The position numbers were made by a program, and so were the translations under genes. From an uncultured Spirochaetota bacterium (lineage in GTDB: Bacteria > Spirochaetota > Brevinematia > Brevinematales > JAOACQ01): a stretch of 64,000 nt of DNA. The notes below the pieces were generated by a model. The model did no database searches. It worked only from the letters and a program-made list of their open reading frames with translations, and was not told where the DNA came from. Positions 1-64,000 of this stretch are shown piece after piece. Positions within the stretch are counted from its first letter, which is position 1. Each line of letters opens with the position of its first letter. The stretch spans positions 448,001 through 512,000 of the forward strand of contig CAWAOD010000009.1 of the NCBI GenBank assembly GCA_963783575.1, given 5' to 3'.

Positions 1-260
1 TATCCGCCGCCTCCCGACCTGTCGGAAGCGAAGAAGATAGTAGCGTTATTGCCGTTCCTGTATAAAAACGGCGACCTGTCATTTGCCGTATCATCGCTTA
101 AATAGCCGCCTGTACCTGATATCGCGAGCCTTTTTAAGGATTCTTTACCGCCGCCTGACTGCCCTGTATTACCACCGGGATTATTAATATTATTAAAAAA
201 GTAGCCCGCGCAGCCTGCTACCAAAAGAATAAAAATCAATACATAAAGAAGTTTACTCAT
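1..260 (-). CDS. Lipoprotein with PD40/WD40-like repeat, N-terminal part only (runs off window); paralog of the N-terminus of 728..4729
   Basis: Manual translation from ATG at 260: MSKLLYVLIFILLVAGCAGYFFNN...KRLAISGTGGYLSDDTANDRSPFLYRNGNNATIFFASDRSG; lipobox VAGC; GGAGG RBS; matches KRLAVLGGGYLS...SPFLFRY...FFDSDR of the neighbour. Confidence 0.8.
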   Translation of the reverse strand, partial: MSKLLYVLIFILLVAGCAGYFFNNINNPGGNTGQSGGGKESLKRLAISGTGGYLSDDTANDRSPFLYRNGNNATIFFASDRSGGGG

Positions 261-360
261 AAAAACCCTCCTTCCTTTAATCTTTCGAAATATTGCCGCA
301 TCCGGCAAAAAAGTAAGTTTGTTACTATTTTACTAGAAATATCCGCTATAACATTGCTTA

Positions 361-389
361 AATATATAAAATTTCTTAAGTTTAGTCAA
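361..389 (-). promoter_or_regulatory. sigma70-type promoter for the 260..1 gene
   Basis: TTGACT-N17-TATATT on the minus strand. Confidence 0.5.
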
Positions 390-727
390 AATAATTTTTT
401 CAAAATCAATTTCTTTTTATACTTGATGTAATAAATATTTCTTTATGCTTATAAATCAACCCCCCTGTTAAATCTAAGAATGATCCATTTGACAGGCAAT
501 ATCAAATTGCGTCTTTTTGCCCATTATTAACCATATTAAAATTTTTTAAATCTGAAAGCTAATACAGTTGCAGTACCGGTAAGCGTTTTTATGATTTATG
601 ATCAACTCTGCCTCCATTTTTAATATTGAAACGGATAATTTATCATAAATGAACATATTATTACTTTTGAGTAAAAATCTGCTAAAATTATTATTTCCAG
701 CATTCAAATATAAAGCATGCCCTTCAA

Positions 728-3700
728 TCATCCTCCGGCATAAGTATCTGAAGAACTAGGATTAGTCACTGCTGTATTATTAATAATGGTTCCGTTGTTT
801 ACAATTGGCATATAATAGAAAAGACCTCCACCGTAATTTGCCGCGGTATTGCTGGTGATAGTTCCGTTATTAGTAATAAAAGCTACCCACGAGTCAACGT
901 AAATTCCGCCGCCATTATAAGTGCTGTTTGTCATAATTAAAGAATTAAAGATGAAATTTGTCGAATAATTAATGTAAATACCGCCTCCATAGATGGCTGC
1001 AGTATTCCATGCTATATTCCCCGAGATATTGCCGAATAAGCTGTTGATTATATAAATTCCGCCGCCATCGTACAAAGAATTATTACTCATGATATCCGAA
1101 CTTACACTGATATTACTTGCATAGTTGATATATAAACCTCCGCCGTAATTAAGGGAGGTATTATTGGCAATTGTTGCGGTAATATTAATATTTGTGCTTT
1201 GAAATATGCTGACACCACCGCCGAAAGCCGACATTCCAACAACATTGTTAACCGAGATATTTCCGCTGATGATCGAATCATTCGCACCGATTAAAATAAT
1301 TCCACCGCCGCCGCCTGATGGCGGATAGCCGGTATTGAGGTAATTATTCAGGATTATTGAATTGATAAAGTTGCTGCCGCTGTAATAAATGTATATACCC
1401 CCTCCCATACCGTTAGCGCTATTATTGGAAATTTTTGCGGTTATAGTATTGTTGCTGCCGTAATCCATCCGGAGGCCTCCTCCGCCTAAAACTGTTCCAC
1501 TGAAATTGTTACAGAATATTCCATTGGAAACTATGTCCGCGGTAATCGTATTCCCTGAGCAGTTGGAAAGGTAAATCCCGCCGCCGCCATTTTCTGGACC
1601 GGCGCTTGATACCGAATAGGCGTTGGTAGAAACACTGCCGCCAATTGAATTATGATCCGAATTCATCATGTAGATTCCGCCACCGCCTCCGTTAAATACA
1701 CCGGAGTTTGCTGAATTCATTAAAATTTTTGAATTGACGGTATTATTTCCGCCTCCTGTAATATAAATTCCTCCTCCGCAGCCGACATTGTTACCCGTTA
1801 CGGAATTGGAGATTATATCTGCTGAGATGATATTGCTGATTCCGTTAGTAATGAAGATACCGCCACCGCAATTTTGAGCCGTATTGACAGATATCAAACC
1901 GGAAATATTGTTACTTGAGGAATTGATCATATAAACGCCACCACCGGAATCATAGGCTGTATTATTTGTGATTACCAGATTGAATACACTGTTTACAACA
2001 TTCTCTAAATAAATTCCTGCGCCGATCGTCCCATTGTCACTATTTGCATGTCCATTCTCTAACACAAAGCCCGTTATATGTATATTAGTAGCATTCTGTA
2101 CGCTGATGATATTGCCCTGATAATTTTGTCCATTCAGTTCGCTTTTACCACTAACTATACTGAAAGAGCTATCCCAGCCTCCAGCCAGGTTAATTCTGCT
2201 GCTGGTTATAGATAAACCATTATTCCAGTTTCCTGAAAGGCCGACATTTGTGATATATACACCTGCCTGTACGTAAACATTGGTCAGGCCATACGTGACA
2301 GCGGTATCTAAAGCGTTCTGTATCGTCAGCAGAGGGCTGGCGCTGATTCCGGGGTTGCCGTCATTACCGTTCGTGGCAACATAAACTACCGATGCGACAA
2401 CATAAACAGCGCTTTGGTTCGTATAACTTGAATTCCCCGCGCCGTCCATGCAATAAAACCATATGTTATTGCTGCTATTATCGCTAAATGTAAATATATT
2501 TGTCCAGTTTGTGGTCCCTGTGATTTTTATAAAACTTATATCGTCTGTTGAGACGTTAACGCTCGCGATTCCTGAATTGATAATACCCTCTGAATCGGAA
2601 GCGGTACCGATAAAAGAATAAACAGTGCCATTGATTGTAATTGGAGAGGAGTCATTCGGGATTAAAAAAGGACTCATTGTATCAACCGTAAACGAAGCGC
2701 TCTGCGTCAGGCTGGTATTGCCCGCAGAATCCTGCGCCCATACATAGATTGTATAGTTAGATTCCGTAAGATTGGATAGACTTATTATACTTCCGGTAAA
2801 TGTTAGAGCGCTTCCGCTGCCGAGCTTATAGTATTTGTTGCTGACTCCTGTGCCGGTATCTGTGATAGTTGTATTGACAGTAAATGATGCAGTATTTGTG
2901 TATGCTGGAATAGTTGCAATGCTTACAGTAGGCGGAATCACATCGGAATAAATCACAATAATGGAATTCGTGACCGTTATATTTCCCGCTTTATCAACAG
3001 CATAAGCGTAAAAAACATTAGTTCCGAAAGTTACAAGGCTGAAATTTGTGCTCCATGGCCCATTCACGTTTATATTTAAAGGAGTAAAAGTATTTGTATT
3101 CATTTTCACATAAACATTTGATACGCCCGATACCGCATCCGTTACGGCGCCGCTGAAGGTATAAAGCCCGTTTGTATTGCTGCCCGCTGAGGTAATCGTC
3201 AAAACAGGAGGGGTTGTATCCAGTATGACAGTTATGGCGCCGGATAAACCCGTTTTCCCGGTTATGCCGTAAGCAATTGCCTGGAATGTGTTGCTGCCCT
3301 CATTTAAACCGATTGCCACAGGCGAGTTCCAGGTATTTGCAGTAAAGGACATGGTATTTGTAACGGTATCATTTTTTACCAGTAAGACATTGGTAATGGA
3401 ATAATAACTACTGATGGAATTTGTGCCGCTGAAATTAATAGATGTAGCGTTTGTAATTAAACCGGTTAAGGGCGATAGAATACCGATAAACGGCAAATCA
3501 GCCGCCACATTAACATAGTTTGTAAGTATAGCGGAAATGTTACCCGAATTATCCACGGCATAAACATAGTTGGTATGCAAGCCCGGTAATGATACAGAGA
3601 AATTTGTCAACCAGTTTGTACCAGCAACGGTTATTGCCAGGAAGCCATTTGTGTCGAGTTCAACATAAAGATTGGAAAGACCCGATCCGGTATCTGTAAC

Positions 3701-4729
3701 ACTACCGCTGAAAGCGTAAGTTGAACCTACGCTCTGATTGTTTGTCGGTGTGAATATTAAGACTTCCGGAGGTGTCGTATCAATTAAATTAGTTAGCTGA
3801 TTTGTAAGCTGATTTATATTAATTCCATTAATTATTTTATCGAATGTTATATCATTGTACCTGTACAGATCATAATTGCCTTTACCGAACCTGTCGGAAG
3901 CAAAATACACCTTATAACCGCCCGTGACATCGACAAAAGGTGTAATATCATTGAATGTACTGTTATAATTAGTAATTGCAAATGGTAAAAGATATTTATT
4001 AGTGATTGAAACCGCGCCTGTAATCTGGTAAACTCCTCCGGCAAAGTTTTGATAAATTACAGCGGACAAATTCGCCTGGTACTCATAAGCGTTCGCCGCA
4101 AATACCGTTTTAGCGCCTGTCATTAACATATTGGTGTTCCAGTTTGTTGTAAACACAAAAGAAACGACATTACTGGTACCATAAAGTAAAAACAAATAAT
4201 TTGTGTTTTGCAATACTGAAAGGCCTATATTTGAAACGTTTATATTGGTCATTTCCTGGATCGGTGTTGAGGATATAACATCAAAATTATTATTCAATTG
4301 ATAGGTCACAATCCTGCCGGGATTACGCCTGATCAGCGAAATATAGGTGTTTCCCCCGGATTGAAATAATATAGGTGATTCCTCATTATTGGTTGTATTT
4401 ATTATGTTTGTCAGACTGACCGGCGGGTTGAATATGCCGTCAGAATTCATCTGAGCGAAATAAATATCGTAATTACCGGTTCTATCAGAATCGAAGAAAA
4501 GATAAGCATTGTTATTATACCTAAATAAAAAAGGCGATTTTTCATTAAATTCATCTGTACTTAGATAGCCTCCGCCTAAAACAGCAAGCCGCTTATAAGA
4601 ATCCGCTGGGCTATTTGCATTGTTATTCTGGGGATTCGACCCCAGGTTATTGAGATAACTTGTACAGGAGAATAAGATCAGAATTGAAACAAACACCGCA
4701 ATTATTATAACAAAACCATATTTCTTCAT
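728..4729 (-). CDS. Large surface lipoprotein: PD40-type repeats, several Ig-like domains, C-terminal right-handed beta-helix
   Basis: Signal peptide with LFSC lipobox; FDSDR/FASDR motifs; DTTPP...A.D.AGN Ig-like repeats; YVATNGND motif followed by many GGG(I/V)Y repeats. Confidence 0.8.
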   Translation of the reverse strand: MKKYGFVIIIAVFVSILILFSCTSYLNNLGSNPQNNNANSPADSYKRLAVLGGGYLSTDEFNEKSPFLFRYNNNAYLFFDSDRTGNYDIYFAQMNSDGIFNPPVSLTNIINTTNNEESPILFQSGGNTYISLIRRNPGRIVTYQLNNNFDVISSTPIQEMTNINVSNIGLSVLQNTNYLFLLYGTSNVVSFVFTTNWNTNMLMTGAKTVFAANAYEYQANLSAVIYQNFAGGVYQITGAVSITNKYLLPFAITNYNSTFNDITPFVDVTGGYKVYFASDRFGKGNYDLYRYNDITFDKIINGININQLTNQLTNLIDTTPPEVLIFTPTNNQSVGSTYAFSGSVTDTGSGLSNLYVELDTNGFLAITVAGTNWLTNFSVSLPGLHTNYVYAVDNSGNISAILTNYVNVAADLPFIGILSPLTGLITNATSINFSGTNSISSYYSITNVLLVKNDTVTNTMSFTANTWNSPVAIGLNEGSNTFQAIAYGITGKTGLSGAITVILDTTPPVLTITSAGSNTNGLYTFSGAVTDAVSGVSNVYVKMNTNTFTPLNINVNGPWSTNFSLVTFGTNVFYAYAVDKAGNITVTNSIIVIYSDVIPPTVSIATIPAYTNTASFTVNTTITDTGTGVSNKYYKLGSGSALTFTGSIISLSNLTESNYTIYVWAQDSAGNTSLTQSASFTVDTMSPFLIPNDSSPITINGTVYSFIGTASDSEGIINSGIASVNVSTDDISFIKITGTTNWTNIFTFSDNSSNNIWFYCMDGAGNSSYTNQSAVYVVASVVYVATNGNDGNPGISASPLLTIQNALDTAVTYGLTNVYVQAGVYITNVGLSGNWNNGLSITSSRINLAGGWDSSFSIVSGKSELNGQNYQGNIISVQNATNIHITGFVLENGHANSDNGTIGAGIYLENVVNSVFNLVITNNTAYDSGGGVYMINSSSNNISGLISVNTAQNCGGGIFITNGISNIISADIISNSVTGNNVGCGGGIYITGGGNNTVNSKILMNSANSGVFNGGGGGIYMMNSDHNSIGGSVSTNAYSVSSAGPENGGGGIYLSNCSGNTITADIVSNGIFCNNFSGTVLGGGGLRMDYGSNNTITAKISNNSANGMGGGIYIYYSGSNFINSIILNNYLNTGYPPSGGGGGIILIGANDSIISGNISVNNVVGMSAFGGGVSIFQSTNINITATIANNTSLNYGGGLYINYASNISVSSDIMSNNSLYDGGGIYIINSLFGNISGNIAWNTAAIYGGGIYINYSTNFIFNSLIMTNSTYNGGGIYVDSWVAFITNNGTITSNTAANYGGGLFYYMPIVNNGTIINNTAVTNPSSSDTYAGG

Positions 4730-4921
4730 ATTTCCCCCAAATTTATATACTATTTAAAATCCAATCCAAAATTGTATAACCTTAAGCTGGTTTTATAAAC
4801 CCCTATAATCTTTATGCCTCTATTTGATAATGTTATTTCGAAATGCGGGGAAATAATACAAGTGAACAAACTCACTCCGCCATTTTTTATAAATTTACAA
4901 ATAATAACCATTATAAATCGT

Positions 4922-4950
4922 ATTATAACTTCTTTAAATCATTAAGTCAA
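4922..4950 (-). promoter_or_regulatory. sigma70-type promoter for 4729..728 (about 190-nt leader)
   Basis: TTGACT-N17-TATAAT on the minus strand. Confidence 0.55.
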
Positions 4951-5097
4951 TACAGTTACAATAAAAAAACAAAATAATTTGTTTGCAAAATATTTGTAAA
5001 TTTTCCTTTGAAAAATTAATTAATTTATTGAATTTTTTACTTTATTTTTATAAAAACCGATGTATATTATAAGTATAAATATTAATTGGGGTGAATT

Positions 5098-5580
5098 ATG
5101 TTAAAATATTTATTTGTCCTTTCTTTAGTTCTTTCTATAGGTTTATTTATAAAATTAGAAATTATGGATAAAGAATTAATTACAAAGAGCGGTTATGGGG
5201 TTGTTAAACTTCAGTCCACTGTAAATACCGTAAAAGCCAAAACGATTATAGAGAGCTGGGATAATTCGCTAAAATTTATAGCAAGGCAAAACCTCTATAT
5301 CGATTTCTTCTTCATCTTTTTTGGTTACGGATTGATGATGTTCAGCCTTGCATTGTTGCTGAAATCGACAATTCTGGGTGTTATACCTTTTTTTGCAGTA
5401 ATATGTGATGCCGCTGAGAATATTTTGCTGATTAAAGCTATATCAGGGTTAAATTATTCTCTTGTCCCAATCGCAAGCATTTTCGATATTGTTAAGATTT
5501 CTTTTATTATCCTGTTTATGGTTATATTATGCTACAGTCTGTTTACAAGGTATATTATGAACAGGATGCAGCATATTTAA
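5098..5580 (+). CDS. Hypothetical membrane protein
   Basis: 160 aa, about 4 hydrophobic segments, D..EN motif, GGGGTG RBS. Confidence 0.65.
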   Translation: MLKYLFVLSLVLSIGLFIKLEIMDKELITKSGYGVVKLQSTVNTVKAKTIIESWDNSLKFIARQNLYIDFFFIFFGYGLMMFSLALLLKSTILGVIPFFAVICDAAENILLIKAISGLNYSLVPIASIFDIVKISFIILFMVILCYSLFTRYIMNRMQHI

Positions 5581-5586
5581 TCATTT

Positions 5587-6195
5587 ATGATTAAAACTTT
5601 GCTTCTTCATACCTGCTGTGCACCATGTTTAACACAATGTCTGAATGTGTTAGTGGGCCTTGACAAATGGGCCGGGGCGCTTATTCAAAAACCGGAATTC
5701 GATATTTCAATTTTCTATGATAATCCAAATATTTCCCCTCCCGAAGAATACAATAAACGTAAAAAAGAAGTTTTGCGATTGATTGATATATATTCTATAA
5801 ATTTCAGGCAAATTAAAATTGTCGATGATTTTTCTGAAAAAAGGAGAGAAGAATGGAATTCCTACGCCGGGCAGAATAAAAATGAACCTGAAAGAGGAAA
5901 GCGCTGCTTTTTTTGCTACGAATTCAGGCTTGAAGAGGCAATGAAAACAGCAAGCGAACAGGGTTTTGATTATATTGCCACGACCTTAACATTAAGTCCT
6001 TATAAAGATACTCAAAAAATCAATGAAATCGGTCTGAATTTATCTAAAAAGTATAAAACTGCCTACCTTACTTCGGATTTTAAAAAAAATAACGGTTATA
6101 GGAAATCGATAGAACTATGCAGACAGTATGGAATTTACCGGCAGAATTATTGCGGTTGTATTTATTCATCTAAAGATTACCGAATCAATACCTGA
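5587..6195 (+). CDS. queH: Epoxyqueuosine reductase QueH (DUF208)
   Basis: LLHTCCAPC, NPNI.P.EY, ERGKRC..CY, YRQNYCGC motifs. Confidence 0.9.
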   Translation: MIKTLLLHTCCAPCLTQCLNVLVGLDKWAGALIQKPEFDISIFYDNPNISPPEEYNKRKKEVLRLIDIYSINFRQIKIVDDFSEKRREEWNSYAGQNKNEPERGKRCFFCYEFRLEEAMKTASEQGFDYIATTLTLSPYKDTQKINEIGLNLSKKYKTAYLTSDFKKNNGYRKSIELCRQYGIYRQNYCGCIYSSKDYRINT

Positions 6196-6363
6196 GTGAG
6201 AGATACTTCATGAAGACTTTTCAAGCGATGCGAAGACAATGGCTAACGCAAGTTCGCCAAGCGGCGCAATGCCGCCAGACGAGCTTTTTAAATCATTGCT
6301 TTATTTCCGGATTATTGTTAAAATATCGATCAGTTTCCTTAAAAACAATCCGGGAGTAAAAAT

Positions 6364-8859
6364 ATGAAAAAATATTCGAATATTCTTCTGTTATCTATTT
6401 TCTTTATAATACTATCCTGTCTTTTGTTTTATAAAGGATTTCTTGGATATTCCCTTCAGGGAGCCGACGGTACATTAGGATGGCTAAAACTTATTTCATC
6501 AGGAAGCCCTGATCATATCAATATCATGAGGAATGATGTATGGCTTGGGAATAAACTGGCACTTCCGACAAGTGTTTTTACTTTAATTCTTAATATATTT
6601 AATCCGGCTATGGTTGAATGGTTTGCTTTTTTGATCTCAGTTCTTTTATCGCTCATTTTCTGTTACCTTTTCCTCAGAAAATTGAATTTATCGGTTGTCG
6701 CTTCATTATTCGGATCCATAGCCTATTCTTTTGTACCGCATTTTATTACAACGATTTTTAACTCCCAGATAAACCAGATGGATATGCTGTTTTATCCTCC
6801 GGCAATATTTTTCTTCCTTTCAATAATCTTCGATAAAACTGAAAAAGACCGTTTTAAAATATTTTTATCATTAATTCTTGCGGGAACCGCCTGGGGAATA
6901 ATGATGACTGACGATCCTCAACGGGGCCTTTACTTTTCTATCGCGGCAGCTTGCTATATTTTATATAAAGTCATCATCAACAATGAGATAGAAATAAAAA
7001 ATATTTTTACGATACTGAAAAGCAGAAATTTTCTTTTTGATGCCGGTAAAGTTTTAATTATTCTGATTTTTTTAGTTTTAGCTTTCGCTAATGGATTAAA
7101 AAGCTGGCAGGCGACAATTGCGCTTAGAAGCGCTCAAACTCAATATTCGCAGACATCCCAGGAAGCTGCCGATGCAAAATGGAAACTTTCAACAATGTGG
7201 TCGCTTGACCCGGCGGAATTGATAGACTCTTTTGCTTTCGGATTCCATGGTAAGCTTACGGGAGACCAGGAAGCGCCTTACTGGGGTTCGAAAGAATATT
7301 GCGGCAACAGCGAGGCTTTCGGTTATTTCACAATTTTGTTTTCCATTATCGGAATATTCGCTTTTTACAGGAAGAACAATTTTGTTAAATTTTTCTTCTG
7401 GACAGGCTTATTAACCATATTGCTTTCTTTCGGAAAATTTTTGCCCGGTACACCCTTTTACTGGCTGTTTTACCAGCTGCCATTAATGAAGAATTTCAGG
7501 GCGCCGGTAAAATATGTAAGCATCGCCTCGTTTGCCCTTGCCGTTTTATCGTCTTTCGGTATACAATATGTATTAAATTTAATAGACAGTGAAAATGAAA
7601 GATATAAAAAGATTTTGAATAATTGTCTTAAAGCAATCGCGATTTTTCTAGGGATTGGAATAATCTGGATTTTCTTTACCGTTCTGGCATCAAACGATTT
7701 GGCTTTTAATCTCGGCCAGAAGCTGCAAAATCAGGCAATGGGAAGTATAGCGGCAAATAATATGATTTTCTCTCTCTTTAGAATGATTATTTTTACCTTA
7801 TTAGCCTTCGGTTTGTTGTTTATATTGTTCAAATATAAAGATAATGTCAAGGTTAAAAATATTATTGCCGGGACATTTATTTTGCTGTCTATTATCGACC
7901 TGTTGAGTATCGACTGGTTTTATATGGATAAAGCATATTTTAAGGAAAAAGAATTTTACCGGCCTGACGGGACCGTTCAATTTCTGGTAAATGAAAATAA
8001 GAATGACTTATTCAGAGTTGGAACATCGCTTATGTATCCTGCAAATAACGGTCAGGCCCAGTCTTATCCGGTCACTGGCCTTAAAGGCTATTATCTTACA
8101 TATATGTTCCCTTATTATAATATCCAATCGATGGATATAACCGCAATTTCAGGTGTGATAACGGAATACGATAATTTCTTTTTAAAATCTATTGAAGGTT
8201 CCATAACAAAACCGGTAAAAAATCTGGACGATTTGATAGATCTCAATCTCCGGTTGTTAAATCTGGCGAATATAAAGTATCTTATTCTGGATGGTATGTC
8301 CGGCAATTCGAATATTCTCCTGACAAATATTGTGAAGGGTTATGATAACAGGGATCATTATATTTACTATAATCCCGGATACCTGCCGAGATTGGGATTC
8401 TATGATAACTATCTTACGGTAAAAAGTAACGAGGATGCCCTCAAATATATTGGAGATAGATCTATCGATGTCCGAAATATCCTTATATTAAATGTAACGA
8501 ATGAGGAAAGACTGGTTTCAACAAATGCAGTTGTACCTCTGAATAGTTCGAATTACTTGTCCTGGAGAATTAAAACAAGCTTTACAGCCCCGAATGACGG
8601 AGCTCTGCTGTTTATATCAAAGTATGAACCGGATTGGAAAGCATATGTAGACGGGAAAAAAGAGAAGATATATCAGGCCAATTATCTTGAAATGGGAATA
8701 TTTGTTACTAAAGGATTGCATACGGTTGAATTCAAGTATGAGCCGGACAAAATACCTTTGAGTATTTCCCTTTTTACTATAATTTTAGGGCTTTTGACCG
8801 CATTAGTCTATGGAATAAAAAATTTGGGTACCATTTTTAAGACTATAAAATCGAAATAG
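6364..8859 (+). CDS. YfhO-family multi-pass membrane protein (putative GT-C glycosyltransferase)
   Basis: Many TM segments, FRAP.K motif, C-terminal Y.PDWKAYVDG...AN...G...G.H.VEFKY. Confidence 0.75.
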   Translation: MKKYSNILLLSIFFIILSCLLFYKGFLGYSLQGADGTLGWLKLISSGSPDHINIMRNDVWLGNKLALPTSVFTLILNIFNPAMVEWFAFLISVLLSLIFCYLFLRKLNLSVVASLFGSIAYSFVPHFITTIFNSQINQMDMLFYPPAIFFFLSIIFDKTEKDRFKIFLSLILAGTAWGIMMTDDPQRGLYFSIAAACYILYKVIINNEIEIKNIFTILKSRNFLFDAGKVLIILIFLVLAFANGLKSWQATIALRSAQTQYSQTSQEAADAKWKLSTMWSLDPAELIDSFAFGFHGKLTGDQEAPYWGSKEYCGNSEAFGYFTILFSIIGIFAFYRKNNFVKFFFWTGLLTILLSFGKFLPGTPFYWLFYQLPLMKNFRAPVKYVSIASFALAVLSSFGIQYVLNLIDSENERYKKILNNCLKAIAIFLGIGIIWIFFTVLASNDLAFNLGQKLQNQAMGSIAANNMIFSLFRMIIFTLLAFGLLFILFKYKDNVKVKNIIAGTFILLSIIDLLSIDWFYMDKAYFKEKEFYRPDGTVQFLVNENKNDLFRVGTSLMYPANNGQAQSYPVTGLKGYYLTYMFPYYNIQSMDITAISGVITEYDNFFLKSIEGSITKPVKNLDDLIDLNLRLLNLANIKYLILDGMSGNSNILLTNIVKGYDNRDHYIYYNPGYLPRLGFYDNYLTVKSNEDALKYIGDRSIDVRNILILNVTNEERLVSTNAVVPLNSSNYLSWRIKTSFTAPNDGALLFISKYEPDWKAYVDGKKEKIYQANYLEMGIFVTKGLHTVEFKYEPDKIPLSISLFTIILGLLTALVYGIKNLGTIFKTIKSK

Positions 8860-8886
8860 AATAATAAATTATGTTAAAATATATCA

Positions 8887-8908
8887 GGATCAAGCGACAC
8901 GCTTGTCA
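8887..8908 (-). repeat. Short palindromic repeat copy 1 (TGACAAGCGTGTCGCTTGATCC)
   Basis: CAAGCG-N3-CGCTTG hairpin; near-identical to 26568..26589 and similar to 22837..22857. Confidence 0.7.
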
Positions 8909-11403
8909 ATTTGAAATCTCCGGTTTATTTGTAATATCGCCGATCAATTCCTGATAATTTTTACCCGTATAAACTGCATTTCCGTATATTGCAGCAATCC
9001 GCACAAGTTGAGGGATGCTCATATTTTCAGATTCCAGAAATAAAGGGATAATATAGAGCAGGCTTTCAACTCTGGTTTTGCTATTATTTATAGGAAGAAA
9101 TTTAATGTTTCCCCTGAATATTTTTGATCCTTTTTGACTCCAGAGAGTAAACATACCGGAGAGTTTATCATCCTGATTGATTTTTGATTCGACCTGCATT
9201 GGCCCAAGATAACTGGCGGACGGGTCAGCTAAATGCAGGGACAGTTTGAGGCTTTTATCATAATATGCCAGGGCCCAACCGGCAAGATTTTCCTTACCCC
9301 TTGGAATAAATGGCTGAATAACTGAAAAATGGGCTCGCTGTTAGAAATATCACCTGTATTATTTGTTTCAAAAACGGCGATCTGATAATACGGTTCGAAA
9401 TTTTCAGGTTTATCACCGTAAATTTGTTTGGGAATTTCCCAAATATCGTCACCGCTGTAAAAACTATCCTCATTTTCAACATGGTATTTGCATAAAACAT
9501 CCGCTTGGATTTTTAAAAGGTTATACGGATAACGGTAATGCTTTTTTGTCCCTTCGGGAGCATTATTTTTAAAGAATCCCGGGAAAAGGGATTTATAAGC
9601 AAGCGCAACCGGATCATCGGGATCGGTAAGGTAATAATCAGTATCGCCAGAATAAGCGTTTATAACCACTTTTACAGAATTCCGGATATAATTTAAAAAC
9701 CCAAATCCGGACTTAAACTTTTCTGATATGGGAAATCTGTCCGATACTGTATATGCATCGATAATCCAGTACAATCCGCCATTTATAATAGTTATGTAAG
9801 GATCATTGTCATATTCCAGGAAAGGAAAAATCTTTTTAACCCTGTCCAGAATCTGCCTGTGGTATATTATTGCGGAATCTTTTGTTATATAACTGCTGAG
9901 GAGAATATTTTTTTCATTAAACTCGGCTGAATAAAATAATTTTTTGAAAAATCCGTCAAGTTTTACGCCCCTTTTCAGGTCATATCTTGTTGTAATTCTG
10001 TTTGTAGATGCGGTATAGTCAAATTCATCGGCTTTTGTGTTTATAATTATATAATTACTGGTAAGCTCCCCAAAATAAATCCGGTTTTCCATTACGTTAA
10101 AATCATTGTATATTGGTTTTTGATCAAGATTTTCAAACCAAAAAACTGGATTGCCCTCATTATCGGCAAGAAAAGACGGCGATATAACTACTCCAAAGCC
10201 ATGGGTATACCTGAGGTGGATATTATCCCAGTTCAATGAATCGGCAGGAATGGCCCCGATATTCAATTCTCTTGCGGATAACACAACCTGGGAAAGTTTT
10301 TCACGCCCCTTTTCGTCAGAGCCTGATTCCGCCGAATAAGCATCTATATCAACATCATTGAATGTAAAATATGTTTTGATGCTCTGAACCTGGTTAATGA
10401 CCCTTTTATAAGGATCGCTGTCCCAGATGCGGAGTGTGCTGAAAATATCGCCTATCTGTTTTTTCAAATTATTATATTCCGGATAGTACAGCGGAGAAAA
10501 ACTAATTCCAAAACCGTATCTTGTCGCTTCAATCCGGTCTTTTATAAAGCTTCTCTGTACCATTATTTCATTGGGTTTTACATAAAGGTTATCCAGCAAA
10601 TATGGGTAAAGTCCTGTTAATCCGAAATAAAACAGGATCAATAATCCCGGGAAAACTACCAGGTTAAGGATACTTAAACCGGAATTCTTCCTTAGTAAAG
10701 CAATTATCGAAAAAATAATAACTAAACCTATCCATATGAAATTACCGTAAAAATTTCCGAAAAAGACTACATAATCGACTCCTAGTCTTGGATTCGGCTG
10801 GACAATAAGTTTTTCCAGTATCAGGCTGGCATAATATAATAAACCTGAAATTAATGCCAATACGTAACTTATGATTGATGAAGAGGCAAGAAAAATTTTT
10901 CCGCCGCGGATTTGAGCCTTTCCGCCTTCTTTATGGAGAATTAAGTTAAGCGCCAGTACTAATATAAAAAAAGTAAAAATCATCAGGAGAATTTGCCTGA
11001 TTAAGGGAAGTTCGAACATATAAAAAAATGCGTTCAGATGAAAAAAGGGATCGCTATATCCGGATTCGATATGCAGGGGTTTGTAGATCAGGTATTTCCA
11101 CCCCGATAATCCCCAGAAACCATATCCGGCGGCTATTAAAAGAAATATGATGCTTAAAATCAGATTCAACCTAATCCTTCTTATAACATAAAACCAGATA
11201 AAAAACATAAATAAAAAAATAAGAAATGGCAACAAAAAGTATATAGATTTGATAAAAATTAGCCTGTAAAATATACCGGTATATCCCACGCTGCTAAACC
11301 AGAGCCATTCGGTAATATAATGAAAAATAAATTGATGGCAAATCACAAATAATATAACAATTGATATTAGGACTGCACTAATAGTAATTAAAATTTTTTT
11401 CAT
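8906..11403 (-). CDS. UPF0182-family membrane protein, split by a single frameshift (ORFs 9229..11403 and 8906..9199)
   Basis: WF.S.GY, DP.F, YTHG.G, YIRNSVK, RYP motifs; one extra T in the T5 run (plus strand A5 9325-9329) gives IFSVIQPFIPRGKENLAGW...GPMQVESKINQD, the expected C-terminus. Confidence 0.85.
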
Positions 11404-12104
11404 TATCTATCCTTTAAGTTATTTTTCCCAATTAAAAAACTTAACAGATTGATTTCGTTTTCCAGGAATCCCAGGCTTAAAAGCTCTTCTTTTGTTTTTC
11501 CCCTTTTAATAAGGGTTTTTAACCGCTCGCTTCTGGGTAATTCATCCAGATTTACGGTTTCGGATTCCTCAATATGTTCATACAGAGCATTTTTAGGAAA
11601 TATTTCCTCTTTATTAATTTTTCGATCCTGACCTTCCTTAACTCCTTCTTTCATCAAACTTGGTGCTGCATCAGTATATCGCTCGGCTTCATTACCATGA
11701 GGAATGTTTGTTTTTGAGGCTCTTTGCTTAAGATCATTAATCCTTATTCCAATATTAGGAGCTCTGGCAGATTCTTCTTTATGCTTTTTATCCTGTTTTG
11801 CGGCTGTCTTTTTTTCAACTAATTTTTCAATAACAATGGGTTTATTAGCTCTGTCGATTTTTTCATCAAGCTGCAATATTTTATTGTTTGCTTTTTTCAT
11901 TATTTCCTGCAGTTCATTAATTTTACCTTCAATTAGCTCGATATTCCTTGCAGCGGCGCTGTTAAATTCAGTAATAAGGCCTTCAAGCTCTTTTTTGGAA
12001 TCATCAATGATGATGTTTTCTTTAATATTTTTGATTTTATTGTTAGTAAGAAAAAACAGATAAACTGCAGTGCCGAAAATCAAAAGCGATACAAATATTT
12101 CCAT
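11403..12104 (-). CDS. Hypothetical protein, N-terminal TM helix plus coiled coil
   Basis: Likely start ATG 12104 (MEIFVSLL); heptad-rich segment; stop overlaps start of the UPF0182 gene. Confidence 0.65.
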   Translation of the reverse strand: MEIFVSLLIFGTAVYLFFLTNNKIKNIKENIIIDDSKKELEGLITEFNSAAARNIELIEGKINELQEIMKKANNKILQLDEKIDRANKPIVIEKLVEKKTAAKQDKKHKEESARAPNIGIRINDLKQRASKTNIPHGNEAERYTDAAPSLMKEGVKEGQDRKINKEEIFPKNALYEHIEESETVNLDELPRSERLKTLIKRGKTKEELLSLGFLENEINLLSFLIGKNNLKDR

Positions 12105-12330
12105 TAGAAAACCGCCTTTATAACAAGCATACCATGGTACAAAAATAAAACGGAATAATAATATAATCCTTCTCGGTTTAAAAATCAAGGATAACAATTA
12201 ACCAAAATCTTGATTAAATAAAATTACCCATTAAAATGTATTGATGAAATTTATATAATCCGGATAATAGATGAATATATTGAAGTAAAAGCTTAAACTT
12301 TGTGAAAACTTTATTTTATTAAGGGGCGTA

Positions 12331-13944
12331 ATGATGAAACACCTGTTTATAAAATTTCCTTCCGGCAGAACATTCCTGATTGTCGATAAAATAGAAAAAG
12401 CAAGGAACATAAAAAGAACATATATTCTATTTTTTAATGTCGAAGCGTTGAAAAGAAATTTCGAAATTGACCTTCAATCCTTAAATAAAGGTTGTAATTG
12501 CTTTTACGCGACCCCCAGCAAAATCGGTGTGAAAAATATTACCAAGAAGGAAGGGAATTTTTATACTTTCCTTTGTGAAAAACCATCAATTAAAAAATTT
12601 TTCAATGATAATGTTTTTAATTTAATTAACGGGAATGATTCAAAAGATGAGAAGGCCGGAAACGGCAATCATTCTCTTAATGTTGAAGAGAAACAAAATG
12701 ATTACTTGATTTTATCGGAAGAACCTTCCGGTAAAAACAAAATTTTAGCAATCGAGGAAAGTTTTTGTCCTGTTTTTTATCTGTTTGTTTTAAATGAGAA
12801 TTTCCCCGTAGCGTATTCCCCATTTTCTTATCATAAAGTTGAATTCAAGCAGAATGAACCCAACCAGGAAATACTTTCCCTTGGTAATGAAGGTGATTTC
12901 ACAATAGCTTACCTATCGGATAATACAATTACAGTTTCCCCGAATTTCGGTGAGCTTGAAAGTTTATATGAGATAGACGCTATGGATATTATGATTAATT
13001 CAATAATGGGGCATTTGCATTTCAAAAATGTTACGTTATTAAAAGATTATAACAATTATTCCATGATTTCAGAATATACCAGAAGATTTTTAAAAGTTAA
13101 AAATGTAAGTCATATATTTGCTCATACGGCCAGTGTTATGTTTGACAATGGCATGATAAAAGAAAAAGGACTTGGAATTGTCTACGATAGCATCAGTTAT
13201 GATATAGGAGATCAGATTCTCGGGGGTGAAATACTGTATGGAAACATTGGCAGTTACCAGGTTGTCGGAGGCTGGAAACCAGTTCCGTTGCCTGGTGGCG
13301 ATATAGCGAATATCGAACCCTGGAGAATTGCGCTTGCCATAATTAAAGAAACTTTAAATGAGGATGTGAATGATGTAAACCTTCCGATGATTACCAATTT
13401 GAGGAAAAATCCGAATTACAGTTATATTTTCGAAGCTATTAACAATAAAAATATTAACTATTCATTATCTTCAAGTATGCATCATATTGTAGCGGCGCTT
13501 GGCGAAATTATATTTTATGAAGAATCGACATTCGATTTTGATTTTTTTGAAAATAAAATGGATAAATTTTTTATAAACAGCTGCCCATATGAACATTACC
13601 CAATCAGAATAATTGAAGAAGACGGCAGGTATTTAATCGATACTTACGATCTTTTTAAAAGGATTATTTCAGATCTTTTATTAAAAACTGATCCTTCTAA
13701 TTTGATCTGTAATGCACTTGTAAGTATAGCTGCAGCAACAGGGCTACTAATTGAAAAACTTTCAAAAGTTTATAATGAAAAAAAGATAATTTTATCGGGC
13801 GAGTTTTTCAAACATCCGCATTTTTTGTCTTTAATTCATCAGGAATTGATAAATAAGGGGTTTGAAGTCTATATTCCCAGGAATATACCTGTTGATGACA
13901 GCGGGATATCAGTCGGTCAAATCATTTATAAATATTTTGAATAA
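12331..13944 (+). CDS. Divergent HypF-like protein (Kae1/ASKHA-type C-terminal domain; no acylphosphatase or Zn-finger region recognisable)
   Basis: GGEIL, PLPGGD.A..EPWR.A and P.DD.GIS.GQ motifs of the HypF C-terminus; metal-ligand motifs altered. Confidence 0.6.
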   Translation: MMKHLFIKFPSGRTFLIVDKIEKARNIKRTYILFFNVEALKRNFEIDLQSLNKGCNCFYATPSKIGVKNITKKEGNFYTFLCEKPSIKKFFNDNVFNLINGNDSKDEKAGNGNHSLNVEEKQNDYLILSEEPSGKNKILAIEESFCPVFYLFVLNENFPVAYSPFSYHKVEFKQNEPNQEILSLGNEGDFTIAYLSDNTITVSPNFGELESLYEIDAMDIMINSIMGHLHFKNVTLLKDYNNYSMISEYTRRFLKVKNVSHIFAHTASVMFDNGMIKEKGLGIVYDSISYDIGDQILGGEILYGNIGSYQVVGGWKPVPLPGGDIANIEPWRIALAIIKETLNEDVNDVNLPMITNLRKNPNYSYIFEAINNKNINYSLSSSMHHIVAALGEIIFYEESTFDFDFFENKMDKFFINSCPYEHYPIRIIEEDGRYLIDTYDLFKRIISDLLLKTDPSNLICNALVSIAAATGLLIEKLSKVYNEKKIILSGEFFKHPHFLSLIHQELINKGFEVYIPRNIPVDDSGISVGQIIYKYFE

Positions 13945-13967
13945 TGCTTTTTGAAATAATGGAAAAA

Positions 13968-15107
13968 TTAAAGAAATTTTTTGAGTCCTTCAATTTCTGA
14001 AGGGTTATCTATTGTCTTAGAGATAAGACGTGTATCATCCCTCCTTAAGTCTGCCTCTATTGGGTTTCTGAGCGGCACTCCCTCAAAATTCTTTATAATC
14101 GCAATTTCAGGACGCATTGTATATTCCGTTTCTTTTGAAGTAATATAACCGATTTCACCGGTATTCAGAATAACAAATGAGCCTACGGGATAAAATGATC
14201 CAAGATCATACATAAGCGCCATTTCATTTATAAAACGCTGAGATGCATATGGATTAAAATGGGTTAATGTATTTCTCATTATATATATCAGCGCTTCATT
14301 CACGGAAAGGGGTTTCCTATACGCTCTTTCCGTTGTCAAAGCATCATAAACATCACAAACAGCTATAATACCGGCAAAATTACCTATCGATTCCGATTTA
14401 AGCTGCAAAGGATACCCGCTTCCATCCCATCTTTCATGATGGAAAAGAACCATCTTCTTGGAATAATTTGTAAGTGATTTATCATCTTTTAGTAATTCGA
14501 ACCCGAGAATCGGATGGTTTTTCATAATCTTAAATTCTTCCGGTGTCAAGGCCGATCTTTTATTAACAATTGCCTGAGATATTTTAATTTTGCCTATATC
14601 ATGCAGGAATCCGCCAAGCCCTGCTTCTTCAGAGTAAATATTGTTAAAGCCCAATTTTTTTGTAAGGTACATAGATAAAATTCCAACATTAATTGAATGA
14701 TAATAAGTGTAAGAATCGTATTCCCTCAAAACAAGAAGGTTAAGAAATCCCGTAATGTATCTCTGCATCTCTCCAAAAAATTTCTCAATTGCCGTTTTTG
14801 CAGGTTTTACGTCGGGAAGCTTACCATTTGTTATTTGATTGGCAATTTCCTCAATCGCGTTCTTCGCGAATTCCTGGGTTTCAGTTGAAAATATCGGTTC
14901 TTTTAAAATTGAAGTCTTAAATTTTGGAGGAGAATAATAAACAAATTTAATGTTGTTTTCTTTAAGTTCATTTATAAAAGAAGTATTTACAGGTGTCGAT
15001 GCTGGCCAGAACATGTTTCCTTTATCATCATATAATATTCCGGAAAGAATATCCCCGGAATTTAAAAAGTTAACATCGACCTTTTCGAGTTTTTCCATAT
15101 CTAACAT
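13968..15107 (-). CDS. HD-GYP domain protein (c-di-GMP phosphodiesterase)
   Basis: YTY.HS.NV, LHDIGK, HHERWDGSGYP, DVYDALT.R.YR. Confidence 0.85.
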   Translation of the reverse strand: MLDMEKLEKVDVNFLNSGDILSGILYDDKGNMFWPASTPVNTSFINELKENNIKFVYYSPPKFKTSILKEPIFSTETQEFAKNAIEEIANQITNGKLPDVKPAKTAIEKFFGEMQRYITGFLNLLVLREYDSYTYYHSINVGILSMYLTKKLGFNNIYSEEAGLGGFLHDIGKIKISQAIVNKRSALTPEEFKIMKNHPILGFELLKDDKSLTNYSKKMVLFHHERWDGSGYPLQLKSESIGNFAGIIAVCDVYDALTTERAYRKPLSVNEALIYIMRNTLTHFNPYASQRFINEMALMYDLGSFYPVGSFVILNTGEIGYITSKETEYTMRPEIAIIKNFEGVPLRNPIEADLRRDDTRLISKTIDNPSEIEGLKKFL

Positions 15108-15129
15108 ATAAACCCCGGATATATAACTA

Positions 15130-17769
15130 TTATTTCATCCTTTCTATATTTTTTTGAATTTTTAAAACCTCGCCTTTTAAAAATGCCAATTTTTCATTTT
15201 CTTTGTTAATAATTTCTTTTGGGGCTTTTTCAAGAAACTTTTCATTGTTTAGTTTATTTTGAACAGAAATTATACTGTTCTGAAGCCTTTCCTTTTCCTT
15301 TTCAAGCCTATCAAGTTCCTTTCCGGTATCAATCTCTCCTATCTTAGAAATAAAAATTTCAAAACCTTTACCGGCACCTGTAACCTCATCATCATCTTTT
15401 TTGTGGCCAGATTTAATCTCAAGATTTTCAACCTTAGCGAGTTTTTTTATAACTTCGGATACCTGTTCCATAAATTCTGTTTGGGCAGGATTTTCAATTA
15501 CCAATACCGCTTTAACAAAAACGTTCGGCTGAATCTTATTCTCTCCCCGGATATTCCGAATTGTATAAACTATATTCTGGACCATAACGGCATTTTCTTC
15601 CTCGGTGTTATAATTATGTTTTTCATTATAAACCGGATAATCAGATTGCATTATCGTATTGGATTTTCCAGGAAGACTTACGTATATTTTTTCTGTGATG
15701 AATGGCATAATCGGATGGAGAAGTTTCAGGCTGCCCTCAAGAATGAATAAAAGAACCGCAATTTTAGCTTCTTTTATGCCGGTATTCCCTTTATAAAGGC
15801 CAACTTTTGAGATTTCAATGTACCAGTCACAGAATTCGCTCCATATAAAATCATAAAGGCTCACAGTGGCATTGTTAAAATCGAAATCCTCTATCTCTTT
15901 CCGGACTTTTGTTATTGTTTTATTATATTTTGACAGTATCCACTTGTCAAACGTATCCGTTTCAACATCGGTTATATCTTTTATAGATATATTTTGTATG
16001 TTTTGAAAAATGAATTTTGATGCGTTCCATATTTTATTTGCAAAATTTCTTCCCAATTCGCATTTTTCATTGCTATATAAAATATCGTTGCCTAAAGGCG
16101 CAAGCCTTGTGATTGTATACCTGAGAGCATCTGCTCCGAATTCCCTGATAACATCAAGAGGGTCAGGTGAATTTCCAAGGGATTTACTCATCTTCCTTCC
16201 AAGCTCGTCGCGAATTAATCCCGTGAAGTAAACTTTCTTAAAAGGAATATCGTTCAGAAACTCCATGCCCGCAATAATCATCCTGGCAACCCAGAAGAAA
16301 ATTATATCGGGGGCAGTGACCAGTGTATCTGTCGGGTAGTAGTATTTCAGTTCGTCATCGATCTCTGGCCATTTATGAACCGCGAAAGGCCAGAGCCAGG
16401 AAGAGGCCCAGGTATCCAGCACATCAGGGTCCTGATAAATATTTGTGCTTCCACATTGATCGCATTTTCCAGGTGATTGTTCGTAAGAGTAATAATAACC
16501 GCATTCCTTGCAGTAATAAACCGGGATCCTGTGCCCCCACCAGAGCTGTCTTGATATGCACCAGTCCTTGATGTTATCAAGCCAGTGGAAATAAGTCTTT
16601 GTCCATCTTTCCGGATAAAATGTGACTTTGCCCTGTTTTACAACATCAATCGAAGGCTTGACAAGTTCATCCATCTTCATAAACCATTGGTCTGAAAGGT
16701 AAGGCTCTATCGGAACATGACCGCGTTCGCTGTAGCCGACTTTATGAGTATAATTTTCAATTTTTTCAAGAAGCTTCAGTTCCTTTATCTTTTCAACAAC
16801 GGCTTCCCTTGCCTCAAAACGGTCCATTCCGCGGTAATCTTCAGGAACGTTATTATTCAACGAAGCATCGTCATTTAGAATATTCAAAAATTCCAGGTTA
16901 TATTTATTTCCTATTGCATAGTCATTCGGATCATGGGCGGGAGTTATTTTTAAAGCTCCAGTACCGAATTCCATATCGACAAAATCGTCAGCGATTATCG
17001 GGATTTCTTTATCCACAATCGGCAGTATAACTTTTTTACCGACATATTTTGCATATCTTTTATCCTTAGGATTAACTGCAACAGCCGTATCGCCGAGCAT
17101 AGTCTCGGGTCTTGTGGTAGCTATCGTTATAAATTCATGAGAATCCTTTAAAGGATATTTAAAATAGTAAAGCTTACCTTCCACTTCTCTATAATAGACT
17201 TCCTCATCGGAAATTGCCGACTTTGATACCGGGCACCAATTGACAAGCCGGTAACCTTTATATATATATCCTTTCTTATATAATTCAACAAAACTATGGA
17301 TGACGGCTTTATAATACCTTTCATCCATTGTAAAGCGCTCCCTGCCCCAGTCGCAGCTTGCCCCAAGTTTTTTTAGCTGGCTGATTATTATGCCGCCATA
17401 TTTTTCTTTCCATTCCCTTGCATATTCCAGAAATTTCTCCCGGCCGATCTCGTATTTGTTAATCCCCATTTCACTTAAATACTTTACAACCTTTGCTTCC
17501 GTAGCTATTGATGCGTGGTCTGTTCCCGGTATCCAGCAAGCTTCAAAACCATTCATTCTGAAATATCTGATCAGGATATCCTGGATCGTATTATTCAAAA
17601 TATGCCCCATATGCAGCATTCCCGTAACATTCGGTGGCGGAATTACGATTGTATAAGCTTTTTTACCTGGATTTACGCTGCTTTTAAAAATTTTGTTATC
17701 AATCCAGTAGCTGTATATTTCGTCTTCAAAATCGGCGGGATTATATGTTCCTGGAAGTTCTGCGGCCAT
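15130..17769 (-). CDS. valS: Valine--tRNA ligase
   Basis: PPPNVTG.LHMGH, DWCISRQLWWGH, KMSKS, C-terminal coiled coil. Confidence 0.97.
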   Translation of the reverse strand: MAAELPGTYNPADFEDEIYSYWIDNKIFKSSVNPGKKAYTIVIPPPNVTGMLHMGHILNNTIQDILIRYFRMNGFEACWIPGTDHASIATEAKVVKYLSEMGINKYEIGREKFLEYAREWKEKYGGIIISQLKKLGASCDWGRERFTMDERYYKAVIHSFVELYKKGYIYKGYRLVNWCPVSKSAISDEEVYYREVEGKLYYFKYPLKDSHEFITIATTRPETMLGDTAVAVNPKDKRYAKYVGKKVILPIVDKEIPIIADDFVDMEFGTGALKITPAHDPNDYAIGNKYNLEFLNILNDDASLNNNVPEDYRGMDRFEAREAVVEKIKELKLLEKIENYTHKVGYSERGHVPIEPYLSDQWFMKMDELVKPSIDVVKQGKVTFYPERWTKTYFHWLDNIKDWCISRQLWWGHRIPVYYCKECGYYYSYEQSPGKCDQCGSTNIYQDPDVLDTWASSWLWPFAVHKWPEIDDELKYYYPTDTLVTAPDIIFFWVARMIIAGMEFLNDIPFKKVYFTGLIRDELGRKMSKSLGNSPDPLDVIREFGADALRYTITRLAPLGNDILYSNEKCELGRNFANKIWNASKFIFQNIQNISIKDITDVETDTFDKWILSKYNKTITKVRKEIEDFDFNNATVSLYDFIWSEFCDWYIEISKVGLYKGNTGIKEAKIAVLLFILEGSLKLLHPIMPFITEKIYVSLPGKSNTIMQSDYPVYNEKHNYNTEEENAVMVQNIVYTIRNIRGENKIQPNVFVKAVLVIENPAQTEFMEQVSEVIKKLAKVENLEIKSGHKKDDDEVTGAGKGFEIFISKIGEIDTGKELDRLEKEKERLQNSIISVQNKLNNEKFLEKAPKEIINKENEKLAFLKGEVLKIQKNIERMK

Positions 17770-17980
17770 TTCCTGCTCCTATATAAAATTTAATAAAAGT
17801 TTATTAAAAGCTTGATATGTTTTCAAGATACTCCGGAATAAATATATTAGTTTAGAGGCACGTCAATAAATCATATCAAAAATTGTAAGAGATAATGCCT
17901 ACAAAGTCAAATTGTTAAAAGTCAAAATAAATTATTGCAATTATTTTTACTTCCAAATAAACTATTTTGATAAATATAAA

Positions 17981-18009
17981 TTGACAGACATTAATCCGCC
18001 AATTATAAT
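17981..18009 (+). promoter_or_regulatory. Consensus sigma70 promoter of the tRNA-Cys/tRNA-Leu transcript
   Basis: TTGACA-N17-TATAAT, 14 nt before tRNA-Cys. Confidence 0.85.
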
Positions 18010-18023
18010 TATGGCTCATATAT

Positions 18024-18096
18024 GGGGATGTAGCCAAGTGGGAAGGCTGCGGTCTGCAAAACCGCTATTGAGTCGGTTCGATTCCGACCATCCCCT
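18024..18096 (+). tRNA. tRNA-Cys(GCA), CCA not encoded
   Basis: Acceptor GGGGATG/CATCCCC, anticodon arm GCGGT-CTGCAAA-ACCGC, GGTTCGATTCC T-arm, U discriminator. Confidence 0.95.
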
Positions 18097-18099
18097 ATT

Positions 18100-18224
18100 A
18101 AGATAAAAGTTAAAAGTAATATAGTATTAAGACGATGCGGTTTGGTTCTATAGGCTTACTAAATAAGCTTGCTGGGCTCTTCTTTAAACATCTTATCAAT
18201 TAGTACTTTTAACTTTTATCTTTA
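18100..18224. repeat. 19-bp perfect inverted repeat built from TAAAAGT heptamers, enclosing about 85 bp
   Basis: AAGATAAAAGTTAAAAGTA (18100-18118) versus TACTTTTAACTTTTATCTT (18204-18222). Confidence 0.85.
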
Positions 18225-18235
18225 TACTGTATAAT

Positions 18236-18320
18236 GCCGAGATGGTGGAATTGGTAGACACAAGGGACTTAAAATCCCTCGGGCGTTTAGCCTGTGCGGG
18301 TTCGAGTCCCGCTCTCGGCA
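18236..18320 (+). tRNA. tRNA-Leu(TAA), CCA not encoded
   Basis: Acceptor GCCGAGA/TCTCGGC, anticodon arm AGGGA-CTTAAAA-TCCCT, long variable arm, GGTTCGAGTCC. Confidence 0.95.
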
Positions 18321-18356
18321 TTTTTTTATACATACCTGACAGCATCAGGAGCATTA

Positions 18357-19529
18357 ATGAAAAAAACTTTGGTATTTATTCTGGTAATAATATTCTATTC
18401 CACAAGTTATCCGATCACTATAAAGCAAATAGATATCACAGGAAATGACAGATCACAGCAGGAAACAATACTTCATTTTTTTTATGAAAATCAAACCAAC
18501 AAAATCTGGACCGAAACTGAATTGGACTCCGCTCTTAAACGCTTTAAAGAAAGGCTTGAAAGGACGGGATGGTATAGCGCAATTGAAATCGGAAAAACCA
18601 TTAACGGTGACAATGCTGAAATTCAGGTCAGTTTAAAGGAAAAATCTTCTTATTCAATATGGGCCGGCAACTTATATCTCGGCTTATCCAAATATGATCT
18701 ATGGGGAAAAGGGAAAGTCATAGAATTTGAAGCAGGACCGATAGAAAAAAAGATTACAATTCAAGACTGGATGTTTAATTATTCGGATGTGTTTTTTTCG
18801 GTTGCGCTTGGCGCTGAGGATTATTATACTTATACATATATAACAAATGCATATAACCAGCAGGAATTGGTAAGGAATGTAGGAAACGCCACAGTAGGCA
18901 CTCTCTTGTTTCCTGATACTTTTATAGATATTAATACCAGGAATTATTGGATCGAAAATACCAATGGAACCAGTATAACTTCATATCATACCGCTGGTTT
19001 GAAGTTCGCTTATGACAGAAGAGCCGGTTATCCCTCCGCAAAAAATGGTGAGAATACCGATATCGGAATTAATTACATCTACCCTTACAATATGGTGCAG
19101 ATTGAAGGATCCGTCCAGTACTACTATGAGTTCATCAAGAATTGGGTGCTGGCAGCCAAATTGCATGCAGGTTATACCTCGGGAGATGTTCCTGTTTATG
19201 CAAAATTTGATCTGAGGACAATCGACGGTTTAAGGACTCTTTCACAATTCAGTGGAATGATCGGCAACGATTGTTACGATATGCATGGTGAAATTAGATG
19301 GGCATTCTGGGATGTAATACCCTTTATTATATTCGATATGCAGCTTGAAGCCTTAGCATTGTTTGACTTCGGGGAAGCCCGCGACAGTATAGGGAACATG
19401 GGAAATCCCCATTACGTTTATGGCGCAGGCCTTAGGATTTATCTCGATGCTTTCTGTGTTAGAGCTGAAGTCGGTATTGATGAAACCGGCAACACCACGG
19501 TATTATCATCCTTTACGCTTCCTTTTTAA
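18357..19529 (+). CDS. Omp85/BamA-like outer-membrane protein (one POTRA plus beta-barrel)
   Basis: Start ATG 18357 with AGGAG RBS; signal peptide; I..I.ITGN...L..TG.Y POTRA; D.G...G.GLR; terminal Phe. Confidence 0.65.
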   Translation: MKKTLVFILVIIFYSTSYPITIKQIDITGNDRSQQETILHFFYENQTNKIWTETELDSALKRFKERLERTGWYSAIEIGKTINGDNAEIQVSLKEKSSYSIWAGNLYLGLSKYDLWGKGKVIEFEAGPIEKKITIQDWMFNYSDVFFSVALGAEDYYTYTYITNAYNQQELVRNVGNATVGTLLFPDTFIDINTRNYWIENTNGTSITSYHTAGLKFAYDRRAGYPSAKNGENTDIGINYIYPYNMVQIEGSVQYYYEFIKNWVLAAKLHAGYTSGDVPVYAKFDLRTIDGLRTLSQFSGMIGNDCYDMHGEIRWAFWDVIPFIIFDMQLEALALFDFGEARDSIGNMGNPHYVYGAGLRIYLDAFCVRAEVGIDETGNTTVLSSFTLPF

Positions 19530-19544
19530 TATTTTGGAGATCAA

Positions 19545-20255
19545 ATGAATTACAGATTTATAATTATTTTTTTTCTTTTGTTCTTCTTTATTTCCGTTTA
19601 TGCGGAAAATAATCCCTCTTTAATAAGTTTTGAAACTATTGTTGAAAAAGAAGTTGAGGCAGACATTGCAGTTATTAAAATTCAGGTTGAAAAGAAAGAC
19701 AGGAATTTTTCAACTGCTTCTTCAGAGTGTGGAAAAGTTCTGAATTTAATTAAGGAAAAAATGAAAAAAGCCGGAGTTGATGAAAAAGATATAGTAATCA
19801 GAAATTTCAAAGGCTATCCGGATTTCAATTTTTTCGGAAAGGAATATTCGGTAACAGGCTATATTGATATAAAAGTCAGGGATAAAAATAATATTATGAT
19901 TATTTTCCAGGGTATTTCAGATATAACCGATCCGCAAATCAGGGTCAATTCGATTGAATATATTATCGAAGATCCTGACAAATTAAAGAATAATATGGTT
20001 CGGGAAGCCTCTAAAAAAATACTTGAAAAAAAAATTATTTACGAAGAATCGTTTTTCATTAAGCTCCAATTATATTCATTAAATGAAGTCTCATCGGATA
20101 TAGGTTTTAATACTCCTGTTATGAGGAATTTTTCAGTAGGAAAATCTTCTATTCCAGAACCTTCCGCGGAATATATCGCGCCGGATAATCTTATATCGTT
20201 CCCGGTAAAAAAGGTGTATCTAAGACTCTTTGTCAATTTTGAGATAATAAAATAA
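19545..20255 (+). CDS. SIMPL/DUF541-like exported protein
   Basis: Signal peptide; EKEVEAD.A.I.I.V pattern; length and helix/strand layout typical of the family. Confidence 0.6.
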   Translation: MNYRFIIIFFLLFFFISVYAENNPSLISFETIVEKEVEADIAVIKIQVEKKDRNFSTASSECGKVLNLIKEKMKKAGVDEKDIVIRNFKGYPDFNFFGKEYSVTGYIDIKVRDKNNIMIIFQGISDITDPQIRVNSIEYIIEDPDKLKNNMVREASKKILEKKIIYEESFFIKLQLYSLNEVSSDIGFNTPVMRNFSVGKSSIPEPSAEYIAPDNLISFPVKKVYLRLFVNFEIIK

Positions 20256-20264
20256 ATCTATACC

Positions 20265-21239
20265 TTAATAAAATATTTTTCTTCTTACAGAATTCACATC
20301 ATCATTTAGATTAACACCCATCCTGTTGAACGGGTAATACCGGAAAAGCGGTCTTCCGAAAATGTTTTTCCCGGGAATAAAGCCAAAATAACGGCAATCT
20401 TCGCTTAAATCACGGTTGTCACCCATTCCGAAATAGTAATTGTCATTTACTTTCCATTCATCAATTTCTTTTCCGTCAAGATAAATTTTTCCGTTTTCAA
20501 GCGTTGCTGATTTGCCGGACTCTCTTTCGACAAGAAGCTTCAGTAAACCGGTGTAATAATAGTTCCGGTTTGTCAGAGGGATTACATCCCCCTTTTTTGG
20601 TATATAAATTTCATCAAAGTTATAGACCTCCGGGGCATTGACCCTGTTCAGGCGGATCAAATGCTGTACGATCCTGTTTTTCCCATCGTACTTTTCGTTA
20701 AACATATCGAAGTCCATATATCCCTGGATCGCCGATCTTTCATAGACCGCTTCCCTGGCTGTCGTTACATATTCCGTATCGACCGGCTTACGGTTTATAA
20801 TTAAAATCTGGTTTGACATTGAAATTGTATCTCCCGGTAAGCCTATCAGCCGCTTGACAAGGTTTTTCGGGTTGTCAAAAGTATTGTCAAGATTGATCAG
20901 CGAGAGTGTAAGAAGGGAAATTATTTCCCTGGCAAAACCCTGCTTTTTCCATGCAGGGGAAACAAAGGTGATGATATCGTTTCTTTGCGGGCTTAAAAAG
21001 CCCGGAATTTTCTGGTTTATAATTGGAATCCTTGATCCCATTGTCACTTTCTCGATCATCATAATATCGGGAATATTGAGGCTTGGAACCATCGACTGCG
21101 ATGGTATCATATAAGCTTCAATTATGAAAAGCCTTATCACAAAAGCGATCGCGTAGGCTGAAAAGAAGACCTTGATATTATCGATTACTTTTTCTTTAAA
21201 AGTTTCCGGCTTTTTCTTTTCTTTTTTTGTTTTGAACAT
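20265..21239 (-). CDS. lepB: Signal peptidase I
   Basis: IPS.SM.P (Ser), VKR.IGLPGD (Lys), GDNR..S.D.RYFG. Confidence 0.92.
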   Translation of the reverse strand: MFKTKKEKKKPETFKEKVIDNIKVFFSAYAIAFVIRLFIIEAYMIPSQSMVPSLNIPDIMMIEKVTMGSRIPIINQKIPGFLSPQRNDIITFVSPAWKKQGFAREIISLLTLSLINLDNTFDNPKNLVKRLIGLPGDTISMSNQILIINRKPVDTEYVTTAREAVYERSAIQGYMDFDMFNEKYDGKNRIVQHLIRLNRVNAPEVYNFDEIYIPKKGDVIPLTNRNYYYTGLLKLLVERESGKSATLENGKIYLDGKEIDEWKVNDNYYFGMGDNRDLSEDCRYFGFIPGKNIFGRPLFRYYPFNRMGVNLNDDVNSVRRKIFY

Positions 21240-21265
21240 AATTTACTCCTAAAATTACAATTTAG

Positions 21266-21466
21266 TTATATAGATTTTTCGTAAATAAATACATCTTCCA
21301 CATTGACTTTAAATATACGTGAAATTTTAAATGCTAGCTCCAGCGAAGGGACATACTTCCCGCCTTCAATGGCAATTATTGTCTGGCGGGTCACACCGGC
21401 TTTTTCAGCAAGGGATTCCTGGGTGAGGTTGTTAATTGCCCTGTAAACCTTAATCTTATTTGTCAT
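21266..21466 (-). CDS. XRE-family HTH transcriptional regulator
   Basis: LTQE.LA...GVTRQTI.AIE.GKY.PSL.LA; likely start ATG 21466. Confidence 0.85.
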   Translation of the reverse strand: MTNKIKVYRAINNLTQESLAEKAGVTRQTIIAIEGGKYVPSLELAFKISRIFKVNVEDVFIYEKSI

Positions 21467-21866
21467 TTTTGTCATACTCCCCGTATTTAATACTGTAATA
21501 GAATTGCACTGCAAGGTTGACAAGAAGGAGAAATATGACGGGGTAAATTAATATCATACCGGTTTTCTCAAGTTCGCGGTTACCGGTATTCCTGGCAATT
21601 ACCAGCAGAATAAGAAAAATGGCGATTGAAGATATGAAAAATATATTGAGTGTTGCAGAATCGACTTTCTCATTTATGAATTTGCTCCTTTCATCTTCGA
21701 TCACATTTTTAAATTTATTTTCCAGGATAAAAAGGCAGATTAATCCCGTAAAAGCTGGTATTAAAGCCAGGTAATAGTTTTTAATCAACAGAGATAAAAT
21801 CATCCCGCCAAGCACAATTATGAATATAATTATCAAAAAAATATTGAATATGAATTTTTTCTTCAT
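21456..21866 (-). CDS. DUF2178-like membrane protein
   Basis: Four TM segments with central EDER...I..K motif; typical partner of the XRE gene; likely start ATG 21866. Confidence 0.65.
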   Translation of the reverse strand: MKKKFIFNIFLIIIFIIVLGGMILSLLIKNYYLALIPAFTGLICLFILENKFKNVIEDERSKFINEKVDSATLNIFFISSIAIFLILLVIARNTGNRELEKTGMILIYPVIFLLLVNLAVQFYYSIKYGEYDKNDK

Positions 21867-21871
21867 AAACA

Positions 21872-21920
21872 AAGTAACTCCAATTTTACATATTGTAACA
21901 TATATCATACATTATGTCAA
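21872..21920 (-). promoter_or_regulatory. sigma70 promoter with two TGTA-N9-TTAC boxes (probable XRE operators)
   Basis: TTGACA-N17-TACAAT (21920..21892); TGTAtgatatatgTTACA and TGTAaaattggagTTACT. Confidence 0.55.
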
Positions 21921-22024
21921 GTATGCGATACAATTTTATTTTTCTAATAAAAAATGATGTTTTTGAAAAATATTCCGATAGACTAATGAAAGAGGAGCTT
22001 TGTTCCTACAGGCAGGAGTTTTTC

Positions 22025-22837
22025 ATGAAAAAATGGTTTGTAATATTATTTATAATGTTTTCAGGCATTGTTTTCGGAGACGATTTTGTAATCGACGAGC
22101 CTTCATCACCCGGACAATCACAAAATCAGCAGTCACAGTCATCATTGAATAGTGTGCCTGTCAATCCGGCCAGTTATTCTCAATCGGCCATCGGATCGGT
22201 TCCCACACCAGATACAATCGGGAAAAATAAATTTTCATCCGAAATTGCTATGTACGATAATGGGGGAATCAATACCAGGCTGATTGTAGGAATCCTTGAT
22301 ATTCTTGATATCGGAATATCGGAAAACTTTGACGGTATGATCGGATATGATAAAATTAATGTAAATATTCCAAGCGCATATATAAAATTTACACTTCTTA
22401 AAAATTACCATAATTTCGATTTGGCAGCCGGTTTCGACAGCTTCGCATACGGTAAGGACGGCACATATTTTTCAACAAACGGAACATCATCGACTATTTA
22501 TGGTTTTTATACTTCGGCCGGTTGGCATTACAGCCTGCTTGGCGGAAACGATACATTTACCTTCGGACTGAGGTTCCCTCTTCTTCCCTCCGATTTCAGA
22601 GATTTCGCTAACACATCGATTTTTGCAGGAGCTTCCGCCTGGGTTTCCAGCTACTTTACCCTGGGACTAACCCTTGAAAATTGGTATGTCGGTAAAAATT
22701 CCAATCTGATATTTCCATCGCTTATAATCTCTTTTACCCCGGTACAGCAATTTAAAGTGTCTATAATAGGGCAGTATGAGATTTATTCCTCAACATTAAA
22801 CAGGATTATTACAATGGGTTATATGACTTCATTCTAG
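22025..22837 (+). CDS. Hypothetical exported protein, probable beta-barrel
   Basis: Start ATG 22025 with AGGAG RBS; signal peptide; alternating aromatic strands; terminal Phe. Confidence 0.6.
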   Translation: MKKWFVILFIMFSGIVFGDDFVIDEPSSPGQSQNQQSQSSLNSVPVNPASYSQSAIGSVPTPDTIGKNKFSSEIAMYDNGGINTRLIVGILDILDIGISENFDGMIGYDKINVNIPSAYIKFTLLKNYHNFDLAAGFDSFAYGKDGTYFSTNGTSSTIYGFYTSAGWHYSLLGGNDTFTFGLRFPLLPSDFRDFANTSIFAGASAWVSSYFTLGLTLENWYVGKNSNLIFPSLIISFTPVQQFKVSIIGQYEIYSSTLNRIITMGYMTSF

Positions 22838-22857
22838 ATCAAGCAACCTGCTTGTTA
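22837..22857 (-). repeat. Short palindromic repeat copy 2 (TAACAAGCAGGTTGCTTGATC)
   Basis: Fills the whole gap between two convergent stop codons; CAAGCA/TGCTTG stem. Confidence 0.65.
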
Positions 22858-24096
22858 ACTGAGGTAATTTGCGTTTATTTTCACATAATCGCATGTGAGA
22901 TCTGAAGTCCACATAAAATAATCTTTTCGTCCGATCCCAAGATTTATAATGATTTCGATTTCCGGAGATAGCATCTCGCTGCCAGCCTTGCTTTCATTGG
23001 CATGGTTTACATCGCCGTTTTCAAAAATAACCAGCCCGTTGATTTGGAGTTTGATTTTAGATAATTCAAATTTGGCGCCGGAATAACCGAGAGCAGCAAG
23101 AATCCTGCCCCAATTCGGGCTTTGACCGAAAACCGCGGTTTTGACAAGATATGAATCCGCAACAGCCCTTGCAATTTTTTCCGCATCATTCGCGGTAAGA
23201 GCTTCTTTTATTTCAATGTGGATCAGTTTACTTGCTCCCTCGCCATCTTTGACAATCATCTTGGCAATGTTCTGGCAGACCTTGACAAGGACCTGCTTAA
23301 AAATCATGTACAACTCATTTTCCGAATCAATCTTGACATTCTCCGCCAGGCCGTTCGACATTAGAAATACACTGTCGTTCGTGCTGGTGTCGTTATCCAC
23401 ACTTATCCGATTGAATGAAAGTCCAACAGCCTCGTCCAGTGCCAGAATAAGCATTTTACTTGATATGGAAACATCCGTGGTTATAAATACAAGCATTGTA
23501 GCATGCAAGCCGCCCGGAGATATTGTTTCCATATCCGGTTTTATCATACCTGCGCCTTTAGCAGTGGCGCCAATCCTTACCTTTTTCCCGTTAAGCTCAA
23601 ACTCGTACGCAACATTTTTCATTTTTTTATCGGTAGTCATAATGGCATTAGAAAAATTTCTGTAATCATTTTCAGTATGGATAAGTTTACATGCTTTTTC
23701 AATTCCATACAATACCCTGTCCATAATGAGTTTTTTTCCTATAACTCCCGTTGATGCCACCATAACAGAGCCCTCGGAAAGAGAGAGGTTTTTTTCTACC
23801 ATCCCGGCCATTTCATCAGTATTTTCATCGCCGGTTTTACCGGTAAGGCAATTGGCGTTGCCGCTGTTTACCACAATCGCGGATATATTATTTCCGCACC
23901 TCGAAATATCAAAAGAAACCGGAGCAGCTTTGACTTTATTTTTTGTAAACGCACACGCTATTTCACATGGTGTTTCGGAAAGAATCAAACCCAGGTCTTT
24001 ATAGCCGCCATCCTTAAGTCCGCAAGAAATCCCGGTTGCCCTGAAACCATGCGGTTCAGTAATTCCCCCTTCCAGAATCCTCAATTGCAGCTCCAT
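22855..24096 (-). CDS. argJ: Glutamate N-acetyltransferase/amino-acid acetyltransferase ArgJ
   Basis: NSGNAN, STGVIG, IMTTD, KGAGMI.P, ATML, DTSTND, DGEGA, PNWGR. Confidence 0.95.
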   Translation of the reverse strand: MELQLRILEGGITEPHGFRATGISCGLKDGGYKDLGLILSETPCEIACAFTKNKVKAAPVSFDISRCGNNISAIVVNSGNANCLTGKTGDENTDEMAGMVEKNLSLSEGSVMVASTGVIGKKLIMDRVLYGIEKACKLIHTENDYRNFSNAIMTTDKKMKNVAYEFELNGKKVRIGATAKGAGMIKPDMETISPGGLHATMLVFITTDVSISSKMLILALDEAVGLSFNRISVDNDTSTNDSVFLMSNGLAENVKIDSENELYMIFKQVLVKVCQNIAKMIVKDGEGASKLIHIEIKEALTANDAEKIARAVADSYLVKTAVFGQSPNWGRILAALGYSGAKFELSKIKLQINGLVIFENGDVNHANESKAGSEMLSPEIEIIINLGIGRKDYFMWTSDLTCDYVKINANYLS

Positions 24097-24108
24097 AAAT
24101 ATCTCCTT

Positions 24109-25131
24109 TTAAATCAAGCCCTCTGTTTCCTCAATACCGGACATCACATTAAAATTCTGTACTGCGGAGCCGGCTGCGCCTTTAACCAGGTTATCAATAA
24201 CAGAAACTATTATCAAGTTCCGCGAATCGCTATCGTAAGCGGCTCCAATGTAATTATAATTAGTATGCGCTACCCATTTCATCTGGGGAAGGGTGTTTTT
24301 AAAAACTTTAATAAATTGTTCATTTTGATAAAATTTGATTAGGGTTTCTAAAACATTTTCTATTATATTTTTATCTGAATGTATATAAATTGTACTTAAA
24401 ATTCCCCGGTCAATGGGCATAATATGCGGTGTAAAAGCGGCAGCAACATTATTCCCCCAGGCAAAGTTCAACTCCTGTAATATTTCCGGCTTATGCCTGT
24501 GGGTGCCTATTCCGTATGCATAAAAATTTTCATTCAACTCGGAAAAAACCGATGGAATATCAGCTTTCCTTCCCCTTCCTGTAAATCCCGATTTTGAATC
24601 TATAATTATATTTTCCGGCTTTATTATTTTTTTCTTCAATAAAGGAATAAGAGGAATCAAAGCGCTTGTCGGATAGCATCCCGGATTGGCTATCAGACGG
24701 GCGTTTCTTATAGATTCCCTGTATATTTCCGTCAGGCCGTATACCGCTTCCGGAATAAGCTCAGGAGAAGGATGCGTAAATTTATAAGTCTTTTCAAAAG
24801 TTTTAATGTCCTTGATCCTGAAAGCTGCACTAAGATCTATTACTTTAACGCCGTTCTTTAAATACTTTGGTGCCGAAATTGCAGATGCTTCATGAGGAAG
24901 AGCCAGGAAAACCGCGTCAATATTGTTATAGATTGAATCATCTTTCATAGATAAATAAGCATAATCATGATAATCAATTAACGATGGTTCGAAATCCCTG
25001 ACTTTTACATTTTCATGAGACTCCGATGTGATATAAGAAACTTCCACATCAGGGTGTTTTTTAAGTATATTAAGAAGTTCCAGACCGGCGTACCCGCTCG
25101 CTCCGCAGACACCCACCTTCAATTTTTTCAT
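24109..25131 (-). CDS. argC: N-acetyl-gamma-glutamyl-phosphate reductase
   Basis: [33 protein letters not shown]. Confidence 0.95.
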
Positions 25132-26213
25132 TCAACAGCCCCAATTCCTTCTCCAATTTTCCCGGCTATGCCTCCAGATGCCGTTGAGCCTCCGAATGTC
25201 GCCGGAATAGCTCCTTCTGCAAGTTTTTTCCGGACCTGCTCGTCAATCTTTTTTAAAAACGGCTGTTTGTCTTCTACTTCTTTGATTAGGTTATCTCTTC
25301 CCTGGGAAATCCTGTCCTCACCGTAAAAATACCATGTGCCTTTCCTCTGGATCACACCGCATTCTATGGCCGCATCAATCAGGCATCCGACCTTCGAAAT
25401 GCCTTTCCCGAAAATAATATCAAATTCCGCCTGTTTGAAAGGAGCGGCCATTTTATTTTTAACAACTTTTGCCCTGACCCTGTTTCCATAATTATCCTCG
25501 CCTTTTTTAAGGGCTTCAACCTTTCTGATTTCTATTCTTATGGAAGAATAAAATTTTAATGCCATACCGCCTGTTGTAGTTTCGGGATTTCCATACACCA
25601 CGCCGATCTTCATCCTTATCTGGTTAATAAAAATCACAGATGTTTTGGTTTTGCTGATAATAGCAGTGAGCTTTCTTAAAGCCTGAGACATCAGCCTTGC
25701 CTGCATGCCCATAACGGAATCACCCATATTTCCATCAATCTCCGATTTTGGGACAAGAGCTGCAACCGAATCAATAACAATCAAATCCACGGCACCGCTT
25801 CTTACAAGGCTCTCAACAATCTCAAGGGCCTGTTCGCCTGTGTCCGGCTGAGAAATAAGAAGATTCTTGACATCAATCCCAATATTTTCTGCATAAACCG
25901 GATCTAGGGCATGCTCAGCATCGATAAAAGCACAAACCCCGCCTTTTTTTTGGGCCTCGGCGATGATACTCAAAGTAAGGGTTGTTTTACCGGAAGACTC
26001 TGGTCCATAAATCTCAGTTACACGGCCGTAAGGTATGCCTCCGATTCCAAGAGCCAGATCAAGGGTTAATGCCCCTGTCGATATTACCGGAATATCACTA
26101 ACTGCAGGCTTATCCCCGAGTTTCATAATCGATCCCTTGCCATATTCCTTTTCAATTTGCGCAATCGCGACCTGTAAAGCCTTTTCCTTTTCCTTATCCG
26201 CTAAATCTGCCAT
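25128..26213 (-). CDS. recA: Recombinase RecA
   Basis: [41 protein letters not shown]; likely start ATG 26213. Confidence 0.97.
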
Positions 26214-26552
26214 AATCCCCGCCTTATTTTTAATTTTGTAATACATTGATAATAAACGAAATCAGTTTTATATATAAAAAAATAAGCTTGAAGTTTTGTC
26301 TGTCCTTAATCCAAACTTCTAAATTGAATAATCATGAAATCATCAATGATTTTTATGATTACTCAACAAATATTATATAATATTTTACTATAAAGTGGAA
26401 TAAAAAATAATGATTATGTTTTTATTTTTTAAATATTCCTTAACTGATTATTATATTATAATATTTATAAAAAACGGTAGTTTATGATCTTTATAGTGAT
26501 GAATAATTTTTGACAGGAACCGGTGCCGAATTAGTTCCGTTGAATAATTCAG

Positions 26553-26700
26553 AAAACCGGCGTCTTTTAACAAGCGTGCCGCTTGATCCAGGTCAATTCC
26601 TTGCAACTCGCTGCGGTTCCAGTAGAAAATGCTTTCAGTTTTTCTGACTTTAATACCTCGAGGCTCTGCCTCGAGGATTCTTTATCTGACGCCGGTTTTT
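26553..26700 (-). terminator. Intrinsic terminator stem of 27323..26712, with its loop interrupted by a 111-bp insert
   Basis: AAAACCGGCGTC (26553-26564) / GACGCCGGTTTT (26688-26699), 12 nt after the stop codon. Confidence 0.55.
26570..26680. mobile_element. Putative non-autonomous hairpin-rich element; contains repeat copy 3
   Basis: Flanked by TTTA at 26566-26569 and 26681-26684; hairpins CAAGCG-TGC-CGCTTG and CCTCGAGGC-TCT-GCCTCGAGG; GGTCAATTCCT shared with the 44.8 kb repeat. Confidence 0.5.
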
Positions 26701-26711
26701 GGGGGAATATA

Positions 26712-27323
26712 TTAGAATTTTCCGAATTCAAATCTTACTCCAAAGTCAAAGCCGTAAAGATTGGAATCCGTGATACCGTTAAAACTTACCGGTCCGTAAA
26801 TGTAATGATAACCGCTGAAAATTGCCACTCTCATCCATTTTATAATGTTGATTTCTGCTCCAATTTCACCCTCAAGCGAGAAAAATGACATCATATTAAT
26901 ATTATGATTATCATGACTATAATAACTTCCGTTTGTAACTTCACTGGCGCCTCCTGCCCCGATGATCGTTTTAATATAGGGGTGAATAACATTTTCGGGA
27001 GCATATATATAACCCAGTAATAGACCTCCCCATCCCATATAAATACGGCTGTTATTAGTGGAGTTTAATGGAGTTACAACTCCTTTCCCTTCACCGCCGA
27101 TAATAAACTGATGGTTAATAATCATTCCTCCTTCACCTCCGGAAATATAACAAACCTGGTTGTTCATATAAATACCCTGAAAAATGGGTCCTCCGTATCC
27201 GCCCAGAGATAAATCTTTATTGTCAAATAAGGTATTCGGTTCATACCTGCTGTTAAGATTATCTTCTGCGAAAATAAGAACCGCAAACATAACTAAAATT
27301 ATAATTATGTATAGTCGTTTCAT
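26712..27323 (-). CDS. Hypothetical outer-membrane beta-barrel protein
   Basis: GGAGG RBS, signal peptide, Gly/aromatic-rich strands, ends FEFGKF. Confidence 0.7.
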   Translation of the reverse strand: MKRLYIIIILVMFAVLIFAEDNLNSRYEPNTLFDNKDLSLGGYGGPIFQGIYMNNQVCYISGGEGGMIINHQFIIGGEGKGVVTPLNSTNNSRIYMGWGGLLLGYIYAPENVIHPYIKTIIGAGGASEVTNGSYYSHDNHNINMMSFFSLEGEIGAEINIIKWMRVAIFSGYHYIYGPVSFNGITDSNLYGFDFGVRFEFGKF

Positions 27324-27361
27324 TTTCTTCCTCCAAAAATAAATTCTTTCTTATTAAATAT

Positions 27362-27378
27362 CGCAATTCTTATGCCAC
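27362..27378 (-). promoter_or_regulatory. sigma54 (-24/-12) promoter
   Basis: TGGCATAAGAATTGC on the minus strand: GG-N10-GC, about 40 nt upstream of ATG 27323. Confidence 0.7.
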
Positions 27379-27674
27379 AATTAAGATCAATAATACCTTT
27401 GTTCAAAATAATTGCAGGATATTAAATGAATAAGGTAAAATAAAAATTTATAAATAATAATTATCCTTTATATTCTAATAGTCCAATTATCATTATAAAT
27501 CCGGTTTGATATATCATTTTTGAAAATATGAAAAAATTCATTTATTTTGGAGAAGTAACTTTTTTTGACAAAAATCCATCATATTAATAAACTTAACAAT
27601 GTTTGAAATAAAAAATTTCCAGCCTTTAATATTTCTAAATAATAATCGCAATATTTTAATTTCCGGGGGTAATT

Positions 27675-28665
27675 ATGGGAATGTTTGACGGAATGAAGAA
27701 ACAGCTCAAATCTGTAATTCAGTGGGAAAACCCGAATCCTGATGCTCTTTTTTACCGCTGGTCCGATAACGGTGATGAAATTAAAAATGCTTCAAAGTTA
27801 ATAGTTGGGCCGGGTCAGGGTTGTATTTTTGTTTATGAAGGCAGGGTAGAAGGTGTATACGTAAAACCTGGATTAGTTGAATTAAAAACCTCGAATATTC
27901 CGTTTATAACAACAATTATCAAATTCATGCAGGATTTTGTCAGCGAGCATAAAGTCGGCATCTATTTTTTCAGGACAACCCAGATTCTGGATCAGAAATG
28001 GGGCACACCCGCTACTATTAAATACGAAGACCCGAAATATAAATTCCCTGTAAGTCTTAGGGCTTTTGGCAATTATACTTTACGGATATCTGACGGTGGA
28101 TTTTTCTTTGTTAATGTAACCGGCGCTTCCGAAGAATACAAAATTAGTCAGATCCGCGAACCGATAAATTCAAGGCTGGTCCAGCCGTTAACAGAATACC
28201 TTGCATCTTCAAAATTTTCATATGCCGATATCGATTCAAACAGGGAAATAATCGCCCATGACCTTTCCGCAAAATTTACTGATGAATTTAATAAACTGGG
28301 ATTTGAATTATCGGATTTCAGGATTGAGGGGACAAGCTTCGATGAAGATACTATGCGCAGGATTAACCGTATTGCTGACATGTCGGCTGAAGCGCAGGCT
28401 GCGGATAAAGCCGGTGTAAGTTTTGCCCAGCTTCAACAGCTCGAAGCGATGCGAGACGCAGCTAAAAATGAAGGTACAGCCGGATTCGGCATGGCAATGG
28501 GCGTCGGGATGGGCTTTGGCCAGTTAGCCGGCAATATAGCAATACAGCAGCCGGCAGAGGATCCGGCGGTAAAGCTTAAAAAACTTAAAGGCCTGCTTGA
28601 CCAGGGGGCTCATCAACAATCAGGAATATGAAGCAAAGAAAAAGGAAATATTATCTCAAATATAA
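27675..28665 (+). CDS. SPFH (Band 7-like, YdjI-type) protein with C-terminal SHOCT domain; frameshift near the 3' end
   Basis: S.LIV.PGQ...FV..G, N.P, KWGT, RAFG.Y; removing one G from G5 (28604-28608) gives LLDQGLINNQEYEAKKKEILSQI* (SHOCT), stop at 28665. Confidence 0.8.
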
Positions 28666-28671
28666 ATAATT

Positions 28672-30537
28672 ATGGGGGGTATCATGCACCGTAATCTTAG
28701 AAAATTTATTGCAATACTTTCTTTTATTTTTCTTATAGCAGTCTCTCCGCTTTTTCCCAGGGCCGGAGGATCAGGAGGCGGGCACGGCCATTTCAGCGGA
28801 GGACATAGTCATAGTGGGGGCGGACATTTCGGCAGTTTCGGATCGCATACCGGGTCATTTTCCGGAGGTAGAAACAGCGGACCATTAGAATTTAATGCAG
28901 TGTCTATTATTTTTATGTTATTTTTTTTCGGAATACCGCTTTTTGTTATTATTATGATATTAATCGTCGCATTTAAACCTAAAAAAACCGGATTTAAATC
29001 AATATCAGCAGTTATGCCCGAAAAACTTGAAGATGTTCCCGGATACAATGAATTTATCGAAAGCAATCCCGATTTTAATGCCGAAGAATTTCAAAAAAAG
29101 GTCAAATCGGCTTTTGTTGAAATTCAGGAAGCTTGGAGTAAAGGGAACATAGGCGCTTCCCGCAGATTTATGACGGATGGAGTCTATCAGCGGTTTTCCA
29201 GCCAGCTTCAAATGATGGGGCTTTTAAAACAGAAAGACATTATTACTGATATAGACGTTTCCAGTGTCAATATTATCTGCGCTGAAATTGACGGTCAATA
29301 TGATATAATTCATACAATGATAGAAGCTGAAATGGATGACCAGTTTGTGAGTGAAACAGACCACTCACTTGATTCTCCCGGAGATACCGATGATTTTACA
29401 GAAGTCTGGTCTTTTATAAGAAAGCGCGGTAAAGGCGGGAAGGATATTTTTTCAAGTAATAATTGTCCTCAATGTTCCGCACCGCTGCCCGAAAACCTAG
29501 GCGACGCCGGGCAATGCCCATACTGCAAAACTTTTATCAATAATGCCGAATATGACTGGGTCCTATCGGAAATATCCCAAACAGACGATTACCATCTAAG
29601 TGCAGGAAAGTCTGACAAATCAGAGGGTCTTTTTGATTCTGCTTACGAGATGCATAAAGATAATCCTGATTTCTGCATTCAATTACTTGAGGATAAAGTT
29701 TCCAACGGCTATCTGCAGATACAGACCGCAATGGCGTTTCATGACCCTCAGTGGTTCCGCAGGTTTGTTTCCGATGAATTATTTGAAAAGCTTAAAGTCC
29801 GTCTACCCTCGGAAAATATAGTATATAACCGCCTCTACCTTAATGATGTCTCGCTAATGGCAATCAGGCAAACTGAAAACACGAACATTATGTATGTCGG
29901 TGTAAAGTCAACTTTTCAGAGGGTGATTCTTGAAAACGGCATGGCTAGGCTGAAGGACCATGTTTTAATGACTGATTTTGAGGTTGTCCGGATTGAACGC
30001 GGCCGTTTGGCAGGAATTTCAAAGGGTTCTGTATATGCACACCTCTGTCCTGGCTGCGGAGCCCCAGTTTCCGATTCACTGGAGTTAAAATGCGCCTATT
30101 GCGGAACATTATTGAACAGCTCAGTTCATGAATGGATCATTACGGATATTCTGGCCAGGGAAGATTATGATTCCCATATCAAGGATGTTCAACCGCAAAT
30201 CGGCGCAAAAATTCCATCCGGCCTTGATGATTCCCTGTATGAAGTAAGGGATTACGCCTTCAATAATATGATGGTTATCTTCGGCGCAGACGGGATTTTT
30301 GCCGATGAAGAAAAAGCCATGGCCGAGGGGTTGGCAAAAAAATGGGGCTATAAAAAAGAATTTATTGCCAGGATTGTTGAAGCCGCAATGTCAGGAAGGC
30401 TGTCGATCAGGATGCCCTCTGATAAAATAAAGACAAGAAAGATTCTTGAATTGATGAATAAAGCCGCTATGGCTGATGGAAAAATCGACCCCGCTGAAAA
30501 GCAGATTCTTGATCAGATTACAAAGCAATATTTATAG
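28672..30537 (+). CDS. Membrane protein with two (Tim44-like + Zn-ribbon) modules and a C-terminal TerB-like domain
   Basis: Signal, Gly/His-rich linker, TM; F..IQ.AW, E.W.F.R, CPQCSAP..CPYC..WVLSEI; second CPGCGAP..CAYCG..WIITDI; ADG...E..., ADGKID..EK..L. Confidence 0.7.
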   Translation: MGGIMHRNLRKFIAILSFIFLIAVSPLFPRAGGSGGGHGHFSGGHSHSGGGHFGSFGSHTGSFSGGRNSGPLEFNAVSIIFMLFFFGIPLFVIIMILIVAFKPKKTGFKSISAVMPEKLEDVPGYNEFIESNPDFNAEEFQKKVKSAFVEIQEAWSKGNIGASRRFMTDGVYQRFSSQLQMMGLLKQKDIITDIDVSSVNIICAEIDGQYDIIHTMIEAEMDDQFVSETDHSLDSPGDTDDFTEVWSFIRKRGKGGKDIFSSNNCPQCSAPLPENLGDAGQCPYCKTFINNAEYDWVLSEISQTDDYHLSAGKSDKSEGLFDSAYEMHKDNPDFCIQLLEDKVSNGYLQIQTAMAFHDPQWFRRFVSDELFEKLKVRLPSENIVYNRLYLNDVSLMAIRQTENTNIMYVGVKSTFQRVILENGMARLKDHVLMTDFEVVRIERGRLAGISKGSVYAHLCPGCGAPVSDSLELKCAYCGTLLNSSVHEWIITDILAREDYDSHIKDVQPQIGAKIPSGLDDSLYEVRDYAFNNMMVIFGADGIFADEEKAMAEGLAKKWGYKKEFIARIVEAAMSGRLSIRMPSDKIKTRKILELMNKAAMADGKIDPAEKQILDQITKQYL

Positions 30538-30648
30538 GCCGATTCGGACGGCAAAAAAAATAGAATATAAAGCAGGCTTTATTGTTTACCTTAATATGAT
30601 CAGGATGTTAATGGATATTTTATATTATAAATATGAGTGGATTCTTGT

Positions 30649-32532
30649 ATGAATAGAGTTGTTTTCCTGTCATTCATTTTTCTCTTATCTCCATTTTTTT
30701 CTTTTATCTCAGCAAGCAATTCAATAATTATTCATGATTATGAAAAACGGACTGATTTTAGCGGAGTATATTCGGTATTAATACAAAAAGGCGATAATCC
30801 AGGCTATAAGGAAACGGATTATGATGATTCCGGATGGAATATTGTCTCATTACCTTCCAGCTGGAATGTTTATCCTTTTCATCATTATAGCGGTATCTGC
30901 TGGTACAGGATTCGCATTAAATTTCCGGATAGTCTGCCCGGAAGAGCATTGGGTATAAATCTGGGCGAGATATATGACGCCGATGAGACTTATTTTAACG
31001 GAACCCTGATTGGCAGCTGCGGAAGTGTTACAAATTCATCCGGACATGCTTATGATAAGTACAGGATTTATGAAATACCGACAGAATTGATTAAACCCGG
31101 TAAGAATAATGTTGTTGCAGTAAGGGTAAGAAACTATTTTCCTGAAGAAAGCGGAATGATTGACGGCCAGTATTTTATCGAAAGGTATGACAAACTTCTT
31201 ATCAATCATTATTCAATAGATTATATAAAACTTTTCTTTGTAATTTCTTTTATCTTAATCGGTGCAAATTATTTTCTAAATTATTCAAGAAAAAGGAAAT
31301 GGAATGAATATCATGTCTTCAGTTTATTTTGTTTTATGGTTTCTGTTTATTTTTTCCTTCAAACCGATATAAAATATTTTCTTTTTGATAATTTTCTTAT
31401 ATTGAAAAAAATTGAATATCTTGATCTGATAGCATTAATGCCAATCTTTCTCTACTTTTTTATGTTATATTTCAATCAAAAAACCGGTATAGTCCAGTAT
31501 TTTTTTTATGCATCTTCGGCTGTATGTTTTATTATTGTCCTAATCACAGGAGAACCCGTTGTCTGGAATTTCATAAACATTAATTATTTCCAATACACAT
31601 GGCTTATCGGAATTGTGACCATATTTATAATATTGATTAAGGAGTTTCACAAATCCGCGGCTAAACTTATTTTCTTTTCATTTATTGTGATGATATTTTC
31701 CTTGATATATGATGTTCTTCATTTAAGGAATATTCTCGAACTGCCGGCATTGATACCATTTGGGATGCTTACCGCATATGGATTTCTAGTTTTTATTATC
31801 TGTATAGCATTTATTCTATCAAATGATTTCATTCAACTATTAAAAGAAGTTGAAATCAAGTCTTTCGATCTGCAGATAGCTTTAAAAGAAAGAGATCAGG
31901 CCTTCGAACAAATAGATTTTGCTTATGTTGAAGCTTTACAAAGGCTCGCTGTTATGGCGGAACTGAGAGATACCGAAACAAGCGGTCATATTAAAAGGGT
32001 AAGCCTTTATGTAAAACTATTGGCGGAAAAATTAGAACTGGATAAGAATTTTATAGAATATGTCACATATGCTTCACCTCTTCATGATGCCGGGAAAGTA
32101 GGAATCCCAGACAGCATTCTTTTTAAGAACGGGCCTCTGAACTCCAGTGAATGGCAGATAATGAAAACTCACACAACTATTGGCGGAAAAATTTTTGAGG
32201 GCGCTCAATCCGCAGTATTGAAATTCGCCAGGGAAATCGCTTTAAGCCACCATGAAAAATGGAACGGCGGCGGATATCCTTATGGATTGAAGCAATTCAA
32301 TATACCGCTTTCGGGCCGGCTGATGGCAATGGCCGATGTTTATGACGCTTTGCGAAGCAGGAGGCCTTATAAACAAGATATACCGCATAACAAAGCGATT
32401 GATATCATTACAAACGGAGATAACCGGGTTAAACCGGAGGATTTCGATCCGAAAATTCTGGAAATATTTATAAAATATTCCAATGTTTTTGAAGAGATTT
32501 ATGAAAAACACACCGATTTAATAAATAATTGA
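30649..32532 (+). CDS. Extracellular sugar-binding (GH2 N-terminal-like) + 7TM + HD-GYP phosphodiesterase
   Basis: YDDSGW..V.LP..W, G..WYR, D.DETYFNG, N..AVRV; about 7 TM; ET..H..R, LHD.GK, HHEKWNGGGYP. Confidence 0.75.
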   Translation: MNRVVFLSFIFLLSPFFSFISASNSIIIHDYEKRTDFSGVYSVLIQKGDNPGYKETDYDDSGWNIVSLPSSWNVYPFHHYSGICWYRIRIKFPDSLPGRALGINLGEIYDADETYFNGTLIGSCGSVTNSSGHAYDKYRIYEIPTELIKPGKNNVVAVRVRNYFPEESGMIDGQYFIERYDKLLINHYSIDYIKLFFVISFILIGANYFLNYSRKRKWNEYHVFSLFCFMVSVYFFLQTDIKYFLFDNFLILKKIEYLDLIALMPIFLYFFMLYFNQKTGIVQYFFYASSAVCFIIVLITGEPVVWNFININYFQYTWLIGIVTIFIILIKEFHKSAAKLIFFSFIVMIFSLIYDVLHLRNILELPALIPFGMLTAYGFLVFIICIAFILSNDFIQLLKEVEIKSFDLQIALKERDQAFEQIDFAYVEALQRLAVMAELRDTETSGHIKRVSLYVKLLAEKLELDKNFIEYVTYASPLHDAGKVGIPDSILFKNGPLNSSEWQIMKTHTTIGGKIFEGAQSAVLKFAREIALSHHEKWNGGGYPYGLKQFNIPLSGRLMAMADVYDALRSRRPYKQDIPHNKAIDIITNGDNRVKPEDFDPKILEIFIKYSNVFEEIYEKHTDLINN

Positions 32533-32557
32533 CTATTAAACAGATAAATTGTAGAAT
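32529..32557 (+). promoter_or_regulatory. sigma70 promoter for tRNA-Ala
   Basis: TTGACT-N17-TAGAAT. Confidence 0.6.
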
Positions 32558-32592
32558 AGAATACCGATTGAAGCTTTTGTTTCAATAAATAC

Positions 32593-32664
32593 GGGGATGT
32601 AGCTCAGCGGGAGAGCATTGCATTCGCATTGCAGGGGTCGGGGGTTCAAATCCCCTCATCTCCA
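32593..32664 (+). tRNA. tRNA-Ala(CGC)
   Basis: Acceptor GGGGATG/CATCTCC with G3:U70, anticodon loop TTCGCAT, GGTTCAAATCC T-arm. Confidence 0.93.
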
Positions 32665-33194
32665 GATAAAATTAAATTATTATCCGGATATTTTTCAGTG
32701 TAATCCAGAACTTTTTCACAGAGCCTTTTTTGAGTATCAAGCGGATTTTCAATAATCACTTTTGCACCGCCTATAAGGTCAATAATTCCAAGTTCATTTG
32801 GAAAGCGCGGGATTATGTGCTGGTGAATATGCTCTATTGATGCGCCGGAAATTCTGCCGACATTATAACCGATATTATATCCGAAAGGCTGATATAAATC
32901 ATCTATAAAATTCATGAAAAGTTTTGTTAAAAAAAGTATTTCTTTCTCTTCGTCATCGTTCATTTCCCTTATGTCTTCAAGATGCCTTTTCGGAAACATA
33001 ATTATATGCCCGCTATTATATGGATACAAATTCACAGAGATGAATATATTAGAAGTTTCGGCGATTTTCAGTGAAATAACACGGTTATCCTTTTTGACAA
33101 TCGAGCAAAGAATACAATCAACATCGGGCTTTTTCCCATGAATATAATCTTTTTTACCCGCCGGAAAAACGTATGAATCAAATTTCATACTCAT
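32646..33194 (-). CDS. HIT-family hydrolase (Ap4A phosphorylase-like)
   Basis: C..C, NLYPYN.GH, GYNIG.N.G..SGASI.HIHQHIIPR. Confidence 0.85.
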   Translation of the reverse strand: MSMKFDSYVFPAGKKDYIHGKKPDVDCILCSIVKKDNRVISLKIAETSNIFISVNLYPYNSGHIIMFPKRHLEDIREMNDDEEKEILFLTKLFMNFIDDLYQPFGYNIGYNVGRISGASIEHIHQHIIPRFPNELGIIDLIGGAKVIIENPLDTQKRLCEKVLDYTEKYPDNNLILSGDEGI

Positions 33195-33228
33195 ACCTCA
33201 ATTAATATTACGTCCCGCAAAATTTTTT

Positions 33229-34861
33229 TTAAAACAAACCGCTGATGTTGCCGCTATCATCGATATCAATGTTCATAGCTGCCGGAGTTTTAGGTAATCC
33301 GGGCATAGTCATTATTTTTCCCGTCTGAATAACTACAAATCCAGCCCCGGCTGATACGCGGGCACTGCTTACATTGATTCTGAAGCCCTTCGGACGGCCG
33401 GTAAGTTTGGGATTATCCGATAAAGAAGACTGAGTTTTTGCCATACAGACCGGGAGATTGCCGTAACCCAGGTTTTCGATCCTTTCAATCTGGTTCCTGG
33501 CTTCGGATGAATATTCAACACCGTCAGCGCCGTAAATTTCACTGGCAATGGTTTCTATTTTCTGCCTGATACTTTGGTTTAATTCATATAAAAACTTAAA
33601 ATCTTCTTTATTTGAAGAATTATCCGGGGATGTGATCGTGCATATCCTTTCAGCCAGCTCAAGGCCGCCTTCTCCGCCTTTTTCACGGAAATCGGTGATC
33701 ATCGCTTCAACACCGGCATCTTCACATTTTGATAGAATGTTTTTCAGTTCATCCAGGTTGTCGTCCTCGAATTTATTGATTGAAATTACAACAGGGATAT
33801 TGAATTTTCGAATGTTTTCGACATGCTTGAGGATATTTTCCATCCCATGGAGTACATCAGCCCTTCTAGTAACAACCAGTACGGCGGCGGCCGGATGAAG
33901 ATTCCCCAACCTGCATTTAATATCAAAAAATTTCTCAGCTCCAAGATCGGCACCGAATCCGGCTTCTGTTACCGTATAGTCCGACAGCTTCATAGCCATT
34001 CTTGTCGCTATTATGGTGTTACAGCCATGCGCAATATTGGCAAAAGGCCCGCCGTGGACAAAGACAGGTGTTCCTTCAATCGTCTGGACAAGATTAGGGT
34101 GTACCGCATTTTTTAACAGGGCGGCCATGGCCCCCTGTACGCCAAGATCGCCGGTAAAAACCGGTTTTTTTAAATAATCGTAGCCTACAATGATCTTCCC
34201 AATCTTTTCCTTCAGTTCTTTCAGATTATTGGAAAGGCAGAGAATTGCCATGATTTCTGATGATGCGGTAATATCAAATCCGTCCTCCCTCATTACGCCA
34301 TTCTGGCCTCGTTCGTCAAGACCGACCAGGATGCTTCGGAGAGACCTGTCGTTCATGTCTATGGCCCGCCTCCAGATAACCTGCCGCGGATTCATTTCGG
34401 GAAGGTTTTTCTGGTGCAGATGGTTGTCTATTATTGATGAAAGAAGATTATGAGCTGTTGTTACGGCATGTAGATCGCCGGTAAAATGAAGATTAATTTC
34501 CTCCATCGGTAAAACCTGCGAATAACCTCCGCCGGCCGCGCCGCCTTTTACACCCATGCATCGGGCCCAGTGAGGGTTCCCGTATGGCAATCATCGCTTT
34601 TTTGCCGATTTTAGACAGCGCCTGTCCAAGGCCTATGGTATTTGTGGTTTTGCCTTCTCCCATTGAAGTCGGTGTCATAGCAGTAACAAGTATTAATTTA
34701 GCATCCGGCTTATCGTAGTAACACTCAAGCATTGTGTTCGGAACTTTTGCTATGTATTTCCCATAATGGATCAGGTCGTTTTCCATCAGTCCGAGCTGTT
34801 CTGCAATCTCACCGATAGGCCGCATTTTTGATTTTTGAGCAATCTCAATATCAGGTATCAT
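33229..34861 (-). CDS. fhs: Formate--tetrahydrofolate ligase, split by a one-base frameshift
   Basis: TPT..GEGKTT, REPSLGP | CMGVKGGAAGGGYSQV, HGGPFANIAHG, TEAGFGADLGAEKF, MPGLP; one extra base near 34561. Confidence 0.92.
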
Positions 34862-34873
34862 AATTTCCGCCCT

Positions 34874-36046
34874 TTACTTTAATATTGGGATGCCGAAGCT
34901 GCCCAGAATCCCGATGAGATTTTCCCTGCTCAGCACATGCTGGTTGTAAAAATCCAGGATCTGCTTCATATTGAATTCCAAGCCGAAACCGGGAGGTGTT
35001 GATGCCGGATTCTCAATGTCATTTATAATCGTTATCTCATCTTTATTTACATTTTCGATTTTAATAAGCCGGTTGATTATTTTGTCGATATCAAGCGCAT
35101 CTATGGAAATTTTATTCTCAGCGGCATTCTGTGTCCCAATCAATGCCATTGTATCGCTGTTTACGGAAATTTTAAAACCGGTACTGAAATCAAGGCCGAG
35201 TTTTTGTTTGAGTGAATCCGTAAAATAACTCAGGGCATTCGAAACAAGAGCTATTTTATATCCCATAATCTTCAGGGTCTGGATCAATTCCATGGTTGCC
35301 GGAGCCGGTATTACGGATTCAATTATTGAATTCAAAACATCTTCAGGAAGTTCATCAAGCTTAGATAAAGTATTATTTATTGAAGTTATCCAATTATCGG
35401 AAAAAACAGATGATATTTCTTTTGTCTTAATGCCGGTTTGTTTTAAAATTTCTTCTATAAAAGGTGATGGAATAAAGCTATGTTTAATGTTGAAGACAAT
35501 TATTCTCTTTTTTTTATTAAAGACATCTTCCGTCTGGAACATTGTGTTTATATTCATCTTATGCATAATATCGCATAGCTCTGTTTTGAGATTTGTCATC
35601 GGTAAAGTGCAGTTGCTCACATCTGTTAGAAGCTCCATTAAAAAAATACCTTCCCTGGCGATATTTTGAGAAAATTCAATATTGATTTTATATTTGCTGA
35701 TTTTTTCGGATATTGCCGCAATGATGCCGGGTTTATCGCTTCCCAGAAGGATCAGGAGCATATTCTTTTTATCAGGTTTCCTCGGTATCGGATAATATTT
35801 ATCAACCTGCAGCCGCAGGTTGGTTTGCATAGAAATTTTTTCTATAAGTCTGGTAAATTCACCTATGTTTATTCCGGAATCCGATAGATCAACGACCAAA
35901 AATATTGTAAAAAGCCCATGCATAACATCCTGTTTCATATCTACAATGTTTCCGTTAATGCCTGAAATCTCTCCTGTAATCTTTCCGATAAGACCCACGG
36001 AATCGGCACCGGTTCCGAAAACAATATACAGTGACTGTTCAGTCAT
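34874..36046 (-). CDS. Two ACT domains plus degenerate HAD (SerB-like) domain
   Basis: G.D..G ACT motifs twice; C-terminal half follows SerB layout (LI.TLK.MGYK.ALVS) but DxDST is FNIKHS; start ATG 36046 with GGAGG. Confidence 0.7.
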   Translation of the reverse strand: MTEQSLYIVFGTGADSVGLIGKITGEISGINGNIVDMKQDVMHGLFTIFLVVDLSDSGINIGEFTRLIEKISMQTNLRLQVDKYYPIPRKPDKKNMLLILLGSDKPGIIAAISEKISKYKINIEFSQNIAREGIFLMELLTDVSNCTLPMTNLKTELCDIMHKMNINTMFQTEDVFNKKKRIIVFNIKHSFIPSPFIEEILKQTGIKTKEISSVFSDNWITSINNTLSKLDELPEDVLNSIIESVIPAPATMELIQTLKIMGYKIALVSNALSYFTDSLKQKLGLDFSTGFKISVNSDTMALIGTQNAAENKISIDALDIDKIINRLIKIENVNKDEITIINDIENPASTPPGFGLEFNMKQILDFYNQHVLSRENLIGILGSFGIPILK

Positions 36047-36125
36047 ATTATACCTCCAATTAAGACAGAATAATTTTAGTGAATGAAAAGAATTTCCGCA
36101 AATAAGTTTGGGTTTACAGGATATT

Positions 36126-37073
36126 TTACCCATTTCTCAATTTTTCAAGAAGTTCCTTAAATTCCTCAGGCAAATTGATTTCAAAAAGCATTGGTTTTTC
36201 CAATACAGGATGAATAAATTCAAGCTTCTTTGCGCAAAGCGCTATGCCTGTGAGGCCATAAGATTTTGCATTTCTGGAATAGACCGGGTCACCGGCTACA
36301 GTATGTCCGATGTGGGAAAAATGAACCCTTATCTGGTGAGTCCTTCCGGTAAGCAGATTAATCTCGATATAACTATGTCCATTCAGGTACTCAATAACCC
36401 TGTATTCTGTAACGGCTGGTTTTCCGCCTGTTGTAACAGCCATCTTTTTCCTGTCGTGTTTTGAGCGCCCGATCGGGGCTTCTATCCTGCCTGACTGGTC
36501 AACTCTGCCCTTTACAATGGCATGGTAGGTTTTTTTTATCCGGCGGGCTTTAAAGTCATCTGCGAGCCCGTGATGAGCCTTATCATTCAATGCTACTACC
36601 ATTAAACCGGCGGTGTCCTTATCAAGTCTGTGCACAATTCCGGGCCTTTCCTCACCGCCGATGGAAGAGAGCCGGGGCTTCCCGAAACCAGTTCCTTCTA
36701 TGCATTTCAGCCTGTAAAGTAATCCGTTAACAAGGGTTTTATCGGGATGCCCTTTTGATGGATGTACGGTAAGACCATAGGGTTTGTTTATGACCGCGAT
36801 ATCATTATCAGAGTAAACGATCTCAAAATCTAAATCCTGGGGAATTAATCCGGCTGGTTCTATTTCGGGTAACTCTAAATGGATTCTATCGCCGATTTTT
36901 ACAACATAGCTTGGTTTTTCAGGCTTTTCATTAACAAAAATGACCAGATTCCTGGCCTTAATCGAGCTTCTAGTCAACTCAATCCCGTTCTTTGAGCAGT
37001 AATCGGCAAAGGCGGAATCAAGCCGCCTGGAATTATTTCCCTGTTCAAAAGTAAAATCAATTTTAACCGGCAT
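36126..37073 (-). CDS. rluD: RluA/RluD-family pseudouridine synthase
   Basis: S4 domain, NKP.GL.VHP, RPGIVHRLDKDT, TGRTHQIRVH. Confidence 0.88.
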   Translation of the reverse strand: MPVKIDFTFEQGNNSRRLDSAFADYCSKNGIELTRSSIKARNLVIFVNEKPEKPSYVVKIGDRIHLELPEIEPAGLIPQDLDFEIVYSDNDIAVINKPYGLTVHPSKGHPDKTLVNGLLYRLKCIEGTGFGKPRLSSIGGEERPGIVHRLDKDTAGLMVVALNDKAHHGLADDFKARRIKKTYHAIVKGRVDQSGRIEAPIGRSKHDRKKMAVTTGGKPAVTEYRVIEYLNGHSYIEINLLTGRTHQIRVHFSHIGHTVAGDPVYSRNAKSYGLTGIALCAKKLEFIHPVLEKPMLFEINLPEEFKELLEKLRNG

Positions 37074-37134
37074 TTTGTCTCCTGAACAAGAATGGTAATA
37101 GATATAATAAATATTGTCAAAATTATTAAAGCTA

Positions 37135-37179
37135 TTGACAGATTATAAATTGTATATTACAATAGTTGTATTATACAAC
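37135..37179 (+). promoter_or_regulatory. sigma70 promoter with tandem palindromic operators of the marR-hgcAB operon
   Basis: TTGACA (37135)-N17-TACAAT (37158); ATTGTA-TAT-TACAAT (37149-37163) and GTTGTA-TTA-TACAAC (37165-37179). Confidence 0.8.
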
Positions 37180-37194
37180 AATTATGGAGAAAGT

Positions 37195-37665
37195 ATGGAT
37201 TTATCATCGGTAAAAATTTTCAGGGGTTATATCCGCATACTTGAGCGTGAAATAGAGGAACAGCTCGGGTCGGAAACCGGCTGTTGCGGTGTTACTTTAT
37301 CTCAATGCCACATCCTTATCGAGCTTGAAAAAAACAGTCAAAATGAAATATCAATAAAGGATTTATCTGAAATCCTTGAACTTGATAAAAGCACCCTGAG
37401 CAGGTCAATAGAAAATATGGTGAATAAAGGATGGGTGAACAGGATCGAAAACAAAAATGACAGGCGGTTTACTTCTCTTCAGTTAACACGGGAAGGCATA
37501 AAAATTGTTGATGGAATAAATGACAGATGCAATGAGTATTACCTTGAATTATTGAATAATATCCCTGAAGAAAAGCTTTCAATGATAACCGGCGGGATTG
37601 AATATCTTGCACAGGCTATGCGCAATATGAGAAAATCAAGTAAAAAAAATAATAGCTGCTGTTAA
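37195..37665 (+). CDS. Cys-rich MarR-family regulator
   Basis: L...LELDKSTLSR.I..MV.KG.V.R....DRR...L.LT..G; GCCGVTLSQC and terminal SCC; start ATG 37195 with GGAG. Confidence 0.85.
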   Translation: MDLSSVKIFRGYIRILEREIEEQLGSETGCCGVTLSQCHILIELEKNSQNEISIKDLSEILELDKSTLSRSIENMVNKGWVNRIENKNDRRFTSLQLTREGIKIVDGINDRCNEYYLELLNNIPEEKLSMITGGIEYLAQAMRNMRKSSKKNNSCC

Positions 37666-37684
37666 TACCAGTTTATGGAGGTTA

Positions 37685-38758
37685 ATGATGAATAGAGCAA
37701 ATTCCTGCGGATGTGAAACAAATCCGCCTGTATTGGAAAAAGAAAAATGGATGGAAAATATAATCAAAATCAATGATATCAGCATTCCAGTTGTTTCTAC
37801 AAGATTGACTCTTGTAGACATAATTGGCGGATGGATGGTACGCTGGGGCATCCGGAGAAACAATTACAGAATCCGGCCGGGATTATATGCCGTGGGAATA
37901 CCGGACGATAATTCTCCGGTGCTTGCAACTGCAAACTATAAATTGACTTTTGACAAACTGAGAAAGGAATTGGGCGGCTTAAATGTCTGGATACTTGTAC
38001 TTGACACGAAAGGCATTAATGTATGGTGCGCCGCCGGCAAAGGCACTTTCGGGACTAAAGAACTGGTTGAAAGAATAATATCCATTAATTTAAACTCCGT
38101 TGTTTCTCATAAAAAAATAATCCTTCCTCAGCTTGGAGCAGTCGGTGTAGCGGCGCATAAGATAAAGAGCTTCACAAAATTTGAGGTAGTTTATGGCCCG
38201 GTGAGAGCATCAGATATTCGGAAATTCATAGCGGATAACTTTGTCAAAACTTATGAAATGCGCCGGGTTAATTTTTATCTTATCGACAGGCTTGCAGTTA
38301 TAGGTATTGAGTTTGTAACCGGATTGAAATGGCTGGCAGTAATATTATTGCTAATAATAGGCCTTAACGTACTTACAGGCCGATTTACGCTTGATAAAAT
38401 TATTATGGATATTGTTCCGTTTTTTGGCGCTATACTTACGGCCACTGTTTTATTTCCCGCCCTTCTTCCCTGGCTTCCCTTCAGGGCTTTCTCCTTAAAA
38501 GGTTTTATTCTGGGTGGCATTTGGGCAGTTTTTATCACATTTTTTTATAAAATGACTTTTGTTCCCGCCTTAAGTATATTCCTGCTCCTTACCCCAATTA
38601 CATCATTCATAGCGATGAATTTTACCGGAACAAGCACTTTTACCTCGCAGTCTGGAGCTGAGCTTGAAGTAAAAATCGGAACGCCGATTATGATAACTAT
38701 GCTTGCTTTAGGTTTTATATTAAACATTCTTTTGCGTTTTAAAATAATTTCATTATAA
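37685..38758 (+). CDS. hgcA: Mercury methylation corrinoid protein HgcA
   Basis: TANYKL.FD, diagnostic cap helix GINVWCAAGKGTFGT, LPQLGA.G, YGPVRA, C-terminal TM helices, NFTG.ST.TS. Confidence 0.93.
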   Translation: MMNRANSCGCETNPPVLEKEKWMENIIKINDISIPVVSTRLTLVDIIGGWMVRWGIRRNNYRIRPGLYAVGIPDDNSPVLATANYKLTFDKLRKELGGLNVWILVLDTKGINVWCAAGKGTFGTKELVERIISINLNSVVSHKKIILPQLGAVGVAAHKIKSFTKFEVVYGPVRASDIRKFIADNFVKTYEMRRVNFYLIDRLAVIGIEFVTGLKWLAVILLLIIGLNVLTGRFTLDKIIMDIVPFFGAILTATVLFPALLPWLPFRAFSLKGFILGGIWAVFITFFYKMTFVPALSIFLLLTPITSFIAMNFTGTSTFTSQSGAELEVKIGTPIMITMLALGFILNILLRFKIISL

Positions 38759-38770
38759 AGAGGTCTTATT

Positions 38771-39079
38771 ATGGATTATAAATATCTTATGAACGGCAGG
38801 AGTCTTGTTATTGATGAGGCCAAATGTTTCGGCTGCGGGATGTGCCTGGAGGTCTGTCCGCATAATGTGTTCCTTATGGAGGATGGAAAGGCTTTTATTA
38901 ATAACAGGGATTTTTGCATGGAATGCGGTGCCTGTAAAATGAATTGTCCAGTTGGGGCTATAAATGTTAACGTTGGAGTAGGATGCGCCGCGGCGATAAT
39001 AAATGGGATACTACATAGGACAGTGCCGGATTGCGGATGCTCTTCCGGAGATAAAAAAGAAAATGCCTGCTGCGGATAA
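38771..39079 (+). CDS. hgcB: Mercury methylation ferredoxin HgcB
   Basis: CFGCGMCLEVCPH and diagnostic CMECGACKMNCP; GVGCAAA; Cys-rich tail ending CCG; directly after hgcA. Confidence 0.92.
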   Translation: MDYKYLMNGRSLVIDEAKCFGCGMCLEVCPHNVFLMEDGKAFINNRDFCMECGACKMNCPVGAINVNVGVGCAAAIINGILHRTVPDCGCSSGDKKENACCG

Positions 39080-39380
39080 AATCCTTATTATTTAATTTGC
39101 ATTTTTATTTTTTTCCATTTAAATTATTTTGAATGAAATTATAATAAAATAATTAATCATATATATTTATAAAATTTTCCGAGCGGAAAAGAAATTAAAA
39201 AATGAAACCCCGGCAAATACATTCATAATTAAAGAAAATCCCTCGAAAAGGTTAAAATTACTCACATCAATTTTGGGGATTTCAAATTTGGCCCATGCGA
39301 GTATGATTTAAGCATAGACGGACTAAGCATAGCTGGATTTCACCGGATTTCTCACTTTAATATAAAAATAAGGATATCAT

Positions 39381-39605
39381 ATGAAACTCAAAGAAAGTCA
39401 TTTCCGTTCCGCCGCTTTTGCAATAGCCGTCTTTCTGATTTTTTACGAGGTAATAAAAACTCAATTCGGTGTTTCCGTTGATCCGAGAATAGAAAAGATA
39501 GCAACTATCGTTCTTTTTATTATTGCGGCAACTCTGTATATATATGGGAGAACATTAAGGAAAAAAGAAGGCAATCCGGATAATAAAAACAATCAGAACG
39601 AATAA
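39381..39605 (+). CDS. Small two-TM hypothetical protein
   Basis: AAGGA RBS, two hydrophobic helices, charged tail. Confidence 0.55.
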   Translation: MKLKESHFRSAAFAIAVFLIFYEVIKTQFGVSVDPRIEKIATIVLFIIAATLYIYGRTLRKKEGNPDNKNNQNE

Positions 39606-39633
39606 ATCACTTATTATAAAAGGTTGGAATTGC

Positions 39634-40900
39634 TCATCTATCGGTAATTATACAGTTTCGACCACCGTTTTTTGCTTTATAAAGAAGATTGTCTGCTTTA
39701 TTTATTGAGGATTCCAGATTTTCCATAAGTAAATTGGCAACACCGATCGATATTGTTACACTAATTTCTTTATCTTTGATTTTTATCTTTTCATTTGCAA
39801 TTAGATTTCTTATTCTTTCAAAATATGTGAATGAATTTTCTTTTCTAAGATTAACGGAAATTACACAGAATTCATCACCGCCATACCTGGCCATTATATC
39901 GGATGTTCTTGAATTTGAATTCAGAATCCCGGCTACCCTTTTGATTACAATATCGCCGGTAAAGTGGCCATAAGTGTCATTAATCGTTTTAAAATTGTCA
40001 ATATCAATTATGGAGATGGTTAATTCAATATTCCCTCTTTTCGAATTTTCAAAAAGCTTAACACCAAGGTCAAAAATAGCATGACGGTTATAAAGACCGG
40101 TTAGGGAATCTTTTATTGCGATATTCCGTAATTTACTGATTGTATCTATAAATTCCAAATTCTGATTTATACGCCATTTGAATTCTTCATCTGAAAAAGG
40201 TTTATATATAAAATCATTAGCGCCTTCTTTTAAAAAATTTGTGGATATTAATGAATTTCCGTAAGCTGAAATACCAATTATTGCCAGCTTATCGATCGGG
40301 TGATCCGCGCAGAGGCAGTTTACCAATTCAAATCCATTCATTTCAGGCATATTATAATCGGTAATGACCAATTTAATATCAGGGTTTGTTTTTATTAAAT
40401 CGAGAGCTTCAACGGTAGATTCGGCCTCCAGTACTATCAAACATTGTGTTTTCAATAAACGGGAAATTAATTTTCTGGAAATAAGTGAATCGTCAATTAC
40501 CAATACTTTTGTTTTAATGTTTCGTTCGAGATAACAGATCAATTTGATCAAATGATCATATGCTCCATTCACTTTTTTTATTATATAATCAAAAATATCT
40601 TTTTTCAGAATTCTTTCCCTGATATCATCATTTAAATAGGAAGTTAAAACAATCATTGGAATTTTTTTAGCCTTTAAATAATTTATAATTTCATCTTCTA
40701 TTGTGTCCGGTAAAAACAAATCAATTATGGAAACAATAAATTCAACTTTGCTGTTTTCTAATATATTTTTTGTCTGAAAAATTTCTGCATAATATGCACT
40801 CAATACCAAGCTCATTATTGATTTTATTGATGATATCTTTAGATACATCTATTTCATTTTCAATTATTAATATCTTTTTATTTTCATTAATAATATCCAT
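39634..40900 (-). CDS. REC-REC-GGDEF diguanylate cyclase; frameshift in the first REC domain
   Basis: AGGAG RBS then ATG 40900 MDIINENKKILIIENE..., frame change near 40766-40782; TDYNMPEMNG; D.LTGLYNR, DIDNFK.INDTYGH..GD, RTSD, YGGDEF. Confidence 0.85.
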
Positions 40901-41016
40901 AATTTCTCCTGAATTAACGATGCAAGAAAATCTTCAATTTTTAATCATTAATTTTATTCTAACCAGATGAATAATATAAGTCAAAAAAGAACAAAATATC
41001 TAAACCGGATAATATT

Positions 41017-41055
41017 TTTTTAGAACAAAACAATCTATTTCTTATGTTCTAAAAA
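41017..41055. promoter_or_regulatory. 11-bp perfect inverted repeat in a divergent intergenic region
   Basis: TTTTTAGAACA-N17-TGTTCTAAAAA; TTGACA-N16-TATAAT follows at 41092-41119. Confidence 0.45.
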
Positions 41056-41233
41056 CCATACTTTGTTTTATTGAAGATCCTCAGCATTCACTTGACAAAT
41101 ATTATAGAGACATTATAATTCTATATTAGGATTTATATATTTATAAAATTATCATTCCTTTCAAATATTTTTGTCTAATAACGTATGGAGCATTATTATT
41201 ACGGCCGCCCCATTTTCAGTAAGGAGATGGATT

Positions 41234-41950
41234 ATGAATTACTTATGTAAAATATTAATTTTAGCAATTGTTATGGCTTCCATTGGAGCCGATGCATACT
41301 GCGAGGTTATCACAAAAAGCGGCACTTTCAATGGAACTTTAGTAAATTACATAATCGTTCTCCCTCAGAATTTCAGCCCAGCCCGCACATATCCGGCAGT
41401 CCTAGCATTTGCAGGCGGTGGCCAGGACATGCCTACGATGAGAGACACCCTGAATAGGAACTGGATCGGCCAATCTCAGAAACGCAATTATCTTGTCTTT
41501 ATGCCTGAAGCCCCTAACGGTGATCTATTTTATGCAAATGGAGATCGGATTTTCCCCGCCTTTCTGGATCAACTTCTTAAGGACTACAAAATCGAAGCCC
41601 GGAAATTTCATGTGGCCGGCCGCTCCAACGGGGGATTGAGTGCCTTTCATATCGCGGCGCTATTTCCAAAATATTTTCTCTCCGTAACAGGTTTCCCGGG
41701 TTTTCTTCTGAATGCCACGGACGCCGACTTCGAAGCTTTAAAATTCTTACCGATCTTTATGTTTGCCGGGGGAAACGACTTAACTTGGCTGTCTATGGAA
41801 AAACAGCAGTACGATCAAATGAAGGCAAAGGGACTACGGGTCAGTCTGGAAATTGAGGAAGGGCAGAATCATGCAATCGAGACTCTTATGGATGACGGTT
41901 CCAAACGTCTTTTTGACCATTTCGATGAAGCGTCCAGACTTTTCAAGTAA
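41234..41950 (+). CDS. Exported alpha/beta hydrolase (esterase-like)
   Basis: Start ATG 41234 with AAGGAG; signal peptide; GRSNGG nucleophile elbow; G..D and H downstream. Confidence 0.7.
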   Translation: MNYLCKILILAIVMASIGADAYCEVITKSGTFNGTLVNYIIVLPQNFSPARTYPAVLAFAGGGQDMPTMRDTLNRNWIGQSQKRNYLVFMPEAPNGDLFYANGDRIFPAFLDQLLKDYKIEARKFHVAGRSNGGLSAFHIAALFPKYFLSVTGFPGFLLNATDADFEALKFLPIFMFAGGNDLTWLSMEKQQYDQMKAKGLRVSLEIEEGQNHAIETLMDDGSKRLFDHFDEASRLFK

Positions 41951-41983
41951 CGCTTATATCTAGTAAATTTGTGAGGTATAAAT

Positions 41984-44434
41984 TTGTTTAAATCTAATTC
42001 TTCCAAAAGACAAAGGAGAAGGAAAACAATCGGTTTTATCATCAATTTTCTGCATCATCGATATCAAAGTATGATCTGCCCTGGAATCATGGATGGAGCT
42101 ATAAAGCGGGATTATAATTTAATCGCCTTCGTAGGCAAATCACTGAATTCTCCTTCAATATTTGAAACTCAGGAAAATGTGATTTATAAATTAGCGTGTG
42201 AAAACAATATTGATGGACTTTTAATAATGACCGGAGCAATCGGTAATAATATTGAATTAAACGAATTAAAGAACTTCTGCCAGCAATATAATTCCCTTCC
42301 CATTGTTTGTGTTTCTACCCCAATAGAAGGTATTCCCTCCGTTTGGGTTGACAATAAAAGTGGAATGCGAGAGCTTGTAACCCATTTTGTCAAGGATCAT
42401 AATTATAAGAGAATTGCATTTATCCGGGGGCCATCAAATAATCCTGAGGCTGAAATACGTTATAAAGTATTCACAGAAGTGCTTTCTGAAAATAATATTC
42501 CTGTCATTCCGAAATTAATTTTCGAGGGAGATTTTATTTGGTTTTCCGGGAGAGAAGGAATTAAAACCATATTGGATAAAAGAAAAGCCAAGTTTGACGC
42601 CGTACTGGCCGCTAATGATGAAATGCTGGTTGGTGTTTATCGGGAACTGATCAGCCGTGGTATCAGAATTCCTGAAGAAGTTGCTTTAGGCGGATTTGAT
42701 GATATTAACGAAACCAGGATTATAACTCCTCAAATCACCACAGTATCACAGCCGCTTTATGAAGAAGGCATAAAAGCATTAGAAATACTGGCAGATATTA
42801 TTGAAGGTAAATCCGTACCGGAATTGTTCACATTTCCATCCCGGTTAATTATCAGGCAATCCTGCGGCTGCCAACTTTTTAATTACAGTGGTAATTTGGG
42901 AAAGGATCCCGATTTATTGGCAAATAAAAAACAGGATATTATTATAAATAAAGTGCAACGTGATATTATTATAGAGCAACTAATAAAGGATGCTGAACTC
43001 CAATCAAGTACTCCCAAAGATTATAAAGAAAATCAGGATTTGATAAGGATTTATTTCAATTCTTTTATTGAAGATCTGGAAAATCGAAATAATCATAAAT
43101 TCATTGATAGTGTTTCTAAATTGACAAATAATTCTCAGGAAAATAATTTTGACTTTGAATTTTTTAAAATTCTTATTTCCAAAATTTATAAAAATGTTTC
43201 TCCTTTTTTGATAAATTCCCTTGAACTGACATCCAGAGCAAATGAGTTATTTAATGACTCTCTATCCATGCTGTTGGAGTCAATATCACGCTATAATCAA
43301 AATAGATTGGTTCAATCAAGAGATTATAACTGGGCGATGATTAATGTGACAAAAACACTCAGTACAACTTATGATCTAAAAAGTTTACGGGATGTTATTC
43401 TTAAACTTTTACCGACATTAAATATATCTTTTTGTTTCATTGCTCTTTATGAGACTTCTAATGAATCCGTATTACCAACAACTCAGTCAAGCGTATTTTT
43501 AAATTTCCAGAATGGTCATCAAAATTATGATTATCAGAAAAATCTATTATTTGATTCGCGACAGCTTATCCCTGATGAATTATTGGATGTAAAAAAAAGG
43601 TATTGTTTAGCTGTCTTTCCACTTGTAACCGAAAATGACCATTTTGGATTTATAGCCTTTAATTATGATCACAAAAGGGATCCTATTATATATGAGACTC
43701 TCCAGGGACATATTAGTGCTTCTCTGAAAAGTGCGATTTTACTGGAAACCGTTAAGAAGCAATCCGAAGACCTTTATATTCAGAAAGATGAGCAAAGTAA
43801 AAGCCTGAAAAATTTACGCGCAATTATGGGAGGATTTATTAATGCCATGTCCCTTGTGGTAGAGGCTCGTGATCCCTATACAGCCGGTCATCAGGTACGG
43901 GTGGCGAACCTGGCACGTGCAATTGCAACTGAAATGGGATTGCCCAAGGACCAAATAGAAGGTATCCGGGTTTCCGGTGTCCTGCATGATCTTGGAAAGT
44001 TATATATTCCAAGTCAAATACTTAATAAACCGGGCCGTCTGCTGGATGAAGAATTCAGCCTCATAAAGATACACCCTCAAATCGGCTATAATATTTTAAA
44101 ATCGGTTGATTTCCCCTGGCCTATTGATAAAATTGTTTTACAACATCATGAGCGTATTGACGGGTCCGGATATCCGGCTGGCTTAAAAGGAAAACAGATA
44201 TTAATTGAAGCGCAGATTATCTGTGTAGCTGACGTAGTTGAAGCAATGGCATCACATCGTCCTTATCGTCCCGCTCCTGGCATTGATAAGGCCCTGGAAG
44301 AAATATCCAGAAACAGAGGAAAGTTATATGATGAGGTCATTGTCGACTGCTGTATCAAATTATTCAAAGAAAAAGGATTCAATTTTGATGTTCCTGTAGG
44401 TTCCTTCCAGTATCCTCAAACCGCAGAAAGCTGA
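41984..44434 (+). CDS. LacI-type sugar-binding domain (no HTH) fused to HD-GYP
   Basis: DN..G, H...RIAFI.GP, AANDEM, IPE.VA..GFDD, TTV.QP; RDPYTAGH..RV, LHDLGK, HHER.DGSGYP. Confidence 0.8.
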   Translation: MFKSNSSKRQRRRKTIGFIINFLHHRYQSMICPGIMDGAIKRDYNLIAFVGKSLNSPSIFETQENVIYKLACENNIDGLLIMTGAIGNNIELNELKNFCQQYNSLPIVCVSTPIEGIPSVWVDNKSGMRELVTHFVKDHNYKRIAFIRGPSNNPEAEIRYKVFTEVLSENNIPVIPKLIFEGDFIWFSGREGIKTILDKRKAKFDAVLAANDEMLVGVYRELISRGIRIPEEVALGGFDDINETRIITPQITTVSQPLYEEGIKALEILADIIEGKSVPELFTFPSRLIIRQSCGCQLFNYSGNLGKDPDLLANKKQDIIINKVQRDIIIEQLIKDAELQSSTPKDYKENQDLIRIYFNSFIEDLENRNNHKFIDSVSKLTNNSQENNFDFEFFKILISKIYKNVSPFLINSLELTSRANELFNDSLSMLLESISRYNQNRLVQSRDYNWAMINVTKTLSTTYDLKSLRDVILKLLPTLNISFCFIALYETSNESVLPTTQSSVFLNFQNGHQNYDYQKNLLFDSRQLIPDELLDVKKRYCLAVFPLVTENDHFGFIAFNYDHKRDPIIYETLQGHISASLKSAILLETVKKQSEDLYIQKDEQSKSLKNLRAIMGGFINAMSLVVEARDPYTAGHQVRVANLARAIATEMGLPKDQIEGIRVSGVLHDLGKLYIPSQILNKPGRLLDEEFSLIKIHPQIGYNILKSVDFPWPIDKIVLQHHERIDGSGYPAGLKGKQILIEAQIICVADVVEAMASHRPYRPAPGIDKALEEISRNRGKLYDEVIVDCCIKLFKEKGFNFDVPVGSFQYPQTAES

Positions 44435-44439
44435 GTCTG

Positions 44440-44780
44440 GACGTTTCGGATAATAATTCGGTACAAAGATGTTAATGTGAATATTTTCGGGGTAATCCGC
44501 ATGGTTTGCGCTATTGCCCCGCATATGCTAGAAAGGAAATCTGGAATGATAATTAATATCGGCTCCATTGGCGGCAGAGTATCAACCCTGATAAACGGGA
44601 GTTACTTGGCAATGTTGGAATAAAAGTTGCGCTGATTGAGCCAGGCAATATGAAACTAATTTCAAGGAAACTGCCTTGTCCGCTTAAGGTCCTTTATATA
44701 AAAATGAATCATTGCCCTATTATCCAATCTACAAGCGTTTTTTACAAATTACGGCAAACAAAAAAAGCTCCGGTCCTGGA
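44440..44780 (+). pseudogene. Short-chain dehydrogenase (SDR) remnant
   Basis: NVNIFGVIRMVCAIAPHMLERKSGMIINIGSIGGRVSTLINGSY joined out of frame to NVGIKVALIEPG; no N-terminus; boundaries approximate. Confidence 0.75.
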
Positions 44781-44783
44781 AAA

Positions 44784-44828
44784 ATGATCCCATAGCAAGC
44801 TTCGAGGAATTGAACCAATTTAGATTAA
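44784..44828. repeat. Degenerate hairpin element related to 26570..26680
   Basis: Reverse complement GGTTCAATTCCTCGAAGCTTGCTATGG resembles GGTCAATTCCTTGCAACTCGCTGCGG at 26591. Confidence 0.4.
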
Positions 44829-44897
44829 AATGTATCCGAAATCATATTCAAATGTATCCGTATGTCTATTGAAATCTGATATTAAAAATCATATACT
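44828..44897 (+). promoter_or_regulatory. Direct-repeat activator site plus sigma70 promoter of the radical SAM gene
   Basis: AAATGTATCCG at 44828-44838 and 44850-44860 (22-bp period); TTGAAA-N17-TATACT at 44869-44897. Confidence 0.55.
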
Positions 44898-44923
44898 CTA
44901 TTAATCAAGGTAAGGAGATTGTT

Positions 44924-46015
44924 ATGGATCAAATTCATGAGACCCTGAATTATTTTCAGTCTAGCATACGAAGGATTTTTCTTGAGGAAAAAGGTATAAA
45001 TCAAAAATTAGCGGGAAATATTATTCAAATTTATCAAAAAGCGGAGAAAAGGAAAAAAAAGGCCTTGAAAAAATTCGGAGGCCCGATACCGACATTCTGC
45101 ATGTTTTCCGTAACCTGGAAATGCAATCTCTCCTGTAAAGGGTGCTACGCGCGGAATTATCCTCAGGAAGGGCAGTTGAAATTGAATGAAATTATCAACG
45201 CTATTTCCGAATTGATCTTACTGGGGAATTCTTTTTTTATTATAGTGGGAGGCGAACCGCTTGCCGTGCCCGGATTGATAGAATCTCTGGCAAAGCAGAA
45301 GGATGGGTTCTTTTTTCTATTTACAAACGGATATTTGTTGAATGATGAAAAAATCGGACTTATTAAAAATTCCGGAAATATACTACCTGTTTTGTCAATT
45401 GAAGGCAGTATAAACCAGACAGATGCAAGGAGGGGAAATGGTTCGGGTAAAAAAACCGAGGAAAATATAATTAAATTCAAAAATCTGGGTATGCCCTTTG
45501 CATTTTCCTCAATGATATCAAAAGAAAACTATCGTGAAATTTCTTCCAGGGATTATTTTGACAATCTATGGAAATCAGGCGCTCTTTTCGGATTTATGAT
45601 CGATTATGTTCCCATGCCCGGAAGAAATGATGAAGCGCTGCTTTTATCGGATGATGAAAGCGTTATCCTTGAAAATGAACTGGATAAGCGAAGAAAGGAA
45701 TGCAGACCATTTTTCTTTCATTTTCCTGCTGACGAATATAGAATGGGCGGCTGCCAATCCGCGGGAAAGGGATTTTTTCATATCAATGCCAACGGATTTG
45801 CGGAGCCATGCCCATTCAGCCACTTCGCCTGCGATAATATCCGGGATAAATCCATACCGGAAATCCTTCAGTCAGAGTTTTTCCAGAAAGTAAGAAATGA
45901 TTTTTCCGGATGTATAAGCGGGCATGCGGGCTGTTTATTGGTAGAGAAATATGGCGCACTATCAAAATTAACTGAAAGAACCGGCGCTTTTAACACAGAA
46001 ACATTGAATGTTTAA
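44924..46015 (+). CDS. Radical SAM protein with SPASM/twitch-like C-terminus
   Basis: CNLSCKGC, GGEPL, FTNG, SIEG...TD.RRG.G, GC..AG..FFHINA.G..EPCPF. Confidence 0.85.
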   Translation: MDQIHETLNYFQSSIRRIFLEEKGINQKLAGNIIQIYQKAEKRKKKALKKFGGPIPTFCMFSVTWKCNLSCKGCYARNYPQEGQLKLNEIINAISELILLGNSFFIIVGGEPLAVPGLIESLAKQKDGFFFLFTNGYLLNDEKIGLIKNSGNILPVLSIEGSINQTDARRGNGSGKKTEENIIKFKNLGMPFAFSSMISKENYREISSRDYFDNLWKSGALFGFMIDYVPMPGRNDEALLLSDDESVILENELDKRRKECRPFFFHFPADEYRMGGCQSAGKGFFHINANGFAEPCPFSHFACDNIRDKSIPEILQSEFFQKVRNDFSGCISGHAGCLLVEKYGALSKLTERTGAFNTETLNV

Positions 46016-46198
46016 AACTCAATATTTTGACTGTTTTCAAATTAGTGTGCTATCAATACTTCAAGTCAAATTTTTCTAAAGCAGTAAGAAAGATCTGTTT
46101 AAAATAATTGACTTATATTTAAAATTTCTTTAATTTTTTACAACGGTTATATTAAAATCTTAAAAATACAGTTCAATAATTAATTATAAGGTAAATTT

Positions 46199-46655
46199 AT
46201 GAATAAAATGGGCAGAATAATCCTTATAACAGCGGGATTAATTATATTATTCTTTATAGTTTGGAATATGGTTAAAAAAACCGGTGTGGAGTACTATAAA
46301 GTCAGGCAGATTGATATTGACAGGAAACCTCGACCGTGAAACCGGCGGAGCCGTTCTGGATGTTATGACAAAAATGGTCAGGGAAAGAGGTGCAACGCTC
46401 GCCCGCGAGATAGCACTCAAGGCAGACAGGATCATAGAGCTTGTTGACGGAAAGATCTGCAAGGATTTCAAAATAGCAGATTCGGGCGCTGAAGCGGCGA
46501 GGGAAATCCTGGAAGACAGGGCATGCGTGATTTAAAGAAAATATCAATTCGGGCCGAGCCTGCCGGCATTATTCGTGTTTCTTGGTTTCAGTTTTTGGGC
46601 AATTTTTCTTGGAATTTTCTCAGGGGAATCATTCGGGAAAAATGACGGGAAATAA
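46199..46655 (+). pseudogene. Collapsed remnant of an ABC-export operon
   Basis: N-terminal anchor MNKMGRIILITAGLIILFFIVW...VEYYKV, then ABC ATPase tail TGNLD..TG..V...ADRIIEL.DGKI lacking the H-loop, then a hydrophobic C-terminal fragment. Confidence 0.6.
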
Positions 46656-46665
46656 GGGCATAAAA

Positions 46666-47655
46666 TTATACAATTTTCTCCCATCCGCCGCTTTTTTCGG
46701 AAGCAAATAACGCATCAAGCGCTTTCATATTGTTAACGGCATCTTCCGGAGGAGTCGGAACCGGTTTATTATCCCTGATGGATGCCGCAAAAGCTTCAAA
46801 TTCAAGGCCATACTGGTCTGCTGGCCCGAGCAGAATTTCTCGTGTTTCCACATCTGTTTTTACCGTGATCCTGGCCGGTACATCGGACGGCATATTAAAC
46901 GGGATTTCTACCGTTATCTGGCCGCCGTTTCCGTAAACATAAACTTTCTGGCCTGAAAATATCTGCGTGCTGACCGTAAAGACCGATCTCGCCTCACCGA
47001 AATCAATTATGCCCGAAGTTAGCACATCGGTACCGAAATTTTTATCCCTGTTGACAAGGCTTATTACCCTTTCAGGCTCATGGTCAATAAGGTAGCGCGC
47101 TGTTGAAACGGCATAGCATCCGATGTCTAAAATTGCGCCTCCCCCAATGTCCGTAATATTGCGGATATTTTCCGGATCGGTATTGTTATATCCGAAGAAG
47201 GTATGAACCGAAAGGACTTTTCCGATTTCCCCGGTTTTTATAAGCTCATAAACATGCTTCCATTGGGGATGGAATCTATACATAAAGGCTTCCATAAGCT
47301 TTACGCCCTTCAATTTCGCGTAATTGACACATTCAACAGCATCTTTTGCATTGAGAGTTATTGGTTTTTCACAGATGATATGCTTGCCCGCGTCCGAGGA
47401 TTTTTTTATCCATTCAAGATGCAGGTGGTTAGGCAAAGGAATGTATACAAAATCAATATTTTTGTCTTTTAAAAGCCCTTCATAAGAAGAATAATATATA
47501 GGGACACCGTATTTTTCAGCAAAATTCTGTGCTTTTTCTTTTGAACGGGAAGCTATTGCGTAGACTTCAACCGATTCTGCCTTTTTAAGAGGTGAAATAA
47601 CCCTTTTTTCAAAATGACCGGAAACCCCCATAATCCCTAATTTTAAAGGCTTCAT
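46666..47655 (-). CDS. Gfo/Idh/MocA-family oxidoreductase
   Basis: VYIPLPNHLH.EW, GKH..CEKP, EAFMYRFHPQW, GGGA.LDIGCY. Confidence 0.9.
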   Translation of the reverse strand: MKPLKLGIMGVSGHFEKRVISPLKKAESVEVYAIASRSKEKAQNFAEKYGVPIYYSSYEGLLKDKNIDFVYIPLPNHLHLEWIKKSSDAGKHIICEKPITLNAKDAVECVNYAKLKGVKLMEAFMYRFHPQWKHVYELIKTGEIGKVLSVHTFFGYNNTDPENIRNITDIGGGAILDIGCYAVSTARYLIDHEPERVISLVNRDKNFGTDVLTSGIIDFGEARSVFTVSTQIFSGQKVYVYGNGGQITVEIPFNMPSDVPARITVKTDVETREILLGPADQYGLEFEAFAASIRDNKPVPTPPEDAVNNMKALDALFASEKSGGWEKIV

Positions 47656-47686
47656 TTTAAACCTCCTATCTTGATAAATTAAAATT

Positions 47687-48115
47687 TCAATTTAAAAACC
47701 CTGATAATTGTTCTGCTATTTCATTGATCTCATTTTCACCGGCTAATAAACTGAAAATTTTAATAACCCTGACTTTACTCCCTGATAAAAGCTTTATTAT
47801 TAAACCCGGGCTTGTCTTTTTAATTTCCTTTATCCTCCCTCTACTGATTGAGACAGGCTTGAAGAACAATCCCAGCCTAACAACAACTTCGTTATCGCTG
47901 AATTCCACATAAGGCGGCTTTTTTCTGAACCAAACGAAATAATATAATAAAATGACCGAGGCATAGGCGTAAAATCCGATCATCAAAATTATATTTTTCG
48001 GATATACAAACGTGAATACAAAAAATACAATCGATATTATTGATATAACTCTTTCGATTCTATTCGTTTTAAAAGAATATTCTCTATTATTTTGACTTAA
48101 CTTTTCTGCTGTCAT
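47687..48115 (-). CDS. Hypothetical two-TM protein
   Basis: GGAGG RBS, two hydrophobic helices and a soluble C-terminal domain. Confidence 0.55.
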   Translation of the reverse strand: MTAEKLSQNNREYSFKTNRIERVISIISIVFFVFTFVYPKNIILMIGFYAYASVILLYYFVWFRKKPPYVEFSDNEVVVRLGLFFKPVSISRGRIKEIKKTSPGLIIKLLSGSKVRVIKIFSLLAGENEINEIAEQLSGFLN

Positions 48116-48473
48116 TCCTTTCCTCCGGTAAAAGTTATAATATCCAGCTTTTAATAATTATAGATGTATTGAAAAAATAATGCAACACTTAATTTAAAAA
48201 CTGATTAATCCCTAGTCATGGGAGAAACATATTTTACTAAAGATTATTATAAAATGTCATTATGAAAAGATTATAATAATTGATAAAATGCTTCTATTCA
48301 AAACTATTGGATTACAAGCATGATGAAAATATAGTATAATTATTGACAAAGAGGTTTTACGTTATTAATTTTGTAATATATCCGGCTGTAAATTAAAATA
48401 TCTAAACGCTGAGTAGATAATTCCGATTTTAACCCTATTTGAACCTTAATCGAAATAATTTGTTGTTAAGGAT

Positions 48474-49955
48474 ATGCTTATGAAATATGCTCAATCACTT
48501 TCTCTTCTAACCGATCTTTATGAATTAACAATGGCATACAGTTACTGGAAATCCGGCGCCGGCAACAAAGAATCTGTATTTCATATGACCTTCAGGGAAA
48601 ATCCGTTTCAGGGCGGATTTACAATAATGTGCGGTCTTGAATATTTAATAGATTATTTAAAGAATTTGAAGTTCGACCGGAGTGATCTCGATTATCTCGA
48701 TACCCTGAAGGGATATGATTCAAAAAATTTATTCGATCATGAATTTTTACATTATCTTGAATCAATGAAATTTGAGTGCGATATTGATGCTGTACCGGAA
48801 GGAACGGTCATATTTCCTCATGAGCCTATTTTGAGGGTTCGGGGCTCGGTTATCCAATGTCAGATAGTCGAATCGGCGATCCTTAATATGATAAATTTTC
48901 AATCACTTATCGCTACAAAAGCCGCGAGAATATGTATCGCGGCAAAAGATGACCCGGTTTTAGAGTTCGGCCTTCGCAGGGCCCAGGGTTTTGACGGTGC
49001 GCTTGCCGCAAGCAGAGCGGCTTACATCGGAGGATGTGCAGGTACGTCAAACGTTCTTGCTGGAAAAATGTTCGGTATTCCGGTAAAAGGCACTCATGCA
49101 CATAGCTGGGTTATGACTTTCGACAGCGAGCAGGAAGCGTTTCAGGCATACGCTCTGGCTATGCCAAATAACTGCGTTATGCTTGTCGACACTTACAATT
49201 CTCTTGAAGGCGTAAAGCATGCAATAGAGACCGGTAAGCAGCTAAGGCAAAATGGGAGCAATCTTTATGGAATACGCCTTGATTCGGGAGACCTGGCTTA
49301 TCTGAGCAAACAGGCGCGTAAAATTCTTGATGATGCAGGTTTTGAGAATACAAAAATTTTCGCTAGCAACGATCTTGATGAGGACATCATCGCCAGCCTG
49401 AAGGAACAAGGGGCGGAAATTACTGTCTGGGGTGTTGGTACAAAACTTGTCACTGCTGATAAATATCCGGCTCTCGGGGGCGTTTATAAATTGTCAGCGA
49501 TCAGGAACCCTGGAGCTGATTGGGAGTATAAATTAAAACTTTCCGAGCAGGCCGTTAAAATTTCGACTCCGGGGATACTCCAGGTGAGGCGTTTTAGGGA
49601 AAAGGGTGAAAATATAGCCGATGCCATTTACCAGACTGAAACCGATCTTTCAAAAGGATGTTCTATTATAGATCCTTTCGATATAACAAAACATAAATTG
49701 ATACCTGAAAATACTGAATATACCGATTTATTAATTCCTGTCTTCCGTAATGGACAGAATATTTACCCAGAAAGAAATATCAATGAAATACGCGAAAGCA
49801 CAAAAACAAGCCTGCGGTCTTTTTACAGCGGGATCAAGCGCTTTATCAACCCTCACCGGTACCCGGTAGGTTTGGAAAAATCATTGAATGATCTCAGAAT
49901 GGAATTAATCATAAAGGAAAGGAAAAAAAGTACAAATACAGGAGTAAAAAAATGA
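48474..49955 (+). CDS. pncB: Nicotinate phosphoribosyltransferase
   Basis: LLTDLYELTM, EFGLRRAQG, GTHAHSW, LVDTY, IRLDSGDL, ASNDLDE, GVGT.L, GGVYKL. Confidence 0.93.
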   Translation: MLMKYAQSLSLLTDLYELTMAYSYWKSGAGNKESVFHMTFRENPFQGGFTIMCGLEYLIDYLKNLKFDRSDLDYLDTLKGYDSKNLFDHEFLHYLESMKFECDIDAVPEGTVIFPHEPILRVRGSVIQCQIVESAILNMINFQSLIATKAARICIAAKDDPVLEFGLRRAQGFDGALAASRAAYIGGCAGTSNVLAGKMFGIPVKGTHAHSWVMTFDSEQEAFQAYALAMPNNCVMLVDTYNSLEGVKHAIETGKQLRQNGSNLYGIRLDSGDLAYLSKQARKILDDAGFENTKIFASNDLDEDIIASLKEQGAEITVWGVGTKLVTADKYPALGGVYKLSAIRNPGADWEYKLKLSEQAVKISTPGILQVRRFREKGENIADAIYQTETDLSKGCSIIDPFDITKHKLIPENTEYTDLLIPVFRNGQNIYPERNINEIRESTKTSLRSFYSGIKRFINPHRYPVGLEKSLNDLRMELIIKERKKSTNTGVKK

Positions 49956-50563
49956 AAGCATTGATAATAGTCGATGTGCAGAATGATTTCTGTCCCGGAG
50001 GCGCACTGGCTGTGAATGACGGCGATAAAATCGTTCCTGTTGTGAACAGCCTTATGGACAAATTCGATTTGGTCGTAGCGACCCAGGACTGGCATCCGAA
50101 AAAGCACAGCAGTTTTGCCAGTACACATGGTAAAAATATTTATGATGTCATAGACATTGATGGCCTTCTGCAGACTTTATGGCCCGATCATTGTGTTCAG
50201 AAAAGCCCGGGGGCAGAATTGAGGGCCGATCTGGACAAAAATAAAATCACAAAGATATTCCATAAGGGAACCGACAAAAATATCGACAGCTACAGCGGTT
50301 TTTTTGACAATGGCCATAAAAAGGCTACAGGCCTTGGAATTTATCTCCATAGAAAGGATGTAAAAGAGGTTTATATTACCGGTCTTGCAACAGATTACTG
50401 TGTTAAATACACGGCCCTTGATGCTGTAGAATTGGGCTTTAAAACGAATATCATTCTTGAAGCTTGCAGAGGTGTAAATATAAATCCGGGTGATGTCGAT
50501 AAAGCCGTTGATGAAATGAAAAAAGCCGGTGTAAATATTATAAAAGAGGCGAGTGATGCCTGA
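49952..50563 (+). CDS. pncA: Nicotinamidase/pyrazinamidase
   Basis: VDVQNDFCPGGALAV, TQDWHP, WPDHCVQ, DSYSGF, GLATDYCV. Confidence 0.93.
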   Translation: MKALIIVDVQNDFCPGGALAVNDGDKIVPVVNSLMDKFDLVVATQDWHPKKHSSFASTHGKNIYDVIDIDGLLQTLWPDHCVQKSPGAELRADLDKNKITKIFHKGTDKNIDSYSGFFDNGHKKATGLGIYLHRKDVKEVYITGLATDYCVKYTALDAVELGFKTNIILEACRGVNINPGDVDKAVDEMKKAGVNIIKEASDA

Positions 50564-51122
50564 GAATGAAAAGATACTGGCTAAGGGAAGCTTTATAAGT
50601 TTTGTTATAAAAAACGGCTGGGAATATGTTGAGAGAAATAACTGCACGGCAACGGTCGCGATTATCGCCGTTACTCCGGAAAATGAACTCCTTCTAACTG
50701 AACAATTCCGAATTCCTTTGAATAAAAGCGTGATTGAACTTCCCGCCGGCCTAGTGAACGATAGGAACAACTCAGCATTAACTGCTATTGATAAGTCAAT
50801 GCCCGTATTTGAAACAATAGAACAGGCCGCAAACCGTGAGTTGATAGAAGAAACAGGTTACTCTGCAGGAGAAACTGAAGTTATCATCGAAGGCCCTACA
50901 TCAAGCGGCCTTACATCCGAATTGCAGACACTGATCCTTGCAAGAAACTTAATAAAAGTTTCGGAAGGAGGCGGAGACGGAACCGAATCAATCATCGTCC
51001 ATAAGGTACCCCTGGAAGGCATCGAATACTGGCTTGATCAAATGAGAGGAAAAGGCTTTCTTGTTGATCCCAAGATTTACGCAGGATTGTATTTTGTTGT
51101 TAAAAGGAAGAAAACCGGTTAA
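50556..51122 (+). CDS. NUDIX hydrolase (ADP-ribose pyrophosphatase-like)
   Basis: EQFR.P....IELPAGLV, AANRELIEETGY with an insertion in the Nudix box. Confidence 0.8.
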   Translation: MPENEKILAKGSFISFVIKNGWEYVERNNCTATVAIIAVTPENELLLTEQFRIPLNKSVIELPAGLVNDRNNSALTAIDKSMPVFETIEQAANRELIEETGYSAGETEVIIEGPTSSGLTSELQTLILARNLIKVSEGGGDGTESIIVHKVPLEGIEYWLDQMRGKGFLVDPKIYAGLYFVVKRKKTG

Positions 51123-51157
51123 AATAATTACAATTATTTTTTATATCGGAGCTGATC

Positions 51158-52528
51158 ATGAGTTTTCCTAAAAATTTTGTATGGGGCGCCGCCACGGCGG
51201 CTTACCAGATCGAGGGAGCAACAGAGGAAGATGGCCGGGGAATGTCTGTCTGGGATATGTTCTGCAGAAAACCGGGGGCTGTCTATGGAGAATATTCCGG
51301 CGATCCTGCCTGCGATCATTATCACCGCTACCGCGAAGATGTTGAAATAATGAAGGAAATCGGCTTGTCTGCTTACAGGTTGTCAGTTTCCTGGCCGAGG
51401 ATATTGCCTTCGGGAACAGGTTCAATAAACAGGAAAGGCCTTGATTTTTACAACAAACTGATCGACGCACTTCTTGAAGCGGGCATTGTTCCATATGTCA
51501 CACTGTTTCACTGGGATTTACCTTATGAACTTTACTGCAGAGGCGGATGGCTCAGTACGGAAAGTCCGGACTGGTTTGCTGAATTCACCAGGATTGTTGT
51601 TGAAAGCCTATCGGACAGGGTCAGGAACTGGTTTACTTTTAATGAGCCAAGCTGTGTAATTAATCTTGGGTATCTTGAAGGGGTGCACGCTCCCGGCGAT
51701 AAGCTCGGTTTCGCGCAGGCGGCAAGGGCGATGCATAATATCCTGCTTTCACATGGAAAGTCGGTCCGGACGATCCGGGAAATTTCAAAATCAAAAAGCC
51801 TTGTCGGATTCGCACCTTCGGTAAAAATTTGTATCCCAGCTACTATAAGCAGTGAGGACATAGACGCTTCAAGAAAAGAAATGTTTTCATCGGGAAGAAA
51901 AAGCCTGTGGGAGAATTCCTTCTGGATGGACCCGATTTTTGAAGGGCATTATCCCGGTGATTACCTGGATGTTTTAGGCAGCGATGCCCCCGAGGTTAAA
52001 CAGGATGATATGAAAACTATCTGCCAGCCGCTGGATTTTTTCGGATTTAACTGTTACAGATGCGACACATACCGAGCCGGAACAAACGGTGAGCCTGAAA
52101 TAGAGCCGTATCATATGGGTTATCCCCATACGGCTTTTAAGGATGGTGATTACTGGCAGGTAACACCGGAAATAATTTACTGGGGAGCAAAATTTTTTTA
52201 TGAGCGCTACCATTTGCCAATATTCATAACAGAAAACGGGATGTCAAACACAGATTTGATATCACTTGACGGGAAAGTGCACGATCCTCAAAGAATAGAC
52301 TTTTTATCGAGGTATCTAATAATGCTCCACCAAGCGGTAGTTGAAGGAGTTGATGTGAGGGGATATTTCCTCTGGTCAATAATGGATAACTTCGAATGGG
52401 CGGAATCCTACCGCCAGCGTTTCGGTATAGTGTACGTGGATTATCCCACACAAAAACGTATACTCAAAGATTCCGCTCACTGGTATAAGGGAGTGATAGC
52501 CTCAAACGGGGCAAATATATTAATCTAA
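51158..52528 (+). CDS. GH1 beta-glucosidase
   Basis: WGAATAAYQIEG, DHYHRY.ED, TFNEP, ITENG, WS.MDNFEW. Confidence 0.92.
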   Translation: MSFPKNFVWGAATAAYQIEGATEEDGRGMSVWDMFCRKPGAVYGEYSGDPACDHYHRYREDVEIMKEIGLSAYRLSVSWPRILPSGTGSINRKGLDFYNKLIDALLEAGIVPYVTLFHWDLPYELYCRGGWLSTESPDWFAEFTRIVVESLSDRVRNWFTFNEPSCVINLGYLEGVHAPGDKLGFAQAARAMHNILLSHGKSVRTIREISKSKSLVGFAPSVKICIPATISSEDIDASRKEMFSSGRKSLWENSFWMDPIFEGHYPGDYLDVLGSDAPEVKQDDMKTICQPLDFFGFNCYRCDTYRAGTNGEPEIEPYHMGYPHTAFKDGDYWQVTPEIIYWGAKFFYERYHLPIFITENGMSNTDLISLDGKVHDPQRIDFLSRYLIMLHQAVVEGVDVRGYFLWSIMDNFEWAESYRQRFGIVYVDYPTQKRILKDSAHWYKGVIASNGANILI

Positions 52529-52580
52529 ATTGGGCAATTTTCAAAATTTATTCAATCATCAATGCTAATACTTCGCATTA

Positions 52581-52662
52581 TCAGTTGGTTAATTGGTTAG
52601 TCTTTTAGACAATTAGTATTTTATTTCGATATGACTAGCCGACCAACAGACTTTCGACTGAA
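52581..52662. repeat. Facing arrays of degenerate 8-bp repeats between convergent genes
   Basis: tcagttgg ttaattgg ttagtctt ttagacaa ttagtatt ... gactagcc gaccaaca gactttc gactgaa; GGTTAGTC pairs with GACTAGCC. Confidence 0.55.
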
Positions 52663-52729
52663 AATATATAAGGAAATGTATTGTTATCAATTAGACTATT
52701 ATATAAGAATTAGTTAGGATTTAAATAAA

Positions 52730-53698
52730 TTAGGGGATTTCGACGGTATTTAAAATATCCTCAATAACCTTTTCGGTTGTTATTCCTTCGGCTTCTGCCT
52801 CAAAACTCAGAATTATCCTGTGCCGTAAAATTTCATAAGCGACAAGTTTTATATCCTCGGGAATCACATAGCCGCGTCCGTCGAAAAAGGCCTCACAGCG
52901 TGCTGCTTTTATAAAATTAATAGAAGCCCTGGGTGAAGCGCCGTATTTAACATAGCCTTTCTCGAAATTCCGTGTTGCAAAAACAATATTTACTACATAA
53001 TCATATATTTTCTCGTCAACATAAATCCTTTCTACAAATTTTTGGAGATTAATAATTTCATCTTTCGAAGCGACTGTTTTCGGTTCAGGGGAAAACATCC
53101 CGCTCATCCGGTGGATTATACGTTTTTCCTCTTTCTGATTCGGGTAATCTACGAAAACCTTCATGTAAAAACGGTCTGTCTGAGCCTCGGGCAGAGGGTA
53201 AGTCCCCTCCTGTTCGATTGGATTCTGGGTTGCCATAACAAAAAAAGGATCGGGAAGCTGATATGTAGTTTCACCGATAGTTGCCGTTTTTTCCTGCATA
53301 GATTCAAGAAGCGCTGATTGTACTTTGGATGGAGCCCTGTTTATTTCATCGGCAAGGATAAAATTTGTAAATACCGGTCCCTTTTTAATCTCAAAACTTC
53401 CGTTATGCTGGTTATAAATCAAAGTTCCCCTGATATCCGCAGGAAGCATATCCGGAGTAAACTGGATCCTTTTAAAGTCAACTTCCAAAATTCTGGCAAG
53501 AGTTCTGATTGAGAGTGTTTTTGCAAGACCCGGTACCCCTTCAAGTAAAATATGCCCGCCTGATATAATAGCCGATATCATTTTATTCAAGAGGTTGTCC
53601 TGCCCGACAATTACCTTCTGAAACTCCGCTTTAATTCTTTCGATTATTTTAACCTGTTCGGCCGCTTCTTCGGTCAATTTTTTAATCTCATCATCCAT
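52730..53698 (-). CDS. moxR: MoxR-family AAA+ ATPase
   Basis: GHILLEGVPGLAKT, RIQFTPD.LP.D, LADEINRA..KVQSALLE, ATQNP.EQEGTYPLPEAQ.DRF, GASPRA. Confidence 0.9.
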   Translation of the reverse strand: MDDEIKKLTEEAAEQVKIIERIKAEFQKVIVGQDNLLNKMISAIISGGHILLEGVPGLAKTLSIRTLARILEVDFKRIQFTPDMLPADIRGTLIYNQHNGSFEIKKGPVFTNFILADEINRAPSKVQSALLESMQEKTATIGETTYQLPDPFFVMATQNPIEQEGTYPLPEAQTDRFYMKVFVDYPNQKEEKRIIHRMSGMFSPEPKTVASKDEIINLQKFVERIYVDEKIYDYVVNIVFATRNFEKGYVKYGASPRASINFIKAARCEAFFDGRGYVIPEDIKLVAYEILRHRIILSFEAEAEGITTEKVIEDILNTVEIP

Positions 53699-53854
53699 TC
53701 TCAAGCTCCTGTAAAATTATAATGATTATTATTTTATACTCTGTTGTTTTTTTTTGCAAAAATGCAGTGACCTGAAAAATTATTGTCTGGCATAGGATTC
53801 GGCACCCCGTCTTAAGTTGGGGGTTGCGTTGGATTGAACTTTTAACCGCCGAAA

Positions 53855-55426
53855 TCAGAACCTGAATACTAATTCCATTTCACCGAAGGGTCCGCTGAAA
53901 TTAACCGGCAGGGTGCTCTGGGTATTCCCATCAACAGTAAGATTGACGACACTTGTTGTTCCAACGCTTACCGAGGTTGTATTTTTTGAGTCACTGGAAT
54001 CGGTATATGTTATACTGAAGTTCGGAAGTAGATAAAGGGCGTATCCCCCTGTAATCCTTAGCTTCATGCGCTGATTGAATTGATAGCTGAATGAGAGCCT
54101 GGGTTTTATCCCTACAGTAACGCCGCTTAAATCTACGCTAATATTATTACTGAATGATGTATTGTTAATTGTTATTTGTGACGAATTATTGATTACACCG
54201 AGAGACTCGCTTAAACCTATGATAGATAAATCAGCTCCAATAACAAAACTCATGTTCCATAAGTAAAATTCATATCCGCCCCCAAGCTGTCCATAAAAAG
54301 CAAACGGGTTGTTAAATAAAATACCGCCGCTTAAATCCACAAGCCCCGCGTAGCCCAATTCATATTCACCCTCAATGCCGAATGTCGGTACATAAGAGGA
54401 CGGCGACATAGTTCCGGAATTGGTAAAGACAGTTTTGGAATCTGAAGTTGAGGATATTATGGTGAAATTTTTACCAGTTACTGCCATTGGAAGAGCCCCG
54501 GCAAAGACATTAAAGCGGCCACCAAGCATCGGGAGTTCAAGCAGCTGGTCGCCGACTTCCGGCTTTCCGAATATAGTAGATGCGACTGACCATTGTTCCC
54601 CGATTTCTTTAACCCGGAGAATACCTGTATTAACTTTCTCAGTGAATTTATTTAATATTTTTGTTTCTTTCTGAATGGCAAACTCATAACCCGGGCGGAC
54701 TCCAAGGTCCTTACCAAGCTCAATATATACTCCCTTCGGATTGATTTCAAGAACCTGTGTCTTGATTTTAAACTCTTCTACATTACGTAAAAAGAAGCCT
54801 AATCCTGAAATCGCGTCATCAACCCCCTTCTGATAAGCATCAATTGAGCTTGTCCGTGATGTTTGCGCGCTTGAAGCGTTATAAGTATCAAGCAGATTAC
54901 CTTCCGCAGTAATTATCTTGACCGAAATATTGACATTAACCTTATATTCCTTAACAAGACGGATCACAATCTTACCGTCAGAGCGAGTTTCCTTAACTTC
55001 AACCTGATATTCTTCAACACTATATCCGTTTATTGAAGGCATAAAAATAAAAAACGCATTAACAAGTTTCTGCATCTCTGCCGCTGGAATAACCGTGATG
55101 CCAAGATCGGCGTCTATATATTGGGGATTTGTAACAATCGCTTCTTTTTTTAATTCCTGGATTTTTTTAATGAATTCATCGGCAGAACGGTTATCAAGAT
55201 GATATTGATAACCGATTACCTGAAACCGTTTCATCCCGCTTAAAAGCCCGATCAATTTGTCATCGAAATACTGATGGGCTGAATCAGGAATTTCATAAGC
55301 CGAATAAACGGGAAATACCGCTATTTCATTTTTTTTTGAAACTTCAGCTACGGCAAATAGCTTCTCAGCCCTTACTCCGGAAATAATAAATAATCCGATG
55401 ATAAAAACTATATATAAATTTCTCAC
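53855..55426 (-). CDS. Exported protein, CsgG/FlgT-like N-terminal part and probable C-terminal beta-barrel
   Basis: GTG start 55426 with AGGGGG; signal peptide; YIELG...GV..G.EF; terminal VFRF. Confidence 0.55.
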   Translation of the reverse strand: MRNLYIVFIIGLFIISGVRAEKLFAVAEVSKKNEIAVFPVYSAYEIPDSAHQYFDDKLIGLLSGMKRFQVIGYQYHLDNRSADEFIKKIQELKKEAIVTNPQYIDADLGITVIPAAEMQKLVNAFFIFMPSINGYSVEEYQVEVKETRSDGKIVIRLVKEYKVNVNISVKIITAEGNLLDTYNASSAQTSRTSSIDAYQKGVDDAISGLGFFLRNVEEFKIKTQVLEINPKGVYIELGKDLGVRPGYEFAIQKETKILNKFTEKVNTGILRVKEIGEQWSVASTIFGKPEVGDQLLELPMLGGRFNVFAGALPMAVTGKNFTIISSTSDSKTVFTNSGTMSPSSYVPTFGIEGEYELGYAGLVDLSGGILFNNPFAFYGQLGGGYEFYLWNMSFVIGADLSIIGLSESLGVINNSSQITINNTSFSNNISVDLSGVTVGIKPRLSFSYQFNQRMKLRITGGYALYLLPNFSITYTDSSDSKNTTSVSVGTTSVVNLTVDGNTQSTLPVNFSGPFGEMELVFRF

Positions 55427-55627
55427 AATATCCCCCTGAAAAAAATAATTTCTCAAAGTAACTTTAAACCATAACCGTTTCTTGAGTATAACATGATTTA
55501 TATTGAATTTCAAGATTATAAAAACAGGATTTAATCTTATTCCGGCCAACTCAAAGAAATTTTTTCCTTTTCAAAGCATGACCTATGAATATATTTTATT
55601 TTAACCATTAAGAAAAAACAAAAATCG

Positions 55628-55654
55628 TTTAGTTTTTTTTTGCTGATCCGATAT
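55628..55654 (+). promoter_or_regulatory. sigma28 (FliA) promoter of the flgN operon
   Basis: TTTAGTTT-N11-TCCGATAT versus consensus TAAAGTTT-N11-GCCGATAA. Confidence 0.7.
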
Positions 55655-55662
55655 ACATAAAA

Positions 55663-55696
55663 GAACAAGGATGTTTATTCTATACCAAGGAGGGTA
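55663..55696 (+). promoter_or_regulatory. Two CsrA-type GGA hairpin sites in the flgN leader
   Basis: ACAAGGATGT (55665-55674) in GAACA-AGGA-TGTTT hairpin; TACC-AAGGAG-GGTA hairpin (55683-55696) containing the Shine-Dalgarno. Confidence 0.65.
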
Positions 55697-55699
55697 ATT

Positions 55700-56215
55700 A
55701 TGGAAGAAAGCATTATGAATCACATGAAAACATTTAAGGATTTGCTTTCTCATGAGGCTGATGCCTTATCATACCTGGAGAAGCTTGAGAATCAAAAGTT
55801 TGACGCGCTTAAACAGGTTGATATCAAAAAGTTGATGCGCATCAATTCCGATGAGGAGGAAATGCTGCACAAGCTTGAAGTTATTGAAAAGAAGAGGAAA
55901 AATCTTATTCTTCTCCTTTCAGAAGCTTTCAGTTTTGATCCCTGTGTTTCACTTTCCGAGCTTTTTACCTACCTTCCCGATGAAGAATATAAATCATATA
56001 AAAATGAGTTATCTGAACTGAGAAATACTATAAAGGGATTTACCGAAAAATTGCAAGTCACGATGCATGAAAATTCGGAAATGATAAGAACAAATCTCGA
56101 TATCATAAACCTGACGCTTAATTTTGCAAATCGGAATTCCCAGAAAGAGACATACGGATACCGGGATAAAAAAGAAAGCCGTGAAAATATTTACCTGGTT
56201 AATCAAATAGCGTAA
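55700..56215 (+). CDS. flgN: Flagellar export chaperone FlgN
   Basis: Helical 171-aa protein, E..R and N..MI...L pattern, TY near the C-terminus; immediately upstream of flgK. Confidence 0.75.
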   Translation: MEESIMNHMKTFKDLLSHEADALSYLEKLENQKFDALKQVDIKKLMRINSDEEEMLHKLEVIEKKRKNLILLLSEAFSFDPCVSLSELFTYLPDEEYKSYKNELSELRNTIKGFTEKLQVTMHENSEMIRTNLDIINLTLNFANRNSQKETYGYRDKKESRENIYLVNQIA

Positions 56216-56307
56216 TAATCGCTGGCTTTTAGCAGTTTTATAAGATAAATAATTGTGGGTCAAGCCTCGGGCTTTACCGTGCCGATGGCACGTTTTAGGA
56301 GAAAAGA

Positions 56308-58209
56308 ATGCTTTCAACATTTCATGGGATTGAAGTCGGGAAAAAAGGACTGATGGCAAACAATATGGGCCTTGATACTACGGGCCATAACCTGTCAAAT
56401 ATAGATACCGAAGGTTATTCCCGCCAGAAAGTAAATCTTACAGCGACAAGCCCACTTTACGAACCGGGCGCAAACCGCGTTGAAATGGCAGGCCAGATCG
56501 GTACAGGTGTTGCCGTTGAGGATATTCAACGGGTCCGGGACCAGGCGATAGACGACCGTATCAATTTCGAGAAAGGCGGGCTTGGATTCTGGGGGATGAA
56601 ACAGCAGTTTCTGCACCAGATTGAAATGATTCAGAATGAGCCTGGAAAGCCGAATATCCGCACTGTAATGGATGAATACTGGGAAAGCTGGCAGAAGGTC
56701 GCCTCAGATCCGACGGAAAGGGCTTCCCGTGAAGAACTTGTTCAGCGAACTCAGGCAATGACTGAAACTTTTAACCACAGCTTCAATTCTTTGTATGACT
56801 TAAGAAAAAACGCGGATAATCTTGTGGATCAGAGGATCAATGAAATAAACAACATGGCATCGGAAATTGCGAATCTCAACCTGCAGATAGTTAAGTCTGA
56901 AGCTATGGGCGACAAGCCGAACGATCTTTACGACAGAAGGGATTTGCTGGTCGATAAACTCGCGAAGAATGTAGATATACGTGTTGAAAGGAACAATAAG
57001 CATGAACTGATTGTTTACATTGGTATGGAAAATCTTGTCCAGGGGGACCTTGTCAATAAAATCAATGGCGTCGGAAATACGGGGAATGACGGTTTTCTCG
57101 ATGTGAAATGGAGGGACGGAAGGTCTGTGGCTCTTGGGAATGGCGAATTGGCGGGGCTTGTTTCCGCAAGGGACGACGATATCAAAATAGCTATACAAAA
57201 TATAGATTCCTTATCAGCCAATATTGTGGATTCCACAAATGAAATTCATAAGGATGGATTTGGGTTGAATATGACAACCGATAATAAATTTTTTAAAGAA
57301 ATGTCGGTAACGCCTTATGCTAATGGTGACTATGATTTTAATAATAACGGCATTCCTAACGGGACGGCAATTTTCAAGGTAAGCGGAACCGAAAAAATTG
57401 ATGAAAATACAGTGATCGGAAACGGCGGATTTCTTAATTTCGGTCCGGCAGTACCCGGGGGAAATGATATAACTATCCAGTATAACTCAATTGATAAAGT
57501 AAAAGATGTGATCGATAAAATAAATCAATCCGATGCCGGAGTCTCTGCTTATTTAAATCAAAGAGGCCAGTTGTCATTCAAAGCAAAATACCCTTCCGAC
57601 GACAGGTTTCATCCGTTTGTCATCCGGCATATTGAAGATAGCGGAAATTTCCTTGTCGGAATAGCCGGTCTGCTCCATCAATCCGGGGCACAGGGCGCTT
57701 TTGATTACAGAACAGCGGGTAATCTTGTAAAATTCAATGTACCCGGTTTTAATGTGACATTTACTCCCGAAAATCATCCATCGGTATGGATGGCGCTGGA
57801 CGATAAAATAAAGTCCAACCCCGATTCTATTGCAGCCGCGGGTGCCATTGATACAGCAGGGGATGGAAAACCTGACCGAGTCAACGGCCTTGGTGACAAC
57901 AGAAACGCGCTGGCTATAGCCGAATTAAGAAATAAAAAAATCATGGTGGAAAGTTCTTCCACATTCGGTGAATTTACAAAGGCCATGGTAGGCGATTTCG
58001 GGACGCGTTCGGAATCGGCCAAGGTAAATATGGATAAAAATCAGGCTGTGGTCGACAGTCTTGTGAATTTAAGAAAAGAGATCAGCGGAGTTAACGTTGA
58101 TGAAGAAATGACAAAAATGATCATGTTCCAGCATGGTTATAACGCATCTGCGAGGCTGGTTTCGACAATTGATAGAATGATTGAAACAGTAATAAGGATG
58201 GGAGCGTAA
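56308..58209 (+). CDS. flgK: Flagellar hook-associated protein FlgK
   Basis: TTGHNLSN..TEGYSRQ, G.GV....I.RVRD, PNDL.D.RD.L, SGVNVDEEM..M..FQ..YNASAR. Confidence 0.95.
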   Translation: MLSTFHGIEVGKKGLMANNMGLDTTGHNLSNIDTEGYSRQKVNLTATSPLYEPGANRVEMAGQIGTGVAVEDIQRVRDQAIDDRINFEKGGLGFWGMKQQFLHQIEMIQNEPGKPNIRTVMDEYWESWQKVASDPTERASREELVQRTQAMTETFNHSFNSLYDLRKNADNLVDQRINEINNMASEIANLNLQIVKSEAMGDKPNDLYDRRDLLVDKLAKNVDIRVERNNKHELIVYIGMENLVQGDLVNKINGVGNTGNDGFLDVKWRDGRSVALGNGELAGLVSARDDDIKIAIQNIDSLSANIVDSTNEIHKDGFGLNMTTDNKFFKEMSVTPYANGDYDFNNNGIPNGTAIFKVSGTEKIDENTVIGNGGFLNFGPAVPGGNDITIQYNSIDKVKDVIDKINQSDAGVSAYLNQRGQLSFKAKYPSDDRFHPFVIRHIEDSGNFLVGIAGLLHQSGAQGAFDYRTAGNLVKFNVPGFNVTFTPENHPSVWMALDDKIKSNPDSIAAAGAIDTAGDGKPDRVNGLGDNRNALAIAELRNKKIMVESSSTFGEFTKAMVGDFGTRSESAKVNMDKNQAVVDSLVNLRKEISGVNVDEEMTKMIMFQHGYNASARLVSTIDRMIETVIRMGA

Positions 58210-58210
58210 G

Positions 58211-58245
58211 ATAGTCTCTAGTTGTTAGGCTCTAGTCGCTAGGTG
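58211..58245. repeat. Left heptamer array of the four-helix-bundle cassette
   Basis: atagtct ctagttg ttaggct ctagtcg ctaggtg, starting just after the flgK stop. Confidence 0.75.
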
Positions 58246-58421
58246 AGGATTGACAAGGAGCTAGAGAAAATAATGAGAAGTTATAAGACTTATTGGTTTG
58301 GAAAAAATCGATAGAACTGGTAAAATTGATTTATGAAATTACAAAAAAATTTCCGGACAATGAGAAATTCGGTTTATTCAATCAAATGAGAAGGGCAGCT
58401 GTTTCGATGCCCTTGAATATA

Positions 58422-60112
58422 CAGACTGTGTGAAAACACAGTAAATATGCTATAATTATTAGAACAAAAATAATCGGAGTAAAAGATGAAGCATATTGAG
58501 GGAGAATCAAGGGATCAGATAGTTCTGTTCAATGAAACACTGGAAGATCTGTTAGGAGAAGAAGATCCGGTAAGGTTTATAGATATTTTTGTTGATAAGC
58601 TAAATATGAAAGGAGTTGGTTTTAAAGTAAAAGAAGCATCAACCGGCAGAAGTTCATATAAATCCGAAATACTTTTAAAAATCTATATTTACGGATATTT
58701 GAATAAAATCAGGACAAGCAGGAAATTAGAGAGAGAGTGCCGAAGAAACACAGAGTTGATGTGGCTGACTGGACGACTAGCGCCGGATTTCAAGACGATT
58801 GCCGACTTCAGGAAAGATAATAAGAAGGGAATACAGTCGATATTCAGAGAATTTTTGAAGATATGTCATAAAGCCGGGCTTTTATCATTTGACGTTGTTG
58901 GAATTGATGGAACCAAGATCAGTGCGCAAAACCACAATAACAATGTTTATCATAGGAAAAACATAGAAGAAATCATACATAGAATAGATCAAAAGATCGA
59001 AGAATATTTGAATGAGATGGATAAGAACGATAAGGAAGAAAAGAATGAATTTGAATTTCTTTCCGGAAAGATAGCGGAACGTTTTAAAAAATTGAAAACA
59101 AAAAAGGATAAAGTTGAGGCTATTAAAAAGATTTTTGAGGGAAATCCTGAAATGGAGAAATATTATTCAAATGACCCGGAAAGCCGGTTTATGAATGATA
59201 AAGGGAAATCCGACATTGCATATAATCTGCAGATGGCAGTAGATGATGCGAATAAACTGATTGTGGTGATTGATGTGACGAATGAAAACAATGATATCAA
59301 ACAGATGGCAGGAATGTGTGACCGAGTAGAAGAAATAAAGGACGAGCTTAAGGTAGAGACTGAAACGGTCAAAGTATCGGATGCCGGTTATTACAGCGAA
59401 CCGCAGATACTGGAATGTATAGATAAGGGACATAACGTATATATGCCGAATCCGGATGACGGACATAAGGCAAGGATTCGAGGCAAAGAAGATAATAAAG
59501 GAGTACCTGCTGAAGAATACCAGGTTGATAAATTCAAATATGATCCGGGACAAAATGTTTATTATTGTCCGGAGGGAAACCAATTAGTGAGAAATGGGAA
59601 AAAAGTAGAGAAGGTCAATGGAGGAAAAGAGATAGTCAGGTACAAGTGCGGCTTATGCAGCCAATGTGAAGTAAGAAATAAGTGTACTGAAAGCGTGGAA
59701 GGACGAAGTATCAAAGTACCAGTTAGAAAAGAAGAAATTGAGAACTTCAAGAGGAAAATTCGTTCTGAAGCCGGGAAAAAGATCATAGAGAAAAGGAAAG
59801 AGATATGTGAACATCCATTTGGATCGATAAAAAGGAATATGGGTTACAGTTATTTTTTAATGAAGGGAAAGGATGGCGTTCTGACGGAATCCAGTTTGGC
59901 AGGATTCATTCATAATTTAATAAAAGTATTGAATATATTGGGAATAAAGAGACTTATGACTCTGGTTTGATGCTAATAAACCATCGTTTATCGTTTTCGG
60001 ATAGATTTTTTAAACTAAGATTTTTTTAGCTTGAAAAATATATCAAAAAATGGAGTTTTTGTATAATTAATCGATTTTACTATAAAATTTTACTGAGTTT
60101 TCACACAGCCTG
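58422..60112 (+). mobile_element. IS1182-family insertion sequence, 1691 bp
   Basis: 24-bp terminal IRs CAG(A/G)CTGTGTGAAAAC(A/T)CAGTAAA with 2 mismatches; 3-bp target duplication ATA (58419-58421 and 60113-60115). Confidence 0.92.
58486..59970 (+). CDS. IS1182-family DDE transposase
   Basis: GR..Y...LLK.Y.YGY...I.TSR.LE, WL.G.LAPDFKTIADFR, IDGTK, YN.Q, DAGY, Y.CP.G, C..C...CT, EH.FG.IK. Confidence 0.92.
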   Translation: MKHIEGESRDQIVLFNETLEDLLGEEDPVRFIDIFVDKLNMKGVGFKVKEASTGRSSYKSEILLKIYIYGYLNKIRTSRKLERECRRNTELMWLTGRLAPDFKTIADFRKDNKKGIQSIFREFLKICHKAGLLSFDVVGIDGTKISAQNHNNNVYHRKNIEEIIHRIDQKIEEYLNEMDKNDKEEKNEFEFLSGKIAERFKKLKTKKDKVEAIKKIFEGNPEMEKYYSNDPESRFMNDKGKSDIAYNLQMAVDDANKLIVVIDVTNENNDIKQMAGMCDRVEEIKDELKVETETVKVSDAGYYSEPQILECIDKGHNVYMPNPDDGHKARIRGKEDNKGVPAEEYQVDKFKYDPGQNVYYCPEGNQLVRNGKKVEKVNGGKEIVRYKCGLCSQCEVRNKCTESVEGRSIKVPVRKEEIENFKRKIRSEAGKKIIEKRKEICEHPFGSIKRNMGYSYFLMKGKDGVLTESSLAGFIHNLIKVLNILGIKRLMTLV

Positions 60113-60314
60113 ATAGCTGAAGGGAAATCAAGAAATACAAATAAGGAATTCTTACAGTTTCTTTATATTACAAGAGGATCATCAGCGGAAGTTGAAACAA
60201 GTTATTTTTATCTAAAGAAATTGGATTCATAGAAGAAAAAGATTATCTTATAATTTCATCACAATGTGAGGAAGTTGGAAAGTTATTGAGTGGTTTAATT
60301 AATTCAATATCAAA

Positions 60315-60357
60315 TAAGTCGCTAGTTGCTAGTCACTAATCTTTAGCTAGCGACTAT
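60315..60357. repeat. Right heptamer array of the four-helix-bundle cassette
   Basis: taagtcg ctagttg ctagtca ctaatct ttag ctagcga ctat; CTAGCGACTA (60347-60356) is the reverse complement of TAGTCGCTAG (58233-58242). Confidence 0.75.
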
Positions 60358-60368
60358 ACGGAGGTTTT

Positions 60369-61619
60369 ATGATAGGTAGAATAACACAGGGATACATGGT
60401 TAATGATTTTAATTCCAATTTAAATGCAAGGGAATCCGACTTGCAGAATGTCCAGAAACAGCTTTCAAGCGGATACAGGGTCAATCTTCCAAGTGAAGAT
60501 CCTGTTGCGGCCATCAATTATATGGATTATGACAGCAGGCTGAAAGAAATAGGTACATATAAAAACATTGTAAATACAATGAAAAGTAAAATCGATCTGA
60601 CTGATTCCGCTCTGGACAATGCGACATCAATCATACAAAGACTTCGTGAACTGGCGGTCCAGGGAGCAAACGGGACTTACACAAAAGAAGACAGGACAAA
60701 TATGGCGACTGAAGTTGATCAGCTTCTGAGAGAATTGCTACAGATCGCCAACTCAAATTACAAGGGGAACGCTCTTTTCGGTGGGACAATGACCGATGAG
60801 ACCCCGTTTAAAGCCAATATTCAAATGAACAGGGAAACGGGCCAGGAGTTTCTGGAGGATGTTCGTTATATTGGCAATAATCAGACCCAGATTTCAGAAG
60901 TAGACAGAGGAGAAAAGGTTGAAGTTACTCAGCCGGGAAACCAGGTGTTCTGGGCAGATAATATGACAATAAATTCAACTTTATCCGTTTCCGGATATAC
61001 CGCACCTTCGGACTCAAAAATATTAGTGGATGGAGTCGAGGTTGCAATTAATGCAGGGGATAATCTGGATGTAATAGCCAATAAAATAAATCATTCGGGC
61101 GCAGCAGTGAGCGCTACAATTATGACTGAAAACGGAGCGAGCTATTTCACCCTCGAATCAACATCGCCGCATCAAATTTCGCTTATGGACTATGAAGGAA
61201 GTTCAGTTCTGCAGGATTTAGGCATGGTTGATCATGGAATGTATCCTCCCTATAATTATTCTCCTGCTGCCAGAGTATACACGGGCAGCATTTTCGATGT
61301 GATGATCGGATTCAGAAAATCACTTCAGAAAGATGATACCTTCCAGATTGGAGGAACGGCCCTTGCCGGGATAGATAACTCGCTGTCAAACATTCTTAAA
61401 TTCAGGGCGCATATTGGCTCTGTTTCTCAAAGGCTTGACACGATTACTGAAAGATTTATGAGCGATGAAACTTACCTTACAGATGCAAAGCAGAATTCCA
61501 TAGGGACCGATATAGCAAAGGCTATGATGGAGTTGAAAATGTTTGAATTTTCCCATGATATTGCACTTAATATAGGCGCAAGGATTTTGCCCAAGACTTT
61601 GCTTGATTTTCTTCGTTGA
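60369..61619 (+). CDS. flgL: Flagellar hook-associated protein FlgL
   Basis: LSSG.RV..PS.DPVAA, RELAVQGANGTY, LFGG, TLLDFLR. Confidence 0.93.
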   Translation: MIGRITQGYMVNDFNSNLNARESDLQNVQKQLSSGYRVNLPSEDPVAAINYMDYDSRLKEIGTYKNIVNTMKSKIDLTDSALDNATSIIQRLRELAVQGANGTYTKEDRTNMATEVDQLLRELLQIANSNYKGNALFGGTMTDETPFKANIQMNRETGQEFLEDVRYIGNNQTQISEVDRGEKVEVTQPGNQVFWADNMTINSTLSVSGYTAPSDSKILVDGVEVAINAGDNLDVIANKINHSGAAVSATIMTENGASYFTLESTSPHQISLMDYEGSSVLQDLGMVDHGMYPPYNYSPAARVYTGSIFDVMIGFRKSLQKDDTFQIGGTALAGIDNSLSNILKFRAHIGSVSQRLDTITERFMSDETYLTDAKQNSIGTDIAKAMMELKMFEFSHDIALNIGARILPKTLLDFLR

Positions 61620-61726
61620 TAGATTTATATAAGAATAAATAATTATTAAATTTTTGTCTGTTAATAAAATAAATAAGTGAAAACCTTGAAAAATTTCTGT
61701 AAAGATACTAAATTATTAGGGTAAAA

Positions 61727-62206
61727 ATGGAGGCACCTGTGGAAACGATTAAGACCAAAGCTTACGGAGAGATTACTGTTGCAGAGGACAGTGCGATCTA
61801 TTTTAAAAGGGAGATTCTCGGTTTTGAGAACAACCGTTACTATTATTTAATCGAGATGGGAGATCTACCGAATTTTTATTGGCTGCAGTCGAAAGAAGAG
61901 CCTGAATTGGCTTTTATTGTCGTAAATCCAAGGCTTTTTATTTCAAATTACATTTTGAACATAGATGATATTGATATTGGCCTTCTGGAATTGGATGAAG
62001 GCGATGAAATGGTTGATTTCGCAATCGTTAATATTCCAGAAGACATCAATAAAATGACGATGAACCTTTTGGGACCTATAGTAATCAATGTTAAGAAGAG
62101 GATTGCTATACAGGGAATATCAACAAATAATGAATACGGGACAAAAGTTCTTATTTTTAGCGCAGAAAATGAAGCGTTTCAAAAAGAACAGGCAAAAGCG
62201 GGATAA
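61727..62206 (+). CDS. fliW: Flagellar assembly factor FliW
   Basis: I.F...ILGFE, F.WLQS...PELAF.V.NP, T.NLLGP.VIN. Confidence 0.9.
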   Translation: MEAPVETIKTKAYGEITVAEDSAIYFKREILGFENNRYYYLIEMGDLPNFYWLQSKEEPELAFIVVNPRLFISNYILNIDDIDIGLLELDEGDEMVDFAIVNIPEDINKMTMNLLGPIVINVKKRIAIQGISTNNEYGTKVLIFSAENEAFQKEQAKAG

Positions 62207-62230
62207 AAATTTAATCGGGGAGAAAAAAAA

Positions 62231-62467
62231 GTGCTGGTTTTATCAAGAAAAGAAGATGAATCCATTATTATAAATGATAATATTGAAATAAAAATAATAG
62301 GTATCAAACAAGATCAGGTAAAAATTGGCATTGTTGCCCCAAAAGATGTTAAAATATTCAGGAAGGAAATTTATGAGGAAATTCAAAAAGCAAATATTGC
62401 CGCCGCCGGAACTACTTTGAAAATTGGCGATCTAAAGGATGCTTTATCCAAAAAGGAAAATAAATAA
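62231..62467 (+). CDS. csrA: Carbon storage regulator CsrA
   Basis: MLVLSRK.DESI.I.D.I.I......QVKIGI.AP..V.I.R.EIY. Confidence 0.95.
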   Translation: MLVLSRKEDESIIINDNIEIKIIGIKQDQVKIGIVAPKDVKIFRKEIYEEIQKANIAAAGTTLKIGDLKDALSKKENK

Positions 62468-62476
62468 GGGGGTAAT

Positions 62477-62698
62477 ATGATCAGCAGGGAAAAAATGGAA
62501 ATGCTTAAGTACTATAATAAAGGATTGGATCTTTACAGGAATAGAAAATTTACAGAAGCCAGGGATTTATTCCGGAAATGCCTGGAACTTGTTCCCGATG
62601 ACGGCCCCTCGCAGATATATATTGAAAGATGCGATGTATTTATTTCTTCACCGCCTCCTGAGGATTGGGACGGTGTTTTTGTTATGACAAGTAAATAA
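62477..62698 (+). CDS. Small stand-alone TPR protein resembling the C-terminal tail of class III nucleotide cyclases
   Basis: Y..GL.LY....F..A...F...L...P.DGPS..YI.RC.....PP.DWDGV.....K. Confidence 0.65.
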   Translation: MISREKMEMLKYYNKGLDLYRNRKFTEARDLFRKCLELVPDDGPSQIYIERCDVFISSPPPEDWDGVFVMTSK

Positions 62699-62714
62699 TT
62701 TAAGGAGTTCTTTT

Positions 62715-63071
62715 ATGCCTCAAAATATTGATCCTTACAGGGATTATCCCACAACCACAACACTCAGCGGTACGACTTTATTCGATGGAGTTATGAAGTT
62801 TAAAAATTCTTTACGAATAAACGGAGATTATAACGGCAAGGTGGATGCTATAGGTATTCTTGTTTTAGGACCCGCCTCAAAACTTAAGGGTGATATTGTC
62901 TGTGATGAAGTGATAATAGGCGGAGAGGTCCACGGGAATGTATACGCACGTAAAAGACTTGAATTGCTTGAAACTGCTAAACTTTACGGCGATATTAAAA
63001 CAACGAAACTTAAAATTGCCGATGGTGTTGTTTTTGAAGGTAAATGCGAAATGCTTCAGACAAAACAATAA
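62715..63071 (+). CDS. Bactofilin (polymer-forming cytoskeletal protein)
   Basis: LRING...G, G.V.GN..A...LEL...A.L.GDI.T..L.I..G..FEG.C.M. Confidence 0.85.
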   Translation: MPQNIDPYRDYPTTTTLSGTTLFDGVMKFKNSLRINGDYNGKVDAIGILVLGPASKLKGDIVCDEVIIGGEVHGNVYARKRLELLETAKLYGDIKTTKLKIADGVVFEGKCEMLQTKQ

Positions 63072-63178
63072 AACCGTTTAACTTATTGACAGAATGCTAT
63101 TTTGTATTTAAAATGTCTGTTGAATTAAAATATAATTTGAATGATTCTGACTGCTGTTAATTGAAAAGGAGAGTAAAT

Positions 63179-63517
63179 ATGGTGGATGTAACAAAAAAGG
63201 GTGATGTAGTTTTACTGAAAGTGTCAGGCAGGCTGGAGATAAACCAGGCTCTTGAACTGGAAGAAATTATAAATAATCATATAAATAACGGCAGTAAATA
63301 TTTTGTATTCGATCTGGGCGACGTACATTACCTGAGCAGCAGCGGGATACGTGTTTTTATAGCTACATTAAGGCAGTTGAAGGATTTAAAAGGGAGAATG
63401 ATTCTAAGTAATTTAAGTTCGAATGTTATTAAAACCCTGAAGATCGTGGAACTTGACGGTCTTTTTGAAATTATCAACAATGCCGATGATGCAGTGAAGG
63501 TAATGAAGCCCGAATGA
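63179..63517 (+). CDS. STAS-domain anti-sigma factor antagonist
   Basis: SGRL, DL..V.YLSSSGIRV; likely start ATG 63179 (AGGAG); TTGACA-N17-TAAAAT at 63086-63114. Confidence 0.85.
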   Translation: MVDVTKKGDVVLLKVSGRLEINQALELEEIINNHINNGSKYFVFDLGDVHYLSSSGIRVFIATLRQLKDLKGRMILSNLSSNVIKTLKIVELDGLFEIINNADDAVKVMKPE

Positions 63518-63927
63518 GTTATCGTTTTCTGATGGCGCTCACCGGTTTAATAATCGTAGTGGGTTCCGGATCGATGTGGCTGTATTATAATATTTTATTA
63601 AAAAAGAAGTTACTGCAAAACCTTCTTTCCCTGCCTAAGGGAAGAAGGTTTTTTTGGTATAGGCTCAGAAAAAGCGGTTTTGAAGTAATTTCGCAAAATC
63701 TCTTCAAAAAATATTCTCTTTGCGTGGGCGGAGTAGTAAAAAGCTATTCACTTAAAGCGGATTTTCTTGTAAAAAGAAAAGGTAAAAGATATATTGGACT
63801 TTATGCCGGCGAACTTGAAGAAAAAGAGTTTCTTATGCTTTTTTTTTCTTACAGCAGGGTTTTCCATACCCATGGCGTTATTTTTTACAATGATATTTTA
63901 AGAAAATTTATTCTTTGGGAAGTCTGA
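63514..63927 (+). CDS. Hypothetical protein with N-terminal TM helix
   Basis: ATGA overlap with the STAS gene; L...GF.V, ADFLV pattern. Confidence 0.55.
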   Translation: MSYRFLMALTGLIIVVGSGSMWLYYNILLKKKLLQNLLSLPKGRRFFWYRLRKSGFEVISQNLFKKYSLCVGGVVKSYSLKADFLVKRKGKRYIGLYAGELEEKEFLMLFFSYSRVFHTHGVIFYNDILRKFILWEV

Positions 63928-63928
63928 T

Positions 63929-64000
63929 ATGCAGAATATTGCCCTTCTTGGAGCGACAGGTTCTGTAGGAAAATCTGTTCTTGATGTTATAAGGAATTAC
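63929..64000 (+). CDS. dxr: 1-deoxy-D-xylulose 5-phosphate reductoisomerase, N-terminus only
   Basis: MQNIALLGATGSVGKSVLDVIRNY matches the Dxr LG.TGS.G...LDV start. Confidence 0.75.
   Translation, partial: MQNIALLGATGSVGKSVLDVIRNY

Follow-up and report, generated by a model that had tools for sequence, protein, structure and literature searches.

The gap between flgK and flgL in the window analyzed here (a 64,000-nucleotide stretch of an uncultured Spirochaetota genome) holds a four-helix-bundle pseudogene of the TIGR02436 family, framed by two inverted arrays of 7-base units and interrupted by an IS1182-family element (Table 1). The locus is real; it is neither a chance arrangement nor an ordinary flagellar feature. 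In the preferred reading, toward which the balance tilts modestly, a widespread kind of insert, made up of a gene and its repeats, has left a broken copy here; its arms are predicted to pair, and its product likely binds those arms as a pentamer and likely sustains the spread of the repeats. The TIGR02436 gene is likely the partner of a known class of bacterial heptamer repeats, possibly giving a single answer to two puzzles: what this very large protein family does, and why bacterial genomes have an excess of 7-base repeats. The Coxiella intervening sequence (IVS) and the Xanthomonas repeats are already in print as separate parts; no link between the gene and the dispersed repeats was found in the openly accessible literature. 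To these parts, the locus adds empty orthologous sites, decay intermediates, and the repeated use of the same junctions, with different heptamers, within a single bacterial family.

Table 1. Features of the flgK-flgL junction (positions in the window)
Feature	Position	Strand	Remarks
flgK, host gene upstream	56308..58209	+	ORF; TIGR02492, E 1.3e-98
Left arm, five TAG-N4 units at period 7	58212..58246	+	Starts 2 nt past the flgK stop
Left strand of the predicted long-range stem	58234..58267	+	Partner 60319-60355; P 0.9-1.0 for most pairs when folded without the IS
Likely ribosome-binding site of the cassette gene, AAGGAG	58255-58260	+	Inside the predicted stem
Four-helix-bundle pseudogene, 5' piece	58273..58421	+	Frameshift near 58286; Ser of SNIAEG replaced by Leu
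IS1182-family element	58422..60112	+	24-nt terminal inverted repeats; 3-nt target duplication 58419-58421 / 60113-60115
IS1182 transposase (within the IS)	58486-59970		347 bits vs cut-off of 270
Four-helix-bundle pseudogene, 3' piece	60113..60339	+	Frameshift near 60202; last frame enters the right arm, stop at 60337-60339
Right arm, inverted heptamer array, five minus-strand TAG-N4 units	60317..60356	+	One phase break; local hairpin possible
flgL ribosome-binding site, GGAGG	60360..60364	+	3 nt beyond the right arm; may pair instead with 58230-58233, P about 0.5
flgL, host gene downstream	60369..61619	+	ORF; TIGR02550, E 2.8e-83

Without the IS, 465 nt separate the flgK stop from the flgL start, in agreement with the roughly 460 bp given in an earlier sequence-only reading of this DNA. 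The five in-register 7-bp repeats described there on the left are also present. Their unit, however, is TAG-N4 and not the CTAG heptamer proposed, as a C precedes only 3 of the 5 left units. The matching array claimed for the right side does consist of inverted heptamers, but these are mixed, with three in-register units, a 4-nt phase break, and two more units. Also confirmed is the perfect inverted match of 10 bp (58233-58242 / 60347-60356), which can be lengthened to 19 nt at 84%. None of 200,000 shuffles of the 63-nt flank reproduces five TAGs at period 7, and the whole genome contains seven such runs, all at arrays of the TAG-N4 type. CTAG is the most under-represented tetramer of this genome (0.60 of expectation). 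Provision of stops in all three frames was rejected as a purpose of the TAG units, since many heptamers of the family contain no stop codon.

The claim of one four-helix-bundle gene in the cassette is correct as to the family. Three coding pieces match TIGR02436 (E values of 1.6e-13, 6.3e-8, and 1.9e-3), two of them with profile scores of 50.8 and 32.8 bits against a cut-off of 24 for TIGR02436/PF05635, and the third with 18.4 bits. As to the gene itself the claim fails, for this is a pseudogene even after removal of the IS: the reading frame is also broken by two one-base frameshifts, and the SNIAEG motif has a Leu in place of the Ser found in 35 of 35 aligned homologues. Assembly errors are an unlikely cause of the frameshifts, as all 31 near-full IS copies keep their ORF; these copies show 2 gap openings in 52,373 aligned bases. 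The pseudogene is the sole TIGR02436 match detected in the genome, the assembly of which is 89.85% complete. Since this copy is dead, it is a marker of the system and is unsuitable for a binding assay; it appears to be midway in decay toward a gene-less hairpin or a single arm.

The IS1182 copy is a secondary intruder. The element is present in 31 near-full copies genome-wide, 22 of them with a 3-nt duplication, and its target is almost always one palindromic repeat. Its insertion into the cassette gene (58409-58421 / 60113-60124) is likely explained by the resemblance of the SNIAEG codons to that target. About eight copies have non-matching flanks, suggesting recombination between copies. At this locus, the 1.7-kb element might exert a polar effect on flgL and fliW.

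The IS-free insert is predicted to fold with a stem of about 30 pairs, so that complementary terminal arms would make a long stem, as they do in 23S IVSs. The arm duplex has an energy of -31.8 kcal/mol, compared with -20.9 +/- 3.6 in shuffles, 12 of 2,000 of which are as good. This stem encloses the likely ribosome-binding site of the cassette gene, ends 3 nt short of that of flgL, and is retained in the minimum-energy fold with the IS in place; the right arm also has a competing local hairpin (-17.8 kcal/mol, z -2.5). At this locus, the sense strand folds better (-112 vs -76). Base pairing of the arms in the transcript, as put forward in the sequence-only reading, is therefore predicted as far as the pairing goes, and the stem would have the flgL ribosome-binding site at its base. 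A preference for RNA over single-stranded DNA is unsupported, as the sense strand pairs better in only 34 of 76 loci, and a G-U bias, considered as a sign of RNA-level selection, is absent family-wide.

Promoter and terminator scans gave counts at chance level (8 vs 9.1 and 1 vs 0.9, respectively); a promoter-like 10-of-12 match at 60226-60254 comes from such a chance-level scan. The insert is apparently promoterless and would ride on host transcripts. Its stem would seal it off, so that the stop codon and ribosome-binding site of the host stay usable, and might be a substrate of RNase III, like that of the Coxiella IVS; the genome contains an RNase III gene. An intron-like cassette, excised from the mRNA with rejoining of the flgK and flgL message, would agree with arms that meet at the foot of the insert. 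The known IVS is not known to undergo ligation after RNase III cleavage. Because the insert lies between a stop codon and a ribosome-binding site, no rejoining is needed, and the known IVS is cut by RNase III (PMC4990558), which makes excision of this kind very unlikely.

The sequence-only reading regarded the gene and its arrays as a discrete, transposase-less unit, rather than as a stably syntenic resident of this junction, and the comparison with relatives agrees. In a search of 40 relatives, none of the 29 orthologous flgK-flgL junctions among the matches listed holds a TIGR02436 gene, and 26 of these 29 have gaps of 9 to 37 nt. The remaining ones contain a single gene-less heptamer arm (G011), a gene-less inverted pair (G002), and an unrelated hairpin. 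In the flgK-flgL gap of G010 (L005), 81 nt of unrelated sequence are inserted, including a short direct repeat and a hairpin. The empty alleles are too diverged for defining a target duplication at the cassette ends. The gene is found in 8 of 41 relatives and in 27 of 151 genomes of the phylum, as a single copy in each relative carrying it, and the relatives' copies occupy unrelated sites, such as rRNA spacers, CRISPR arrays, and other operons. Inverted heptamer arms can be made out by eye at all six of these copies that have both flanks, and a seventh ends at a contig edge. A phylum-wide gene site between flgK and flgL was rejected, as 0 of 16 scored same-phylum loci adjoin either gene.

Several junctions are used repeatedly. 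Between flgK and flgL, arrays are found in 3 of 11 family genomes (G000, G002, and G011), which do not form a clade and have empty sisters. The rpoN junction is used in 2 of 12 genomes, the gap before tRNA-Trp (downstream of a gene that we take to be rpmG) is filled in 5 of 9 syntenic genomes, and the flhB-flhA junction is filled in 1 of 11. Such reuse, the single copy of the gene in each carrying relative, and the finding that 83% of the Xanthomonas repeats have the same context in two species (PMC4692102) all favor a reading in which the arrays serve the host in RNA processing or stability (as RNase III sites or hairpins) at junctions of strongly expressed operons, are rewritten in place, and are bound by the protein as an autoregulator. 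This reading is rather unlikely, given that the gene is patchy, changes its site, and decays, that the flgK-flgL carriers are scattered among empty sisters, and that flhB-flhA is filled just once.

With respect to the preferred reading of a gene-plus-repeat insert, the heptamer follows the resident gene and not host kinship. In all 7 scored cases, the gene-less junction arrays best match the cassette arms of their own genome. These cases include G001, which has another subfamily of the gene and another heptamer at the same junction within the same genus. The matches of the G000 and G011 arrays are weak because their heptamers overlap (0.37 vs 0.30 and 0.23 vs 0.21), whereas the G001 and G002 contrasts are clear.

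A search profile built solely from the ten units of the window arms gives 20 matches genome-wide: the two arms themselves and 18 gene-less sites (controls gave 1, 3, and 5). Because the same arrays lie without the gene at 18 further sites, the arms are not merely cassette ends. Fourteen of the 18 start within -14 to +10 nt of a stop codon, 2 end just ahead of a ribosome-binding site, and many gene-less sites in the genome are hairpins; dispersed intergenic period-7 arrays near stops, many of them in inverted pairs, are likewise the mark of the Xanthomonas and Nostoc type. G002 and G011 have gene-less heptamer sets of their own, in at least 16 and at least 17 regions, respectively. Period-7 arrays of non-window units, possibly from earlier cassettes, are seen at G000:C11:535870, C14:361526, and C18:201662.

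RAYT genes occur one per genome, framed by the same inverted repeat. The layout of REPIN-RAYT, with one repeat-flanked gene and many extragenic doublets (PMC3337134), resembles the present one, in which inverted doublets are also scattered between genes. Accordingly, the arrays might belong to a REP/REPIN-like DNA system, with gene-less hairpins moved as single-stranded DNA by a distant transposase or recombination function and the four-helix-bundle protein serving as guide or cargo; equal pairing of both strands and the existence of array-rich genomes without the gene point the same way. We consider this improbable: the framed gene encodes an all-helical four-helix bundle with no HUH or DDE fold, unlike the HUH tyrosine transposase RAYT, and no transposase is seen with the cassette. 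The arms are tandem 7-mers, not single palindromes, and the spacers appear to vary, with hairpin loops of a few to about 150 nt that differ in length and, by eye, otherwise.

As part of the preferred mechanism, inserts would collapse to gene-less hairpins or single arms. G008 has a collapse intermediate between 23S and 5S, consisting of both arms and, between them, just the C-terminal third of the gene (E 9.6e-7); the G008 array matches the arms of G001 and not visibly its own remnant. With this sole exception, no gene remnants were found at the protein level among about 55 gene-less sites, and 1 of 9 hairpin loops of G002 resembles the gene, at a marginal z of 3.8. Since loops and sites rarely resemble the gene, collapse is unsupported as the main source of the gene-less arrays. 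No gene was detected in the array-rich genomes G013, G017, G019, and G022, nor was a diverged one found in G013, G017, and G022. The assembled 23S-5S spacers of G017 and G019 lack it, and missing rRNA operons (no 5S found) may excuse its absence from G013 and G022. G009 and G021 contain the gene and have almost no arrays by the pattern used. The many heptamer arrays of G013 (L326-L334), G017, and G022 often form same-direction tandem pairs about 120 nt apart.

Flanking periodic inverted arrays, which the sequence-only reading expected around other four-helix-bundle genes, are indeed a family trait, with period 7 on both sides in 77 of 144 TIGR02436 loci. This set (166 loci less 22 dropped) adds metagenome and relatives' loci to 75 genome loci with full flanks (80 less 5 dropped), of which 46 have period 7 on both sides. 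The corresponding counts are 11 of 29 non-redundant viral-contig loci (from 46) and 10 of 16 same-phylum loci. Among the 144 loci, period 8 is found in at most 8 and periods 5, 6, and 10 in none; arms are absent at the threshold used in 67. The own arms are the best pairing partners in 30 of 46 loci, with a mean of -40.6 kcal/mol compared to -15.8 kcal/mol for cross-pairs. Upstream arms are G-rich in 38 of 46 loci and downstream arms C-rich in 36 of 46. One unit position, following a purine, is G at a frequency of 0.91, the register having been fitted to maximize this value. With heuristic ORFs, low-GC loci have co-oriented neighbor genes in 25 of 28 and 24 of 28 cases, and the array starts within -17 to +6 nt of the upstream stop in 20 of 25.

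The number of units peaks at five, which is seen in 58 of 138 arms (42%) as against 11-17% in geometric-length simulations. A consensus-free count gives 37 and 42 of 144, and the independent viral set gives 28 of 58 arms; under a strict 5-of-7 match, the modal number is four. In the upstream arm of L034 (G011), a 14-nt repeat (two units, inverted orientation) has expanded by slippage to about nine tandem copies. Slippage has been proposed for the heptamer excess (PMC4692102), and the loci studied also contain period-7 windows at a distance from the gene (62 of 1,605), both of which could fit arrays that are slippage-born simple repeats unrelated to the gene. That origin is largely refuted by the inverted, locus-matched arms around the gene in many phyla, the five-unit peak, and the heptamer following the gene, and we regard it as highly improbable.

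TIGR02436 is a large family, with at least 7,991 matches among 8,000 candidates scored. An intact homologue from G011, with 72 of 114 residues identical to the window's pieces, was used for structural modeling. The model has four helices (pLDDT 97.6) and is close to the solved structures 2GSC (Xcc0516; TM 0.94) and 2RLD (BT_0352; TM 0.83), both of them five-chain entries, suggesting by analogy that the cassette protein is a pentamer. The usual five units per arm would match the pentameric ring of these homologues. The similarity to Avd is at a TM of about 0.8 with 14-16% identity. The Avd pentamer binds its stem-loop through all five protomers, with flipped bases in the crevices between them (bioRxiv 2023.10.23.563531). 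By the same token, the cassette pentamer might read five purine-G units, one per subunit crevice, with flipped-out bases as in Avd.

The residue after AEG in the SNIAEG motif provides the top two of 612 column-by-base associations (z 6.1 and 5.7, unadjusted for phylogeny). It is Lys in the intact homologue of G011 and Tyr in that of G002. Where this residue is Tyr or Trp, unit position 4 is G in 10 of 10 cases, compared with 7 of 59 otherwise. This covariation comprises only 1 independent contrast on supported branches (4 of 66 branches starred), and the viral set gave one miss and three sub-threshold hits.

No HUH, DDE, or other catalytic fold is found in the all-helical model, and because the cassette protein has no catalytic domain, the mover must be an external enzyme. 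A first guess for such a borrowed enzyme, by analogy with Avd, would be a reverse transcriptase (RT) acting in trans. The genome has 7 RT matches; no RT ORF lies in positions 52000-64000, and the nearest RT match on the contig is over 300 kb away. The preferred reading can be extended, tentatively, to a transposase-less selfish element. Here, an Avd-like pentamer would count and read the five 7-base units, with the residue after AEG helping to set the base code, and the borrowed enzyme would write gene-bearing and gene-less hairpins into strongly transcribed junctions that are reused by each new invader. The heptamer repeats of Xanthomonas and others, as well as ORF-bearing rRNA IVSs, might derive from such an element, itself possibly a sister of the Avd of diversity-generating retroelements (DGRs).

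Among known systems, the Coxiella burnetii IVS contains the same gene, heptamers, and a 28-bp stem that RNase III cleaves in vitro (Warrier et al. 2016, PMC4990558). According to the accessible part of that report, it shares with the cassette the protein family, complementary terminal arms, a decaying ORF, a ribosome-binding site in the stem, and heptamers upstream of the ORF. The stem at flgK-flgL is of similar predicted length, about 30 pairs. In contrast to the 23S IVS, the cassette lies between protein genes and not inside a 23S rRNA gene. RNase III cleavage is a feature of the Coxiella IVS, whereas the cassette is known from sequence and fold prediction. In its accessible part, the Coxiella paper places heptamers only 5' of the ORF and makes no tie to genome-wide arrays (PMC4990558).

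The intergenic heptamer repeats of Xanthomonas (GGGAATC) and Nostoc are gene-less arrays for which the accessible text of Rehm et al. (2015, PMC4692102) names no partner gene. Like the arrays studied here, they are intergenic, on the coding strand near stops, and in inverted pairs, with a C-rich arm before start codons and conserved sites. They are reported with four units and read as G-quadruplexes, whereas the TAG-N4 units contain no G-run. Row 27 of supplement 2 lists a GGGAATC array 6 nt past the bccP stop that overlaps the beginning of XCC0516, which encodes the pentamer of solved structure; as far as the source is accessible, XCC0516 is absent from the main text, and the supplement gives no downstream arm (PMC4692102).

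Avd has the same fold as the cassette protein, and its pentamer binds a specific RNA stem-loop of about 27 nt (bioRxiv 2023.10.23.563531, PMC6182149). A DGR has an RT and repeats next to avd; unlike it, the cassette has no RT or target gene beside it, and the Avd model scores 21 on the 5' piece against a cut-off of 80. The family has been noted in cas loci (PMC3936711) and near DGRs (PMC10053308) in the accessible parts of these papers. No paper linking a TIGR02436 gene to dispersed heptamer arrays was found in the openly accessible literature, subscription journals being outside this scope. The cassette works like an rRNA IVS moved into mRNA and like a REP system without a transposase, and is a member of neither.

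Some of the sites occupied in relatives have further peculiarities. In L035 (G004), L037 (G021), and L039 (G009), the cassette resembles a giant spacer that ends CRISPR-like repeats or lies between them, and G009 appears to have tandem cassettes with a degenerate repeat between them. Decayed tRNA-Trp-like 5' copies stand in tandem before the tRNA-Trp gene in L372-L374 (G004, G009, and G007). The rRNA operons in L036 (G001), L038 (G025), L244/L245 (G008), and L216/L221 (G011) carry cassettes, a truncated cassette, or single arms in the spacers that follow tRNA-Ala or separate 23S from 5S. L444 (G019) and L038 (G025), from the same genus, are 23S-5S spacers with common flanks, with the cassette in L038 and a different, 52-nt insert at the same point in L444.
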